This document shows positions 1 through 49,887 of a stretch of DNA of 49,887 bases, piece by piece. The stretch comes from Methanobacteriota archaeon. GTDB lineage: Archaea; Thermoplasmatota; Poseidoniia; Poseidoniales; Thalassarchaeaceae. The stretch is from NCBI GenBank assembly GCA_002725475.1, contig PBPH01000011.1, positions 1-49,887 on the forward strand, in the 5' to 3' direction. The notes beneath the pieces were generated by a model. It did not search any database. It was not told the DNA's origin and saw only the letters and a list, made by a program, of their open reading frames with translations. How positions within the stretch are numbered: position 1 is the stretch's first letter; each line of letters begins with the position of its first letter. Made by a program: the position numbers and the translations under genes.

Positions 1-46
1 AGGAAGGCTACCGAAAAGGGACGGCTTGAAGACATACTTTCGTAAT

Positions 47-1888
47 TTAACCAACCATCATGAAGAAAATAGCTAGGAAAATGACCACCCCAATCCATAA
101 TGGGGTAGTTGAAGGCTCTAACTTTTTAGATTCCTGAGCACCTGTCTTTCCTTCTAGGTATTGTCTAGATCCTGCGAATCCAATCAATCCAGGTAAGGCA
201 GCCACAATTAGCCCTTGTAGATAGAATGAGAGATTCAATACGTTCGAATCTATTTCACCACCATCACTAACTTTGAGAATAGTTAGGTCACCTCCAGACT
301 GGACCTCCATATACTCTGAGCTGTACACATCACCATCGGATATCATTACTACAGTGTACTCTCCACTTTCTAGGGCTGTTTCAATCTCTGAATCTCCTTC
401 GCCCCCAACAAAGACCAAGTCCTCTTCGGCACAATCATCACCACAGTCTCCACTATAGATTTCAATGAACAGGTCTTCCGGAATATCATCACCTTCAGCC
501 TGAACCGTCACCATTGCGGGCGGGGGTGGCGGGGCTGTCTCGATTGCATTTATAGACCCAATAATTGCAGATTCGTAATAACTCAGAGCGTCAAAATATT
601 GCCCGCCTTGAGTGAGGAAGTTTGCATACCATAAATCCATAGTGAAAGGATAAATTACGTCTGGGTTAACGGCCATTGCCGAATCCAGATATCCTCTTGT
701 AATATTCTCAACTATTCCATTACCCTCAGTCATAATCAATCCTCTTGAAACTGTATGTGTTGTTGAGTTGTATGGGTCTGTGTTGTTAAATGGGTCACTG
801 GATTGTTGTTGTGTGTTATTCCAATCATCGCAATCACCAGTGCCATTGATTTGATCACAATTGTCGTTATCGTAAGGGTCAGTCCAATTATCAGGCAAAC
901 TAGTTGATTCGTTGATCCCAATATATGCAGTTCTTATTGAATCAAATGCATTATGAACGGTTGTTCTAATTTCGTCGTAATTAATTGTAGCAATCTCTTG
1001 GCTTGGAGCAATTGGAGATGATTGAATACAACTGGATCCACCTTCAGCATCACTTTTCCAACCAGGCCCAACGACTTCAAAGGGTGTTATTACTAATTCA
1101 ATTTCCATCCCCATTCCAGAGGATTCCCATTCACCGCCAACACCAGCTTGCTCATTGAGAGTTAAAGGCCACACGTAATTAGTTCCAACAGACAGGTTTT
1201 GACCAGGATTACTCCCAATTAGTTCATCTTTGTAATCTTCACTAACACCTGCTTGAATCATTCTCTTAATTCCGTCATAAACCAAACTCCCACCACCAAC
1301 TACGCCTTTAACCGTAATTGGTCCTGCGGCACCACCTGAGGCAATTGTGCCAACAGTACCACCTCCTATCAAAACCAAACCACCCACTGTTTCACCAAAA
1401 CCTATCAATGCTTCGACAACCCTTCTAGCAACCTCACCATCTTGTTCTGTAATATTGTAAGATAAATTTACTGTTTCGTTTTCAGTACATTCAATGTGAT
1501 TGTAAATTTCTTTGTGCCCCATATCTAATTCGTAGACAGTTCTTCCATCTACTACTACCTCTTCTGGGCTAATGTCCATCCACCCCTCGCCATCCATATT
1601 CCAACTGATGTCGGCAATTACGATGCTATTTCCATGATTCTCATGTTTCACTTCACTAACTAATAGAATTTCAGAAGATCCTCCGAACAGCCAGCCAAAG
1701 TATGGCACTGAGTCATCATAGTCTTCAGTTGAATACAATTTGTTAATGAATACTTGGACTCTAATTGGTGGGTCATTTGGTTCATCATAGTGTGCTTCTA
1801 CTCTTTCAATTGGTGTGGTCAATGGACAGACCATTGTCACTAATAATATAATTATCATCATTAAACCGCGGCGATAGTAACCCTTCAC
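47..1888 (-). CDS. Secreted or membrane-anchored surface protein, function unknown
   Basis: 613-aa ORF. It has an N-terminal hydrophobic signal/anchor (LMMIIILLVTMVCPL), a Gly-rich segment (GGLVLIGGGTVGTIASGGAAG), a poly-Pro linker (PPPPPA), an acidic beta-rich C-terminal module (GEYTVVMISDGDVYSSEYMEVQSGG) and a C-terminal TM (LWIGVVIFLAIFFMMVG). No catalytic motif recognised. Confidence 0.6.
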   Translation of the reverse strand: MKGYYRRGLMMIIILLVTMVCPLTTPIERVEAHYDEPNDPPIRVQVFINKLYSTEDYDDSVPYFGWLFGGSSEILLVSEVKHENHGNSIVIADISWNMDGEGWMDISPEEVVVDGRTVYELDMGHKEIYNHIECTENETVNLSYNITEQDGEVARRVVEALIGFGETVGGLVLIGGGTVGTIASGGAAGPITVKGVVGGGSLVYDGIKRMIQAGVSEDYKDELIGSNPGQNLSVGTNYVWPLTLNEQAGVGGEWESSGMGMEIELVITPFEVVGPGWKSDAEGGSSCIQSSPIAPSQEIATINYDEIRTTVHNAFDSIRTAYIGINESTSLPDNWTDPYDNDNCDQINGTGDCDDWNNTQQQSSDPFNNTDPYNSTTHTVSRGLIMTEGNGIVENITRGYLDSAMAVNPDVIYPFTMDLWYANFLTQGGQYFDALSYYESAIIGSINAIETAPPPPPAMVTVQAEGDDIPEDLFIEIYSGDCGDDCAEEDLVFVGGEGDSEIETALESGEYTVVMISDGDVYSSEYMEVQSGGDLTILKVSDGGEIDSNVLNLSFYLQGLIVAALPGLIGFAGSRQYLEGKTGAQESKKLEPSTTPLWIGVVIFLAIFFMMVG

Positions 1889-1949
1889 ATCTTCACCTTC
1901 TAAGGTGTTAAGTTACAGGGGCGGCAATAATTGTGCCGGTTCTCCTGAA

Positions 1950-4088
1950 CTAAGATTCAATCGTTTTTTCTTCAATAATCTCAATATTACCTGGGGGGAG
2001 ACAACCTAATACATCATCTTGTGTAAGGCCAGTTGATTTTGCAATTTGATTAGCAATTGCCTCTTTCTTAGTATTGCCCGGCCCAATTCTAAACCATCTA
2101 CTGCACCACTTCGTGACGGCATCATGCGTTCCAGTTAATGGAAGAGGAATTCCATTGATGATTGCCATTCCAATGGTCATCTCCATTTTCAAATCCCGTA
2201 ACCAATTACGTTTTCCTCGCACAATCCAAGCACCTCTAGCAAGAGCTTCGCCGGTTTCTGCAGTTTTGCTAACTTGTGTGGGTTCTACCCAAAATGCAGT
2301 AGCCGCAGCACCTCCAGATGACCATCCACGACTCCATACTACCGCCATCGATGCAGCATCCTCAATAGTTGTCTTTTCAAAATTTTCAGAATCAAAAGTT
2401 TGTGTCAATCGAAGAGCAGGGACACCTTCTGGAATTCCAGGCAAGGGGTGTGGATCCTCTTCAAATCCCTCTTTTAGTTTGAGTGCGCACGAAGGTGCGC
2501 CGTGTATATCTGCGTGAAAGTAAAGATCCTCTCTCTTGAGGTATTTGTTGACAACGGTATCATTTCCTCGCGCATCTTTCCCACCTAGCATTAATTGCCC
2601 ATTTCCAACTACAGCCCATCGATGCTTTTCAATCCACAATTGCTTACTTCTCTTGACCGTATGTAATCTTCCAGCAGCCTCATCTTTTGCACGCTTTTTC
2701 TCACCGCTTGCAATTTTCTGCTTTGTCTCTTTAATTGCTTTGATTGCTCCAGCAGATTTTTCTTTTTGCTTACGCCCAGCATCAAAATAGCGCTGTGCAT
2801 TTTGATGGACAGTCTGATCTAAGTGAATCTCTATTCTTTGACCTGGCTCACCGTCCTCGTCTGGAAGATAGGCCTTCATGGTTCGTTTTGCAGGATCAAC
2901 GGATTCAATCCATTCTATTTCCTTTAATTTCTTCCTCACCGAACTCCAACCATCTTCGTCAACTGCCTTTATTGTCTGACTAATTAGTGTGTCAATATGT
3001 TCCCAATTGTTTTGAATAGAAATTCCTAGGGCCTGTTGAGATTCAGCTTTTGCATGGAATCCCGCGATTGCTCTTTCTTGCTGAGCAAGTCTTCTTTCTA
3101 ATGCGCTGCCTTCGTCTCTAATTTGTCTTTCATCAATTAATTCTGCGGCTTTCTCTTGAGCTCTACGAGCAGTTGCTGTAGCATCCCAACCACCTTTCCA
3201 AGCGTCTGCAGCATCTGCTAGTCTAGGATATTCGATTGTGATGAATTCCGCATGCTGTGGGAGAGTAAAGGGAACAACTTCTATTCCATGTTCTTCAAAA
3301 ACGGCATCTTTTGCTAGTGGATTTTCACCTGCTTCCGCAAGATCCTTTTTCCCTCTTTTATCTAGAATTAGAAACCCTCCAGATTCAGTTTCTAGTTGCA
3401 TTGAGATTGTTTGGAGCCCTGATTGAACCTTCTCTATTTCATCATCATTTAGTTCAGAAGCAATCTTTTCTGAGGGGATACTAGCTAGATTACTAACGGC
3501 CTCAGCATAAGTCCCTGCAAGATTTACTCGACTGGCTAGAGTTCTCACCAAATCAGCGTCACTTTCAGAAAGAATAGGTGCCAGATCGTTTGAATTGAGT
3601 GAGCGCGGGTCAATCTGTGAAGGCGGTAATTCATACAATTCTCCTTTTTTCAAGGTTCTTTTCGCATATTTTACATTGGTTAGGGGTTGAATAATAACGC
3701 CTTCAGAGTCAAGAAGTAGGACATTGCCATCTCTGAACATCTCAATAACGAGACTTCTAATTCCATCACGAGTCTCAAAATCGAGTGTCAAAATTCTATC
3801 AAAAGCATGTTGCCTTACATCGACCAAACGGCTATTCATTAGGTGTTTACGCAATAACATCGAGAATGACGATGGGTTTGGGGGCATAGGGCGATCTCTT
3901 CGTGAGAGATAGATTCGCTTTCCTCTTACAATTACCAAATCTACTTGCGCATCTTCCTTCGGATTGAGTCTTAGCACCACTTGTTCCCAATGAGGGTGGT
4001 AAGCCTTCCTAGCTCTCGAGCCAATGTAAGTTCGCAATTCTGCTACGATTCTAGCGACATCAAAACTGCTCATTTGACCTTTAATCAA
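1950..4088 (-). CDS. NFACT-family protein (FbpA/Rqc2/RqcH-like ribosome quality-control factor)
   Basis: 712-aa ORF. The N-terminus MSSFDVARIVAEL...WEQVVLRLNP...DLVIVRGKRIYLS is typical of NFACT-N. A central coiled-coil region follows, and a C-terminal DUF814/NFACT-R-like segment is present (DLYFHADIHGAPSCALK). Confidence 0.85.
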   Translation of the reverse strand: MIKGQMSSFDVARIVAELRTYIGSRARKAYHPHWEQVVLRLNPKEDAQVDLVIVRGKRIYLSRRDRPMPPNPSSFSMLLRKHLMNSRLVDVRQHAFDRILTLDFETRDGIRSLVIEMFRDGNVLLLDSEGVIIQPLTNVKYAKRTLKKGELYELPPSQIDPRSLNSNDLAPILSESDADLVRTLASRVNLAGTYAEAVSNLASIPSEKIASELNDDEIEKVQSGLQTISMQLETESGGFLILDKRGKKDLAEAGENPLAKDAVFEEHGIEVVPFTLPQHAEFITIEYPRLADAADAWKGGWDATATARRAQEKAAELIDERQIRDEGSALERRLAQQERAIAGFHAKAESQQALGISIQNNWEHIDTLISQTIKAVDEDGWSSVRKKLKEIEWIESVDPAKRTMKAYLPDEDGEPGQRIEIHLDQTVHQNAQRYFDAGRKQKEKSAGAIKAIKETKQKIASGEKKRAKDEAAGRLHTVKRSKQLWIEKHRWAVVGNGQLMLGGKDARGNDTVVNKYLKREDLYFHADIHGAPSCALKLKEGFEEDPHPLPGIPEGVPALRLTQTFDSENFEKTTIEDAASMAVVWSRGWSSGGAAATAFWVEPTQVSKTAETGEALARGAWIVRGKRNWLRDLKMEMTIGMAIINGIPLPLTGTHDAVTKWCSRWFRIGPGNTKKEAIANQIAKSTGLTQDDVLGCLPPGNIEIIEEKTIES

Positions 4089-4202
4089 CTCACCCCCTGC
4101 ACCCTTAGCCCTTACGTGTCGATTGGTCCCCTGTGCTGACCCTTCATCAAATTCGTCATTAAATTAGCCTAACAAGTGCTGCCATAGGATGATAGGTGAG
4201 TT

Positions 4203-4952
4203 TTGTTTCCCGTAACCATGGCCGGAGCCTTGATGTTGGGTATTGTTGTAACAGTCATCATTTTGTTGATGCTATTATTTTGGATAATCGGTGCCTATAA
4301 TAGAATGGTAGATTTAAGAAACGAAGTTGAAAATCAATATCAAAACTTGGAGACGCAAATCGGAGTTAAGGACCAAAAGATTGCACTAGTTGAAGAAACA
4401 GATCTTGCTCAATTGGGGTTAGAAAGTTCAGTCTATGACAAAATCATAGATGCACGTAAGAAGTTCGCATCAGCAAAAAGCAGTGGCAATAGGGCCGACA
4501 TGATGGCTGCAAATGGTTTGCTAGATTCAGTAATTCCTCAAGTTCTTGCTTTTGCAGAAGACAACCCAGAATTGACCTCCCATAATGTATTGGTTGCTGG
4601 CCTTGAGGAAGGAGTTCAAGCAATTGCTAAGATGGCAAATGAAGTTGAAGAATACAATCAGGCAGCAAAGAATTACAATACAGTCACAGAAATGTTCCCA
4701 ACACTACTTGTTGCCCGAATGTTTGGATTTAAGCGAGCGGAACTATTTGATTTGTATTCCAAAGAGCAGGTAGATCAAATGTTTGATCGAAGAGCAAGCT
4801 TAGGCAGTTTTGTAGAATCGAAGAAATCAGCAGCCGATATCAAGACAGAGGAACTGAAAGACGAAATTGCTGCAATTGAGGCTGAAACAGAATTAATGAA
4901 AGCAAAAGCCGAACTCGCTGCTTTGAAGGAAAAAATGGCCGAAGATGAATAA
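4203..4952 (+). CDS. lemA: LemA family membrane protein
   Basis: An N-terminal TM is followed by IIGAYNRMVDLRNEVENQYQNLETQ, and later YNQAAKNYNTVTEMFPTLLVARMFGF, both LemA hallmarks. The track start at 4203 is TTG; an in-frame ATG at 4218 is an alternative start. Confidence 0.85.
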   Translation: MFPVTMAGALMLGIVVTVIILLMLLFWIIGAYNRMVDLRNEVENQYQNLETQIGVKDQKIALVEETDLAQLGLESSVYDKIIDARKKFASAKSSGNRADMMAANGLLDSVIPQVLAFAEDNPELTSHNVLVAGLEEGVQAIAKMANEVEEYNQAAKNYNTVTEMFPTLLVARMFGFKRAELFDLYSKEQVDQMFDRRASLGSFVESKKSAADIKTEELKDEIAAIEAETELMKAKAELAALKEKMAEDE

Positions 4953-6476
4953 TTACAACGAAATCATCAATACGATAATTGTTGTAATTATTAGTAGGGC
5001 ACTAGGTCCAAAGTTCCCAAATAATGATGTCTTTGGCTTCAATATTGAAAACTCAGTTCCTTTTGCAATCTTTGCATGACGCCTAGGGGCATCCTCGCCG
5101 ACAGCCATTAGAGTATGATGTACTCTGCTAGCATTTTCAGAAACAGTACCTCTAGGAATTTCATCGTGAGGTCTTCCTTTAACTCTGGCCATAACATAAG
5201 TCGGATCACCCATGGCTATTGCATCCAATGTCCATTCGTGTCTAATCATTCTGCCACCGCGTTTTGGTGTTTCATAAGGCCCACACCCCTTTTTTCCTCT
5301 CTTGTTGCGTTCCCAAATTGAATTCCCTAAATCTACATCTTCAAAAGTTGGAGTTTTAATTAGAATTCCCCCAGTCCCATCATGCAACATGTAATCCAAT
5401 TTTTGACTCCCACCTCGTACAAGTCTAGTTTCAGTTCGAGTTCTAGTTCGCAGCCTTCCTTTGCTATCAGTATATGTTTCAGTCCATCTCTCAGTGGCGT
5501 TGTATGCCCATGACCAAGCCACTAGGTTTCTGAATGTCCAACCTTCGTCCTTGCATCCATCGACGTTTAGGACTTCAAACGAAGCATCTGTAATTGGGCG
5601 AACTTGACCAACTAATTCATTATGTCCTCCATCAATAAATTTTACAATTGAAGTAATTGTATCCCAAGCTTCCATCACTTTCTTGTTTGAAAAATAAGAA
5701 TAGATAATCAGAATCGTACCTATGGAAATTAGTGAGATGAAAAGTAAGTTTAAATCAATTCTAGTTGATTTTGGTAGTCCAAGAAAACAACCAGTTAGAA
5801 ACAAAACAGCAAATATGTGACAGAAAAATCTTGCAGTAAATTGGGTAGGTGTTGCATTGTACATGGCGCTGAATTTTTTATGACGAGGGTGTTCGGTGAA
5901 AATCAACTCTTGAGCATCAATTGATTCAGCTTTTTTAATTATTTTTTTCATATGATTTGAAGCCTCATCTTCACTCGAAAATTTTCCCTCAATATTTCCA
6001 TCTAAATTAACCACCCATTCATCACCATCTGCTTCAACGGTTAATTCTGGGCCATCTTGCTCATACCTTGACAGTGGGTTTGATTCCCACTCTCCCTCTT
6101 TTTCATCCCATTCCAATCTATCTAGGTGCCATTCAGATTGTTTCATTGGAGGAGTAGGATCGACATTCCAACCATCTGAAATTCCGCCGGGCACAAATTG
6201 ATCCATCATTTGTTTGAAGGGATTTGGGCTGGCAAAACCAAGAATAATTAATCCAGGGACTGCAAAAGATAGGGGGACAAGGCCAGATTTATTTTGAACC
6301 GTAATTAGTGTTGTCAAACTTGAAAACAATCCAAATCCTAGTGAAAGAGCACCTATTGACCAAAATACCCACCCCCAAGTTGTTCCGGGCCAAGTCCAAC
6401 AAAACCAACGCGGTAATAGTGGGCCATCATCTGAGTTTTTTTTATCATCCTCAGAATCCGTGTGGTTCTCAATCAT
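4953..6476 (-). CDS. Multi-pass membrane protein with a GIDE-like C-terminal domain (tentative)
   Basis: 507-aa ORF with several TM helices. The C-terminal region (GHNELVGQVRPI...RLVRGGSQKLDYMLHDGTGGILIKTPTFEDVDLG...AIAMGDPTYVMARVKG) plus a terminal TM resembles the GIDE (PF12483-type) layout. This was recognised by eye only. Confidence 0.5.
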   Translation of the reverse strand: MIENHTDSEDDKKNSDDGPLLPRWFCWTWPGTTWGWVFWSIGALSLGFGLFSSLTTLITVQNKSGLVPLSFAVPGLIILGFASPNPFKQMMDQFVPGGISDGWNVDPTPPMKQSEWHLDRLEWDEKEGEWESNPLSRYEQDGPELTVEADGDEWVVNLDGNIEGKFSSEDEASNHMKKIIKKAESIDAQELIFTEHPRHKKFSAMYNATPTQFTARFFCHIFAVLFLTGCFLGLPKSTRIDLNLLFISLISIGTILIIYSYFSNKKVMEAWDTITSIVKFIDGGHNELVGQVRPITDASFEVLNVDGCKDEGWTFRNLVAWSWAYNATERWTETYTDSKGRLRTRTRTETRLVRGGSQKLDYMLHDGTGGILIKTPTFEDVDLGNSIWERNKRGKKGCGPYETPKRGGRMIRHEWTLDAIAMGDPTYVMARVKGRPHDEIPRGTVSENASRVHHTLMAVGEDAPRRHAKIAKGTEFSILKPKTSLFGNFGPSALLIITTIIVLMISL

Positions 6477-6491
6477 AATTTCACCTTTTTT

Positions 6492-8030
6492 CTAATTTAG
6501 ATACCAGTTAATTCCCTTTTGAATTACATTACCATCTCTCTCATGTGTGCGCAGGTGCGAGAGTGCCTGGTCAAGTTTGAGAATAGGGTGGGCCTCGGGC
6601 GAATCTTCGTAGGCTAATTCAGCAATCATAGAGATGTCATGAACTCCATTTTTTACAGCATCTAGAATTCGTGAATGCCGAGATTTCCTGTGTCTGATAT
6701 ATCGATTCAGTAGTTTTTCAGGAACAGGTGAAAGTGGTCCATGTGCTGGAAGAAGTATCGGGGGTTTTAGGTCACGGATTCTCTCAAGGCTAGCGATATA
6801 GAGGTTCATATCACCATCACTGGGTGGGACCAGAATAGTCCCATCCATTACAGCTAAATCTCCTGAAATAATTCCCACCTCACTAGCGAGACAAATATGC
6901 CCCGGGCAGTGTCCTGGAGTTTCCAACACCTTCCAATTAATCATTCCAGAAGGTCCCAAAATTGACAATTTTTCTCCGTCAGCAAGAATTCGATTTGTAT
7001 CACAAGAAGGTATTACAGCAAGAGTTTCAGCAGTAGCCCATACGGGTGCTTCGTAAATCTTTGATATAGCTGTCAAGTCACCAATATGGTCTGGATGCTT
7101 ATGGGTGAATATAGTTGCTACAACCCGGCCACCATCTCTTTCAGCGGCACTAATTCTGCGCTCAAGATATTCGAGTCCCACAGGATCTCTAGCGGCTGGA
7201 TCTACAACGAGTAACTCCCCACCAGGTTCGCCAAGAATGTAGCAATTCGTATGGGTGGCAGGAGGGAGGGTGACTGTTGGAAGTGGGACGCATTGAACGC
7301 CAGGCGCGAACTCGATATGATGTTCCCCGGAAGAAGGGCTTTCAGACATTTTAGAAGTAGCAAATTCGATATCCCCGCTAGATTGTTCTAGGGCTGAAAT
7401 CATGTCGCGTAGAAGAGTAATTTGAGGGGGTGGTATTCTCATCTCATTTTTCCTCCAGGCTTCAAGTGCGTGTTTTGGAGTTAGCCAACGAAACTCATCA
7501 AATTCACTACGTGATTCAGGGAATGTTGGTGCGGGGGGCTTTGAATCGTGAAAGTGGAAAAAATGGTTAGCAAATCTGAATCTTGTAATAGGGGGGGTTG
7601 TTCGAAGTGAAATTATTTTGAATTGTGATGAATTTGTTTCTAATTCTCCATTTTTCACTAAAGGATGCCAATTTTTCCCATCTTCAACAACCAATTCTCT
7701 AGATGCTTTTCCTACTTTGACTAAGCCAGACTTGCCCGGGGCCCAGCCGACCTCTTCCACCATTTCTCTCATCAATGCTGCAAGAGCTGCCCCTTCATCA
7801 TCAGATGATAAATGCGGCAATTCATTGGCTGCATCCCGATCAAAAGAAGTCACCCCTCCTCCAGGAAATGCCCAGAAATCAGGAAATGTTGGCATCTGAG
7901 AAATTCTGTGACAAAACAAGATTTCCACACCCTCCATTCCATCTCTAGTGGCGACTAATGAGGCTGAAGGTTTGATTCTGTATGATGCCACATCCGGCAC
8001 CTCAAATCCTTCCGGCACCTCGGTCATCAA
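6492..8030 (-). CDS. Nudix hydrolase / metallo-beta-lactamase-fold hydrolase fusion protein
   Basis: The N-terminal half has a Nudix-box-like GGGV...LMREMVEEVGW. The C-terminal half has the MBL motif THKHPDHIGD plus TPGHCPGH and LLPAHG. Confidence 0.8.
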   Translation of the reverse strand: MMTEVPEGFEVPDVASYRIKPSASLVATRDGMEGVEILFCHRISQMPTFPDFWAFPGGGVTSFDRDAANELPHLSSDDEGAALAALMREMVEEVGWAPGKSGLVKVGKASRELVVEDGKNWHPLVKNGELETNSSQFKIISLRTTPPITRFRFANHFFHFHDSKPPAPTFPESRSEFDEFRWLTPKHALEAWRKNEMRIPPPQITLLRDMISALEQSSGDIEFATSKMSESPSSGEHHIEFAPGVQCVPLPTVTLPPATHTNCYILGEPGGELLVVDPAARDPVGLEYLERRISAAERDGGRVVATIFTHKHPDHIGDLTAISKIYEAPVWATAETLAVIPSCDTNRILADGEKLSILGPSGMINWKVLETPGHCPGHICLASEVGIISGDLAVMDGTILVPPSDGDMNLYIASLERIRDLKPPILLPAHGPLSPVPEKLLNRYIRHRKSRHSRILDAVKNGVHDISMIAELAYEDSPEAHPILKLDQALSHLRTHERDGNVIQKGINWYLN

Positions 8031-8079
8031 TTACCCCACACACCGCTTCTCTTGAAATCTATTGCACCTTCCGGGGTAC

Positions 8080-8238
8080 ATGAGCAGAGATGATCCACTT
8101 GCGCCACTTCTCGAAGAAATTGAAAAAGAACAGAGAAAGAAGCAGATTTCTTCACGCATCGCAAAGATTTCTCTTGCTTGGTTCATGATCCTGTTGATGA
8201 TTGGCTGGGTGTCAAAATATGCTTATCGCCTAATATAG
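8080..8238 (+). CDS. Candidate small tail-anchored membrane protein (52 aa)
   Basis: ATG-initiated ORF below the track cutoff: MSRDDPLAPLLEEIEKEQRKKQISSRIAKISLAWFMILLMIGWVSKYAYRLI. It has a charged N-terminus and one C-terminal TM. There is no homology evidence. Confidence 0.25.
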   Translation: MSRDDPLAPLLEEIEKEQRKKQISSRIAKISLAWFMILLMIGWVSKYAYRLI

Positions 8239-8260
8239 CCAAAATAATTGAGGAGTTAAG

Positions 8261-8333
8261 TAGCCCCTTCCAGATTCGAACTGGAGTCCTATGATCCAGA
8301 GTCACAGATGATGGACCGCTACACTAAGGGGCT
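8261..8333 (-). tRNA. tRNA-Gln (anticodon CUG)
   Basis: The reverse complement AGCCCCTTAGTGTAGCGGTCCATCATCTGTGACTCTGGATCATAGGACTCCAGTTCGAATCTGGAAGGGGCT folds as a cloverleaf. It has a 7-bp acceptor stem with A1-U72, an anticodon stem TGTGA/TCATA with loop CTCTGGA (anticodon CTG), and a T arm TCCAG-TTCGAAT-CTGGA. Confidence 0.9.
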
Positions 8334-8402
8334 GTGAGTGAGTGTGGCGAGTACTATCGGTTATTTCAAGCCCACCGAAAGAGCGATTGATGAAAAGTCA
8401 GT

Positions 8403-8561
8403 CTAATCATCATCTCGTCTTTTTTCAGAAACATAAATTCCCTTTTCTTCGAATTCATTGAACATTTTATCGCCTAACCAAGCGAAAAAAAGGCTAATGG
8501 GGTCTCCGGGAATTAGTATGATTATGATTATCGCAATTAATCCCCACCAATACCAATCCAT
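8403..8561 (-). CDS. Small membrane protein (about 52 aa), function unknown
   Basis: The ORF track gives 8403..8594. The internal Met (MDWYWWGLIAIIIIILIPG...) avoids overlap with the upstream AKR stop. The product has one TM plus a charged tail. Confidence 0.35.
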   Translation of the reverse strand: MDWYWWGLIAIIIIILIPGDPISLFFAWLGDKMFNEFEEKGIYVSEKRRDDD

Positions 8562-8569
8562 TGTTTCAC

Positions 8570-9430
8570 CTATGCTTCGGAAGTAGGATCCCACCCTGAA
8601 ATATAATTCTCTTCAAGTTCTCTGAATAAATCCAAATGCCCCTCTAACTTTACTTCAAGGGATGATAAATTTTCTTCAATTCTACTAGCGTTGCTTGATT
8701 TTGGTACAGTTATGCACCCATTATCAAGACACCACTTGATTGCTAATTGAGCAGGCGTGCAACCTATATCACTCGCAATTTTTGCAAGTTTCGGGTCATC
8801 AACCTTGTGACCTCTAGCCAGTGGCGAGTAGGCCATAACTGTGGCTCCAATAGATTCAGTAGCTGCACGTAGTGCAGTTCTCTGTAACCAGGGGTGAACT
8901 TCGATTTGATTAACTGCGGGTAGAAGTTTAGCGTATGAGCGCATGTTATCCAAGTGGTGTGCTCCATAATTTGAAACACCTATTGCTTTTGTCCAACCAT
9001 TTCTAAGGCATTCTTCCATTCCTTTCCATGTTGGTGCCCTATGCTCCTGATTTTTTGGAGGCGCATGGACTAGGTATAGGTCAATGAATTCAAGTTTAAG
9101 ATTTTTTAGAGATTCTTGACAACGTTGCATAGCTGCTTCAAACCCTAATGCATGAGGTTGCCTCAATTTGGTGGTTACAAACAATTCATCTCTAGTTATA
9201 ATTCCACGAGATATAGCTTCAGCGATTGCTTCTCCAACTTCATGCTCGTTCTCATATGCCATCGCTGTATCAATATGGCGATATCCCAACTCAAGGGCTG
9301 TGAGTACTGCTTGGAAACATTCGCCAGGCTCACTCATCAGGAATGTTCCCAAGCCAAACTGAGGTACATTAGAGGTGAATTCCTTCTTACCATCGACCGT
9401 TAGGTGCCCGATTTGAATAATCGGCCCCAC
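8570..9430 (-). CDS. Aldo/keto reductase (2,5-diketo-D-gluconate reductase-like)
   Basis: Motifs GYRHIDTAMAYENE, LFVTTKL, IDLYLVHAP, IGVSNY and LQRTALRAA...AYSPLARG...PKSSNASRIEEN, at the typical AKR length of 286 aa. Confidence 0.9.
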   Translation of the reverse strand: MGPIIQIGHLTVDGKKEFTSNVPQFGLGTFLMSEPGECFQAVLTALELGYRHIDTAMAYENEHEVGEAIAEAISRGIITRDELFVTTKLRQPHALGFEAAMQRCQESLKNLKLEFIDLYLVHAPPKNQEHRAPTWKGMEECLRNGWTKAIGVSNYGAHHLDNMRSYAKLLPAVNQIEVHPWLQRTALRAATESIGATVMAYSPLARGHKVDDPKLAKIASDIGCTPAQLAIKWCLDNGCITVPKSSNASRIEENLSSLEVKLEGHLDLFRELEENYISGWDPTSEA

Positions 9431-9434
9431 AAAC

Positions 9435-10463
9435 TCAACTCCTAAACTCGGACATTAGTGAATCTAGGTCTGCCTTAGTAGGTCGCAATTCATCTTCATT
9501 CAAATTTGCTAGAGGAGTTTCTGAAAGATCTAACCATTCATCTAGAGTTTTAGGTTCATTGTTATAGTATAACAGGCCAGTAACATGCTTCTTCTCAATT
9601 TCAGCCTTATGGATTTGTGAAAGTGCACCAACAGCATCACTAGGGTCGTGATTACTTCCAACAGTTTCTAGTCTGAGAGTACTTCCATCAAACAAAGCAA
9701 TATCTTGATATTTTCCTTCTGGGATATCAACTTCTTCAAGAGGTGTGAAATGAGGGATGTAATCGTAAGAGTGCAACTCCACATCGTTATCTTTGACATA
9801 TCCATATGACTTGAATGATTCATCATTATTAGAGAATGTTACGCATGGTGAAATCACATCAATAATTGCAGTGCCTCGATGACTCATCGCGGCACGCATC
9901 AGGGACGTGAGTTGTTTCTTAGCTCCCGAAAATGACCGTGCAACAAATGTGCAACCCAAGTTTATCGCCATAGCACAAAGGTCAATGGGGGCTTGCTCAT
10001 TTGCTTCTGCTTTCCGCTTTGCCGAACCCTTTTCTACAGTAGCAGAGTACTGTCCTTTGGTCAAACCATATACTCCGTTATTTTCAATGATATAAACCAT
10101 GTTCAGATTGCGTCTAATTGCATGAACGAATTGCCCAATACCGATACTCGCAGTATCCCCGTCCCCGGAGACTGCTATGAATTGCATATCTCGATTAGTC
10201 ACATTCGCCCCGGTTGTTACAGATGGCATTCTACCATGGACCGTATTGAATCCATGTGATTTTCCTAAGAAATAAGCTGGAGTTTTAGAAGAGCATCCAA
10301 TACCACTCATCTTAGCAATCTGCTCGGGAGCAATTCCATTTTCCCATGCAGCGTCAATTATTACCTTGCTGATTTGGTCATGCCCACAACCAGGGCATAG
10401 AGAGGAAGGGCCACCTTTGTAGTCATCTTTTGGCAATTCAATAATATTCAATTTGATTGTCAA
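9435..10463 (-). CDS. korB: 2-oxoacid:ferredoxin oxidoreductase, beta (TPP-binding) subunit
   Basis: Motifs CPGCGH, GIGCSS, HGRMPSVTTGA and SGDGDTASIGIGQFVHAIRRNLNMVYIIENNGVYGLTKGQ. The TTG start overlaps the korA stop (TTGA). Confidence 0.9.
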   Translation of the reverse strand: MTIKLNIIELPKDDYKGGPSSLCPGCGHDQISKVIIDAAWENGIAPEQIAKMSGIGCSSKTPAYFLGKSHGFNTVHGRMPSVTTGANVTNRDMQFIAVSGDGDTASIGIGQFVHAIRRNLNMVYIIENNGVYGLTKGQYSATVEKGSAKRKAEANEQAPIDLCAMAINLGCTFVARSFSGAKKQLTSLMRAAMSHRGTAIIDVISPCVTFSNNDESFKSYGYVKDNDVELHSYDYIPHFTPLEEVDIPEGKYQDIALFDGSTLRLETVGSNHDPSDAVGALSQIHKAEIEKKHVTGLLYYNNEPKTLDEWLDLSETPLANLNEDELRPTKADLDSLMSEFRS

Positions 10464-12244
10464 GCACCCACCTCCTCAAGTTTCTCTAGTATTTTGTCTG
10501 TGTATACTCTTGCGCGAGGTGGTATTCCATCTGAAAATGAAACACTATACACCCTAGAAACCAATTCTATTGGCAACTCTTTTCGAAGTATGCCATACAT
10601 TTGTCCATCACGGTTAATTTCCAAAACAATAACAGTCTCATGGTTAGAGACAAATTCTTCTACAACAGGGGAGAGTGGCAAGGCTCGGACTCTACATTGA
10701 CTTACTTTTCTTCCAGTTTCTTCCAATTGGTCATCAATTTCCTGAATAGTGTTCTCCATAGAACCAAAATAAATGATTCCAACTTCTTGTTCAACTTCTT
10801 CTCTTAACACAGGTTGGGGCAATTCTGTTCTAGCCCCATCTATCTTGCGCTTCAATCTCTCCATGTTATCAACGTACACACTTGGGCTTTCAGAATAAAT
10901 ACCGTCCTCATCATGCCCCGTACCTCGATAAAGGATTGGTTCTAAGCCAGAACCGGGCAGGGTTCGATAACAAATTCCATCCCCATCTAAATCTCGATAT
11001 CGCCCAAAATTACCAATTCTTTCCAGTTCTTCTTTTGTGTGAATAACTTTGCCTCGGTTCATTTTTTCTGGGTACTCAAAGCCCTTGCAAATCCAGCGAT
11101 TCATACCAAGATCAAGGTCGCCAAACCCGAAAACAACTGTCTGGTAATATTCTGCATAGTCAAATGCCCTCCATCCATACTCAAAGCATTCTTCTATTGT
11201 ACCTGGGAACAGGACAATATGTTGCGTATCTCCATGGCTGGCTTCGTAAAGCAAACTAACATCGCCTTGCTGGGTTCTGGTGGGTAGTCCCGTGGAAGGG
11301 CCAACACGGTTAATATCCCAGATTACTCCAGGGATTTCGGCAAAATATGCTAGTCCAATAAATTCTGACATTAGAGAAATACCGGGTCCTGATGTGCAAG
11401 TCATTCCTCGCCCACCTGACCAACCAGCTCCGACAACCATTCCCGCCGCAGCCAACTCATCCTCAGCTTGAATGACCGCGCAGGTCATTTTCCCATCAGA
11501 ATCAGTACGTAATTCTGGAAGGTAAGAAATGATGCCTTCAGCAACCGATGATGAGGGGGTAATCGGGTACCACGAGAGCATGGTAACTCCGCCAAAGATG
11601 CTCCCTAATGCAACCGCTTCATTCCCTTCAATCAGAAAATCATCTGGGCTTCTTTCTCGAGCTTCAATGCAATAAGGATCTTCCTTTTCGAAATTTTCTC
11701 TGAAATATTCTCGTCCCATATTGGACGCATTTACATTCAATTCAATTGCTGCCGCCTTTCCTTTAAATTGCTTGGCAACGGCTTTTTCTAGAATTGCTTG
11801 ATCAAGGCCCAGCAATTCAGCCAAAACTCCCACATAAATCATATTTGCAATCATTCTTGCCAACTTTGGATTTAGTGTTCTAGCCATCTTAGTCATGGGT
11901 ATTGGATATGCTATTACATCATCCAGCTCAACTGGCATTTTAACATCAGAGTTGTAGATTATTACTGTACCAGGTTCAATACTTGCTAGATCCTTTTCCC
12001 AAGTTGCTTTATTCATCAATACTTGGATGTGTGTTCTATCTCCTGGTGCCTGATAACCGGCTTCACTGGCTCTAACGATGTACCAAGTTGGTAGGCCTGA
12101 AATGTTACTCGGAAACAAATTCTTTCCACTAACTGGGACCCCCATTTCAAACATTGTGTGTAATAGAATTAGGTTTGCAGACTGGGAACCAGTTCCATTT
12201 GCAGTTGCGATATTCATCGTGAAATCATTGACAATGGTATCCAT
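10460..12244 (-). CDS. korA: 2-oxoacid:ferredoxin oxidoreductase, alpha (fused gamma-alpha) subunit
   Basis: 594 aa. An N-terminal POR-gamma-like region (GTGSQSANLIL) is followed by an alpha domain (GNEAVALGSIFGGVTMLSWYPITPSS; TSGPGISLMSEFIGLAYFAEIP). Confidence 0.9.
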   Translation of the reverse strand: MDTIVNDFTMNIATANGTGSQSANLILLHTMFEMGVPVSGKNLFPSNISGLPTWYIVRASEAGYQAPGDRTHIQVLMNKATWEKDLASIEPGTVIIYNSDVKMPVELDDVIAYPIPMTKMARTLNPKLARMIANMIYVGVLAELLGLDQAILEKAVAKQFKGKAAAIELNVNASNMGREYFRENFEKEDPYCIEARERSPDDFLIEGNEAVALGSIFGGVTMLSWYPITPSSSVAEGIISYLPELRTDSDGKMTCAVIQAEDELAAAGMVVGAGWSGGRGMTCTSGPGISLMSEFIGLAYFAEIPGVIWDINRVGPSTGLPTRTQQGDVSLLYEASHGDTQHIVLFPGTIEECFEYGWRAFDYAEYYQTVVFGFGDLDLGMNRWICKGFEYPEKMNRGKVIHTKEELERIGNFGRYRDLDGDGICYRTLPGSGLEPILYRGTGHDEDGIYSESPSVYVDNMERLKRKIDGARTELPQPVLREEVEQEVGIIYFGSMENTIQEIDDQLEETGRKVSQCRVRALPLSPVVEEFVSNHETVIVLEINRDGQMYGILRKELPIELVSRVYSVSFSDGIPPRARVYTDKILEKLEEVGA

Positions 12245-12452
12245 TTTCCACTAGTCCCCTAATTGGTATCTTCCAAGTATTGCTTCATACATCCGATGAA
12301 AGCCACCTTATCAGTTACCCCTCTTCACCCCAATCGGTTTAGCATAGGCTCTTTGAAGGTATGGATTGAGAGCGTTCTCTTTCAACTCGTTGTTTGAACA
12401 TATTTGTGACAAAATTGGTAGATATGTGAGTTGGAAAGGAAGCGTTTAATTC

Positions 12453-13559
12453 ATGAATGAGGCGCTTGTCCGGCGGTTTATGATTCCGGACGCTCTAAAG
12501 GATGCTTGGGAAGATGCAGAGAAGCAAATAGACTCAGGATTGAATGATGAGGCGCTAGAAACTCTACGTAAAGCATGGGGCGAACATGAGGATGCTGCAG
12601 ATCATGCTAATACATGGAAATTAGTTGGTGATGCTAAGCAGGCCATTGCGGTATCTTCCGAACCTCCAAATAAGAAGATGTTGAGAGAGGCCAATAATGC
12701 GTATCAAAGCGCTCTGAAGAAAGACTCCAAGCATAGAGATGCTAGAAGAGCATCAAATGCCATTCAAATAAAAATGGATGGCCTTGGAATTAGAAAATCC
12801 TCTTTACCAAAACTCGTAGACGATGGGACTCCTACAATTTACGGTATGCTAGCCATTCTTGTTGTTGGGATGTTGTTTCTAACCACTATCAAATATATGC
12901 CAGAAATCAAGAACGCCCTGGACCTCACATCAGAATCATCTGATGATTGGGACGCAACTTTGGTAGTCGAACTCTATCCTAATGCAGCACCCAAAACCGT
13001 CGCATCTTTCAAGGATCATGCGCGCAATGGTAATTACGACTACACAGCATTTCATCGTATAATTGACAATTTCATGGTTCAAGGTGGAGATATTCAATGC
13101 GCAACCATGCCTCTAGGTTCTGCTGATTGCTCAGCTGGAACAGGTGGTTATTCTGCTATTTGGTATGGTCAAGGAATTGAGGGGGATCAAACAACATGGA
13201 AAATGCCTGATGAGATAGATTGTTTTGAGACTTCTCAAGGTTCGGGCCAATGGCAAGGAACCTGCCACGCTCCTGGTATGCTAGCAATGGCAAATGCTGG
13301 AGCAGATACTGGTGGTAGCCAATTTTACCTAGTCGATAAAGACAGCACACCATCTCACTTAAACGGAAAACACACCGTGTTTGGAATGGCTACTGATGAT
13401 AGCACTTATCTTGGTAGTTCGATTAATGGTATTGAATTAATCGATATGCTTAGTCAAGTGCCTGTTGGGGATGGCGATGTACCATTGAATCCCCCCTATA
13501 TTCACAGCATAGAGATTGATGGTGACACTGCACACATGCATCTATTACTTCCATCTTGA
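12453..13559 (+). CDS. Membrane-anchored cyclophilin-type peptidyl-prolyl cis-trans isomerase
   Basis: A helical N-terminal region is followed by one TM ([18 protein letters not shown]). The cyclophilin core then follows ([23 protein letters not shown]...[14 protein letters not shown]...[19 protein letters not shown]...HTVFG). Confidence 0.85.
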
Positions 13560-13611
13560 AATAATAATTCAGGCCAAAATATCGATTCCGAAAGACCCTG
13601 TCTTTTGGGTG

Positions 13612-16323
13612 ATGTTGAAAGACGGAATACCCGCCCCTGATGTTAGGGGGGGTGTAAACGTGGTGAGCGAATTCGAATTATCTGATGGCAGCATTGGTGA
13701 ATTTCATTCCCTTCCTGCTATGGAGGGGAAGTGGGGGATAACACTTCCATCACTCCCTTATTCAATCAGAGTATTGCTGGAAGCAGCATTGAGAAAGTGC
13801 GATGGTTTCTTAGTTACCGAGCAGGATGTTCAGAGAATTGCAAATTGGTCTCCTCAAATGACTCCTTCTGAGATTCCTTTCATGCCTAGCCGAGTAATTC
13901 TTCAGGATTTTACTGGTGTTCCTGCAGTAGTTGATATCGCTGCACTCCGGGATGCAATGGTTGAGCTAGGGGGTGATCCTGAAAAGGTCAACCCACAAGT
14001 GCCAGTAGATCTCGTAATCGATCATTCAGTGCAGGTAGATATCTCCGGCCTTTTCCCAGACGCCCGAGAACGCAACATGGAGATTGAGTATGAGCGGAAT
14101 ATGGAACGTTACCAGTTCTTAAAGTGGGGCCAACAAAGTCTAGATAATTTCCGGGCAGTTCCCCCTGGTAGAGGAATTGTACACCAAGTTAATCTTGAAT
14201 GGTTAGCAAGTGTGGCGCGAGATGAAAATGGTATTTGGATGCCCGATTCACTAGTAGGGACTGATTCTCATACTACGATGATTAACGGTCTCGGAGTTCT
14301 TGGTTGGGGTGTTGGCGGTATTGAGGCAGAAGCAGTAATGCTAGGGCAACCAATATACATGCTATTACCCGAAGTCGTTGGTTTTGAATTGAAGGGTTCT
14401 TTGAAACCCGGTGTGACTGCTACCGATATGACTCTCAGAATAGTTGAGATGTTACGGGAACACGGTGTTGTCGGTAAATTCGTTGAGTTTTTCGGAGCAG
14501 GTCTTTCGAACCTCACATTGCCAGATAGGGCCACTATTGCTAATATGGCTCCTGAATACGGTGCCACTTGCGGTTTCTTCCCTGTAGATGAAACTACACT
14601 TGAATATATGCGTTTATCTGGTAGAGAAGAGGGGCACGTCGAGAACGTAAAGCGCTTCCTTAGCGCACAAGGAATGTTCCTAACAGATGACGCACCAACA
14701 CCTAATTTCACTTCAAAATTATCTCTCGATCTTGGTTCAGTAGAGCCGGCTCTTGCAGGGCCAAAGAGGCCACAAGATAGAGTCAATTTGTCAGAGATGA
14801 AGAAGCATTGGCGTGAAAGTTTAATTGCACCAGTTGGGCATCAAGGGCATGGTCTAAGTTCCAATGATATAGGGAATGAAATTGAGGTTGAAGGAGAAAA
14901 TTACAACTTGAAGCACGGTGACGTAGTAATTGCAGCAATCACTTCTTGTACAAATACATCTAATCCATCTGTTATGATTGCAGCGGGACTTGTTGCTCGT
15001 AACGCAAATGCTCTTGGTATGACAATCAAACCTTGGGTAAAACCTAGTTTGGCACCTGGAAGTAGAGTTGTAACCGAGTATTATGATGCTGCAGGTCTGT
15101 CTGAAGATTTATCTGCACTCGGCTTCAACACAGTTGGTTATGGCTGTACAACATGTATTGGAAATTCAGGCCCCCTTGATGAGAAAATAGAATCTGCAAT
15201 AGATGCTGGCAACCTCATTGTAGGGAGTGTAATTTCAGGAAACAGGAATTTCGAGGGAAGGATACATCAAAAAGTCAAAGGAAATTACCTCGGAAGCCCT
15301 CCATTAGTGGTCGCATATGCTTTAGCTGGAACCTTAGATATTGATATTCAAAATGACCCTCTTGGAGAAGATTCGGATGGAAATGAAGTATTCCTATCTG
15401 ACATTTGGCCAAGTGACGAAGATGTATATCGAACTATGGTGGCATCAATTACACCAGAGATGTTCCGATTACGATACTCAGATGCTACAAGTGAGCCACG
15501 TTGGAATGAAATACCATCCCAACCCAGTGCTCTTTACCCTTGGTCCCCAGAATCTACCTACATCCGACTTCCTTCTTTTTTTGAAGGCATAACACCTAGC
15601 CCCGCACAAATAGAGCCAATTATTGGCGCAAAGGTTCTATTGATGTTGGGTGATTCAGTGACCACAGATCACATTTCGCCAGCTGGCGCTTTTCCGCATA
15701 CTGGTCCAGCAGGACAATATCTAATGGAGAATGGTATTCAACCCAGAGATTTCAATTCTTTTGGCAGTCGTAGAGGAAACCATGAAGTTATGATGCGCGG
15801 AACATTTGCGAACGTTAGGATACGTAATCTGATAGCTTCTGGAACCGAAGGTGGCGTTACAACCTACTTTCCAACTGGAGAGGTGATGCCAATTTTTGAT
15901 GCTAGTATGCTGTATCAGAAGAGTGGGACACCACTTGTAGTGATTGCAGGCTCTCAATACGGCACCGGTAGCAGTCGTGATTGGGCTGCTAAGGGGACTA
16001 TGTTGCTAGGTGTCAAAGCCGTAATTGCGGCTTCTTTTGAGAGAATTCATCGCTCAAACCTTGTTGGAATGGGTGTGCTTCCTCTCACTTTCAAATCAGG
16101 GGACTCGCCTGCAACATTAGGGCTTGATGGTACAGAGAGATTCGATATTCCTTCCAGTGGCGATCTAGTTCCCCTTAGTTCAATGAAAATAACCGCGCAC
16201 AAAGAAGACGGTTCTTCAGTGGAATTTGATGCAATTGTTAGATTAGATACTCCTGTAGAAGTTGAATATTACAAGAACGGTGGAATTCTTCATACTGTTC
16301 TTCGAAACATTGCTAGGAACTGA
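13612..16323 (+). CDS. acnA: Aconitate hydratase A
   Basis: A long match to the AcnA/IRP pattern ([82 protein letters not shown]). The start is placed at the ATG at 13612. The track start at 13516 adds an implausible 32-aa extension that overlaps the PPIase gene. Confidence 0.95.
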
Positions 16324-16324
16324 A

Positions 16325-16330
16325 TTTTTT
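16325..16330 (+). terminator. Oligo-T tract directly after the acnA stop (archaeal-type terminator candidate)
   Basis: The sequence tgaATTTTTTcgattggtttaatcg has a T6 run two nt after the stop, followed by a short inverted repeat cgatt/aatcg. Confidence 0.3.
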
Positions 16331-16421
16331 CGATTGGTTTAATCGAACATACACGAACCTTCTAGAAAAAATACGTCTTTTTGACGGTTGGTTCAAAAAC
16401 CACCCCTGTCCGCTAACACTC

Positions 16422-17048
16422 ATGGTAGGAGGAATCCGAACCTGTTTCCGCTTTCGTTCAATCGAAGAAGCGATTGAAGTACTAATCGAGGGTGAGGCTG
16501 ATTGGGTAAATGATTGGAGGGAAAAATTGGGCCTTCTAGACATAGGCTGGCTTGAAAGGTTAAGTTCTGATTCCGATGACGAATCAATAATTTCATCATC
16601 CCCTAGAAGTGGTAGAAAGAATCTACCAGGGCCCCCACCTGACCCTACTAAAGTGGCAACTGTGCGTAGAATTATCGGGGAATTAGATATTGATAAAGAG
16701 ATGGCGAAATTGGGTATTTTCAAGGAAGAATCACCAACCACCTCGGCTCTTAGGCAGATTCTAGATGAATATGATGAAGCCCCCAAACCACCTCAAGGCT
16801 CACCTTCTACCGAACCGGTTGCAGAAGGTTGGCTTAGGGAAGCTCTACGTTTGGCAGTTAGAAGATTTGGTGTGATGGGATTGCCAACGGATGTAATTGT
16901 TGAGACAATTGCTGGAAGACACGATTTAGATGATGAACTGGTTGAGGGGTGGCTTGAGACACAGTATCAACTAGGAAAATTAGTCAAAATTTATGGGGGT
17001 ACTAAGGAAGGTTATGGCCCCTCTCCAGCATGGTTAGATGCACCCTGA
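16422..17048 (+). CDS. Acidic cytoplasmic protein, function unknown
   Basis: 208-aa ATG ORF with protein-like composition and a Ser/Asp-rich and Pro-rich linker. The C-terminal helical region (WLREALRLAVRRFGVMGLPTDVIVETIAGRH) could be a winged-helix-like fold. I preferred it over the antisense Ser-rich ORF 16313..16786. Confidence 0.5.
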   Translation: MVGGIRTCFRFRSIEEAIEVLIEGEADWVNDWREKLGLLDIGWLERLSSDSDDESIISSSPRSGRKNLPGPPPDPTKVATVRRIIGELDIDKEMAKLGIFKEESPTTSALRQILDEYDEAPKPPQGSPSTEPVAEGWLREALRLAVRRFGVMGLPTDVIVETIAGRHDLDDELVEGWLETQYQLGKLVKIYGGTKEGYGPSPAWLDAP

Positions 17049-17196
17049 AAACCCCCCTTTTTCCCTCGATATGCGATGATGTTCGATAACTAATATAGAT
17101 TAATCATAAACGCTGTACTGCGGGGCTATAGTGTTAGCATTTTTCGCACACGCGCACGAAAGGGGTAATAAGAGAACCCAAAGTCGGTCGGTCAGT

Positions 17197-20100
17197 ATGT
17201 CGAGCCATACCTTTGAACTGAATATGAACAAGTCACGAGTCAAAGCTCTTGCACTCGTAGCATTGATGGTGCTGTCAACTTCATTGGCAGTAATGGATGT
17301 AGCAGCGAGTAATTCGAAGCAATACCCGGTGACAAGAAACCCCTTGGATCTTGCAACTGGAGACTTCGATTGTGACGGAGACGATGATATCGTGACAGCG
17401 AGTGAGATGGGCAATTTCTTGTCTATTCTTTGGAATGATGGAGGGACTTATCAGGATCGTTCTGATATTTGGGTCTCAAACAATAATACACGCCGAGCAG
17501 GATTTACATCCATTGCAGACGTTGGCGCTGTAGAAGTTGGTGATATTGATGACGATGGTCAGGACGATATTGTGTTCTACCAAGGAAACATCCAAGTTTT
17601 TGGTTCTACTGAAGTTATCCGTGGAAATCTAACAGTCCTAACCAATGATGACTGTGCAGGTTCCTTCTCCGAAGATGCAGTTTATACTACCGGGGACATT
17701 CTTTGGGAATTCCAAATTGCTGATGTCAATGGCGATGGTATTGACGATATTGTGGCCCTTGAGCTTCAAGATATTGCATCTGGTACCCAGCGTTTGCTAA
17801 CTTACCTAGGGGGATCACAACGTAACAACGCTGCAACTAATCACAAAATTACAACTCTTGACAACCTAGCTAACAAGGTCTATTCGGATCTAAGGCTCGG
17901 TAATCTTGGTGAAGCAGTAGTAGGTGGTGGTTTGCCAGGGGCAGGTAACGACTGTGATGACCTAGATGCTTTCATCTTCTTCCGTACCGGATATAATGCT
18001 GCTACTGGATATGCAGATGGTGATTGGGACAATGTTTCCATCATTGAATTCGAATGTACGCTCGATACATTCGCTGCATGGAATGACCCTAACAAGCAAC
18101 ATCAAATCAAGTTGAACTCTGAGGCAGGTTCTTTTGATATTGCAGATGCAGATGGTGATGGCAAGATTGACACAATGGCAATTACTGATTTCACATCCGT
18201 TGTAGTACAGACATGCGCTGCGGCACCTTGCCCTGCGCAGAATAATTGGCAACAGGTTGCAGTGTCCCCCACAATAGGGGATTTCATGCCTGCAACAGTT
18301 TCACTTGAGGATGTCAATCAAGATGGTGATGTCGATTTGGTAGTTCCAACATATTCCACAATCACCAGTTTGCAAGGTGCTAGCGGTAACACTGTAACAT
18401 CTTATTCTACTAACAATCTGGATGAATTGAATACTGTACAGATTATTCTTTCAAACGGTGCTGGTGGGTTCTATTCACCGCAGTCAATGCCAGTAGGTCG
18501 AAGACCAACCATGGTTCTTGTAGGGCAATTTGCTGGTGGTCCAAACAGTGCTCTTGATTTGGCAATAGGAAACCGTGATTATACATTCCAATATTCAAAT
18601 GGAGCACTTCACATAGATTCCAAAGGATGTGCTTTTGATCCACTAAATCCACAATTGAATGGTTTTGGTTGCGGAAACTTGGATGCAATTTCAGTTGTAC
18701 AACTTGATAATGAAGATTTAGGGATTTCAGCAATGTCGGTCTCTCCGGCATCTTTCAATCCAGATACTGGTAGTATGACTATTGGTGAAGGAACGCGTGA
18801 AGTTAACGTTACTGTTCAGAACACAGGTCTCGATATGATAAGTGGTACAGTTGATGTTGATGTTTCAGTTAAGGAAATCACGGGTGGAACGGATACAATA
18901 GTATACTCAATGGATTATGATTCTGCACCTACAATCAACTGTGGTAACGGTTGTACTTGGTCATCTGCTGATTATGATGGTGAGCAACTATTCTGGCACG
19001 AAGAATTAGCAGCCAACCATTCAGCAACACCTGATGGTTGGGAGGCTGATGTCAATCCTACAGATTACATGTGGGCTGGAACTTGGTACCCTAATGCTAC
19101 ATCAAACAATCAAATGGAGACTGGATATCTATCCAATCAGGATGAGGCATTAATCCTTAGAAATATTGACCTAAGTGGGGCAGACGCAGCATCGCTAGAG
19201 TTGGATTTATTCTGCACATCAGGTTATTCGCCAGTCCATTATGTGAATGCACAAGGCGGAATTGTTGGAATGGTAATTTATGATGATTCTTGTAACATCG
19301 ATGTATATACTGATGATGATGGATGGGTTCCAGTAATCTATCGAGGAGGTTATGATTCTGTTAGGTTGAATGAATATTACTACAACGGTGGTTCAGTTGA
19401 ATACACCAGCCAAATCTACCATTATTCAGGAATTAACTATAGTTGGATTGATTTGCAAGATAACAATTCTCTTGACCTAACTCCATGGGCGGGTGAAACA
19501 ATTGACATTCGCTTCCGTTTCCGTACAGGCTATGAAGGCAGTGTTGGTTTAGATAATGAATCACGCAACACACAATTCGATGGAATGGCAATTGATAATT
19601 TGACAATTACCAAAACCATTACTCAGTTTGGTCAGATTCAGCCAGTATCACAGAATTTGAATCTAAACAACTTCGCACCAGGAGATGAGCAGTCAATAAT
19701 TCTCAATGCCTACTTTACTAACGACACAGAATATATGATTGAGGCAACACTTTCTTCCCCTACAGGTTTTGTTAATGAAGATGCAAGCAATGATGATATT
19801 CGATGGAAGATGAATGTTCTAAATCTATACGATCCAGCAGTCAGAGAGATTACATCTTTTGAGCCAGGGGCATTGTACGCTTCTGGAGATTACCCAATCG
19901 ATGTGGTTGTTCAGAATGCAGGTAATACTGTAATGGATTTCGATGTTCAAGCAACAGTCTACACAGCTCAACCAAATCCGTTATTTTCCAATCCGTGTAA
20001 GAACGTTGAGGAGTTTGAGCCAAGTTCTTGTGCATACATGTTTGGTGACGATAGTGATGGAATTGGAGGAATTATTGACGACACAGACCCTGCTATTCAG

Positions 20101-23100
20101 AATGCAATAGTTCCAGGCAACAGGCCAATATTTGGTAGCAACGCTTACTGGTTTGGACACCCTGACACTGGATATGGTGATGATTGGAACGAGTCGATGA
20201 CCCTCCAATCAATTGATCTTCGCAATATGGCTGGTGACTTTGCATATCTGACATTCGATTATTTCGCTGAATCTGATTACCTTTCAGATTCAAGTGGTAA
20301 TATTGTGGGTGTCAACGATATGGCCAATCTTGAGATTAGCTGGCGAAAGGGTTCTCAGACTTACCAAGGAGTTGTATACGGCTCATGGAACGATTACAAT
20401 GAGAACGGTATTCAAGGAAATCAGAGTTGTGAAGACATCGATGGTGACGATTACTTCGATGAAGTGGAATTCATGGGTGACCACACTGATGAGGGCAACT
20501 ATGTAATTTGGTTTGACAGTGAAGGATTATTGAAATCTGTAACACTTGACTTAACTCACATCGTTCTGCAGAACCGTACTGGTGCTTCCAATCAATGGAG
20601 GACAGAATGCACATCAATGAGCGGCGCTGAAGTGGATCTAACTTTCCGGTTCTTATCCAATGGTGATGGAATAAATGGGCAGTCAGGATTTGCAGGATTC
20701 GCAATGGATAATATTACTGTACAAGAATACACATTTACTCCAGACCAGTCATATACAAACTCTGTAAGTGATATCGATGCACTTGAGGAGCGAAATGTTA
20801 CGATTGGCACTCATAATTTCCAGCAAGGAATTTATCGAATTGATGTTATGAGTGTGTTTGATAATGTTACTGCTGGTAACAACTGGACAAATGTCAAGGA
20901 AGTCGCACTAGGAAACAACCTTTCTAGAGTGATTTTTGAAGTAGCATCCGTAGATGTAACTCTCTACAGACCTGATGTACTGGACTGTGTAGAAGACGTA
21001 ACCTATGATTGCGTATATCCAAGAGACCAGGCTTTGAATCACGAATTTACTATTCCTCTGAAGAATGGTGTTCTTGAAGGACAGTACAACATCTATCTAG
21101 ACGTGATTGACTCTTCAGGAGCAACTGTTTCTTCAACGGCATCTACTAACAGCCCCTTGACATTAACTCCTCATGAAAGCACCGATGCAACATTCCAACC
21201 ATTTAGTGGATGGCTAGATGGGGAAACATACGAACTGCGTTTCTATTCAGAACTTATAGATGGAACACAATCAGGCAATCAGCAAAATTTCACAATTACT
21301 TTTGCAGATAGTATCGATGTGGCCATTCTATCCAACCCAACCGATCAGAATAGGCTGGAGAGCGTAAAGCAGGATATGGAATCAATGGGAATGACATATA
21401 CTCAATTCCGTCAGAGTGATTGGGATAATTATCTGACAAGTGGATGGTTAGATCATTACGATAAGGTATTACTACCTTGGCAGACAATTGCAAATGTTCA
21501 GGCAAGCGGTTACTATGATACTCTGAGTGTCACTGCAACTGAAACCATCTTGCAGAACTACATGTTAGCTGGTGGAACTGTAGAAATTCATCTTGGTCCG
21601 TTTGCAGAAGGATTGGATGACAAACTTCTGTTTAACATGGTCATTCTAAACCGTGACACTGCAGGAAATCAAATTGAGCACAGTGACCTTAACATTGCAG
21701 ATCCATATCACCCATTACTTGCTAATGTCAGTAGTACTGCATGGCTTGGAATGAACAATGGTAACTATGTTGCAAATGCAGGTTTCTCAACTGATAACTC
21801 TGGGGCAAATCAACTACCAACTCAGTGTGGTGGTAGAATAAACACCCAGCAAGGGACATTCCATAGTTTGCTAAACCATGATGATGACTCAAGTCTTCAT
21901 ATGTTGGTTACTTGTGGATTTGGTAGTGGTGGTTTGATTGTCACTACAATCGATGTTGAAAACCCAAGTGTATCTGAGCCATTCGGCAGCACCTCATCAC
22001 CACTTCGCAGCAATTTGCTTGCTTACCGTGTGACGCCATATCCTACAGAACTTGGAATTGCAGGTAACGGATGGGATCTAACCGTCAATGGTGCACCACC
22101 ATCTGAAGCAGATTCATCCGGTGATTATCCAATGTTGTACCTAAAGTCCAACAGCGTGGTCAACTTAGGATTTACATCCAATATCCCAGGCCTTGATGCA
22201 GATTGGGAAATTAGGGGTGCAACTGATTGGGATCGAAATCAATTCCCTCCCAATGTAGATTTCGCACACCGCGGAGATGATTCGCACAACGTAACTTTCT
22301 GTCTGATTGATACTAGTCCATCAGGAACTGGATGTATTCAAGATGCATCTTGGGATGTTACTCTATACCTTCACGATGCAGAAGGCCACACTAGAATCAC
22401 TCATCTGACTCTAACTACAAACGACATTATTGCGGATGAATCAGACCCAATTGCCAATGTTACAGTTGAGGAACATGCACTATATCCTGACAGCCTCGCA
22501 GATCATGGGACCAAGGAATCACAGGGAATCAACTGGTCAGTATTCCTTGTCAAATTGTCATCCAGTGGTGATGCAAAGGTCAAATTCGATGCTTGTGAAT
22601 CATATGATCCAGATGCAATGAACGGTGAGAAGGGGATAACAACTTACACATGGACAGTATTCCAAGATTATCCATGGAACAACCCTTCAAACGATTACGA
22701 TGGACATACATTTGAGAGAACCGAATCGATGGGTTGTGATTGGACTTACACTTTCCGTAACCAAACAGCTGACCCCTCAGGATTCGCAGAGAACCCTATC
22801 CGTGTTGAATTGGAGGTACAAGACAGAGCAGGCAGAGATTCTGATACATTCAAACTGTATTTCGTTGTAGTCCCAGAAGATTGGGGTGATGATGCTCCTG
22901 TTTGGGAGATTCAAACACCTCTTGACGGTTCAACTCAAACCGGTGAATATGTTTGGGTTAATGGCTCTGTGATTTCTGGTAGCGAAGATGGAGATGTGTC
23001 CATCGAAGCAGCGCTGGACTCTTCCATCCTCAATGAAACAATTGATGAGAAAGTCAAGCAATTACATGATGGTAAGTTTGCTGATGTTAGAAACCTTGGA

Positions 23101-23583
23101 GACGGTGGAGACTTCAGTCTCAAATTGAAGATAGAAGACCTCTATAACGAGAATGGTTCTATCCAGACAATTTACCTCAAGGTTGTTGAAGGAGACGGAC
23201 AAACTTGGACGCTATATCAGCAGATTGACATCAATCTACCACCAGTTGAGACAAATGTAGATCCGTGTGAAGCAGACCCCAATGCTGAGGGTTGTGATGG
23301 TAACTCCAACACAGATACTCAAAGTGGAGGCGGTATGACGAATGCAATTCTGTATGCAGGAATTGGTGCAGTTGTTCTTCTAGTGATTTTCATTATTTCA
23401 CTACTCGTAGTAAGGCGCTCTCGAAAGACTGGTGCTGAAGATGTTACTGGGTTTGCAGGTGTTGCAGGTATGGATCCAATGGAAGCATATGTGCAACAAT
23501 TGATTGCTCAAGGCTATCCTGAAGACACAGCAAGACAGTATGCCCAGCAATACGCAGGCCATTTCCAAGAACAGCAGCAATAG
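17197..23583 (+). CDS. Giant surface protein with FG-GAP/VCBS-like propeller, CARDB-like Ig domains, jelly-roll modules, a C-terminal TM and a cytoplasmic tail
   Basis: The track ORF is 17131..23583 (2150 aa, GTG start). A likelier start is the ATG at 17197, or the one at 17224 ahead of the signal peptide MNKSRVKALALVALMVLSTSLAV. Repeated Ca-binding FG-GAP-like loops are present (DFDCDGDDDIV, GDIDDDGQDDIV, ADVNGDGIDDIV, ADADGDGKIDTM, DVNQDGDVDLV). CARDB-like segments are also present (REVNVTVQNTGL, DVVVQNAGNT). The TM is AILYAGIGAVVLLVIFIISLLVV. Confidence 0.85.
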   Translation: MSSHTFELNMNKSRVKALALVALMVLSTSLAVMDVAASNSKQYPVTRNPLDLATGDFDCDGDDDIVTASEMGNFLSILWNDGGTYQDRSDIWVSNNNTRRAGFTSIADVGAVEVGDIDDDGQDDIVFYQGNIQVFGSTEVIRGNLTVLTNDDCAGSFSEDAVYTTGDILWEFQIADVNGDGIDDIVALELQDIASGTQRLLTYLGGSQRNNAATNHKITTLDNLANKVYSDLRLGNLGEAVVGGGLPGAGNDCDDLDAFIFFRTGYNAATGYADGDWDNVSIIEFECTLDTFAAWNDPNKQHQIKLNSEAGSFDIADADGDGKIDTMAITDFTSVVVQTCAAAPCPAQNNWQQVAVSPTIGDFMPATVSLEDVNQDGDVDLVVPTYSTITSLQGASGNTVTSYSTNNLDELNTVQIILSNGAGGFYSPQSMPVGRRPTMVLVGQFAGGPNSALDLAIGNRDYTFQYSNGALHIDSKGCAFDPLNPQLNGFGCGNLDAISVVQLDNEDLGISAMSVSPASFNPDTGSMTIGEGTREVNVTVQNTGLDMISGTVDVDVSVKEITGGTDTIVYSMDYDSAPTINCGNGCTWSSADYDGEQLFWHEELAANHSATPDGWEADVNPTDYMWAGTWYPNATSNNQMETGYLSNQDEALILRNIDLSGADAASLELDLFCTSGYSPVHYVNAQGGIVGMVIYDDSCNIDVYTDDDGWVPVIYRGGYDSVRLNEYYYNGGSVEYTSQIYHYSGINYSWIDLQDNNSLDLTPWAGETIDIRFRFRTGYEGSVGLDNESRNTQFDGMAIDNLTITKTITQFGQIQPVSQNLNLNNFAPGDEQSIILNAYFTNDTEYMIEATLSSPTGFVNEDASNDDIRWKMNVLNLYDPAVREITSFEPGALYASGDYPIDVVVQNAGNTVMDFDVQATVYTAQPNPLFSNPCKNVEEFEPSSCAYMFGDDSDGIGGIIDDTDPAIQNAIVPGNRPIFGSNAYWFGHPDTGYGDDWNESMTLQSIDLRNMAGDFAYLTFDYFAESDYLSDSSGNIVGVNDMANLEISWRKGSQTYQGVVYGSWNDYNENGIQGNQSCEDIDGDDYFDEVEFMGDHTDEGNYVIWFDSEGLLKSVTLDLTHIVLQNRTGASNQWRTECTSMSGAEVDLTFRFLSNGDGINGQSGFAGFAMDNITVQEYTFTPDQSYTNSVSDIDALEERNVTIGTHNFQQGIYRIDVMSVFDNVTAGNNWTNVKEVALGNNLSRVIFEVASVDVTLYRPDVLDCVEDVTYDCVYPRDQALNHEFTIPLKNGVLEGQYNIYLDVIDSSGATVSSTASTNSPLTLTPHESTDATFQPFSGWLDGETYELRFYSELIDGTQSGNQQNFTITFADSIDVAILSNPTDQNRLESVKQDMESMGMTYTQFRQSDWDNYLTSGWLDHYDKVLLPWQTIANVQASGYYDTLSVTATETILQNYMLAGGTVEIHLGPFAEGLDDKLLFNMVILNRDTAGNQIEHSDLNIADPYHPLLANVSSTAWLGMNNGNYVANAGFSTDNSGANQLPTQCGGRINTQQGTFHSLLNHDDDSSLHMLVTCGFGSGGLIVTTIDVENPSVSEPFGSTSSPLRSNLLAYRVTPYPTELGIAGNGWDLTVNGAPPSEADSSGDYPMLYLKSNSVVNLGFTSNIPGLDADWEIRGATDWDRNQFPPNVDFAHRGDDSHNVTFCLIDTSPSGTGCIQDASWDVTLYLHDAEGHTRITHLTLTTNDIIADESDPIANVTVEEHALYPDSLADHGTKESQGINWSVFLVKLSSSGDAKVKFDACESYDPDAMNGEKGITTYTWTVFQDYPWNNPSNDYDGHTFERTESMGCDWTYTFRNQTADPSGFAENPIRVELEVQDRAGRDSDTFKLYFVVVPEDWGDDAPVWEIQTPLDGSTQTGEYVWVNGSVISGSEDGDVSIEAALDSSILNETIDEKVKQLHDGKFADVRNLGDGGDFSLKLKIEDLYNENGSIQTIYLKVVEGDGQTWTLYQQIDINLPPVETNVDPCEADPNAEGCDGNSNTDTQSGGGMTNAILYAGIGAVVLLVIFIISLLVVRRSRKTGAEDVTGFAGVAGMDPMEAYVQQLIAQGYPEDTARQYAQQYAGHFQEQQQ

Positions 23584-23595
23584 CGAGCATAATGG

Positions 23596-23674
23596 TAGCC
23601 AGCGCAGTTTAATCGCTGCGCTGTGCTATCATTTTGTTCCTACTAAGGGTAACGGGCTCGCCCCGTTACCTTTT
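23596..23674 (+). terminator. Two tandem hairpins, each followed by a T-tract, between the giant gene and ahcY
   Basis: Hairpin 1 is agcgcag-tttaatcg-ctgcgct (23601-23622), flanked by tagc/gcta and followed by cattttg. Hairpin 2 is ggtaacggg-ctcgc-cccgttacc (23648-23670), followed by tttt, with the ahcY ATG at 23677. Confidence 0.35.
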
Positions 23675-23676
23675 GA

Positions 23677-24966
23677 ATGAAAGATTACTCGGCGTTAGTC
23701 ATGGATGAAGCGGACGGATACAAGGTTGCAGATCTTGGCCTCGCTGACGAGGGGGCACTTCGTGTAGATTGGGCACGTAGCAGAATGCCAGTTCTAGCCC
23801 TTCTAAGAAAGAAGGCAGAAGAAGAACAACCGCTTGCAGGGATGACCGTTGCAGGTTGTCTTCATGTTACTAAGGAAACGGCTATACTAATCGAAACAAT
23901 TGTGTCAGCCGGCGCTAAAGTATCTTGGTCGGGATGTAATCCACTTTCAACTCAGGATGATGTAGCTGCTTGGTTAGCTAGAGAAGGTTACGGAATTTAT
24001 GCTTGGCATGGCCAATCTGTTGAGGATTTCTACTGGTGTATAGACCAGACTTTGGATGCCAATCCAACTTTGACATTAGATGATGGTGCAGACCTAATTT
24101 TCCGAGTTCACGATTCACGAACTGATGCACTAGATGGTGTTATTGGTGGTACTGAAGAGACTACTACAGGAGTTCACAGACTCAGATCAATGAGTGCAGC
24201 GGGTCAGCTTAAGTATCCAGTAATCGCTGTGAATGATGCAATTACCAAATGGGATTTCGATAATGTCCATGGGACAGGTCAATCAACTCTTGATGGTATT
24301 ATGCGTGCAACTTCAGTTCTTCTTGCTGGAAAAACATTCGTGATTGCTGGATATGGTCATTGTGGTAAGGGCTTAGCAAATAGAGCGCGAGGAATGGGTT
24401 CAAATGTGGTTATTACAGAAGTAGATCCTTTGGCTGCTCTAAAAGCTCACATGGATGGCTTCCAAGTAATGACTATGGATGAGGCGGCACCAATTGGTGA
24501 TATTTTCTGTACTGCTACTGGAATGGTTGATGTGATCGTAAGTCGTCACTTTTCTGTAATGAAAGACGGCGCAATAATCTGTAATACTGGGCATTATGAT
24601 TGTGAAATTAATATCCCCGATCTCGAAAATTTATCCTCATCAGTACGTTCTATTAGAACAGATAATGAGGAATTCACTCTTTCAAATGGTAGAAGAATCC
24701 ACCTACTTGCACGAGGGCGTTTGGTAAATCTAGCAGCAGCAGAAGGACATCCATCAGAAGTGATGGACATGTCTTTTGCAAACCAATTCCTTTCACTATG
24801 TAGGTTGGCAAAGGAAGGCTCATCTTACGAGAATCTAGTTTTCGACATCACTAATGAACAGGATTCAGAATTGGCCGCCTTGAAATTAGCAGCTGAAGGA
24901 TGTAGTATTGACAAATTAACTGCAGAGCAAAAGGCGTATCACGAAGATTATTCTCATGGAACATGA
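23677..24966 (+). CDS. ahcY: Adenosylhomocysteinase (S-adenosyl-L-homocysteine hydrolase)
   Basis: Motifs YKVADLGLADEG, GCLHVTKETAILIETI, NPLSTQDDVAA, GGTEETTTGVHRL, INVNDA-like AVNDAITKWDFDNVHGTGQS, GYGHCGKG and LLARGRLVNLAAAEGHP. Confidence 0.95.
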   Translation: MKDYSALVMDEADGYKVADLGLADEGALRVDWARSRMPVLALLRKKAEEEQPLAGMTVAGCLHVTKETAILIETIVSAGAKVSWSGCNPLSTQDDVAAWLAREGYGIYAWHGQSVEDFYWCIDQTLDANPTLTLDDGADLIFRVHDSRTDALDGVIGGTEETTTGVHRLRSMSAAGQLKYPVIAVNDAITKWDFDNVHGTGQSTLDGIMRATSVLLAGKTFVIAGYGHCGKGLANRARGMGSNVVITEVDPLAALKAHMDGFQVMTMDEAAPIGDIFCTATGMVDVIVSRHFSVMKDGAIICNTGHYDCEINIPDLENLSSSVRSIRTDNEEFTLSNGRRIHLLARGRLVNLAAAEGHPSEVMDMSFANQFLSLCRLAKEGSSYENLVFDITNEQDSELAALKLAAEGCSIDKLTAEQKAYHEDYSHGT

Positions 24967-24967
24967 A

Positions 24968-25657
24968 TCAATCTCTGTTAATGTGCTTCATACCTTCTCT
25001 TATTGAGAGATTTGATAGCAATTCATTATTTTCTTCAATAAAATTTGAAACCCCTTCAGGTTGAGTTTTGGAGTATTCTCTTAGTACCCAACCAATTGCC
25101 TTTTGAATAAAAAACTCTTTTTCATGGGCGCATTGAATACAATAACTAAACAATTTTTCTTGATCCATATTTTCTTTGTGTTTTAGATGGGCAAGTATTG
25201 CACTTCTCCTAATCCATAAATTTTCATCTGTAATCCACTTGTCCAATATCTCATTCATTTCCTTTCTATTATTCATCAATAATATTCCAACTAAACCTTG
25301 AGAAATAGGATCTATAAAATCCCACCACTGCCCTTCCCTAATCATTTTTTCATATACTGATATTGCATCTAACGTGATGAATTGTTTCCATTTTCTAGCG
25401 AGTTTAATTGAAATATATTTTTCTTCTCGATGCGATAAATCCCAAATATGTGTTATAATTAGATTATATTCTTCTTGATTAGTAATGGGAAATAATTTTT
25501 TCACCTCTGCAACAATTTCGTTATGAATGGGTGATTTAACACCATAAAAATCCATAGATGTCTTCAGGTATCTCTGCATATGTGCTGCATCTTGAGGATT
25601 TGCATGCTTTGACAATTTCTTTCTGATATGATTTGCAATTTCTTCACTTAACATCAA
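24968..25657 (-). CDS. DNA alkylation repair protein (AlkD-like HEAT-repeat family)
   Basis: 229 aa. LSKHANPQDAAHMQRYLKTSMDFYGVKSPIHNEI, WIRRSAILAHL and FFIQKAIGWVLREYSK match the PF08713-type pattern by eye. Confidence 0.8.
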   Translation of the reverse strand: MMLSEEIANHIRKKLSKHANPQDAAHMQRYLKTSMDFYGVKSPIHNEIVAEVKKLFPITNQEEYNLIITHIWDLSHREEKYISIKLARKWKQFITLDAISVYEKMIREGQWWDFIDPISQGLVGILLMNNRKEMNEILDKWITDENLWIRRSAILAHLKHKENMDQEKLFSYCIQCAHEKEFFIQKAIGWVLREYSKTQPEGVSNFIEENNELLSNLSIREGMKHINRD

Positions 25658-25665
25658 TCACCAAC

Positions 25666-26673
25666 TCATTCTTCTTCGGTGAAAACAAAATCGACGGTTG
25701 TCATGTCAGGAATTTTTGGCTTCCAATTATTTGGCAAAGGTTCTGCAGCATCAACCACCTTTTCCAATCGTTCTTGGAATGCATCGGTACGATATTTCAA
25801 TAGTGATTGATATAATTTTTCTGAACGCCAATTTTCTGGGAAACAAACTTTTCCAGAACTCATTTCTATATCAGTTGCCCGAATTACATTGTAAGCCGGT
25901 CTATTCAGCCTCATTGTCAATGATTTTGACCATTTTACTCCCATTAGTACAGTTGCAATCACTAGAAGAAAACCAGTAATCATTGGTAGCCATACAGAAC
26001 CTGAGAATTCTAGGGAATTCCACAGCATTACTTCAATCATCACCATCGGACCAGCCAACATGAGGAAAGTGGTTTGTTCAGATGCCGGTTTTCGACGTCG
26101 ATCTCTTTCGATGTCCTTCCACCCTGGATGTTTTTTTTCCCAAGGTTTGAAGATTAGAGTTTTTTCTCTTTCTGCAGCCTTTTTCACTGTCCCATGAAGA
26201 CGCGCAGTCCTCATCAGTTGTGAGTGTGCCATGGCATCCATACCTTCAATCCAAAGTTGATTTAGTCTTTCAGCAGCCATCCCATATTGTCCCAAATCAG
26301 ATAAGATTGCCACTTGTTCAATTAGTGGTTCGGGATCTGTGGGGGATGCCTCACGTCGTCGCTGCCACCAAGAAAGAGCTTCTTCTAACATTCCTAATTC
26401 TTCTACTAGGATTTGCCCACCCCTCCACCAAGCCTTCCGATTTTCAGGATCGTATTCTACCACCTTGCGACATGCTCTCAAGCACCTAGATGCTTCACGT
26501 AGAGTGGGCATTCCTTTGGCGGGTAACTCAAGATTAGCACGCATCCACCAAGCATCAGCATTTTCAGGATCGGCATTGATAATTTCATCAGATAGACGAC
26601 ACATTTCGTCTCTATCTTCGGCATCTTCAGCATCAATTGCTTGCAACCATAAATCCTCGACATCGATTGGCAT
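25666..26673 (-). CDS. TPR-like repeat protein with two central TM helices, function unknown
   Basis: 335 aa. N-terminal helical repeats carry ADAWWMRA and RKAWWRGG motifs (TPR-like). Two TM segments follow (FLMLAGPMVMIEVMLW; LPMITGFLLVIATVLMGV), then a soluble C-terminus. Confidence 0.6.
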   Translation of the reverse strand: MPIDVEDLWLQAIDAEDAEDRDEMCRLSDEIINADPENADAWWMRANLELPAKGMPTLREASRCLRACRKVVEYDPENRKAWWRGGQILVEELGMLEEALSWWQRRREASPTDPEPLIEQVAILSDLGQYGMAAERLNQLWIEGMDAMAHSQLMRTARLHGTVKKAAEREKTLIFKPWEKKHPGWKDIERDRRRKPASEQTTFLMLAGPMVMIEVMLWNSLEFSGSVWLPMITGFLLVIATVLMGVKWSKSLTMRLNRPAYNVIRATDIEMSSGKVCFPENWRSEKLYQSLLKYRTDAFQERLEKVVDAAEPLPNNWKPKIPDMTTVDFVFTEEE

Positions 26674-26722
26674 GGCTCTCCGAGCGGGTTAGGGTTCTCA
26701 ATTCCACCGGCTCCAATTTTAA

Positions 26723-26953
26723 TCATTCCTCTTCTAACTCAGTATTTTCTTCCATACCCCATTCGAGGTTAGCCCAACCTCGTTCGTGTATGTAATAGAG
26801 AAGCATCTTTGTCATTAGTTCGATGCTAACAATTCCCAATCCAATCTCTATGCTCCTAGTAAGTAACAAAGCAATCAAAAACGTATCAGTAGTTGCTATA
26901 ACCCTCCAGCTAATTGTTTTCACAATACTTCTCTTCTTGCCCGCTGTACTCAT
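26723..26953 (-). CDS. DUF2061-family small membrane protein
   Basis: KRSIVKTISWRVIATTDTFLIALLLT...LLYYIHERGWANLEWG matches the DUF2061 pattern (KtitwR...yyxHERxW). The track start is 26980; the internal Met at 26953 is the likelier start. Confidence 0.7.
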   Translation of the reverse strand: MSTAGKKRSIVKTISWRVIATTDTFLIALLLTRSIEIGLGIVSIELMTKMLLYYIHERGWANLEWGMEENTELEEE

Positions 26954-27001
26954 ATTATCGCTGCTACCGATTAATCGCATCTATGATGTACCTTTCGCAA
27001 C

Positions 27002-27021
27002 AAAAAAAATATTTTTTTTTT
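27002..27021. promoter_or_regulatory. Palindromic A8-TA-T10 tract between divergent genes (candidate bidirectional TATA/promoter element)
   Basis: The sequence caAAAAAAAATATTTTTTTTTTc lies between the 5' end of the DUF2061 gene (minus strand) and the zinc-ribbon ORF (plus strand, ATG at 27089). Confidence 0.3.
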
Positions 27022-27088
27022 CAAAAATTGCTTATCCTTAGGTATTCTTGATGAAGGTCGAGTTCTTGTCACGAATCGGAGAAGGGGT

Positions 27089-27268
27089 ATGCCAAAGGTA
27101 AGGAAGCCAAAGAATGGATGGCCTCGTTTGCCAATTCCGCGGAGGTTTAGGAGAGTAAAAAAGGCAAATTCAGGCTTACCTCCTTGCCCCGAATGTAAAA
27201 AATACTCAGTCAAGAGGGATGAAAGAAGAGGCGAAAAATATTGCTCTGAGTGTGGCCTAACTCTTTGA
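27089..27268 (+). CDS. Small basic zinc-ribbon protein (59 aa)
   Basis: My own translation; the ORF is below the track cutoff: MPKVRKPKNGWPRLPIPRRFRRVKKANSGLPPCPECKKYSVKRDERRGEKYCSECGLTL. It has a CPxC...CxxCG four-Cys ribbon (TFIIB-ribbon-like spacing) and a basic N-terminus. It conflicts with the implausible minus-strand ORF 26971..27213. Confidence 0.5.
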   Translation: MPKVRKPKNGWPRLPIPRRFRRVKKANSGLPPCPECKKYSVKRDERRGEKYCSECGLTL

Positions 27269-27270
27269 GT

Positions 27271-27987
27271 TCAATCGTCTCTTTTTTTCTTAAAAGGGTT
27301 ATTTGGGCTCGTCTTTTTCTTATGATAGCCAACTTTTCTCTTTGTCCCTCCATCACGATTTCCCCAATGTCGAGCTTTTCCCCGTTTGTCTCCACCTTGG
27401 CGACTTCCGCCACCTCTACGTTCGCCACCTCGCTTGTCACGGCCACCACCGCCACTTCTACGATTTCCGCGACCATCGTTACGGCGTTGGTATCCTCCAC
27501 CACTTCTGCGATTTCCACCACTATTGTCACGGCGCTGGTATCCTCCTCCGCCTCCACTTGAGGCATTCTTCGGGCGCTTAGTAGGGCAACGATTGCAGGT
27601 ATCCCTCCAAGCGAAGTTATTATTGTGGCATTTGGGGCATTCCCAATCATTACCACCACGATTACCATCTTTCCCTCGAGTATTTCTAGAACCACTGCGT
27701 CTATCCTGCCTTTTGTTGCGTTGATTGCCCCGGTTACTGTCCTCACGCTTCCTTCTCTGTTGAATCTTAATTTCGGAATCACCAATTGAAGAAACATCTA
27801 ACTCTTTTGCTTTTGGAAAAATGTGCACAAGGGCGCAATCAACACGACCAATCACAGTATCCACTCTTCCAAGGTACAATCCCTCACTTGTTTCAAGTGC
27901 GGCACCAAGTCCTGGGGCTTCACCAGTGAATGAGACCAAAAGTCCCCCTTCATGGCTCTCGCGGTCGACCTTGCCACGGAACTGCAT
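27271..27987 (-). CDS. gar1: Gar1-like H/ACA RNP protein fused to a RanBP2-type zinc finger and an RGG/GAR repeat tail
   Basis: The N-terminal ~75 aa are GKVDRESHEGGLLVSFTGEAPGLGAALETSEGLYLGRVDTVIGRVDCALVHIFP (Gar1 barrel pattern). Residues 115-134, WECPKCHNNNFAWRDTCNRC, equal W-x-C-x2-C-x3-N-x6-C-x2-C. Residues ~144-214 are GGGGGYQRRDNSGGNRRSGGGYQRRNDGRGNRRSGGGGRDKRGGERRGGG. Confidence 0.7.
   Translation of the reverse strand: MQFRGKVDRESHEGGLLVSFTGEAPGLGAALETSEGLYLGRVDTVIGRVDCALVHIFPKAKELDVSSIGDSEIKIQQRRKREDSNRGNQRNKRQDRRSGSRNTRGKDGNRGGNDWECPKCHNNNFAWRDTCNRCPTKRPKNASSGGGGGYQRRDNSGGNRRSGGGYQRRNDGRGNRRSGGGGRDKRGGERRGGGSRQGGDKRGKARHWGNRDGGTKRKVGYHKKKTSPNNPFKKKRDD
27346..27558 (-). repeat. Tandem imperfect coding repeat encoding RGG / GGGYQRR(D/N)xGxGNRRS units
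   Basis: Repeated nucleotide units are visible, for example ...acggcgttggtatcctccaccacttctgcgatttcc... and ...acggcgctggtatcctcctccgcctccactt... The region opens long spurious ORFs in other frames and on the other strand. Confidence 0.6.
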
Positions 27988-28057
27988 AGCCTAGGCCGGT
28001 GGCCTAGGTGTTTTGAACCCACCTGTTTTTTTTTCATCGAAATTTGTAGGTTTTAGT

Positions 28058-30070
28058 TCAATCTTGTCGGCGTCTGACCAATCCGGCACCAATCAACGCT
28101 ATTATTGCAAATCCAATTCCTGGCGCAGGAAGTCCCCCCTCATCAGAGGATGAAACGGTATCTTCAACAATATCTTCCACTACCTCTTCGACCAATTCTA
28201 CATCTTCACTAATCGACGTACATTCGCCAGAAGCATCACAAGCATCTATTCCGATAGTATGGATTCCTTCAGTTAGTAAATCAAATGGAATTTCATCAGT
28301 CTGCCATTGATTTCCAGTCACACTAACTTGTCCTTGCTGAACTCCATCAATTTTCAGTGTGAAGGTGACCGCCTCTCCATCAGGATCTGAAAAATAACCT
28401 CTTAGAATGTAGTTGGCATCAACCCACTCGTAGCCAGAAATTTCGATAGTCGGTGGGACACTTTGCTTGGATAGACCCAAATCATACATGTAGTCAAATT
28501 GTGCCATTCCGGCAGCTGTGGCTTGAACATGTACATTTACAGCACCCGGTGAAAGTGTACCAGCACTTGCCGTAATTACCGAATCAGAACCATCAAGGGT
28601 GAAAGAAACGGGTACTTCAACCCCATTTTGCATCAATGTCAATGTTACTGACATTGTCTCGCTGTAAGTTGGGCTGAAACTGAATGAAAAATCGTCTAAT
28701 GTAGTTGTATTAGAGGGTGTAATGCTAAAAATTGGTGCGACATCAAAAGTTCTAGGTCCGCTAGTTTGTTGGCTACTGTCGGTCGCTTCACAAGTTACAG
28801 TGGTACTTTCTCCTGCTGAAGGTGAAATAACGGTCCAATGATTTGCTTCAGCTTCTTCAAGACTCCAACCTTCCGCTCCACTACAATCAACGTTGAGCAT
28901 TCCAGCACCCAAATCATCATCGAACCAACAGTTGATATCAGCTAAATCTACGATATATTCGCTCTCACCAAGGCCTGCAACAGGCAATCTGTAATTATCA
29001 GCAGGGGAACAGGTATTCCAAGTAGGGGGATTGTCAATCGCTGGTGGCATTGTTGTGAAATCTAAGAAATATTCTCGTGATGCAGGCCAATCCTGATTAT
29101 CATAAGTAAATCTTCTAGAAAATTCAGTGCCATCAGTTACAGCAATCATGGAATAATCCAAATCATCATCGATTTGATAGGACTGGCATTCATCTCTAGA
29201 CTCATATGTTTGCCCATAATCATCCGCCTCTTCATCCTCTTCAGTATATGTAGTGCTACAGTCATGTTCTTCATATGTATTGGCAATTCGTAGTTGATTC
29301 TCTTGGGGTGGGAATGTGTAAGTAAATTGGGCATTGGTCAAATTTCTTCCAACCATTGCGAGGGTGAAATTTGTAGAATCTATTGGCTCATCAAACCCAA
29401 CTGATGCATTAAGATAGATGATTGTATCACAACTATGTGGTCCACAAGCCCCTTGGTTTGCAGGATAGACAGGTACTTCTTCACAAGTGATTGTCCCTGT
29501 TGGCCCACCGAACTGATCTTGGCACCCCCTTCTTTCAGGATGTCCTTCGGGAATCAGGTTGGTTTCTTCCAATGTCATCCCTTCTTTAATCCAAGTTGCA
29601 TTATTCCAGTTCACTCCAGGGCCACCTCTATGAGCGGGCCCTCCCCTGAAACCGATACGAGTGTAGGTCTGAACTACGCAATCTATTCCAATTGCTTCAA
29701 CACCATCTTTTTCATCAGTTGATAACCAGTTGTTGTCCCCTCCTGGGAGACCCTCGAAAAGGCCATCAAGACTTTCTCTGAGGTCGCCAGCATAGGTTCC
29801 ATTCACCATTGCCATTGCTCTAACAGAAGCACCATCCCAATTTTGATTGATTACCACATTAAAATCAGCATAGTTGTAGTAAAACATATCCTCAAATGAA
29901 TATCCAGTACAATCTGCTTCAACTTGTCTTCCAGTAGCCGAGTTCAGAGTATCAATTTCATTAGTTTCTTCTTCAATCATAGTTGGTTCTGTAACATGCA
30001 GTAGAGATGAAAAAATCATCAATGCTACCAATATCAATGCGAAGTAGACCCGTCCATTTCTTGTCGCCAT
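28058..30070 (-). CDS. Secreted surface protein with a PGF-CTERM-like archaeal anchor
   Basis: 670 aa. The signal peptide is RVYFALILVALMIFSSLL, followed by a Cys-containing acidic ectodomain and C-terminal Ig-like modules. The terminal sequence GGLPAPGIGFAIIALIGAGLVRRRQD resembles an archaeosortase PGF-CTERM sorting signal. Confidence 0.75.
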   Translation of the reverse strand: MATRNGRVYFALILVALMIFSSLLHVTEPTMIEEETNEIDTLNSATGRQVEADCTGYSFEDMFYYNYADFNVVINQNWDGASVRAMAMVNGTYAGDLRESLDGLFEGLPGGDNNWLSTDEKDGVEAIGIDCVVQTYTRIGFRGGPAHRGGPGVNWNNATWIKEGMTLEETNLIPEGHPERRGCQDQFGGPTGTITCEEVPVYPANQGACGPHSCDTIIYLNASVGFDEPIDSTNFTLAMVGRNLTNAQFTYTFPPQENQLRIANTYEEHDCSTTYTEEDEEADDYGQTYESRDECQSYQIDDDLDYSMIAVTDGTEFSRRFTYDNQDWPASREYFLDFTTMPPAIDNPPTWNTCSPADNYRLPVAGLGESEYIVDLADINCWFDDDLGAGMLNVDCSGAEGWSLEEAEANHWTVISPSAGESTTVTCEATDSSQQTSGPRTFDVAPIFSITPSNTTTLDDFSFSFSPTYSETMSVTLTLMQNGVEVPVSFTLDGSDSVITASAGTLSPGAVNVHVQATAAGMAQFDYMYDLGLSKQSVPPTIEISGYEWVDANYILRGYFSDPDGEAVTFTLKIDGVQQGQVSVTGNQWQTDEIPFDLLTEGIHTIGIDACDASGECTSISEDVELVEEVVEDIVEDTVSSSDEGGLPAPGIGFAIIALIGAGLVRRRQD

Positions 30071-30149
30071 TACGTTGCCGAGGTCGCGTTTAGTGAAAGA
30101 GTGTTTTCCTTCCTGACACTTAGTGTATATCTGAACACCATTGTTCGAT

Positions 30150-31001
30150 TTATGGCCGTAGTGACCTGAATCTGCGTAAAAATAGCATTCCAGGTATGAT
30201 TGACCAGAGAATTGCTGATGCCCAAATGTAATTCTGGGAGATTATTGGCCTTGCATCCGGTTTGAGGTTTCCTTCAAGCAATAATTGGTAGACTCCGTTA
30301 GGGGATAATAGGTCAATAATTTCGCTAAACCGGTTGTATTGATTAGATTCTAGATTGGTAACATCCACTCCCATAAAAGTAGCTAGAATCGCAGTTAATA
30401 GTAACCAAACAAAAGTGAATAGCATCCAGATACCCACACCCAATGTGACGGAAGACCCCAAATCTTTTGCAATACTTGAAGCAAGTAATTGAATGCAAGC
30501 GTACCAGAAAATAATCAATCCAGTTGGAATTATGAAGTATAACCAGTCGTAAAGAGTCGGTAATTCTCCCATTTGTTCATTAATTAAAATCGTTCCAATT
30601 GCACAGAAAATAGTGGTTGGAATGAATACTGCCAACCATAATCCTTGAAGTTGAGAGCGGGCCAAGTCAAACCTATCTATTGGTTGTGATAGTTCAATAG
30701 CTAATTCGCCAGTCAATCTTTTCCTACTTATGCCATCAAATCCAAGAAGAACAACTCCCAGAGTTGACGAGAATAGGACAAATAGACTGACTAGAAACAA
30801 AATTTCGTATGGTGTATCGAATTGCAATTCTGAAGTCACGCTGGAAGATGAATCAGAAAGACCCCAACTACCTCCCAATATGAAAACAAACAAAAGACCA
30901 ATCAAAGCAATCATTCGCTGGCTTCGAAAATGCATTTTTGCTTCTAACCAGGAGAGGTGCCAAACCTTCTTTTCTCGAGACACCCTACTCATCTTCTTCA
31001 A
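30150..31001 (-). CDS. ABC-2 type transporter permease
   Basis: 283 aa with six predicted TM helices. The N-terminal WLEAKMHFRSQRMIALIGLLF is typical of ABC-2/NosY-like permeases. It overlaps the upstream ATPase gene by 17 nt. Confidence 0.75.
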   Translation of the reverse strand: MKKMSRVSREKKVWHLSWLEAKMHFRSQRMIALIGLLFVFILGGSWGLSDSSSSVTSELQFDTPYEILFLVSLFVLFSSTLGVVLLGFDGISRKRLTGELAIELSQPIDRFDLARSQLQGLWLAVFIPTTIFCAIGTILINEQMGELPTLYDWLYFIIPTGLIIFWYACIQLLASSIAKDLGSSVTLGVGIWMLFTFVWLLLTAILATFMGVDVTNLESNQYNRFSEIIDLLSPNGVYQLLLEGNLKPDARPIISQNYIWASAILWSIIPGMLFLRRFRSLRP

Positions 31002-32082
31002 CCCCTAATTTGCGTAATGGAATCATTGAATCATCCCCCACTTCAAGGCCTACAGTCTCAACGGATTCTCCAGTTGCTGCTGCTAACATTTCTTCAAGGG
31101 TCGGAAGAACAGTTTGCAATAGACAGATCTCTCCGCCAGATTCTTCAATAGATTGTAAGATATCATGTCTTTCGTTGCTACTCCACCCTCCTTTTTTGTG
31201 CAAGGTGAATCTCCATTCTTCTCCAGCCCATTCGTCACACTTCTGAATTGAAATACCCCTCCCGAAAGAGTTGTCTGACGGTGGGCACCAACCATTACCT
31301 GCAATAATCAGATAAGGATCGCAACCAAGCATTTTTTCGACTTCCGAAAGACTACCAGAAGCGACCATTTGGCCACGATGAAGAATTGCCAAGGAATCCA
31401 CGAATAATTCCATCTCGTGCAAATTATGGCTGCTAACAATGATTGCAACTCCTTTATCAGCAAGCTCGCGAAGAAGATGGCGGAAAGCGGCTTGGGCAAC
31501 GGGGTCGAGTCCATTTAGGGGTTCGTCCAATAACAAAATGTCAGGTTTTCCAAGAAGGGCACAAGCCAGGGTTAATCTTTGCCTCATCCCTTGGCTCATG
31601 TTGTCTAATGGGGTATCCATGCGATTACTCATGCCGACTGTTTTCAACATTTTTTCACTATCACCACCTTCTCCTCGAATGGTAATTAGCCGATTCAAAA
31701 CTTCTCTTGGAGTGTTTGTTCCTGACCAATTAACTCTCTCGGGCATTAATCCAATGTGACGCTGGGAGTTTGACCAACCGAGCATCTCACGATCTTGCCC
31801 AAAGATTTGAACATCGCCTTTCTGTTGTTCATTTAATCCAGCAATTGTGTGCAATAAGGTTGTTTTTCCCGAGCCATTAGGTCCAATCAATCCAAGGATT
31901 GTTCCCCTATTAACTTCTAAATCGACATTGTGAATTCCAGCACCCAATCTCTTTTTCCATGGTTTATGCCATTTCGTGAGCCTATGCCGGTATGTCACCC
32001 CTGATAGTGATAACAGTGGCGCCCCCTCTCCCATACCTCCTGGATTATACATCATGTTCTCAAACGTGCCGCCCCAAGTCAC
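30985..32082 (-). CDS. ABC transporter ATP-binding protein (ABC-2 subfamily) with a C-terminal accessory domain
   Basis: Walker A GPNGSGKTT, signature MSQGMRQRL and Walker B ILLLDEPLNGLD, plus a C-terminal extension of about 120 aa. Confidence 0.9.
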   Translation of the reverse strand: MTWGGTFENMMYNPGGMGEGAPLLSLSGVTYRHRLTKWHKPWKKRLGAGIHNVDLEVNRGTILGLIGPNGSGKTTLLHTIAGLNEQQKGDVQIFGQDREMLGWSNSQRHIGLMPERVNWSGTNTPREVLNRLITIRGEGGDSEKMLKTVGMSNRMDTPLDNMSQGMRQRLTLACALLGKPDILLLDEPLNGLDPVAQAAFRHLLRELADKGVAIIVSSHNLHEMELFVDSLAILHRGQMVASGSLSEVEKMLGCDPYLIIAGNGWCPPSDNSFGRGISIQKCDEWAGEEWRFTLHKKGGWSSNERHDILQSIEESGGEICLLQTVLPTLEEMLAAATGESVETVGLEVGDDSMIPLRKLGVEEDE

Positions 32083-32122
32083 TGTAGTCGGTGCTTTAAC
32101 CTGTTAGTTCGGTTTCGGCGAC

Positions 32123-32977
32123 TTGAAGCCAATGACGTTACTCTTCACTTTCATGACTTGGTTGGCCCCGTTAGGGCTACTAATTGTGTGGCAGTGGAGT
32201 TTGTGGAGACAACAAAAACCAGAAGTTCAGTTTTCGGATTGGTTACGCGCAGATCCATATATTTGCGGACTAGTGATCGCTCAAGGGTTGATTATTAGCA
32301 TTCCATTGGGTATTTGGCTCATCATGTGCGTATTCATTTTTTCAATGCTGATTTCATTAATGATTAGCGAACAACAGAGGACAGAATGGGGTCAAAGAAA
32401 AACGACAAGAGCAGTCGCACTATTTTTGCTAATTTCAATCCATGTCATGTCAGGATTTTTACCTGTTTCAGAACCTAATAGTGATGAAATATGGGGGGCT
32501 CCAGTAATTGAAAATCCAGAAAATAATCAATTTTGGCCAGCATCTCAACAGGAGATTTGGCTTCTTCCTGATGGAACAATAATTATTGAAACCCATATGC
32601 AGACTCCTGGAATTATTAATCCCTGGTTTTCTACTACGGCATTGAACGAATATTCTCAAGCCAGTGATGCAAAAGAAATTCGCTTTGAAGAAGCTGCTTC
32701 ATTGATGGATGATTGGGTAGGCCCCAACTCATTCACACTTTCACCTATTCATGAAGGAGTTGTACATGATTATGATGGACAAAAGTTGCTCTATACTCAT
32801 GATGATGTTATGCTGGATTTACTTGGCTCACACCCCTCTGGGGAAATGATAACTGTATGGAAACCAACATGGGGGGGGGAGATGCATCTTTTGTCAGTAA
32901 TCAAAGTCGGTCCAGATCCTTTTGTAGGAAACCCAGGTGCTCAAAAATATGTGGTTGATTGGTTATCCAACGAATAA
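32123..32977 (+). CDS. Membrane protein, function unknown
   Basis: 284 aa with 3-4 N-terminal TM helices and then a soluble domain. The track start is TTG, with an in-frame ATG at 32132. It contains a G9 homopolymer at 32871-32879. Confidence 0.55.
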   Translation: MKPMTLLFTFMTWLAPLGLLIVWQWSLWRQQKPEVQFSDWLRADPYICGLVIAQGLIISIPLGIWLIMCVFIFSMLISLMISEQQRTEWGQRKTTRAVALFLLISIHVMSGFLPVSEPNSDEIWGAPVIENPENNQFWPASQQEIWLLPDGTIIIETHMQTPGIINPWFSTTALNEYSQASDAKEIRFEEAASLMDDWVGPNSFTLSPIHEGVVHDYDGQKLLYTHDDVMLDLLGSHPSGEMITVWKPTWGGEMHLLSVIKVGPDPFVGNPGAQKYVVDWLSNE

Positions 32978-33069
32978 TAATTAGATTTAGGAACCCCTAA
33001 ATTAGGGCAACCTAATCTTTATGTATGGGCTTCGTGTCAGATGCTTTAGGGCAACCTAAAAGTATAGTT

Positions 33070-34065
33070 ATGGTGATAAAATTGAGAAAAAAGATAACTA
33101 GTACGGTTTTGATGTTGTTGATGGTAACAACCTGCCTGTCAGGTTGTCTAGGCACAGATGATGAAGAAATGGTAATCAAGATTGCATTTTCAGTTCAGGA
33201 CGACTATGATAATCCGGAGATGAACCCTCAGACTTTGGCGGATTTTGTTTCAGCGGAAACAGGTTTAGAGGTTGAACTCTATGCTATTTCATCGGATGGA
33301 ATGGCACTTGAGGCACTCCGTTTTGGCCATGCAGATGTGGCGTTTTTGGATGGCGGGTCTGCTTGGCTCGGTTGGCAAAATTATGGGCTTGATGTGATTG
33401 CTGCGGATCAGAAATCCGATGGTTCTACTTACTATGTACCACAAGGGTGGGTGCTAAATAATTCTACAATTCAAACGCTAGACGATTTATCTGGTATGGA
33501 TTCGTGTCATACTGGCTGGTTAAAATCCGCAGGAATGCTAATGCCAATGGGTTACATGATTGGTGAAGGTATAGTTGAAGTCACTGGTGATGAGAATGAA
33601 ATAGACTCTCTTAGAAGTACAATTGAGAACCATTTTGGAATTGCAACAATTCCTTCTAGCGGCGAACTCTACTATGGTTATGATGGGGCATTCCGCTGTT
33701 TGACAGAAGGTCAAGGGGATGTTGCATTTGCCAAGGAATCATCATTTGAAGATCATTGTGAGGGAAATGATTGGTGCCTAGAACGTTCTGAATACCGTCA
33801 GCTTGAGCCAGCATTTGGCCAAGTCCCCAGCCATGCAATTATGGTAAATCCCAGTCACTCGGGAGACGCCAAGATCGCCGCAATTACTGCAGCGTTACTG
33901 GCTCTGAACGGTTTTGAAGGAAATACTATTCTTGAGAATGTTCTCAATACTCCTGGAATAACTGAAATAGGAAGTCAGGAACATCTAGGAACGTACTCCT
34001 CTGCATTGAACAATATTCCAGGACTTACTATGGAGTATGAACAAAAATATGAACAGAACGCTTGA
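33070..34065 (+). CDS. Transferrin-like (PhnD-superfamily) substrate-binding lipoprotein of an ABC importer; putative Fe(III)-binding
   Basis: The track ORF starts at 33025; the ATG at 33070 gives MVIKLRKKITSTVLMLLMVTTCLSGC (signal plus lipobox-like LSGC). Motifs FLDGGSA, TYYVPQGWV, SCHTGWLKSAGMLMPMGYM, YYGYDGAFRCLTEGQGDVAFAKESSFED and QVPSHAIMV mirror hallmark segments of the transferrin N-lobe. Confidence 0.8.
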   Translation: MVIKLRKKITSTVLMLLMVTTCLSGCLGTDDEEMVIKIAFSVQDDYDNPEMNPQTLADFVSAETGLEVELYAISSDGMALEALRFGHADVAFLDGGSAWLGWQNYGLDVIAADQKSDGSTYYVPQGWVLNNSTIQTLDDLSGMDSCHTGWLKSAGMLMPMGYMIGEGIVEVTGDENEIDSLRSTIENHFGIATIPSSGELYYGYDGAFRCLTEGQGDVAFAKESSFEDHCEGNDWCLERSEYRQLEPAFGQVPSHAIMVNPSHSGDAKIAAITAALLALNGFEGNTILENVLNTPGITEIGSQEHLGTYSSALNNIPGLTMEYEQKYEQNA

Positions 34066-34083
34066 AATTTTATTGGGAGTATT

Positions 34084-34791
34084 ATGTCTAATTCAGTTAT
34101 CAAATTGAGTGATGTGGATATAGGATTCCTAGGCGAATCGCCACTTATTTCAATTCCCAATTTTGAGGCATTTGCTGGAGAAGTTATTGGAATAATTGGT
34201 GTTTCGGGAATTGGAAAAACAACATTGTTGAGGACATTGGCTGGTTTGCAACAACCACTTAATGGACAAATTTCAATTCTAGGCAAGTCATCATTTTCAG
34301 AGTTAGTAAAGGGTTCAATTGGTTATATCCCTCAACGATTGGGTCTTGTTCATCACCAGACAGTTGGTTACAATGTGCTTATGGGGGCTCTCCCTCAAGC
34401 CACTTGGTGGCAGTCATTATTTTCTCTCCCTTCTGCAGAAATGCGCCTAAGAACCCGAGAAGCAGTAGATGCAGTAGGGCTGTCAGACAAGATATCAGAC
34501 CAAGTATCACAACTTTCGGGGGGCCAACAGCGAAGAGTTGCAGTGGCTAGATCTCTAATGCAGAAACCTTCTATTCTCCTAGCTGATGAATGTCTTGGGG
34601 AACTAGATTTGGCAACAAGCGAAATAGTTGCTGAACAGTTGCTCCATCTTGCTAAGGAGCATGGCTCTTGTGTTATTTTGGTTGATCATAGTCCAGCAAG
34701 AATGCGGGTTCTATGCGATCGATTGATAGAATTACATCAAGGTAAGATTCGCGAGATGGAGCCTGGTTCCATTTCTCTCCCATTATTGTAG
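34084..34791 (+). CDS. ABC transporter ATP-binding protein (PhnC-like)
   Basis: Walker A GVSGIGKTT, Q-loop IPQR, signature LSGGQQRRVAVARSL and Walker B ILLADECLGELD. Confidence 0.9.
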   Translation: MSNSVIKLSDVDIGFLGESPLISIPNFEAFAGEVIGIIGVSGIGKTTLLRTLAGLQQPLNGQISILGKSSFSELVKGSIGYIPQRLGLVHHQTVGYNVLMGALPQATWWQSLFSLPSAEMRLRTREAVDAVGLSDKISDQVSQLSGGQQRRVAVARSLMQKPSILLADECLGELDLATSEIVAEQLLHLAKEHGSCVILVDHSPARMRVLCDRLIELHQGKIREMEPGSISLPLL

Positions 34792-34799
34792 GTGTAGTT

Positions 34800-35690
34800 A
34801 TGCTTTCTTCCTTAATTCAAAATCTAAGAAAGAGGTCAAGATTGATTACTTTCATTGCTGTTTCTTTACTGGCTTACATAGTTTCTAGGCACCTTGATGT
34901 CACAGGCCCAAACCTATCAAGGGGATTCGATAATTTACTAGTGATAATGGCCGAATCCTTCCCTCCAGATTTCTCAGTATTGACTAATAGAGCATCATGG
35001 TCAAATCCTCCGTGTAATTTCGATTCAGATATTCTCTGTAGCCCAGCCGCAGTTGGATTACTGCAAACGCTAGAAATCGCTTTCCTAGCAACACTTTTTG
35101 GCACCATTATTTCTCTTCCTCTTTCATCAATGGCAGCTCACAATCTTAGTCCCCTATGGCTTTCTACCATTACTAGAAACCTGCTAGCAGGTTTGCGTGT
35201 TCTTCCATCATTAATTTGGGCACTATTATTCGTAATAATTGTTGGAATAGGTCCTTTAGCAGGAGTTCTAGCAATGACTCTCTACACAATTGGCTATCTT
35301 GGAAAACTACAGTACGAGGCCCTAGAGGGAATTAGGAAGCAACCACTAGAGGCTGCAAGAGCAATGGGTTTGTCTAGGGCAGTTGTGACAAGATATTTTG
35401 CCATACCAGAGGCTAGCAATTCTCTAATTAGTCAAATTCTATTCATGTTTGAATACAATGTGAGGCACGGTTCTGTTGTGGGTTTGGTTGGCGCTGGTGG
35501 AATTGGTTGGTACATGCAATACTACATTTCACCATTCAAATTATACGATAGAGTTCTAGCCTTAATCCTCGTTCTTTATGTTACTGTAACCATTATCGAT
35601 TGGCTGAGTTTGAAAATTAGACGTAGATTCATAGAATCAGAAGAGGTAAAAAAGCCCAGATGGCGAGACGTAATGTTGCCACAGAAATAG
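34800..35690 (+). CDS. ABC transporter permease (PhnE-like)
   Basis: LQTLEIAFLATLFGTIISLPLS and EAARAMGLSRAVVTRYFAIPEASNSLISQILFMFEYNVRHGSVVGLVGAGGIGW match the PhnE-type EAA loop and the conserved tail. Confidence 0.85.
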   Translation: MLSSLIQNLRKRSRLITFIAVSLLAYIVSRHLDVTGPNLSRGFDNLLVIMAESFPPDFSVLTNRASWSNPPCNFDSDILCSPAAVGLLQTLEIAFLATLFGTIISLPLSSMAAHNLSPLWLSTITRNLLAGLRVLPSLIWALLFVIIVGIGPLAGVLAMTLYTIGYLGKLQYEALEGIRKQPLEAARAMGLSRAVVTRYFAIPEASNSLISQILFMFEYNVRHGSVVGLVGAGGIGWYMQYYISPFKLYDRVLALILVLYVTVTIIDWLSLKIRRRFIESEEVKKPRWRDVMLPQK

Positions 35691-35692
35691 AT

Positions 35693-35956
35693 TTATTCTG
35701 CAGCAACTCGAATAGCTCCGTCCCTGTAATGAACGTAGATATTGTTTGGAATCTTGGCTGTTAGGGATGCAAGAGTTTCACGAATTTGGTCTTCACTCAC
35801 ATCGAATGCCTCTGCAGCTCTTTGACTTGACCAAGGAACGGATTCAAAGTCAGATTTCTTAATCCATTCATACAAACGACGTTCTAGAAGAGATAAGTCT
35901 TCAACTGCCATACCACTCGGATAAGGTCTTCCTCTATGGATATTGGTATTTATCAC
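35693..35956 (-). CDS. Small helix-turn-helix-like protein, function unknown
   Basis: 87 aa. LLERRLYEWIKK...SSQRAAEAFDVSEDQIRETLASL looks like a wHTH. The ORF overlaps the gpsA stop by 4 nt, which suggests co-translation. An alternative start lies at the internal Met (35911). Confidence 0.45.
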   Translation of the reverse strand: MINTNIHRGRPYPSGMAVEDLSLLERRLYEWIKKSDFESVPWSSQRAAEAFDVSEDQIRETLASLTAKIPNNIYVHYRDGAIRVAAE

Positions 35957-36960
35957 AAACTTTGCTCAACCATATTTCTTACACATTCTTCAGCAGTAAT
36001 TTCGCCATCAAGCAATTCGTTTAGGGCCTCAGTGAAAGGTACAGGGCACCCTACTTGAGCGGCCCTCTTACGAAACATCCTAGCAGCTCTAACTCCTTCT
36101 GCAACCATGTGCATCTCTGACAACCCCTCTTCGAGGCTTTTTCCTTGACCAAGTTTTTCCCCTAAAGTTCGATTACGACTACGTGGGCTAGTGCTTGTAA
36201 CGTATAAGTCTCCCAACCCTGCTGGTCCCAAGGAAGTATCTTCTCTTGCACCAAGCATAACCAAAAGGCGTCTTCCTTCAGCAAATCCAATAGGAACTAA
36301 AGCGGCTTTCAGATTATCTCCACCAATTCCAGCCCTTAACCCATCGACAATACCACAAGCAAGAGCGACAGTATTCTTGAAAGCGCCCCAAAGTTCTGCA
36401 CCGATGGGGTCATCTGCTGCTTTGAGAATCAATGTTTCAGTCGATAATCTGCTTGCAACCCTTTCGGCAACAGAGTGATCATGTGCCGCAACGAGGGCGT
36501 TGGTAAGTACTCCACGTGCAACTTCAGGAGCTATAGTTGGCCCGGTTAACACAACTACGGGGTTTGATAGGCCGGCTGCAGCTAATTTTTTCTCAATAGC
36601 ATCAGAAATTAATCCGCTCCCCTCCTCATCTTTGGGGGCTATACCCTTTGCAAGATCCACCAAGACATGTGAAGGTCGAAGGTATTGAGTAAGCTCATCA
36701 ACGACTGAGAGAATCACCCCAGATGGTATGGCTAAAATTATCAGTTCAGATGCATCACACACTTCTTCTAGATTCATCGATGCATCTACGCCCTCAAGAA
36801 TGACATCGGGGAGGTATTTTTTGTTGATATTCTCCAGCACCATTGATTCGTAGACTTCAGCCTCAACGGTCCACCCCATAACTGAATGCCCATCCTTGGC
36901 CCAAATATGGGCTAGAGATGTCCCCCAGTTCCCAAGTCCAAGTACCCCAATCTTAGTCAT
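35953..36960 (-). CDS. gpsA: NAD(P)H-dependent glycerol-3-phosphate dehydrogenase
   Basis: The Rossmann motif is KIGVLGLGNWGTSLAHIW. GPTIAPEVARG, KNTVALACGIVDGLRAGIGGDNLKAALV, GLGDLYVTSTSPRSRNRTLG and MVAEGVRAA are GpsA hallmarks. Confidence 0.9.
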   Translation of the reverse strand: MTKIGVLGLGNWGTSLAHIWAKDGHSVMGWTVEAEVYESMVLENINKKYLPDVILEGVDASMNLEEVCDASELIILAIPSGVILSVVDELTQYLRPSHVLVDLAKGIAPKDEEGSGLISDAIEKKLAAAGLSNPVVVLTGPTIAPEVARGVLTNALVAAHDHSVAERVASRLSTETLILKAADDPIGAELWGAFKNTVALACGIVDGLRAGIGGDNLKAALVPIGFAEGRRLLVMLGAREDTSLGPAGLGDLYVTSTSPRSRNRTLGEKLGQGKSLEEGLSEMHMVAEGVRAARMFRKRAAQVGCPVPFTEALNELLDGEITAEECVRNMVEQSL

Positions 36961-37114
36961 TGGACATCCTCCAAGCCGATTGGCTCACCATTTCCATTAT
37001 CAATGAACCCCTCATTCGTATTAGAATAAAAGTGATTGCATAACCCTCCGTGGTATCTGCGATGTGATTTTTATCGACGGGTTCTTGACCCAAGAACCTC
37101 GCCCGACGTTACAA

Positions 37115-37199
37115 GCAGGGGTACCCGAGTGGTCAAAGGGGCTGGGTTTAGGTCCCAGTGCGTAGTGCTTCGCAGGTTCAAATCCTGTTCCCTGCACCA
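37115..37199 (+). tRNA. tRNA-Leu (anticodon UAG) with genomically encoded CCA
   Basis: The sequence is GCAGGGGTACCCGAGTGGTCAAAGGGGCTGGGTTTAGGTCCCAGTGCGTAGTGCTTCGCAGGTTCAAATCCTGTTCCCTGCACCA. It has an anticodon stem CTGGG/CCCAG with loop TTTAGGT, a long variable arm, the T-loop TTCAAAT, and a 3' ACCA. Confidence 0.9.
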
Positions 37200-37249
37200 A
37201 AATCGGCACTGAATCTTCGGTTGTAGCCACTGGTTTCAAGTCTGAAGCG

Positions 37250-37735
37250 ATGGCACGACTCACAAGGGGGCATGTTTCGGCAGTGGCTAATGAACAATTG
37301 AGTGGGAAGCAATTAGTGGCTCTTGCAATAGAAGTAAGTGATTATGCAGTAGCTCCACATTCTCGTTTTCATGTTGGAGCAGCACTTGAATCAGAAGATG
37401 GAATAATCTATACTGGTTGCAATGTCGAGTCAGATTCCTATGGTTTGACCATATGTGCAGAAAGGGTAGCATTAACCAAGGCACTCTCAGAAGGTGCTCG
37501 CTCGTTCAATCGAATAGCAATAATTGGGATTCAATATGATGAAAATGGCGTTCCGGCTAAACAAGAACATGGTATTACAGAAATAGATGGTCTCGGGCCA
37601 TGTGGTGCGTGTAGGCAACTATTGTGGGATCATTGCCGAGACATAGAGGTAATTGGCGGAACATCTAATGGGGAAGTTGGCAGAGTTTGGAGACTTGCAA
37701 ATCTTCTACCAGATGCATTTCATATCGATAGGTGA
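37250..37735 (+). CDS. cdd: Cytidine deaminase
   Basis: The zinc motifs are CAERVALTKA (C-A-E) and PCGACRQ. FHVGAALESEDGIIYTGCNVE is typical of the homotetrameric Cdd type. An insertion of about 20 aa precedes PCGAC. Confidence 0.85.
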   Translation: MARLTRGHVSAVANEQLSGKQLVALAIEVSDYAVAPHSRFHVGAALESEDGIIYTGCNVESDSYGLTICAERVALTKALSEGARSFNRIAIIGIQYDENGVPAKQEHGITEIDGLGPCGACRQLLWDHCRDIEVIGGTSNGEVGRVWRLANLLPDAFHIDR

Positions 37736-37739
37736 TAGG

Positions 37740-38363
37740 ATGGAAGGAGTAATTGTACCAGAGCACGCTTTGATTGCACATAAGTTGACACGTTTGAGAG
37801 ATAAAGAAACATCTTCGGTTCTGTTTAGGAACTTGGCCCGTGAGATCACGCAGATTTTGATGGTTGAAGTAACACGAGACTTATCTACAATCTCTGACAA
37901 TCGAGAAACTCCTCTATCACCATTCACTGGATCTAAAATTGCGTCAAGAATCGGAATTGTTCCGATTCTTAGGGCAGGCTTGGGAATGAGTGATGTGGCT
38001 CATGAAATGCTTCCAATGGCCAGAATATTACATGTGGGTTTGTTTAGAGATGAGGAAACGCTAGAACCAGTTTACTATTATGATAAATTACCAACACCTC
38101 CAAATATAGATTTGGCAATTGTTGTAGATCCTATGTTAGCTACAGGTGGTTCTGCAATTGCTGCAGTTAGTAGGTTAAAGGAAACGGGTATTGAAAATAT
38201 CCGATTCGTAGGTTTAATCGCGTCTCCTGAAGGAGTTTCTGCAATGCGGGATGCTCACCCGGATGTGATGATTTGGTTGGCATCTGTTGATGAGAGGCTC
38301 AATGAAATGGGGTACATAATTCCTGGATTGGGTGATGCGGGTGACCGTATTATGGATACCTAA
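37740..38363 (+). CDS. upp: Uracil phosphoribosyltransferase
   Basis: LIAHKLTRLRDKETS, VPILRAGLGM, VVDPMLATGGSA (PRPP-binding) and YIIPGLGDAGDR. The start is placed at the ATG at 37740, just after the cdd stop. The track start at 37653 overlaps cdd. Confidence 0.9.
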   Translation: MEGVIVPEHALIAHKLTRLRDKETSSVLFRNLAREITQILMVEVTRDLSTISDNRETPLSPFTGSKIASRIGIVPILRAGLGMSDVAHEMLPMARILHVGLFRDEETLEPVYYYDKLPTPPNIDLAIVVDPMLATGGSAIAAVSRLKETGIENIRFVGLIASPEGVSAMRDAHPDVMIWLASVDERLNEMGYIIPGLGDAGDRIMDT

Positions 38364-38977
38364 TTCTTTCTACTAACTCTAGTTGCTGCTAGTATCGCTA
38401 GAACTAGAATTATTACTGCAATTACAAATACATTTGTTTCTTGTTCGTCAGAGGGAGATTCAGCATTTGGGTCTCCTGCACTGGTGATTACGACCTTGTT
38501 CCACTCGTCGTCTAAGTTAGTACCGTCGCCATTTACTGAATTTCCGTGCGCCGTGAAGGTCACATCATGATGATTTTTCGATGGAGCAGTCCATTTTACC
38601 TGCCAACTGCGTTGATTATTGCCAAAAGTTGTATGAGTTGCTTCACCATTCAATATCTGAGTTGTATTATCTACAATTGATAATTCTCCAGCGCTTACAA
38701 CGAGGTTGAAACCGCCATAGTTGGCACTATCATTGTTTATTTCTGGTCCTCCAGTAATAGTTATGGTTAGATTTACCACATCATTGCTAGAGTAATTTGA
38801 CGGAACGCCATTTAGTATGACTGTAACTTCATCAGAGGCACTTCCTGAGTGGCAAACACAACCAAGTGGAAACCCTGAAACACCGAAAGATCTAGCCGAA
38901 ACTGGTGTGATACTAGAGCCTAAAAGCAATAGAAGAACTAGCACCCCAATTAGTATAACTCTGTTATTGATTTTCAT
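38360..38977 (-). CDS. Secreted, C-terminally TM-anchored protein, function unknown
   Basis: 205 aa. The signal peptide is VILIGVLVLLLLLGSS, followed by a beta-rich ectodomain with GCVCHSG, NYGGFNLVV and HGNSVNGDGTNLDDEWN. The C-terminal TM is VFVIAVIILVLAILAAT. The gene lies 13 nt downstream of the giant adhesin gene on the same strand. Confidence 0.6.
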   Translation of the reverse strand: MKINNRVILIGVLVLLLLLGSSITPVSARSFGVSGFPLGCVCHSGSASDEVTVILNGVPSNYSSNDVVNLTITITGGPEINNDSANYGGFNLVVSAGELSIVDNTTQILNGEATHTTFGNNQRSWQVKWTAPSKNHHDVTFTAHGNSVNGDGTNLDDEWNKVVITSAGDPNAESPSDEQETNVFVIAVIILVLAILAATRVSRKN

Positions 38978-38990
38978 TTTTCATCACTAT

Positions 38991-41900
38991 TCAATTATAT
39001 TGCGAACATGATTTACAATAATCAGCGCCATATGAAGGGATGTGATGAACTTCCATTGCTCCACAATGCTTGCAGGGCTTTCCAGTAGGCACCATTTCTC
39101 CTGTTTGGCCTCCAGTACTAGTATCGGTGGTCGATGGTGCGGCAGCAGAGGGCGTAGTTTTGGTACTAGAAAGTTGAGCTTCTGCAACTGCTAGAGAAGG
39201 AATCGCTGGCATCGCCGGCTCATTTTTTCCGCCCATCAAGAGTAATGCTGCGACGCCAATTAATAGCAGTATTACTACTGCAAAAATTGCCCCAACAAGC
39301 ATTGTACTAACCCCTTCGCTAGAAGCGGTTTCAGTCCCATCTCCACCATCATCGGAAGTGCTAGTATTGGTACCATCGTCATCATCTTCTGTGTCATCAC
39401 TACCACCTTCTCCTGCACCCGGGAAGTCTAGTGGGTAGTAAGGGTCAGTACCGTTTTCCATTTCTGCAACATCAGAGTAACCATCTCCATCATCATCATC
39501 ATCTAAATCATCGGCAATACCGTCATTATCAAAGTCAGGACAACCAACCAATTCGCCGCTAGATGTACCGAAGTTGTTTGGACAATCATCGCCATTTGTA
39601 CCAGTTTGATTATCACCGAATCCATCTCCATCAGAATCGTATTGCTGGCTAGGATCTTGCGGTAAGAAGTCAATCTTGTCGTTCACTCCATCTTCATCGT
39701 TATCTCTTTGACTTTCTCCACAACCATTGAGATCGACAGTTTCACCCATTTCGGTATCTGGGCACTGATCTTGTGAATCACTAACACCATCTTGGTCCGA
39801 ATCTCTTTGTTCGTCTGAACAACCGATGTTATCGACAGTTACGAGGTCAGTTGTATTGGGGCATTGGTCTTGTGCATCGTTAACTCCGTCCTCGTCAGAA
39901 TCTTTCTGACTGGGGCTACATCCATCGCTATCTACCAGATGTCCTTCATATCCGGGCGTATTGGGGCACAAATCCAATGCATTTGAGACACCATCATAGT
40001 CGTCGTCTCGTTGCTCATAAGCGCAACCCCATAAGTCAATATTTTCTGCACCATAAGGAGTATCTGGGCATTGGTCATCATCATTTTCTACAAAGTCGTG
40101 ATCAGCTTCCCATGCGAACCTCTTGAGTTCTCTTAATTCTGAAAGTTCTGAACTGGTGTGATACCAAACCTCTTCCCAACCATCATCACTAACCATTAGC
40201 TTAGGATAAAGTCCAGCTGTAGCATCATCAATGACAGTTAGAGTTTCCCAACCTGTTCTAGTTGGGGACGCAATTTGCAAAGCACCTTTGCCACTATCAT
40301 ACCACGTTGAATGAATTAGTCCAGCCGAATCTTCAACTACTGACATGTATGAAACAAGTGTGTCGCTTCTCTGGTCAAGAATATGGTAGTTGAAAGACGA
40401 ACCATCCCATTCAGCAACTTGGACAGTACATTCTTGAGGTGCATCGCAGGTTGTATCACTTGAACTATCTCGTCCGCGGAAGTAATTGATTAGTAAGCGC
40501 CCATCATCAGTTACGTCTGTATCTAATCGATAAAAACCAACGACTCCGCTGGTGGTAACATTGTGGATGTCCCAATTAGAACCGTTTTCAATTGCTAGAC
40601 GAATCATTACAGGATTACTACTGTAATAAGATACGTGGGCTACATCATTTACGTAGTCAACACTAGCGTAAGTTCCATTTGCCTGAATAGTTTCTTCAAT
40701 CCAACTGCTTCCAGATTCTCTAGCTACTTTCAATTCAGAATATGCTCCAGAATTATCAGTATAAGATACAATTCTGCTCCCCGTCGAATCAACTGCTACA
40801 TCCGTGTACCATCCAGTAGAGTCGTCATTTGCGATAACCTCAACTGACCAATCACTACCTGTTTTGGTAGCAATCTTTGCTGCAGTTTCAGTGACTCCAC
40901 CAATTTCGTTTACCGCAGTTTTTGCGTGGAATGCAACACTTTCGGTCCCATCAGATGCAATTGCTAAAGAGGCATATCTTCCAGTTTCTCCTCCTTGATC
41001 TAATATTTCTGATGCTCCCCAAGTACCATCAGAATTTTGTTTTCGATAAATTAGATTGCAATCATTAGTCATGTTACTAGGAGCCCTGTCACAAGAATTA
41101 TCATTGTTTGAGTATCCCCTGAAGTGTACAAGTCGAAGTAAGCCATCATCACCTTTTGCTACATCAACATATGCAAAATCATCGTCTCCACTACTAGTGA
41201 GAATTTGCTTTTCGTAATGACATCCAGTATCATCAATAACTCTACCAGCAGGCGTGTTCATGCACCTGTCTTGAGCATCTGCAATTCCATCACCGTCAGC
41301 ATCTGCTGCAGGGGTTGCAATAATCAAATCATCATCATCATTATCATAGTAAGAAAACACCTCGCCGCCATTTTGGTCTATTGCAATATCGGCGTATGAG
41401 CCAACACTTCCAATACTTGCAATTTTCTTTGATTCCCATGAAGTTGCTTGCTGTCTAAGCAATACTAAATCAGAGTTTGAGTAGTCATAGTAAGATATGT
41501 GTAAATCACCAACCGAATCACTTTCAATTCTTACATAATCACCAATATTGTTAGTCCCATTTGCTATCATACTGTGGGACCAACTATTCCCGTCCTTGAC
41601 TGCTAATCGGACACTATCCCAGCCAGATGTATTTTGATATGCTATGAATTCATTTCCATTTGAGTCTATTTCTAATTGCAGCCACCATGCAGGATAGTAT
41701 TGTCTTCCGGTTTCATTAATGTGAATATCATTAATTCCCCATCCACCACCATCGAATGCCGCATATCGTAATGAAAATGTGTACCATGCAGAAATTGTTG
41801 TTCCAGTCACAGGGTCGCTGATACTGTTAACAAGAGCACAAGTATAAGCTACCCTAGGTCTCCCATTATCTCCTATTTGGAGACTACTAAATTGTCCAAT

Positions 41901-42608
41901 ATCCGAATAATCATCGTAATCCCCAGATTCGCCAAGCCCGTTATCTATTGTCCCATAAGCCCATGATTGATCACTGCTATCCCAATTTGCAAATGATAGA
42001 TTATATTCGCCATTATGTTCAGTATAGAAAGAGAACCATTCAGAATCAGAATCATCAATTGCGAATCCTATCCTCCCTTCACCAGCGTATGGATTTCCAT
42101 CACCTGTATTTTCACCTGGAGCTACAGTGTTGGTGCTCCATGAATTCCCATCATATCGTGAAATTCTAAGCACCGCGTTGGTAATGTCAAAAGATGCAAT
42201 TCTCGGATTTCCATTAGAATCAATGTCAATCTCAGCATATTTCCCAATATCTCCGAAAGTGTAAACATCATCAACTTGCCAAGACCAACCATTCCAATGA
42301 GCAACTTTCAAATCGCGCCCTGCTGCAGAGTAGAAAGCAACCCAAACCGTCCCATCGTCAGCGATATCCGAGGAGGTCCATTGTCCAGTATCGCCATCGG
42401 TATCTACCGTTTCTTTCAGCCACGCTGTAGCGGCGCTAGAACGGGCCTCAGCAGGCCAATTTTCAGAATCTCTAGGCATTTCAACTTCAGTTTGTTCTAC
42501 TTCACTCATTTCTGTTGTGTTTGTAACAGCAATTGGGCTAAGTGAGGTCAAAATCAACACAAATAGCAGCATTATCGGGGCTGTAGTGGGCACACGGCTC
42601 ATGGACAT
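38991..42608 (-). CDS. Giant surface protein: beta-propeller-like repeats, thrombospondin type-3 Ca-binding repeats, a TM helix and a cytoplasmic zinc ribbon
   Basis: 1205 aa. A signal peptide is followed by at least 10 degenerate repeats of the form G-x-Y-x-(S/D)-(I/L)-x-(I/V)-D-S-x-G-x-x-x-(I/V)-(A/S)-Y (for example GKYAEIDIDSNGNPRIASF, GSYADIAIDQNGGEVFSYY, GWYTDVAVDSTGSRIVSYT). TSP3-like D-rich repeats follow (DDDQCPDTP, DSDEDGVNDAQDQCPNT, DSDQDGVSDSQDQCPDT). The TM is MLVGAIFAVVILLLIGVAALLLM and the terminal ribbon is CKHCG...CKSC. Confidence 0.85.
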   Translation of the reverse strand: MSMSRVPTTAPIMLLFVLILTSLSPIAVTNTTEMSEVEQTEVEMPRDSENWPAEARSSAATAWLKETVDTDGDTGQWTSSDIADDGTVWVAFYSAAGRDLKVAHWNGWSWQVDDVYTFGDIGKYAEIDIDSNGNPRIASFDITNAVLRISRYDGNSWSTNTVAPGENTGDGNPYAGEGRIGFAIDDSDSEWFSFYTEHNGEYNLSFANWDSSDQSWAYGTIDNGLGESGDYDDYSDIGQFSSLQIGDNGRPRVAYTCALVNSISDPVTGTTISAWYTFSLRYAAFDGGGWGINDIHINETGRQYYPAWWLQLEIDSNGNEFIAYQNTSGWDSVRLAVKDGNSWSHSMIANGTNNIGDYVRIESDSVGDLHISYYDYSNSDLVLLRQQATSWESKKIASIGSVGSYADIAIDQNGGEVFSYYDNDDDDLIIATPAADADGDGIADAQDRCMNTPAGRVIDDTGCHYEKQILTSSGDDDFAYVDVAKGDDGLLRLVHFRGYSNNDNSCDRAPSNMTNDCNLIYRKQNSDGTWGASEILDQGGETGRYASLAIASDGTESVAFHAKTAVNEIGGVTETAAKIATKTGSDWSVEVIANDDSTGWYTDVAVDSTGSRIVSYTDNSGAYSELKVARESGSSWIEETIQANGTYASVDYVNDVAHVSYYSSNPVMIRLAIENGSNWDIHNVTTSGVVGFYRLDTDVTDDGRLLINYFRGRDSSSDTTCDAPQECTVQVAEWDGSSFNYHILDQRSDTLVSYMSVVEDSAGLIHSTWYDSGKGALQIASPTRTGWETLTVIDDATAGLYPKLMVSDDGWEEVWYHTSSELSELRELKRFAWEADHDFVENDDDQCPDTPYGAENIDLWGCAYEQRDDDYDGVSNALDLCPNTPGYEGHLVDSDGCSPSQKDSDEDGVNDAQDQCPNTTDLVTVDNIGCSDEQRDSDQDGVSDSQDQCPDTEMGETVDLNGCGESQRDNDEDGVNDKIDFLPQDPSQQYDSDGDGFGDNQTGTNGDDCPNNFGTSSGELVGCPDFDNDGIADDLDDDDDGDGYSDVAEMENGTDPYYPLDFPGAGEGGSDDTEDDDDGTNTSTSDDGGDGTETASSEGVSTMLVGAIFAVVILLLIGVAALLLMGGKNEPAMPAIPSLAVAEAQLSSTKTTPSAAAPSTTDTSTGGQTGEMVPTGKPCKHCGAMEVHHIPSYGADYCKSCSQYN
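39440..40105 (-). repeat. Coding tandem array of thrombospondin type-3-like calcium-binding repeats (approximate bounds)
   Basis: A reiterated D-x-D-x-D-G-(V/I)-x-D-x-x-D-x-C-P-(D/N)-T unit appears at the protein level. Matching gat/gac-rich periodicity is visible in the DNA. Confidence 0.6.
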
Positions 42609-42652
42609 CGCTCTGCGCAGGCGAGTGATTTAGATTAAGTATTCACCCTCTA

Positions 42653-44893
42653 ATGTATAATCCGCCTACGGCGGATATTAAGCAAACCCTCATGTCCTTG
42701 AACCTCTTGGTGTTGCATATGTCTGGGGGCCCGCCATCTGTGGAAGACGCTTATCCACTACCCGATGATATACATGTAAATGAGGACGGTTTCATACCTC
42801 CTGAGGATTTGGTGGCACATTTCGATGCAGATCACGATGGAAATGTTACAGCAGAAGAATTTGTAGAAGTTTCAAACTACGATAAACTAGACAAGAACCT
42901 AGAACGAATCAAAAATCGTAGAAGTGGTAGAAAGGGCATTTTCCGTGGCCCTGAGGGTTTGACGTTCCTTGGTGGGTTAGCATACGGCCTCGTATTTTTC
43001 GGTCTCCTATCTGCGATGTCATCAGGATTATTAGGCAATGAAATCAATGATTCAGTTTGGCTCGATCAAAAGGTATCAGATTCTCCGCTAGATCCTGCAG
43101 GTGAATGTTTGGACAGTTCCGGAGTGGTTTGGATTAATATTTGGGCAGATAATGATGCAAAAAAAATACGAATGCGGGTATTTAACGCAGAACCATTCGA
43201 AGATGAATCCAAGGATCTTAGGTGGGTACTTTCCAATGAAGAGAAGCAGGTTGCTGAATCAAGTATAGGAAATCGTTCTGAAGGTTATTTTGATTTTGCT
43301 CCTTACAATGATGGAGAATATGTCCTGAATGTATTTTTCCACAATACTTCAAATTACAATATGTCTGAACACGATAATTCCTCTGCAGATGCTCCGCTTT
43401 ACACAGATGGTCCAGTTACATTGACTCTTGACATCCATACTAGTAAGTCCACATTACCTTGGGTGGATGAATCTGAAAAGGTTAAGGAAGCCAGCTTAGT
43501 CGAGGATGGTGATAGGGTTTGCTTGACCCTTCGTCAATTAGGTGGTTGGGGTTGGGCCCTAATGACTGCTGAATGGGCAGGGGGGCGTGAAACTGCAATG
43601 CTCACAGGCGGTTCGGCAGGAGTGCCTGCTTGGTGGATGGCTTTCATCTCCCTCTCGATGAGTGTATTTTTCCTCTGTGTTCAGTACCCCCTAATGTATC
43701 GGTTCTATCACAAAGAAATAGATGACATTCTAAGTGAGGATGAAATTCGTAGGATTGTTCAAAGATCTTTGGAAAGGTGCGAACAGAAATTCCACTTGTC
43801 TATTGATTGGACCGAGTACAAGATGCAGAAAAGGTCACTTTCAATTGATGTTCTTGTTCCTTACAGAGCCACTCAATCCGCAGTAATTGAGGCAGGTCAA
43901 GTTACAACTGCAATGTTGAAAGAGGTTTTAGAAGATTTCAAAATTTATGGTGAATTGACACCTTTACAATTGAAAGCTAGGGCGCTTGATGACCATCACG
44001 GTGCATTTGAATCACTGTCCCAAGGGCGTGGCGATATAGAACTTCCAGAATTAAATGTTGAGAGGCCTGCTTTAGTGCAGGATTACTCCGATTTCTTTAG
44101 CGGTATCCACAATTCTGCAGCATTGGAAAAGCATGTTGAAGGTTGTATCAAAGATTTTTTGAGCAACAACAAACTGGAAGGTTACCATTTGATTGGAGTA
44201 GATAATAATACTGTTGTAATTAGGTTGATTTACAAACCAAAAATGCGTTTCGCTTTCCTCAAATTCGCCAAATCATATTTTGAAATTCAGGATGAATTGA
44301 AAGCACATCTGTATAGAACAGTTCCAAAGGATTCTGACAATCTTGAATTCGTTGTTTCGTGTCGAAATGAAATTGCAACTTTAGCAGACCGTTCAGGAGC
44401 GGGTAGGACTGAAAGTGGAGTAGGTGAGCACCAAGGTCAAGCATTCGTTGCCCGTCAAGATGGAATTGCAGGAACAATCCTTCAGAGTCAGTTCATGGGC
44501 GATATTCTATCTTCTGTTGAGTACGTTGCGCACGAGAATCGCGAAAAAATTGACCGTTGGGGATTCTTTGGGCTAATTGTATTCGTTTGGATTCCCTTCA
44601 TGGCCTCAGGAGTACTTGTAGGAGCTATGATGGGGCTAGTTGCCCGAATGCCATTCCTACGTGTTTTGACAGCGTGTTTCATCGGTGGTGCAGCAGCATC
44701 AGTTACTTGGGCATATACTGCTGAAAGCATTATTGAAGTATTGCATGCACTAAATGCTGAATTGTTCATCCCAATTATCATCGGAGTGATTTTCATCGCT
44801 GCAATTATGCATATTAGAACTAACAAGAGGCGGAGAAAAGAAAAATTATTCCAGGGTTCGATTAAATTTTTCAAGGGTGAAACTACTGAATAA
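42653..44893 (+). CDS. Multi-domain membrane protein with an N-terminal EF-hand loop and a C-terminal small-multidrug-export-like (PF06695-like) membrane domain
   Basis: 746 aa. A canonical EF-hand loop DADHDGNVTAEE lies at nt 42824-42859. The protein has a TM, a beta-rich lumenal or extracellular segment, further TMs and a soluble middle domain. The C-terminal WGFFGLIVFVWIPFMASGVLVGAMMGLV resembles the Sm_multidrug_ex pattern. The start codon is uncertain, with several in-frame Met. Confidence 0.6.
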   Translation: MYNPPTADIKQTLMSLNLLVLHMSGGPPSVEDAYPLPDDIHVNEDGFIPPEDLVAHFDADHDGNVTAEEFVEVSNYDKLDKNLERIKNRRSGRKGIFRGPEGLTFLGGLAYGLVFFGLLSAMSSGLLGNEINDSVWLDQKVSDSPLDPAGECLDSSGVVWINIWADNDAKKIRMRVFNAEPFEDESKDLRWVLSNEEKQVAESSIGNRSEGYFDFAPYNDGEYVLNVFFHNTSNYNMSEHDNSSADAPLYTDGPVTLTLDIHTSKSTLPWVDESEKVKEASLVEDGDRVCLTLRQLGGWGWALMTAEWAGGRETAMLTGGSAGVPAWWMAFISLSMSVFFLCVQYPLMYRFYHKEIDDILSEDEIRRIVQRSLERCEQKFHLSIDWTEYKMQKRSLSIDVLVPYRATQSAVIEAGQVTTAMLKEVLEDFKIYGELTPLQLKARALDDHHGAFESLSQGRGDIELPELNVERPALVQDYSDFFSGIHNSAALEKHVEGCIKDFLSNNKLEGYHLIGVDNNTVVIRLIYKPKMRFAFLKFAKSYFEIQDELKAHLYRTVPKDSDNLEFVVSCRNEIATLADRSGAGRTESGVGEHQGQAFVARQDGIAGTILQSQFMGDILSSVEYVAHENREKIDRWGFFGLIVFVWIPFMASGVLVGAMMGLVARMPFLRVLTACFIGGAAASVTWAYTAESIIEVLHALNAELFIPIIIGVIFIAAIMHIRTNKRRRKEKLFQGSIKFFKGETTE

Positions 44894-44944
44894 ATTGCAT
44901 ATTTAGGGTATAAATCAAATCCCTCCGGCTATTTTGAACCGTAC

Positions 44945-45301
44945 ATGGTGTGGTGGCAATTGGTTGTACGAGGTCTTCTATCAGGGGGTTTAGTTGTAGG
45001 TGCAAGCGAGTTAGCAAAGCGGAACGAATTGATGGGAGCCTTACTAGTTTCAATTCCTTTGATTTCTATTCTAGCAATAATTTGGTTATACAACGACTCT
45101 TCCGATACAGAGCAGGTTGCTAACTTCACTACAGGCATTCTATGGCTGGTAATTCCCTCTTTGACCTTATTTATCTCATTACCAATATTCCTACGTAGAG
45201 GAATTGAGTTTTGGCCAGCACTAGGTGCTGCTTGCCTCTTGACAATTATTGCTTACTATATCGGTGTGCAACTAGCTACAAAGTATTCAGAAATTACTTG
45301 A
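44945..45301 (+). CDS. Small 4-TM membrane protein (DUF3147-like, tentative)
   Basis: 118 aa, almost entirely hydrophobic helices (LLSGGLVVGASELAKR..., LLVSIPLISILAIIWLY, ILWLVIPSLTLFISLPIF, ALGAACLLTIIAYYIG). Confidence 0.55.
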   Translation: MVWWQLVVRGLLSGGLVVGASELAKRNELMGALLVSIPLISILAIIWLYNDSSDTEQVANFTTGILWLVIPSLTLFISLPIFLRRGIEFWPALGAACLLTIIAYYIGVQLATKYSEIT

Positions 45302-47731
45302 TTACTGTGATAGGTTCTTGACATTCTCAACTAGATCCATTTTCTTGATCCTCCACATTCCAAAGGGTGTCAAAGAGATTGAGATAAATACAACAATTCC
45401 AATAAGTAGGAAGATAGATTCATTGGAAGGTGCGACGGTGAAATAAGCCGTCCAAGTAATGAATGATGCCATCAACAATTTCGTCCCCAGAATTGAGAAA
45501 ACGCAACCCAATATTCCGCCAACTAATCCTATTCCAAGATGTTCTCCAAATAGCATCAATCCTAGTCGATTATTGGATGCGCCCAAGACTCTGAGGGTGG
45601 CCAATTCAGTATCTCTCTCTGCTAGGTTCATGACGAGTGTGTTGAACAATACAGCGACGGCAATCAAGATCCCTAAGCCCTCTATTGCTAGGTAAATTCC
45701 TTCTTGTTCTTCCATGAGTTTTTCAAAGGAAATGAGCGTATCCTCTCTCTCTGTAATCCCCAATGAGCTCTGAGCCAATTGTCCGTCAGGTTCCACTCCC
45801 TCTGGCAATTGAAGCATCACAACTGTGGCTTCCAATCCAATGACTTCGGCTAAATCGGCACGGTGGAAATAAACTGTACGGGAAATTTCACCTATGGTGA
45901 AACCAGTGATTTTGACCTCTACAGTTTTAGTTCCGAAAACGATTGATTGAGTGTCACCAATATCCCAACCGAGGAAATGATTGATCCCCTCATCAACTAG
46001 GACTTCAGGAATGTCCTGATTCGCAGACGGTAAATTTCCTTCTGAAAGATGTACCAAATACATCGATTCGCCGGCCTCAGTGGCGACATTTTGAAGTCCA
46101 TAAGCTGTCAATTGTCGATTATCTCCCTCAGGATTGCCGGGGAAGATAATCATGAGTTCATGTTCAGCCTCATTTTCATCTGCCCATTCAACGATGGCAT
46201 CTTCATTGCCCATTGTGAATGCCTGAGCGTCCCAACTTTGTCGTTTTTCTAAACCTCCAAGGAAGATTTCGCCAAAGGAATCCATCATTATTACCATTGA
46301 TCCAAAAATCAACATTGAAAGTCCCACGGCAAAGAATGTCAGCATCAATCGAACCGGTTTTCGGACGCTGGAGCGAATGGTCAATCCAACGGTTGCAGGT
46401 AACTTTGAAGTCATCTTCTGCAATTTTCTAGAAGAGACGCGAATTTCGTGCTGCCCAAGCAACACTTCCAGTGGTTGCAACCTAGATGCCTGCCAAGCAG
46501 GTCTTAACCCCGATAAGAACGAGATTAGCATTGCAATTATTACAATCTCACTCACTAAATTTGTTGGCAACGAAGGATTAGTGATAGGTATTCCAATGAT
46601 GTCTTCATACATTGAAAGCATGGCAGGAGCTCCAAAAAATACGCCAGGAATTGCACCCAATACACAACCAATGGCCCCAATGAAAATCGGAGCGATGACG
46701 TAACCGGGCATTATCGACATGCGCTTCACTCCAAGTGTGCGAAGAACTGCAATTTCCTTGGCCTGTGACTGTATCAATCGCTGTAGGCTTAGGAAAATGG
46801 TGATTCCTGCGACGACCGCTAGCATTCCTGTAATGACTGGATAGGATTTCATTGCCCCTTCTGCATCGGCCCGCAAGAATTCGACCGAAGTGACTCCTGT
46901 GCGATCATAAACACCCATCGGCGAATCATCGTTATCTGCTGCAATTGCTGAAATATCTGTGATTAGAGATGTCAAACCATTCGCATCTGCATCTTGTGAA
47001 TCCGGTGTCCCAACAACATCAATCAACAATAAATTAGATTCACCTGCGCTCAAATTTGCAAGCGCTTCAAGCCCCTCATCCGTCATGTAACCAGTCACAA
47101 ATGTTCCCGGTTGTGCAGGCAGAATTTCACCTTCTATTGTGAAGTACAAATGATTAGAATGGAAACCGATGCCTACCACAGTATAGTTCAATGCAAAGCC
47201 GGCACCTGCGCTGATATTGACGATATCACCGAGCCCAAGGTGGAGTCCCTCGGCTGCATGCTGGTCGATAACAATCTCATCGACTGCAGAGGCTAATCTT
47301 CCAGAACAGCAATCGTGTTCAGGAATCCAAACTTTGTCAACTTCACCTTCGTCAATTCCATGCCAAACAGCAGGTATCATGCCAACATCTTCATCTTCAC
47401 TGAAAAATTGGCCATTGGATTTGAGGCGAGGTTCACAATAATCCAATTCAAAGTTTTCACTTTGCCACTGATTACGAATTTCTTGGCAGAGGTTCTCAGA
47501 GGTCGTAGCATTCCAATTTCCAGCATTGTTCTCAACCCAGACATCGGGTAGATTTACACCCTGTTCATTATCTTGATAGATGTCATCGTAAAGATTGGAA
47601 GCAGAATAAGCGTAAGCGCCGAAGGAAATTCCAGCGAAGGTACCAATAGCCACCATCAGAATTACTGCTGAAAGGCGTAACTTCGTGCGCCAAAGGCTTC
47701 TTGCGAGCCTCTTTGTCAGCAGCATGGACAT
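45302..47731 (-). CDS. ABC transporter permease with two FtsX/MacB-type domains
   Basis: 809 aa. RLARSLWRTKLRLSAVILMVAIG is a typical FtsX-family N-terminus. There are two 4-TM FtsX modules (LRTLGVKRMSI... and LRVLGASNNRL...), each preceded by a large extracytoplasmic domain. Confidence 0.85.
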   Translation of the reverse strand: MSMLLTKRLARSLWRTKLRLSAVILMVAIGTFAGISFGAYAYSASNLYDDIYQDNEQGVNLPDVWVENNAGNWNATTSENLCQEIRNQWQSENFELDYCEPRLKSNGQFFSEDEDVGMIPAVWHGIDEGEVDKVWIPEHDCCSGRLASAVDEIVIDQHAAEGLHLGLGDIVNISAGAGFALNYTVVGIGFHSNHLYFTIEGEILPAQPGTFVTGYMTDEGLEALANLSAGESNLLLIDVVGTPDSQDADANGLTSLITDISAIAADNDDSPMGVYDRTGVTSVEFLRADAEGAMKSYPVITGMLAVVAGITIFLSLQRLIQSQAKEIAVLRTLGVKRMSIMPGYVIAPIFIGAIGCVLGAIPGVFFGAPAMLSMYEDIIGIPITNPSLPTNLVSEIVIIAMLISFLSGLRPAWQASRLQPLEVLLGQHEIRVSSRKLQKMTSKLPATVGLTIRSSVRKPVRLMLTFFAVGLSMLIFGSMVIMMDSFGEIFLGGLEKRQSWDAQAFTMGNEDAIVEWADENEAEHELMIIFPGNPEGDNRQLTAYGLQNVATEAGESMYLVHLSEGNLPSANQDIPEVLVDEGINHFLGWDIGDTQSIVFGTKTVEVKITGFTIGEISRTVYFHRADLAEVIGLEATVVMLQLPEGVEPDGQLAQSSLGITEREDTLISFEKLMEEQEGIYLAIEGLGILIAVAVLFNTLVMNLAERDTELATLRVLGASNNRLGLMLFGEHLGIGLVGGILGCVFSILGTKLLMASFITWTAYFTVAPSNESIFLLIGIVVFISISLTPFGMWRIKKMDLVENVKNLSQ

Positions 47732-47740
47732 TGAATCACC

Positions 47741-48421
47741 TCAATTATTTACCTTTTCATCTGAAATTATTTTTCCACTATCTAGTCGTACAACTCTAGT
47801 TGCATATTTTGCTAGAGATTCATCGTGAGTGACCATGATTACTGTAATCTCCTCAGCTTCGCATGCTTTAACAAGAACTTCCATCACTTTAGTAGAAGTC
47901 GCAGAGTCTAGATTCCCTGTAAGTTCGTCACCCAGCAATAATTTAGGGCTCTTGGCTAAACTTCTAGCAATTGCTACTCGCTGTTGTTGCCCGCCACTAA
48001 TTTCCCCAGGGAATCTGTCAACTTCACCTTCTAGTCCAACCAATTTGAGCAATTCCAAAGCTCTATTCTTGTCACGTCCATCAGATAATTCCTGAATCAA
48101 AAGTATATTTTCTAACACTGTTAGATCTTGTAGTAGGTTGAAAAATTGAAAAACATATCCAATATTTTCTCTCCGAAAAGAGGTCATTTTCTCTGAATGC
48201 CCACGAGGTACTTCATGTCCTTCAAAAGTATATTTTCCAGCAGTAGGGTTGTCTAATGCTGCAACACAATTCAACAGAGTAGTCTTACCAGATCCTGATG
48301 GTCCAAGCAAAATTATCCGTTCCCCTTTATCGATATTCAAATCTATTCCATCAAGTGCTTTTACAGTCTCCGAAGGCATTACATAATGCCTTTTCATATC
48401 AGAAATTTCAACTAGACTCAT
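47741..48421 (-). CDS. ABC transporter ATP-binding protein (MacB/LolD-like)
   Basis: Walker A GPSGSGKTT, FRRENIGYVFQFFNLL, signature ISGGQQQRVAIARSL and Walker B LLLGDELTGNLD. Confidence 0.92.
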   Translation of the reverse strand: MSLVEISDMKRHYVMPSETVKALDGIDLNIDKGERIILLGPSGSGKTTLLNCVAALDNPTAGKYTFEGHEVPRGHSEKMTSFRRENIGYVFQFFNLLQDLTVLENILLIQELSDGRDKNRALELLKLVGLEGEVDRFPGEISGGQQQRVAIARSLAKSPKLLLGDELTGNLDSATSTKVMEVLVKACEAEEITVIMVTHDESLAKYATRVVRLDSGKIISDEKVNN

Positions 48422-48487
48422 AATCTCAGTTATGGGACAGGTTTTGTGTATGTCTACTTTTCTTAGACCATTATTAGAATAAACTAC

Positions 48488-49306
48488 TTGCAGTCAGTTA
48501 TTTTCGAAAGGATTGGGGGCATAATATTGAGAGTAGTAACTTGGAATCTCAATGGCATTCGTGCTGCTCATCGTAAAGGCATGGATGATTTTGTAAATGA
48601 CATAGATGCCGATGTGTGGTTATTCCAAGAGGTACGAGCTTTGCCTGAACAAATGCCAAGTGGTTGGAGTGCTGCTCCTGGTCATGAAGTAATTTGGCAT
48701 CCCGCTGAAAAAAAGGGATATTCAGGGGTATCCACTTGGTCTAGGGTTGAAATGACTGAACAAGGCCGTGGGATTGATACTGAATTGGATCCCCAAGATT
48801 TGGAGGGAAGAGTGCTTCATACCAAGCATGGAGAATTGGACTGTGTCAATATCTATTTGCCAAATGGTGGGGCTAGTATTGAGAGACAACAATATAAAGA
48901 CAAATGGCTAGAAGATTTGTTAATTTGGTCTCAGAAATTTATTGATTCTGATAAGCCAGCATTACTTTGCGGTGACTTGAATATAGCACATACTGAAAAT
49001 GATATTTGGAACCCTTCAGGGAATAGGAGGACCTCTGGCTTTTTACCTCATGAGAGGGAATGGTTCACTCGTTTATTGGCAACTGGTTGGAATGATTTAT
49101 TGCGGATTCAAGTTGGTGATGTGAAAGGTCCCTATTCATGGTGGTCTAATCGCGGTCAAGCAAGAGTGTTGAATCGTGGTTGGAGAATAGATTATGTTCT
49201 TGCAAATCATGCTGCAAAGGAGTTATTCAAATCTGCTAAAATATTGAGAGAAGGTGGACTTGTAGTTTCAGATCACGCTCCTTTAATTGTTGATTTGAAT
49301 ATGTAA
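48488..49306 (+). CDS. xth: Exodeoxyribonuclease III (AP endonuclease)
   Basis: VVTWNLNGIRA, LFQEVRA, GYSGVSTWS, CGDLNIAHTENDIWNP, WWSNRG, RIDYVL and SDHAPLIVDL. The track start at 48488 is TTG. An in-frame TTG at 48527 would give the canonical MRVVTWNLNG N-terminus. Confidence 0.9.
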   Translation: MQSVIFERIGGIILRVVTWNLNGIRAAHRKGMDDFVNDIDADVWLFQEVRALPEQMPSGWSAAPGHEVIWHPAEKKGYSGVSTWSRVEMTEQGRGIDTELDPQDLEGRVLHTKHGELDCVNIYLPNGGASIERQQYKDKWLEDLLIWSQKFIDSDKPALLCGDLNIAHTENDIWNPSGNRRTSGFLPHEREWFTRLLATGWNDLLRIQVGDVKGPYSWWSNRGQARVLNRGWRIDYVLANHAAKELFKSAKILREGGLVVSDHAPLIVDLNM

Positions 49307-49333
49307 TACTTAGCGACATACTTTAGCATGGCT

Positions 49334-49351
49334 GCGCCCCCTTAGGGGCGC
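49334..49351 (+). other. GC-rich hairpin between xth and the aldolase gene
   Basis: gcgcccc-ctta-ggggcgc is a perfect 7-bp stem with a 4-nt loop. No downstream T-tract is present. It lies 14 nt upstream of the ATG at 49365. Confidence 0.3.
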
Positions 49352-49364
49352 AAGCGGTGTGGAG

Positions 49365-49887
49365 ATGGCTGAAACAGATATTGAGGAATTACGTGAAGAG
49401 CGTTTGAAAAGACTTCTTCCAACAGGCAGGGGAGTTTGGATTCCAATTGATCATGGGGCATCTGATTGGCCTGTTGATGGGTTACAAGACATTGGTACTT
49501 TAGTCGAAGAAATTACAAGAGGAAGGGGTGCTGATGCAATTGTTTGCCACCGTGGTCCATTAAAATCACATTATGATAATACCCATGATAATTGGCGTGG
49601 CGGATGGGTTCTTCACCTATCGGTATCTACGCGTCATAGTGGCGATAAAGCAGGCTGGAAAGTTCTTGCTGGTGAAGCCGTAAATGTAGTAGTATCAGCA
49701 GTTGAAAGAGGCGCGACTGGAGTGAGTGTTCAAGTTAATTTAGGAGATGAACATGAATCCAATATGTTGGCTACACTTGCATCTGTTGCAGACGAATGTC
49801 AATTATTAGGTGTGCCTTTATTGGGTATGATGTACCCAAGGGGAGAATATCTAAAATTAATGGATGGTGATGATACCAATGGCGTGG
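49365..49887 (+). CDS. DhnA-type class I aldolase family protein (fructose-bisphosphate aldolase / ADH synthase-like), 3'-truncated by the window end
   Basis: My own translation; the ORF is not in the track because no stop falls in the window: MAETDIEELREERLKRLLPTGRGVWIPIDHGASDWPVDGL...GADAIVCHRG...ERGATGVSVQVNLGDEHESNMLATLASVADECQLLGVPLLGMMYPRGE. This matches the archaeal class I aldolase pattern (IPxDHG, GADAxxxH, VxVNxG, GxPLLxMxYPRG). Confidence 0.75.
   Translation, partial: MAETDIEELREERLKRLLPTGRGVWIPIDHGASDWPVDGLQDIGTLVEEITRGRGADAIVCHRGPLKSHYDNTHDNWRGGWVLHLSVSTRHSGDKAGWKVLAGEAVNVVVSAVERGATGVSVQVNLGDEHESNMLATLASVADECQLLGVPLLGMMYPRGEYLKLMDGDDTNGV

What the first reader, a model, noticed from the sequence alone, without database searches (positions are those of the whole stretch)
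27271..27987. Archaeal Gar1-like protein carrying a RanBP2-type zinc finger and a eukaryote-style RGG/GAR tail
The first ~75 aa have the Gar1 beta-barrel pattern of H/ACA pseudouridylation RNPs. Archaeal Gar1 proteins normally end shortly after this core. Here the protein continues with a basic linker and a zinc finger matching the RanBP2 consensus exactly (WECPKCHNNNFAWRDTCNRC = W-x-C-x2-C-x3-N-x6-C-x2-C, nt 27577-27648). About 70 aa of tandem RGG/GGGYQRR repeats follow (nt ~27346-27558), then a Lys-rich end. Gly/Arg-rich domains are the defining feature of eukaryotic Gar1. RGG-ZnF(RanBP2)-RGG is the RNA-binding architecture of eukaryotic FET-type proteins (FUS/EWS/TAF15). Finding both on an archaeal Gar1 core suggests either independent invention or an ancestral link. 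It also raises the possibility of RGG-driven RNA binding or condensation in an archaeal H/ACA RNP.
Basis: partly seen in the sequence, partly recalled or inferred. Interest (0 to 1): 0.8.

Follow-up and report, generated by a model that had tools for sequence, protein, structure and literature searches.

The report
Archaeal Gar1 with RNA-binding zinc-finger tail
A marine archaeon's version of Gar1, a small core protein of the RNA-guided pseudouridine machinery, carries a eukaryote-type RNA-binding zinc finger and a disordered glycine/arginine-rich tail, features that textbooks say archaeal Gar1 lacks, and this layout is shared across the whole order Poseidoniales.

Summary
ORF 27271-27987 (-) encodes 238 aa with five parts.

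- Gar1 beta-barrel, aa 1-80. AlphaFold pLDDT is 88-95. The top 11 Foldseek PDB hits are all Gar1 chains. The family profile finds only Gar1.
- Basic linker, aa 81-111.
- One RanBP2-type zinc finger, aa 112-139. It passes Pfam's cut-off, and all six FUS GGU-contact residues are identical.
- Disordered Gly/Arg-rich stretch, aa 140-215.
- Lys-rich end carrying a family-conserved motif.

The window has 3 RGG triplets and two copies of a 16-aa unit, whereas relatives have up to 36 RGG.

The gene is not unique. Orthologues sit at one syntenic locus in 80 of 80 Poseidoniales (Marine Group II) species genomes retrieved, with 0-4 fingers, and 57 of 66 complete genes have at least one. The next-nearest proteins among 1.84 billion representatives are ordinary 75-95 aa archaeal Gar1.

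Databases call these proteins "zinc finger protein" or "hypothetical". None of my seven literature searches found a description of the fusion, and reviews state that archaeal Gar1 lacks GAR regions.

Most likely this is the H/ACA Gar1 subunit with an added single-stranded-RNA-binding tail. RNA binding, condensation and sole-Gar1 status are untested. I rate it a new variant of a known kind, interest about 0.6.

The parts
27271..27987 (-). Whole gene: 238-aa Gar1-like protein with a C-terminal extension (the stop codon is 27271-27273)
   Evidence: ORF listing and sequence. Orthologues occupy a syntenic locus in 80 Poseidoniales genomes.
27748..27987 (-). Gar1 core domain, aa 1-80: a six-stranded beta-barrel
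   Evidence: AF2 pLDDT is 88-95, with strands E4-10, 16-21, 30-33, 38-46, 53-59 and 72-75. Foldseek ranks 1-11 are Gar1 chains. Profile and hhalign matches to P. furiosus Gar1. 42% identity, E=1e-21, to the PF04410-positive protein P0053.
27655..27747 (-). Basic, disordered linker, aa 81-111 (9 R in 31 aa, net charge +7, one RGG)
   Evidence: Composition. pLDDT is below 50 for aa 84-111.
27571..27654 (-). RanBP2-type C4 zinc finger, aa 112-139. The Cys ligands are C117, C120, C131 and C134. The predicted RNA-contact residues are D114, N122, F125, W127, R128 and N132.
   Evidence: Pfam PF00641 scores 29.8 bits against a cut-off of 27. PDB hits are FUS ZnF 6g99 at E=4e-5 and ZRANB2 2k1p/3g9y at E=0.0026. 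pLDDT is 83-94. Residue mapping uses with the contact residues from PMC12344763 and PMC11789483.
27343..27570 (-). Disordered Gly/Arg-rich region, aa 140-215 (36% G, 22% R, net charge +15). It includes two tandem 16-aa units, aa 147-178, nt 27454-27549.
   Evidence: Composition and motif counts. TRF finds a 48-nt period with 2.0-2.2 copies. The two units are 40/48 identical. pLDDT is below 50.
27274..27342 (-). Lys-rich C-terminus, aa 216-238, containing the family-conserved motif G-Y-H-K-K-K-T-S-P-N-N-P-F
   Evidence: Related motifs (GHAHKRKSPGNPF, KGHHRKLKDPPPL, GHAHNRPPRDL) occur at the C-terminus in at least 35 of 63 complete orthologues from both Poseidoniales families.
27990..28008 (-). 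8-bp perfect GC-rich hairpin (CCTAGGCC-acc-GGCCTAGG) 2 nt upstream of the start codon. It may be a regulatory element of this gene. Its function is unknown.
   Evidence: Inverted repeat. The same position in related loci holds hairpins with different but still complementary stems.

Best explanation
The gene encodes the Gar1 subunit of the box H/ACA pseudouridylation RNP of a Thalassarchaeaceae (Marine Group II, Poseidoniales) archaeon.

The N-terminal barrel would dock on the pseudouridine synthase Cbf5 and regulate its thumb loop and product release, as in other archaea. This step is inferred from homology.

Canonical archaeal Gar1 has only a short basic C-terminal tail. In this order the tail has grown into a long RNA-binding appendage with four parts:
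- a basic linker;
- one FUS/ZRANB2-class RanBP2 zinc finger (up to four in relatives), predicted to grip single-stranded GGU-like triplets;
- a disordered Gly/Arg-rich segment that would bind RNA non-specifically;
- a conserved C-terminal peptide motif that may bind a partner.

The appendage gives direct, multivalent RNA contacts to the one H/ACA protein that normally does not touch RNA. It probably helps recruit or hold rRNA/tRNA substrates, or clusters the RNP on nascent rRNA.

Shown here: the fold, the domain identities, conservation, orthology by synteny, and predicted disorder. Inferred: Cbf5 binding, RNA binding and its GGU preference, and the effect on catalysis.
For: **Gar1 identity**
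- The AF2 barrel is confident and Foldseek ranks 1-11 are all Gar1 chains.
- The family profile finds P. furiosus and yeast Gar1 in the PDB.
- hhalign gives 83% probability, E=8.7e-6.
- 19 of 23 cores hit PF04410.
- Against 1.84e9 representatives there are 113 family members, followed only by 75-95 aa canonical Gar1.
- JGI and NCBI name finger-less or truncated members Gar1.

**Orthology**
- One conserved locus (surface protein, gar1, TPR protein, AdoHcy hydrolase) is present in 65-76 of 80 genomes.

**Finger**
- It passes the Pfam cut-off.
- It is closest to the FUS and ZRANB2 RNA-binding fingers.
- It matches 6 of 6 FUS GGU-contact residues.
- Across 133 unique family fingers, four of the six contact positions (D, the F/Y stacking residue, R and one N-x-N Asn position) are 100% conserved and the other two Asn positions are 86%; the W440-equivalent position varies (F 59%, W 17%).

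**Tail**
- It is predicted disordered, with 58% G+R and net charge +15.

**Background**
- RGG domains of yeast Gar1 modulate RNP dynamics and substrate turnover, and are thought to contact substrate RNA (PMC8096250).
Against: - The window protein itself fails the curated Gar1 thresholds. Pfam gives no hit, and NCBIfam gives 16.4 bits against a cut-off of 132.
- No Cbf5, Nop10, L7Ae or H/ACA guide RNA lies in the window.
- I could not scan a whole Poseidoniales genome for a second, canonical Gar1.
- RNA binding was not measured. The position equivalent to FUS W440 / ZRANB2 R81 varies in the family (F, W, K or R), so specificity may differ.
- This gene's tail has only 3 RGG triplets.
- Some orthologues lack fingers altogether, so the finger is not essential to the protein's core role.
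Confidence: 0.75

Rival explanations
1. The protein is a neofunctionalised Gar1-like paralogue, or a Naf1-like assembly factor. It would be a stand-alone RNA-binding protein that reuses the Gar1 barrel and works outside the H/ACA RNP, while a separate short Gar1 serves Cbf5.
For: The core is divergent. The window sequence misses the Pfam and NCBIfam Gar1 cut-offs. The family forms a discrete cluster separated by a score gap from canonical Gar1. Pfam PF04410 also covers Naf1.
Against: Foldseek prefers Gar1 (TM 0.81) over the Naf1 Gar1-domain (TM 0.52-0.57, rank 31). The gene sits at a single conserved locus across the order, with no second family member seen. The paired loci within one MAG are syntenic strain variants. 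Naf1 is known only from eukaryotes (general knowledge).
Confidence: 0.12
2. The zinc finger mediates protein-protein contacts, as the Npl4-type ubiquitin-binding or Nup153-type Ran-binding fingers do, rather than binding RNA. The tail would then be a protein-interaction or localisation module.
For: The RanBP2 finger fold is used for both protein and RNA binding in eukaryotes (PMC8034646 abstract). Weak PDB hits to Nup153 and HOIL-1-type fingers exist at E=0.5-2.
Against: The best hits are the RNA-binding fingers of FUS, ZRANB2, ZNF265 and RBM10. All six FUS GGU-contact residues are identical and largely conserved family-wide. The Thr-Phe dipeptide that I recall defines ubiquitin-binding NZF fingers is replaced by His-Asn (sequence, plus my own knowledge of the motif). 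The flanks are strongly basic, as expected for RNA binding.
Confidence: 0.06
3. The feature is an artefact: an assembly chimera, a collapsed or expanded repeat, or eukaryotic contamination fused to an archaeal gene.
For: Repeats of this kind do break assemblies. Many database copies are truncated at contig ends or frameshifted.
Against: An independent contig gives a 99%-identical 238-aa protein. 80 syntenic loci from independent MAGs and single-cell genomes carry the same layout. The flanking genes are typical Poseidoniales genes.
Confidence: 0.01

Closest known systems
Archaeal Gar1 (e.g. Pyrococcus furiosus Gar1 in the Cbf5-Nop10-Gar1 / H/ACA RNP structures 2EY4, 2HVY, 3HAY)
   Same: The six-stranded barrel matches: TM 0.81-0.82, rmsd 2.3-2.4 A, 26% identity over about 77 aa. 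The signature G-x-V-D-x-V-x-G-x-V-x-x-P aligns. Both have a basic C-terminal end.
   Different: Canonical proteins are 75-95 aa with only a short basic tail (PMC7991803). This one is 238 aa, with a zinc finger, a Gly/Arg-rich disordered region and a conserved terminal motif. Its core falls below the curated Gar1 HMM cut-offs.
Eukaryotic Gar1/GAR1 (yeast 3U28, human telomerase H/ACA lobe 7BGB/7TRC)
   Same: A Gar1 barrel plus long Gly/Arg-rich disordered extension(s), thought to add accessory RNA binding and to promote phase separation (PMC8096250, PMC9633708, PMC9957100).
   Different: Eukaryotic GAR domains flank the core on both sides, contain 10 or more RGG with Phe as the main spacer, and have no zinc finger. 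Here the extension is C-terminal only and includes a RanBP2 finger. It has 3 RGG in this gene (up to 36 in relatives), with N/D/S/Q/Y spacers. Arg methylation status is unknown.
FET-family RGG-ZnF-RGG module (FUS/EWS/TAF15; FUS ZnF-RNA structure 6G99)
   Same: This is the best PDB sequence match for the finger (E=4e-5). The alignment to FUS 420-520 runs through the finger into the RGG3-like region. D, N, F, W, R and N contact residues are identical.
   Different: There is no RRM, no SYGQ low-complexity domain and no PY-NLS. The finger has C-x2-C where FUS has C-x4-C. The module is attached to an H/ACA core protein. It is not a FET family member.
ZRANB2 (tandem RanBP2 fingers that each bind GGU; 3G9Y)
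   Same: The finger subclass is the same (E=0.0026). Relatives of the window protein carry 2-4 fingers separated by flexible linkers, like ZRANB2's two-finger array.
   Different: The position equivalent to ZRANB2 R81 is W127 here, as in FUS. ZRANB2 has an SR-like domain and a splicing context. The window protein has a single finger.

Membership tests
Gar1 (H/ACA RNP subunit; Pfam PF04410, NCBIfam PRK13149 models) | Six-stranded Gar1 beta-barrel fold | tested here: met
   The AF2 model has pLDDT 88-95 for aa 1-80. Foldseek ranks 1-11 are all Gar1 chains, TM 0.81-0.82 to P. furiosus Gar1.
Gar1 (H/ACA RNP subunit; Pfam PF04410, NCBIfam PRK13149 models) | Sequence-profile homology to Gar1 | tested here: met
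   Family profile to PDB Gar1, E=6.8e-4. hhalign E=8.7e-6. 19 of 23 cores hit PF04410, best 1.4e-7. The exhaustive search finds only canonical Gar1 beyond the family. Window to P0053 (PF04410-positive): E=1e-21.
Gar1 (H/ACA RNP subunit; Pfam PF04410, NCBIfam PRK13149 models) | The window protein alone passes the curated HMM cut-offs (a detection criterion, not a biological one) | tested here: not met
   There is no Pfam Gar1 hit for the window protein. NCBIfam NF009629 scores 16.4 bits against a cut-off of 132. Even P0053 fails the NCBIfam equivalog cut-offs.
Gar1 (H/ACA RNP subunit; Pfam PF04410, NCBIfam PRK13149 models) | Binds Cbf5 and functions in an H/ACA RNP with Nop10, L7Ae and a guide RNA | not testable with these tools
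   No partner genes or H/ACA RNAs lie in the window. No multimer modelling or biochemistry was available.
Gar1 (H/ACA RNP subunit; Pfam PF04410, NCBIfam PRK13149 models) | It is the only Gar1 gene of the genome (true orthologue) | not tested
   Whole Poseidoniales genomes could not be scanned. The indirect support is a single syntenic locus in 80 species genomes.
RanBP2-type zinc finger (Pfam PF00641) | W-x-C-x2-C-x10-C-x2-C spacing and a score above the Pfam gathering cut-off | tested here: met
   aa 115-134 read WECPKCHNNNFAWRDTCNRC. The score is 29.8 bits against a cut-off of 27, E=3.6e-7. pLDDT is 83-94.
RNA-binding subclass of RanBP2 fingers (ZRANB2/FUS/EWS/TAF15/RBM5/RBM10) | Residues that read GGU: Asp before the Trp, N-x-N, an aromatic stacking residue, Arg, and Asn after the third Cys | tested here: met
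   D114, N122, F125, W127, R128 and N132 are identical to FUS D425, N435, F438, W440, R441 and N445. F125, R128 and N132 align to ZRANB2 W79, R82 and N86.
RNA-binding subclass of RanBP2 fingers (ZRANB2/FUS/EWS/TAF15/RBM5/RBM10) | Measured binding to GGU-containing single-stranded RNA | not testable with these tools
   This needs EMSA, ITC or RBNS with recombinant protein.
Long GAR/RGG domain of nucleolar proteins (eukaryotic Gar1, fibrillarin, nucleolin) | More than 50 aa with 10 or more RGG/RG repeats (criterion in PMC9957100) | tested here: not met
   The window has 3 RGG and 8 RG in the whole protein. Close orthologues do meet it: L001 has 24 RGG and L003 has 36.
Long GAR/RGG domain of nucleolar proteins (eukaryotic Gar1, fibrillarin, nucleolin) | Gly/Arg-dominated, intrinsically disordered segment | tested here: met
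   58% G+R over aa 140-215. pLDDT is below 50 for aa 145-229.
Long GAR/RGG domain of nucleolar proteins (eukaryotic Gar1, fibrillarin, nucleolin) | Arginine methylation by PRMTs, and a role in condensate formation | not testable with these tools
   This needs proteomics and in vitro phase-separation assays.
FET family (FUS/EWS/TAF15) | SYGQ low-complexity domain, RRM, RGG-ZnF-RGG and PY-NLS | tested here: not met
   Only the ZnF plus Gly/Arg-rich part is present. Pfam finds no RRM. The N-terminus is a Gar1 barrel.

The most novel reading that the evidence does not exclude
Poseidoniales may have built a nucleolar/FET-style multivalent RNA-binding module onto an H/ACA core protein, either convergently or by gene exchange with eukaryotes. 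The module consists of arrays of GGU-reading RanBP2 fingers interleaved with RGG-rich disordered spacers. It would concentrate the rRNA-modification machinery on nascent rRNA in a condensate-like body, giving a nucleolus-like organisation in an archaeon that is not on the eukaryotic stem. Finger and repeat copy number would vary rapidly between strains and tune this behaviour.
Probability: 0.12. Interest if true: 0.85.

Novelty: new variant of a known kind. Interest (0 to 1): 0.6.

Why it matters
GAR/RGG extensions on Gar1 and fibrillarin are treated as eukaryote-specific inventions tied to the nucleolus (PMC7991803, PMC9957100, PMC8096250). RanBP2 fingers of the FUS/ZRANB2 class are treated as eukaryotic RNA-binding modules. 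Here an abundant order of marine archaea carries both on its Gar1.

- **A natural experiment.** The same core protein comes with 0, 1, 2, 3 or 4 fingers and from 0 to 36 RGG. This allows direct tests of what such tails do for an H/ACA RNP: substrate recruitment, turnover and clustering.
- **A tractable system.** It is a small prokaryotic system for studying RGG and zinc-finger cooperation and condensation.
- **An annotation fix.** These genes are currently labelled 'zinc finger protein' or 'hypothetical' and should be recognised as Gar1.
- **A caution for MAG work.** The repeats fragment assemblies, so the gene is often truncated in MAGs.

Tried and rejected
- **Genome scan with the 23-sequence core alignment.** It failed because no stretch was conserved enough. 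I repeated it with a 7-sequence alignment and the pattern SHEGGLLVS. That pattern is family-specific, so it says nothing about other archaeal orders.
- **Word-indexed profile search.** It returned mostly short partial or frameshifted copies of the same family and did not reach other lineages. The exhaustive HMMER search did.
- **Viral-contig scan for the finger.** It gave 31 loci, but the proteins are unrelated small Cys-rich or zinc-ribbon proteins without the N-x-N-F-x-x-R signature. This was a dead end for the origin question.
- **Rfam searches.** Run at gathering threshold on the whole window and at E<=1 on 20-36 kb, they found only two tRNAs and no H/ACA or C/D RNAs.
- **Sigma-70 promoter and intrinsic terminator scan.** The result was at chance level, and these models do not suit archaea.
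- **Overlapping ORFs in the repeat region.** 27210-27797 (-), 27250-27561 (+), 27303-27581 (+) and 27386-27724 (+) were set aside as by-products of the low-complexity Gly/Arg coding. Only the Gar1 frame has homologues.
- **The 59-aa convergent ORF as a TFB remnant.** I considered this, but it is only a generic zinc ribbon, with Pfam just at the cut-off and weak PDB hits to eL42 and TFIIB.
- **A third word-indexed protein search with the tail alone.** I did not run it. A single 30-aa finger cannot reach significance in a database of 5.8 billion sequences, and the full-length query had already brought in no non-Gar1 finger protein.
Full report
**1. Observation**

The minus-strand ORF 27271-27987 encodes 238 aa.

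- Pfam assigns aa 112-139 to Zn_ribbon_RanBP (PF00641), E=3.6e-7, 29.8 bits against the curated cut-off of 27.
- aa 140-215 are 36% Gly and 22% Arg with net charge +15. aa 216-238 contain 8 Lys.
- No other finger of this kind and no other Gly/Arg-rich stretch occurs in the 50-kb window.

The 'tandem RGG repeat' description is too generous for this gene.

- There are two copies of a 16-aa unit, GGGYQRRDNSGGNRRS and GGGYQRRNDGRGNRRS.
- At DNA level the period is 48 nt and 40 of 48 bases are identical.
- The whole protein has 3 RGG triplets and 8 RG dipeptides.

An independent ENA contig encodes a 99%-identical protein of identical length (P0001). The repeat length is therefore not an assembly artefact.

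**2. The N-terminal domain is Gar1**

On the single sequence the signal is weak.

- NCBIfam Gar1 gives E=0.007 and 16.4 bits against a cut-off of 132.
- P. furiosus Gar1 (2hvy_B) gives E=0.13.
- Pfam gives no Gar1 hit.

Family-level evidence is strong.

- A profile of 23 orthologous cores (A1) finds P. furiosus Gar1 chains as its four best PDB hits (E=7e-4 to 1.4e-3) and then yeast Gar1.
- hhalign against the P. furiosus sequence gives 83% probability, E=8.7e-6, over the whole barrel.
- 19 of the 23 cores hit Pfam PF04410 on their own, best 1.4e-7.
- The window protein is 42% identical (E=1e-21) to P0053. That protein carries PF04410, and JGI names it 'rRNA processing protein Gar1'.
- An AlphaFold2 model built on 35 homologues has pLDDT 88-95 for aa 1-80, with six strands.
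- Foldseek against the PDB returns Gar1 chains at ranks 1-11. P. furiosus comes first (TM 0.81-0.82, rmsd 2.3-2.4 A, 26% identity), then human, yeast and insect GAR1. The Naf1 Gar1-domain appears only at rank 31.

I also ran the core profile exhaustively against 1.84 billion representative proteins.

- It finds 141 proteins at E<=1e-3, of which 113 are at E<=1e-10. Those 113 are this family.
- After a score gap come short proteins of 75-95 aa.
- These are canonical archaeal Gar1. Nine of ten tested hit PF04410, and five of those score above the gathering cut-off.
- Nothing other than Gar1 is related to this domain, apart from two chance matches to repeat proteins.

**3. The finger and the tail**

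- The best PDB sequence matches of the finger are the RNA-binding fingers of FUS (6g99, E=4e-5), ZRANB2 (2k1p/3g9y, E=0.0026), ZNF265 and RBM10. Nup153 and HOIL-1-type fingers score far lower.
- I combined the HMMER alignment and residue numbering with the published FUS-RNA contacts. In FUS, D425 and W440 read G2. R441 and F438 (stacking) read G3. N435 and N445 read U4 (PMC12344763).
- The window residues D114, N122, F125, W127, R128 and N132 are identical at all six positions.
- They also match ZRANB2 at W79 (aromatic), R82 and N86 (PMC11789483).
- Across 133 unique fingers from the family, D, the second Asn of N-x-N, F/Y and R are 100% conserved. The two remaining Asn positions are 86% conserved. 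The W127 position varies: F 59%, W 17%, K 14%, R 7%.
- The finger is confidently modelled (pLDDT 83-94). The linker (aa 84-111) and aa 145-229 are predicted disordered.

**4. Distribution and orthology**

- All 63 first-round homologues carry the same core motif. 46 of them have PF00641 and none of those lists PF04410.
- The names given by sources are 'zinc finger protein' or 'hypothetical protein' from Thalassarchaeaceae, Poseidoniaceae or Poseidoniales MAGs.
- A scan of one genome per GTDB species returned 80 loci. Seventy-nine carry Poseidoniales, MG-II or generic marine archaeal (Euryarchaeota, Methanobacteriota, Thermoplasmatota) labels, and one sits in a Rhodobacteraceae MAG (L020, probably mis-binned). 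They include the original MG-II assembly CM001443.1.
- Among 66 complete genes, the finger count is 0 in 9, 1 in 3, 2 in 25, 3 in 22 and 4 in 7. RGG counts run from 0 to 36.
- The gene order is conserved. The upstream 670-aa surface protein is present in 76 loci, the downstream TPR protein in 65, and AdoHcy hydrolase in 50. All these variants are therefore orthologues at one locus.

Clustering of the cores gives four groups:

| Clade | Fingers | Tail | C-terminal motif |
|---|---|---|---|
| Window's clade (Thalassarchaeaceae; nearest are ARS80/L001 and Ts_MAG_36/L008) | 1 | RGG-rich | ...PNNPF |
| Sister clade | 0 | Gly/Arg-rich | ...GNPF |
| Other Thalassarchaeaceae | 0-4, some with a C-x2-C-x10-C-x4-C variant | few RGG | none seen |
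| Poseidoniaceae | 2-4 | 0-29 RGG | ...KGHHRK..PPPL / GHAHNRPPRDL |

- The C-terminal motif occurs in at least 35 of 63 complete genes. This argues that the tail is a functional, selected element and not junk.
- Pairs of loci from the same MAG are syntenic and differ in finger number, for example L034 with 3 and L040 with 2. Copy number therefore varies between close strains.

**5. Context in the window**

- The neighbours are ordinary genes: AdoHcy hydrolase, an AlkD-like protein, a TPR protein, DUF2061, ABC transporters, aconitase, POR and NFACT. The window also has two tRNAs.
- No Cbf5, Nop10, L7Ae or guide RNAs were found. The gene is not in an RNA-modification operon.

**6. Mechanism (best explanation, confidence about 0.75)**

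- By homology, the barrel is the Gar1 subunit that binds Cbf5 and controls the thumb loop and product release. In canonical archaeal RNPs, Gar1 is the only protein that does not touch RNA (PMC8096250).
- Canonical archaeal Gar1 already ends in a short basic tail. In Poseidoniales this tail has expanded by tandem duplication into linker, finger and Gly/Arg modules.
- I infer that each finger grips a GGU-like single-stranded triplet and that the Gly/Arg stretches add non-specific affinity. Together they would give the RNP extra multivalent contacts to substrate or nascent rRNA.
- In yeast, the Gar1 RGG domains alter RNP dynamics. They speed catalysis on bound substrate but slow exchange, which points to contacts with substrate RNA (PMC8096250). 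In C. elegans and human, GAR1 RG/RGG repeats contribute to nucleolar phase separation (PMC9633708 and the bioRxiv preprint 10.1101/2025.01.30.635772, listed).
- Whether the archaeal tail does any of this is untested.

**7. Rivals**

- **A neofunctionalised paralogue outside the H/ACA RNP (about 0.12).** I cannot exclude it because I could not scan whole genomes for a second Gar1.
- **A protein-binding finger (about 0.06).** The contact-residue identity and the best-hit pattern argue against it.
- **An artefact (about 0.01).** Independent assemblies and synteny exclude it.

**8. Origin**

- The finger shares 38% identity and all the RNA-contact residues with FUS. This suggests common descent of the finger rather than reinvention.
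- The Gly/Arg tracts are low-complexity and could easily be convergent.
- As far as the searches could see, the extended architecture occurs only in Poseidoniales, and the nearest outgroups are short Gar1. This favours a lineage-specific gain, possibly by gene transfer, over an ancestral archaeal-eukaryotic link.
- I did not survey Asgard or other archaeal orders specifically, and the viral-contig scan was uninformative.

**9. Novelty**

- Reviews state that archaeal Gar1 lacks GAR regions (PMC7991803). They also state that the GAR domain of fibrillarin is eukaryotic (PMC9957100).
- Seven full-text searches combining Gar1, RanBP2, RGG, archaea, Poseidoniales, MG-II and PF00641 found no description of this fusion.
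- Automated annotation sees only one half at a time. Full-length proteins get PF00641 or 'zinc finger protein', and truncated N-terminal fragments get 'GAR1/NAF1'.
- It is therefore a new variant of a known kind (Gar1). It is order-wide rather than a singleton, and moderately surprising to specialists.

Noticed in passing
window 27990-28008 (minus strand, 2 nt upstream of the ATG at 27987); L001-L019 just upstream of the gar1 start: An 8-bp perfect GC-rich hairpin (CCTAGGCC-acc-GGCCTAGG) sits just before the start codon. Related loci keep a hairpin at the same place with different, still complementary stems: GGCCaccGGCC, CGGGCCaccGGCCCG and CGCCGGtcgaCCGGCG. It is absent from the Poseidoniaceae loci. 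In the window, L001 and L008, a GGUGGGUU stretch lies about 15 nt further upstream. It might be a translational or autoregulatory element.
   Followed up: partly
window 27089-27268 (+): A 59-aa ORF lies convergent with gar1, and its stop is 3 nt from the gar1 stop. It has a basic N-terminus and a C4 zinc ribbon that just reaches the Pfam TFIIB zinc-ribbon cut-off (29.5 against 29). PDB hits to eL42 and TFIIB are weak. It is conserved only in the closest relatives: L001 at 95%, L003 and L006 at 57-59%.
   Followed up: partly
L034/L040, L047/L051, L062/L063: Three MAGs each contain two syntenic copies of the locus on different contigs. In two of the three pairs the copies differ in zinc-finger number (3 against 2); L062/L063 both have 2. 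These look like co-binned strain variants, which implies rapid copy-number change of the finger and spacer modules.
   Followed up: partly
L016, L018, L020-L025, L028-L033 (Thalassarchaeaceae loci); P0045, P0046: A variant finger has spacing C-x2-C-x10-C-x4-C (…CNRTGC… / …CNRSNC…) and Lys in place of the Arg/Trp position. It often occurs in 2-3 near-identical tandem modules.
   Followed up: no
P0064-P0182, P0187, P0193, P0203, P0215 and others: Many database copies of this gene are cut at contig ends or frameshifted inside the repeat region, including copies on contigs longer than 1 Mb. The Gly/Arg and finger repeats break short-read assemblies and cause errors in long-read ones, so the gene is systematically under-annotated.
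   Followed up: partly
L020 (PARX01000028.1): A contig deposited in a 'Rhodobacteraceae bacterium' MAG carries the Poseidoniales gar1 locus with its usual neighbours. It is most likely a mis-binned archaeal contig.
   Followed up: no
window 28058-30070 (-): The 670-aa acidic protein directly upstream has no Pfam domain. It has a signal-like N-terminus and a PGF-CTERM-like end (PAPGIGFAIIALIGAGLVRRRQD), but TIGR04126 scores only 16 bits against a cut-off of 24.5. It is the most conserved neighbour of gar1, present in 76 of 80 loci.
   Followed up: partly
window 17131-23583 (+) and 38991-42608 (-): Two very large ORFs of 2150 aa and 1205 aa have almost no recognisable domains. The first has a single FG-GAP-like repeat. 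They are presumably surface proteins.
   Followed up: no
P0268, P0270: These are borderline family members with a distinct core (…VVVRTTHEGGLLVNVDGPVPKLG…) and an 80-110 aa basic tail without a finger. They may come from a neighbouring lineage and could mark an intermediate stage of tail expansion.
   Followed up: no

Follow-up and report, generated by a model that had tools for sequence, protein, structure and literature searches.

The window that we analysed, a 49.9-kb stretch of DNA (49,887 nucleotides) from an archaeon of the Poseidoniales (Marine Group II, MGII), contains three consecutive genes on the forward strand, preceded by a promoter region with the following elements.

32987 to 33000, no strand assigned: operator O1, TTAGGAACCCCTAA, a DtxR/IdeR-type single-dimer iron box matching TTAGGNNNNCCTAA exactly
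33002 to 33015, no strand assigned: operator O2, TTAGGGCAACCTAA, an exact match that is conserved in orthologous loci and abuts the TATA-like element
33018 to 33025, + strand: TATA-like AT-rich element TTTATGTA, a putative archaeal promoter core
33046 to 33059, no strand assigned: operator O3, TTAGGGCAACCTAA, an exact match
33070 to 34065, + strand: transferrin-like substrate-binding lipoprotein, 331 aa from the ATG at 33070
34084 to 34791, + strand: ABC ATPase, closest to PhnC (profile search, synteny)
34800 to 35690, + strand: ABC permease of the PhnE family (profile search, synteny)

The three reading frames lie where the first-pass annotation had placed them (33025/33070–34065, 34084–34791 and 34800–35690, all on the + strand), and its ambiguity about the first start codon can be settled: since the ATG at 33025 falls on the edge of the TATA-like element, with the third operator still to follow, the binding protein starts at the ATG at 33070, which corrects the alternative at 33025. 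O3 is located about 20–30 nt downstream of the TATA-like box, where transcription is expected to start, and 10 nt before the start codon. Residue numbers given below refer to the 346-aa open reading frame. A Sec-type signal ends at an LSGC lipobox, found at the residues reported previously, with the Cys codon at 33145–33147. The order binding protein, ATPase, permease is kept in nearly all of 80 reference loci, with the ATPase downstream of the binding protein gene in 79 of them. The permease is encoded by a single gene and thus presumably works as a homodimer. We also considered the upstream neighbours (an ABC-2 exporter, a 284-aa membrane protein and a 670-aa surface protein) as members of the system and rejected them, because their conservation is limited to MGIIb and looks like plain synteny.

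The translocator is PhnC/PhnE-like, as had been proposed. With 227.1 against a cutoff of 216.7, the permease exceeds the threshold of the NCBIfam equivalog model for PhnE (TIGR01097), and the ATPase, which scores 103.6 bits against Pfam ABC_tran, finds its best NCBIfam match in PhnC (TIGR02315, 156 bits, below the equivalog cutoff of 266). To our knowledge, a translocator of this type occurs in no characterized ferric importer. These matches speak for an explanation in line with automatic annotation, in which the operon is of the PhnCDE type and imports phosphonate, phosphite or a related oxyanion of phosphorus, and the transferrin-like residues of the binding protein are coincidental or serve as non-iron contacts. 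The same explanation draws on the score of the binding protein against Pfam Phosphonate-bd (PF12974, 67.7 bits, cutoff 27) and on the inclusion of phosphonate transport among the core traits of MGII by Tully 2019 (PMC6336850). Two major papers on MGII mention neither phosphonate nor iron.

The binding protein matches Pfam Transferrin (PF00405) over two stretches with a score of 75.8 bits (E 4.5e-21), where the cutoff is 20.3. This is slightly above its score for Phosphonate-bd, and a pass of PF12974 is not specific, because canonical transferrins pass this model too, at 62–84 bits. The first-pass annotation had allowed for an ordinary PhnD with no transferrin-family signal; instead, PF00405 is passed, and both NCBIfam PhnD models are failed by a wide margin, the equivalog TIGR03431 with 39.1 against a cutoff of 261.1 and the subfamily model TIGR01098 with 50.7 against 112.05. 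No match to SBP_bac_1, SBP_bac_6, SBP_bac_8 or SBP_bac_11, or to a family of the Fea1/ISIP2a type, was found in Pfam at E up to 1. PF00405 is present in all top homologues of the protein. In a phmmer search of the PDB the best match was melanotransferrin (6xr0, E 1.5e-37), and all 60 chains among the matches listed belong to the transferrin family, mostly lacto-, ovo- and serotransferrins, with PhnD absent among them.

Structure prediction returned a confident AlphaFold2 model (pLDDT 88.2, pTM 0.80), from which the protein is predicted to adopt a class-II two-domain lobe fold, corresponding to a single transferrin-type lobe. By Foldseek, the model matches transferrin lobes at E ~1e-17 with 20–24% identity, and PtxB at E ~5e-17, a point that the phosphonate explanation can claim for itself; apo-PtxB is matched as well as transferrins are. 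As both transferrin and PhnD-type folds match at E ~1e-17, Foldseek does not discriminate between them, and we rejected it for this purpose. The best matches are to open or apo forms, and the modelled conformation itself appears open.

The five transferrin-like motifs noted on the first pass, between residues 107 and 274, are found exactly there. An alignment to bovine lactoferrin (1blf) pairs D109 with D60, Y137 with Y92, T163 with T117, K167 with R121, Y219 with Y192 and H270 with H253; we take D60, Y92, Y192 and H253 of lactoferrin to be the iron ligands, and T117 and R121 presumably hold the synergistic anion. The Asp/Tyr/Tyr/His set, the Thr and a basic residue, Lys for Arg, thus all occupy columns homologous to those of transferrin, in agreement with the original proposal. 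Where that proposal had left Y136 or Y137 as the first tyrosine, the alignment selects Y137; D109, Y219 and H270 stand, but Y136 is not the Tyr of the ligand column. An alignment of 63 homologues shows no variation at D109, Y137, T163, K167 and Y219, and conservation of at least 90% at H270. C161 and C225, which align with the C118–C194 pair of transferrin, are invariant too. A169 and G170, at the N-terminus of the anion-site helix, are likewise invariant in the homologue alignment, and the full D-Y-T-K-Y-H pattern occurs in 176 of the 270 lobes of all relatives retrieved.

When the same columns are tracked through solved phosphorus-oxyanion binders, they read Gly/Tyr/His/Tyr in PtxB (5o2j) and in a phosphonate-binding protein (5jvb), and Gly/Tyr/His/Asp in Escherichia coli PhnD (3p7i). 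Three of the four iron-ligand residues are therefore missing from the solved PhnD and PtxB proteins, and the first Tyr is the only ligand-column residue that these share with the archaeal protein. The residues of PhnD and PtxB at the compared columns presumably contact the phosph(on)ate, so the differences at three of them, together with the presence and conservation of four transferrin iron ligands, weigh against a phosphorus oxyanion as the substrate. No C–P lyase, phosphonatase, pst or pho genes occur within the 49.9-kb window, and the promoter carries an iron box, discussed below, of a kind that marks iron-uptake genes elsewhere. We thus regard import of phosphonate or phosphite as very unlikely.

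The anion site could still give rise to a different view of an iron importer, namely that the anion is phosphate or phosphonate, comparable to phosphate in FbpA, or that the ligand is a small iron chelate. The pocket derives from one that held phosph(on)ate, the translocator is of the PhnE type, Lys replaces the transferrin Arg, and more PhnD-like archaeal relatives, from Nitrosopumilus and Heimdallarchaeota, combine D/Y/Y/H with a Ser/Thr-rich, PhnD-style anion loop. In the protein of the window, however, the Ser/Thr-rich loop of PhnD and PtxB is replaced by CHTGWLKSAG, and this segment (SCHTGWLKSAG with the preceding residue) is almost identical to the transferrin loop. The Lys is also common to protist transferrins. 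We judge a non-carbonate ligand quite unlikely. Lys167 has its counterparts in ichthyosporean and Corallochytrium lobes; the residue is a common state of the wider family, including protist transferrins, rather than a peculiarity of the protein studied here.

A line of evidence that was absent from the first-pass annotation comes from the promoter. The three exact TTAGGNNNNCCTAA sites (TTAGG-N4-CCTAA) all fall within 32987–33059, and no other exact copy exists in the 49.9-kb window. In 74 of 77 Poseidoniales loci the half-sites are conserved ahead of the orthologous operon, and at the site equivalent to O2 the 4-nt spacer varies among orthologous loci while the half-sites are fixed. Overall, 131 operator matches were counted in 26.7 kb of upstream sequence and 2 in 784 kb of background. 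Operator pairs whose starts are 15 nt apart occur again in three further loci (L192, L167 and L211), and loci from both MGII families have an AT-rich box immediately after the first operator. Two off-target sites with one mismatch in locus L053, within or beside unrelated neighbour genes, are probably due to chance. The 14-bp TTAGGNNNNCCTAA is the single-dimer consensus of IdeR/DtxR (PMC8464063), and the archaeal regulator TroR, which in Haloferax volcanii represses iron-uptake genes when iron is replete, binds TTTAGGC-NNN-CCTAAAA, often at tandem sites ~30 bp apart (PMC10783522). The conserved iron box, along with a DtxR-family regulator that in Poseidoniales is linked to an operon of this kind, lends strong and independent support to an iron function.

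Members of the DtxR family include manganese-responsive regulators, and other hard metal ions can occupy transferrin sites. One could thus also speculate that the operon is a DtxR-regulated importer for Mn or for a hard tri- or tetravalent ion other than iron, all the more as the JGI label of the Poseidoniales regulator reads "DtxR family Mn-dependent". The genes that accompany the operator speak against this. As a positive control, we collected 141 open reading frames that flank tandem operators in 120 loci from unrelated metagenomes, and these are overwhelmingly iron-specific: FTR1 (13), DtxR-family regulators (16), Peripla_BP_2 (8) and FeoB (3), along with Fe(III)-type binding proteins, TonB-dependent receptors, FecCD, HtaA and flavodoxin. 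NRAMP and SBP_bac_9 Mn/Zn systems are absent from the top operator-flanking families of these 120 loci. The gene for a bilobal homologue (P0121) shares a cluster with a Peripla_BP_2/FecCD/ABC importer, and operators precede this cluster too.

The candidate regulator points in the same direction. Poseidoniales encode a DtxR-family protein whose three domains, the SH3/FeoA-like one among them, are arranged as in DtxR/IdeR. At L192, where the regulator was identified as a Poseidoniales protein, its gene is divergent from the operon, the order being regulator, operators, bilobal transferrin-like binding protein, PhnC-like ATPase and PhnE-like permease. In other genomes its divergent neighbour is either FTR1 or a Peripla_BP_2/FecCD/ABC operon, the latter with a flavodoxin gene nearby; the operators there are confined to the intergenic region between regulator and importer, and the regulator gene is itself operator-preceded. 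In most genomes the regulator gene is unlinked to the transferrin-like operon. A DtxR probe run by tblastn detected no such gene beside the operon, neither in the window nor in any of the 80 reference loci; the probe can be considered valid, because it matched 17 of the 120 metagenome loci. A conserved 87-aa open reading frame downstream of the operon has a winged-helix fold of a generic kind, with weak ScpB/ArsR/MarR-like Foldseek matches, a weak match to the FadR helix-turn-helix and no Pfam match; given these weak and generic similarities it cannot be assigned as the regulator. Asp/Tyr/Tyr/His together with an anion is, moreover, the classical way of binding Fe(III). This residue set and the regulator's architecture and divergent neighbours lead us to consider a metal other than iron unlikely.

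The full set of transferrin iron-site residues and the conserved operator of an iron repressor thus make a ferric-iron importer the most likely function. The earlier proposal of an archaeal Fe(III) uptake system is supported by the transferrin profile, the conserved ligand columns and the conserved operon in Poseidoniales, and we can extend it: the locus probably encodes a DtxR-repressed Fe(III) ABC importer, in which a lipid-anchored, single-lobe transferrin-type protein operates on a PhnC/PhnE-type translocator. The binding protein would be exported and anchored to lipid through its lipobox Cys, and would capture Fe(III) between its two domains with Asp109, Tyr137, Tyr219 and His270, while Thr163, Lys167 and the helix N-terminus at Ala169–Gly170 would hold a synergistic anion, most likely carbonate. 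The closed, loaded protein may then dock on a dimer of the PhnE-type permease, with import driven by a dimer of the PhnC-type ATPase. Ample iron would switch off transcription: a DtxR-family repressor, whose gene would lie elsewhere in the genome, would occupy the three TTAGG-N4-CCTAA operators as dimers. These operators lie on both sides of the TATA-like element and extend over the expected transcription start.

The first-pass annotation had also suggested an intermediate between PhnD and transferrin. Scores against the Transferrin model form a graded series, ~76 bits for the archaeal protein versus 220–320 bits per lobe of canonical transferrins, and in a rough neighbour-joining tree no prokaryotic proteins stand closer to the eukaryotic lobes as a whole than those of the MGII type, although monophyly of the archaeal clade has a bootstrap of only 1–8%. 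The suggestion thus holds phenetically and on a rough tree, but not at the level of a rigorous rooted phylogeny. It is conceivable, if somewhat short of an even chance, that the Poseidoniales/Thermoplasmatota binding proteins are the prokaryotic stem or sister of all eukaryotic transferrins, as an Fe(III)-carbonate ABC receptor bridging PhnD to transferrin. The D/Y/Y/H proteins of Nitrosopumilus and Heimdallarchaeota would then represent earlier steps from PhnD-type binders, and many of the genes counted as "phnCDE phosphonate transporter" in marine archaea and ocean metagenomes, a substantial share, would in turn be iron importers. Bilobal archaeal relatives, likewise ABC-linked, would have arisen by independent duplication of the lobe, in parallel to the way in which transferrins became bilobal. 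Our literature search on transferrin in MGII, archaea or Nitrosopumilus returned nothing relevant. If our reading is right, the binding protein offers a concrete, expressible prokaryotic candidate for testing whether transferrins originated from phosphonate-binding periplasmic proteins.

Iron is often limiting in the surface ocean, where Marine Group II archaea rank with the most abundant heterotrophs, and we know of nothing established about their iron acquisition. Should the importer indeed carry iron, the MGII core trait "transport of phosphonates" would be high-affinity Fe(III) uptake, which changes how the phosphorus and iron cycles are read from marine omics. The operator would likewise provide the first handle on the iron regulon of these uncultured archaea, with the transferrin-like ABC operons, FTR1, a FecCD-type importer, flavodoxin and dtxR as its members, and could be used as an in situ readout of iron stress.

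Among known systems, the eukaryotic transferrins (serotransferrin, lactoferrin, melanotransferrin) share with the archaeal protein their homology, the lobe fold, the four iron-ligand columns, the Thr, basic residue and helix N-terminus of the anion site, and the Cys pair. They are typically bilobal, secreted, soluble glycoproteins delivered by receptor and endocytosis, with Arg in the anion site, whereas the archaeal protein is a single lobe, lipid-anchored on the archaeal membrane, with an ABC translocator, a Lys and a DtxR-type operator. In marine plankton, the diatom phytotransferrin ISIP2a, as described in a summary (PMC7676907) of McQuaid et al. 2018 (Nature 555:534), binds Fe(III) in a carbonate-dependent manner as a single-domain protein anchored to the membrane. 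It depends on endocytosis in eukaryotes, while the archaeal protein is wired to an ABC importer and lacks a Fea1/ISIP2a Pfam match.

The PhnCDE importers, with PhnD, PtxB or HtxB as binding proteins, have the same order of binding protein, ATPase and one permease, a PhnE-equivalog permease and a PhnC-like ATPase, and their binding proteins agree in fold, first Tyr and anion-binding helix N-terminus. They differ in that Gly, His and Tyr/Asp stand where the archaeal protein, which fails the PhnD models, has Asp, Tyr and His, and the archaeal operon has an iron box instead of phosphorus-related regulation or, within the 49.9-kb window, phosphorus-related context. With FbpABC, FutABC and SfuABC, known as "bacterial transferrins", the likeness would be one of mechanism: a binding protein takes unchelated Fe(III) by Tyr and a synergistic anion, for ABC delivery under an iron-responsive repressor. 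These systems have no sequence-family relationship to the archaeal one, another ligand set and a permease of the FbpB rather than the PhnE type. Finally, the DtxR/IdeR/TroR regulons show the identical half-site geometry of the 14-bp TTAGGNNNNCCTAA, tandem sites tens of bp apart near the start codons of iron-uptake genes, and, within the lineage, an operator-preceded gene for a three-domain DtxR-family regulator. The classical 19-bp double-dimer box of DtxR/IdeR is not used here; instead, the putative sites bracket an archaeal TATA-like element.

The three genes that the first-pass annotation had proposed as an iron importer were found where it placed them, all on the forward strand:

33025/33070-34065 (+), transferrin-like substrate-binding lipoprotein (SBP; residues numbered on the 346-aa ORF)
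34084-34791 (+), ABC ATPase, best match PhnC
34800-35690 (+), ABC permease, PhnE equivalog

The five motifs and the LSGC lipobox ascribed to the SBP also lie at precisely the residues reported. When the two competing Pfam families are compared, as had been suggested, the SBP scores higher against Transferrin (PF00405, 75.8 bits, cutoff 20.3) than against Phosphonate-bd (PF12974, 67.7 bits, cutoff 27), and it falls below both the NCBIfam PhnD equivalog (39 bits vs 261) and the phosphate/phosphite/phosphonate subfamily (51 bits vs 112). The translocator is PhnC/PhnE-like as described: the permease exceeds the cutoff of the PhnE equivalog (227.1 vs 216.7), and PhnC is the top NCBIfam match of the ATPase, at a sub-cutoff 156 bits.

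A search of PDB sequences with the SBP placed melanotransferrin at the top (E 1.5e-37), ahead of lactoferrins, ovotransferrins and serotransferrins, with no PhnD-family chain among the best 60 chains matched. Sequence alignment to bovine lactoferrin (1blf) pairs the following residues (SBP, lactoferrin):

D109, D60
Y137, Y92
T163, T117
K167, R121
Y219, Y192
H270, H253

In lactoferrin, D60, Y92, Y192 and H253 are the four Fe(III) ligands, and T117 and R121 provide the carbonate-anchoring side chains. The earlier claim that the Asp/Tyr/Tyr/His and Thr/Lys columns match transferrin thus stands, with one refinement: it had left the first tyrosine as Y136 or Y137, and since Y137 aligns with lactoferrin Y92, the predicted ligand is Y137 and not Y136. 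Across 63 single-lobe homologues, D109, Y137, T163, K167, A169, G170 and Y219 are invariant, as are the lipobox G40-C41 and four cysteines, while H270 is kept in at least 90% of them; in the transferrin alignment C161 and C225 fall opposite the cysteines of SCHTG and FKCL. Nitrosopumilus P0197, an archaeal relative that is PhnD-like, served as the link to solved PhnD-family structures. The comparison gives these residues at the four Fe-ligand columns:

SBP, D/Y/Y/H
PtxB (5o2j), G/Y/H/Y
Phosphonate SBP (5jvb), G/Y/H/Y
E. coli PhnD (3p7i), G/Y/H/D

The first Tyr is the only one of these columns common to all, and the Asp, second Tyr and His of the SBP are, as judged by alignment, transferrin-specific with respect to the solved PhnD family. 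The anion loop, SCHTGWLKSAG, is likewise transferrin-like and unlike the Ser/Thr-rich loop of PhnD.

The predicted fold was considered as a further discriminator and set aside. An AlphaFold2 model built on the family alignment (pLDDT 88.2, pTM 0.80) was scored about equally by Foldseek against apo/open transferrin lobes and apo-PtxB in the PDB (E about 1e-17 for both; 20-24% identity to transferrins, 16% to PtxB). The model thus confirms the class without separating transferrin from PtxB.

A line of evidence for the iron reading that is new, and independent of the SBP sequence, comes from upstream of the gene, where three exact operators of the form TTAGG-N4-CCTAA are found:

32987-33000, operator
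33002-33015, operator
33046-33059, operator

They are the only exact matches in the 49.9-kb window and lie directly 5' of the SBP gene. Among orthologous loci with upstream sequence, 74 of 77 carry an operator (at most 1 mismatch) no more than 350 nt from the lipobox codon, usually two per locus, with a spacing of 44 nt in MGIIb and 34 nt in MGIIa, the two families of Marine Group II (MGII, Poseidoniales). The same loci hold 131 matches in 26.7 kb of upstream sequence and 2 in the 784 kb elsewhere. The half-sites are fixed and the 4-nt spacer varies freely, which is the phylogenetic footprint of a putative dimeric DNA-binding protein. The layout is also constant, with operator 1 adjoining an AT-rich TATA-like element, operator 2 some 20-30 nt 3' of that element, at the expected transcription start, and the start codon 0-20 nt after operator 2. 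Because of this conserved layout, and because ATG 33025 overlaps the end of the TATA-like box TTTATGTA in the window, we regard ATG 33070 as the true start of the SBP. Published work supports the assignment of the operators as IdeR/DtxR-type iron boxes. Marcos-Torres et al. 2021 found that two CCTAA repeats are bound by one IdeR dimer, and proposed that the IdeR/DtxR consensus be revised to the 14-bp TTAGGNNNNCCTAA (PMC8464063). In the archaeon Haloferax volcanii, the DtxR-family protein TroR binds TTTAGGC-NNN-CCTAAAANAN, often at sites that stand in tandem with a separation of about 30 bp, some 100 nt before start codons; under iron-replete conditions it keeps genes for siderophores and iron ABC transporters repressed (PMC10783522).

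As a positive control for the motif, public metagenome contigs were scanned for two sites 0-19 nt apart, a range chosen to exclude both spacings typical of the operon. At least 120 such tandem-site stretches were recovered from many biomes.

Pfam assignment of 141 ORFs of at least 100 aa flanking the tandem sites, among the matches listed
DtxR-family repressors, 16
FTR1 iron permeases, 13
TonB-dependent receptors, about 9-13
Peripla_BP_2, 8
Fe(III)-type SBPs, about 8
Further transferrin-like SBPs, 4
FeoB, 3
ZIP, 2
FecCD, HtaA and flavodoxin, 1 each

Iron families dominate the flanks, and the Mn/Zn-specific SBP_bac_9 and NRAMP are absent from the top families among the matches listed, so that iron regulons can be recognized reliably by the tandem motif.

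No DtxR homologue is encoded in the window or in 80 reference loci, and the literature searched contained no paper connecting transferrin or DtxR with Poseidoniales. On L192, a metagenome locus (GC 0.37), a 219-aa protein with Fe_dep_repress, Fe_dep_repr_C and FeoA/SH3-like domains is encoded divergently from an operon for a bilobal transferrin-like lipoprotein (703 aa), a PhnC-like ATPase and a PhnE-like permease that is clearly orthologous to the permease of the window, with three exact operators in the intergenic region. This regulator, of a highly conserved and abundant type, is 95% identical to the NCBI 'metal-dependent transcriptional regulator [Candidatus Poseidoniales archaeon]' and is assigned by its sequence to Poseidoniales. 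Elsewhere in Poseidoniales, some contigs have the regulator gene divergent from that of an FTR1 iron permease; on others its divergent neighbour encodes a 783-aa protein, with a Peripla_BP_2/FecCD/ABC importer next in line and flavodoxin in the vicinity. The divergent intergenic region is the only place on each of these contigs where exact operators occur. The bilobal homologue P0121 belongs to an operator-preceded cluster that includes a Peripla_BP_2/FecCD/ABC importer. A DsrE-like gene of about 118 aa always directly follows the Poseidoniales DtxR-family gene, stop and start overlapping (L211-L216: 6660-7016; L192:1886-2242). In a marine Euryarchaeota MAG a tandem iron box has the complex I (nuoA...) operon on one side and, on the other, an operon comprising a Cys-rich ORF (76 aa) and flavodoxin (L118:1471-2206; L201-L206, e.g. 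L201:9161-10459). Flavodoxin classically stands in for ferredoxin when iron is low. It was at the nuo promoter of Saccharopolyspora that the single-dimer IdeR site was originally described (PMC8464063).

The rest of the window is housekeeping (aconitase, 2-oxoacid:ferredoxin oxidoreductase, SAH hydrolase, gpsA, upp, cdd), and its 49.9 kb hold no phosphonate-catabolic, pst or pho genes. Several neighbours were recorded:

17131-23583 (+), very large ORF, 2150 aa
28058-32977, neighbour block (also L053:784-5723): 670-aa secreted/anchored protein, ABC-2 permease, ABC ATPase with C-terminal extension, 284-aa membrane protein lacking a Pfam match
35693-35956 (-), small ORF, probable start 35911, conserved core of about 72 aa
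35953-36960 (-), bacterial-type NAD(P)-dependent glycerol-3-phosphate dehydrogenase (GpsA) in an archaeal genome
38991-42608 (-), very large ORF, 1205 aa, Asp-rich repeats and C-terminal membrane anchor

The block is conserved, though rearranged, beside the operon within MGIIb and is largely missing in MGIIa, and gpsA is conserved next to the operon in both families. The small ORF, which overlaps the gpsA stop and converges on the permease, adjoins the operon in 61 of 80 loci from both families; it has no Pfam match, and its AlphaFold2 model (pLDDT 80) is a winged helix-turn-helix with only generic ScpB/ArsR/MarR-like Foldseek matches.

Homologues of the SBP number 533 at E ≤1e-3, and all the top ones carry both Pfam domains. 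NCBI names them 'PhnD/SsuA/transferrin family substrate-binding protein' (Candidatus Thalassarchaeaceae, Poseidoniales); 'melanoma-associated antigen p97' and, at JGI, 'ABC-type phosphate/phosphonate transport system substrate-binding protein' also occur. A scan of species-representative genomes gave 390 loci, of which the best 80 are all Poseidoniales (55-75% identity to the query in MGIIb, about 50% in MGIIa), and the order SBP-ATPase-permease is retained in reference loci wherever the contig is long enough. L079 (CAXRAI010000013.1), labelled Salinimicrobium sp. (Bacteroidota), has the archaeal operon with an operator of the MGIIa type and is 50% identical to the query; it probably belongs to Poseidoniales and was mis-binned.

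When 1.84 billion representatives were searched with a profile, 1226 matched at E ≤1e-3 and 98 at ≤1e-30; many are multi-lobed, including bilobal Euryarchaeota proteins and multi-lobe relatives in Chromosphaera, Creolimax, Amoebidium, Abeoforma, Corallochytrium and the green alga Bryopsis. Among 270 lobes the ligand pattern is D-Y-T-K-Y-H in 176, D-Y-T-R-Y-H in 13 and D-Y-T-G-Y-H in 21, the last group including Nitrosopumilus and Heimdallarchaeota. The two Pfam scores form a gradient from Nitrosopumilus to canonical transferrins:

Pfam scores, Transferrin / Phosphonate-bd
Nitrosopumilus, none / 151
Heimdallarchaeota, 36 / 95
SBP of the window, 76 / 68
Abeoforma, 113 / 47
Canonical transferrins, 440-640 / 62-84

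A neighbour-joining (NJ) tree was built for 63 lobes with the PhnD-like group as root; in it, that D-Y-T-G-Y-H group separates from the MGII-type plus eukaryotic group with 98% bootstrap, and eukaryotic lobes, counting two unlabelled bilobal proteins by tree position only, split from archaeal lobes with 84%; monophyly of the MGII type is not resolved in this tree. Since this tree rests on distances and lacks true PhnD outgroups, we treat the placement of MGII-type SBPs relative to eukaryotic lobes as tentative, a lead and not a result.

Bilobal archaeal relatives of 700-710 aa (P0007, P0013, P0019, P0085, P0121; L192:3031-5142; L208:5001-7133) are tandem duplications of the whole lobe. P0121 and L192 keep D-Y-T-K-Y-H in both lobes, and the P0121 lobes are each other's closest relatives in the NJ tree, so this duplication would be independent of that of bilobal animal transferrins. 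In further bilobal proteins from archaea (P0123, P0124, P0128, P0132, P0138) the ligands are degenerate, mostly those of lobe 2. A Cys-rich insertion of 30-90 residues (for example MWVEDYPMMGTNYTGCY...QNTCGGEIL) follows the His-ligand strand in P0094, P0107, P0119 and the second lobe of L192. The single-lobe P0157, P0183, P0257, P0216 and P0245 keep the four family cysteines with non-iron residue sets at the ligand columns (such as SSATPR, HSTTNR and DSSHSK), possibly as paralogues with other ligands. The PhnD-like archaeal group, comprising P0197 (Nitrosopumilus; L207:4001-5089), P0204 (Heimdallarchaeota) and P0139 (Poseidoniales), reaches 151 bits for Phosphonate-bd with little or no Transferrin score, has Asp/Tyr/Tyr/His at the four Fe-ligand columns and Gly at the Lys/Arg column, and mostly lacks the four cysteines. 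The Nitrosopumilus P0197 gene is the first of an SBP-ATPase-permease operon, adjoins CbtA/CbtB and is preceded at 29 nt by an iron box with 1 mismatch; re-examination of the thaumarchaeal 'phosphonate transporter' may likewise be warranted.

Transferrin profile score, ligand columns and upstream iron boxes together support the iron-uptake reading of the operon. We are fairly confident that it encodes a DtxR-repressed ABC importer for Fe(III) in which a lipid-anchored, single-lobe homologue of transferrin serves as receptor: a transferrin-type lobe would deliver Fe(III) to the ABC translocator, and a DtxR-family protein would repress transcription. Metal, anion and repressor binding, and iron-responsive expression, are predictions from sequence. 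By profile score and ligand set the SBP is classed within the transferrin sequence family, from whose known members it differs in architecture and delivery route. It is likewise classed as not a PhnD, which it does not resemble in equivalog score or binding residues, although its translocator is of PhnCE type. The working mode proposed for the operon would be that of FbpABC/FutABC, to whose binding proteins the SBP is unrelated.
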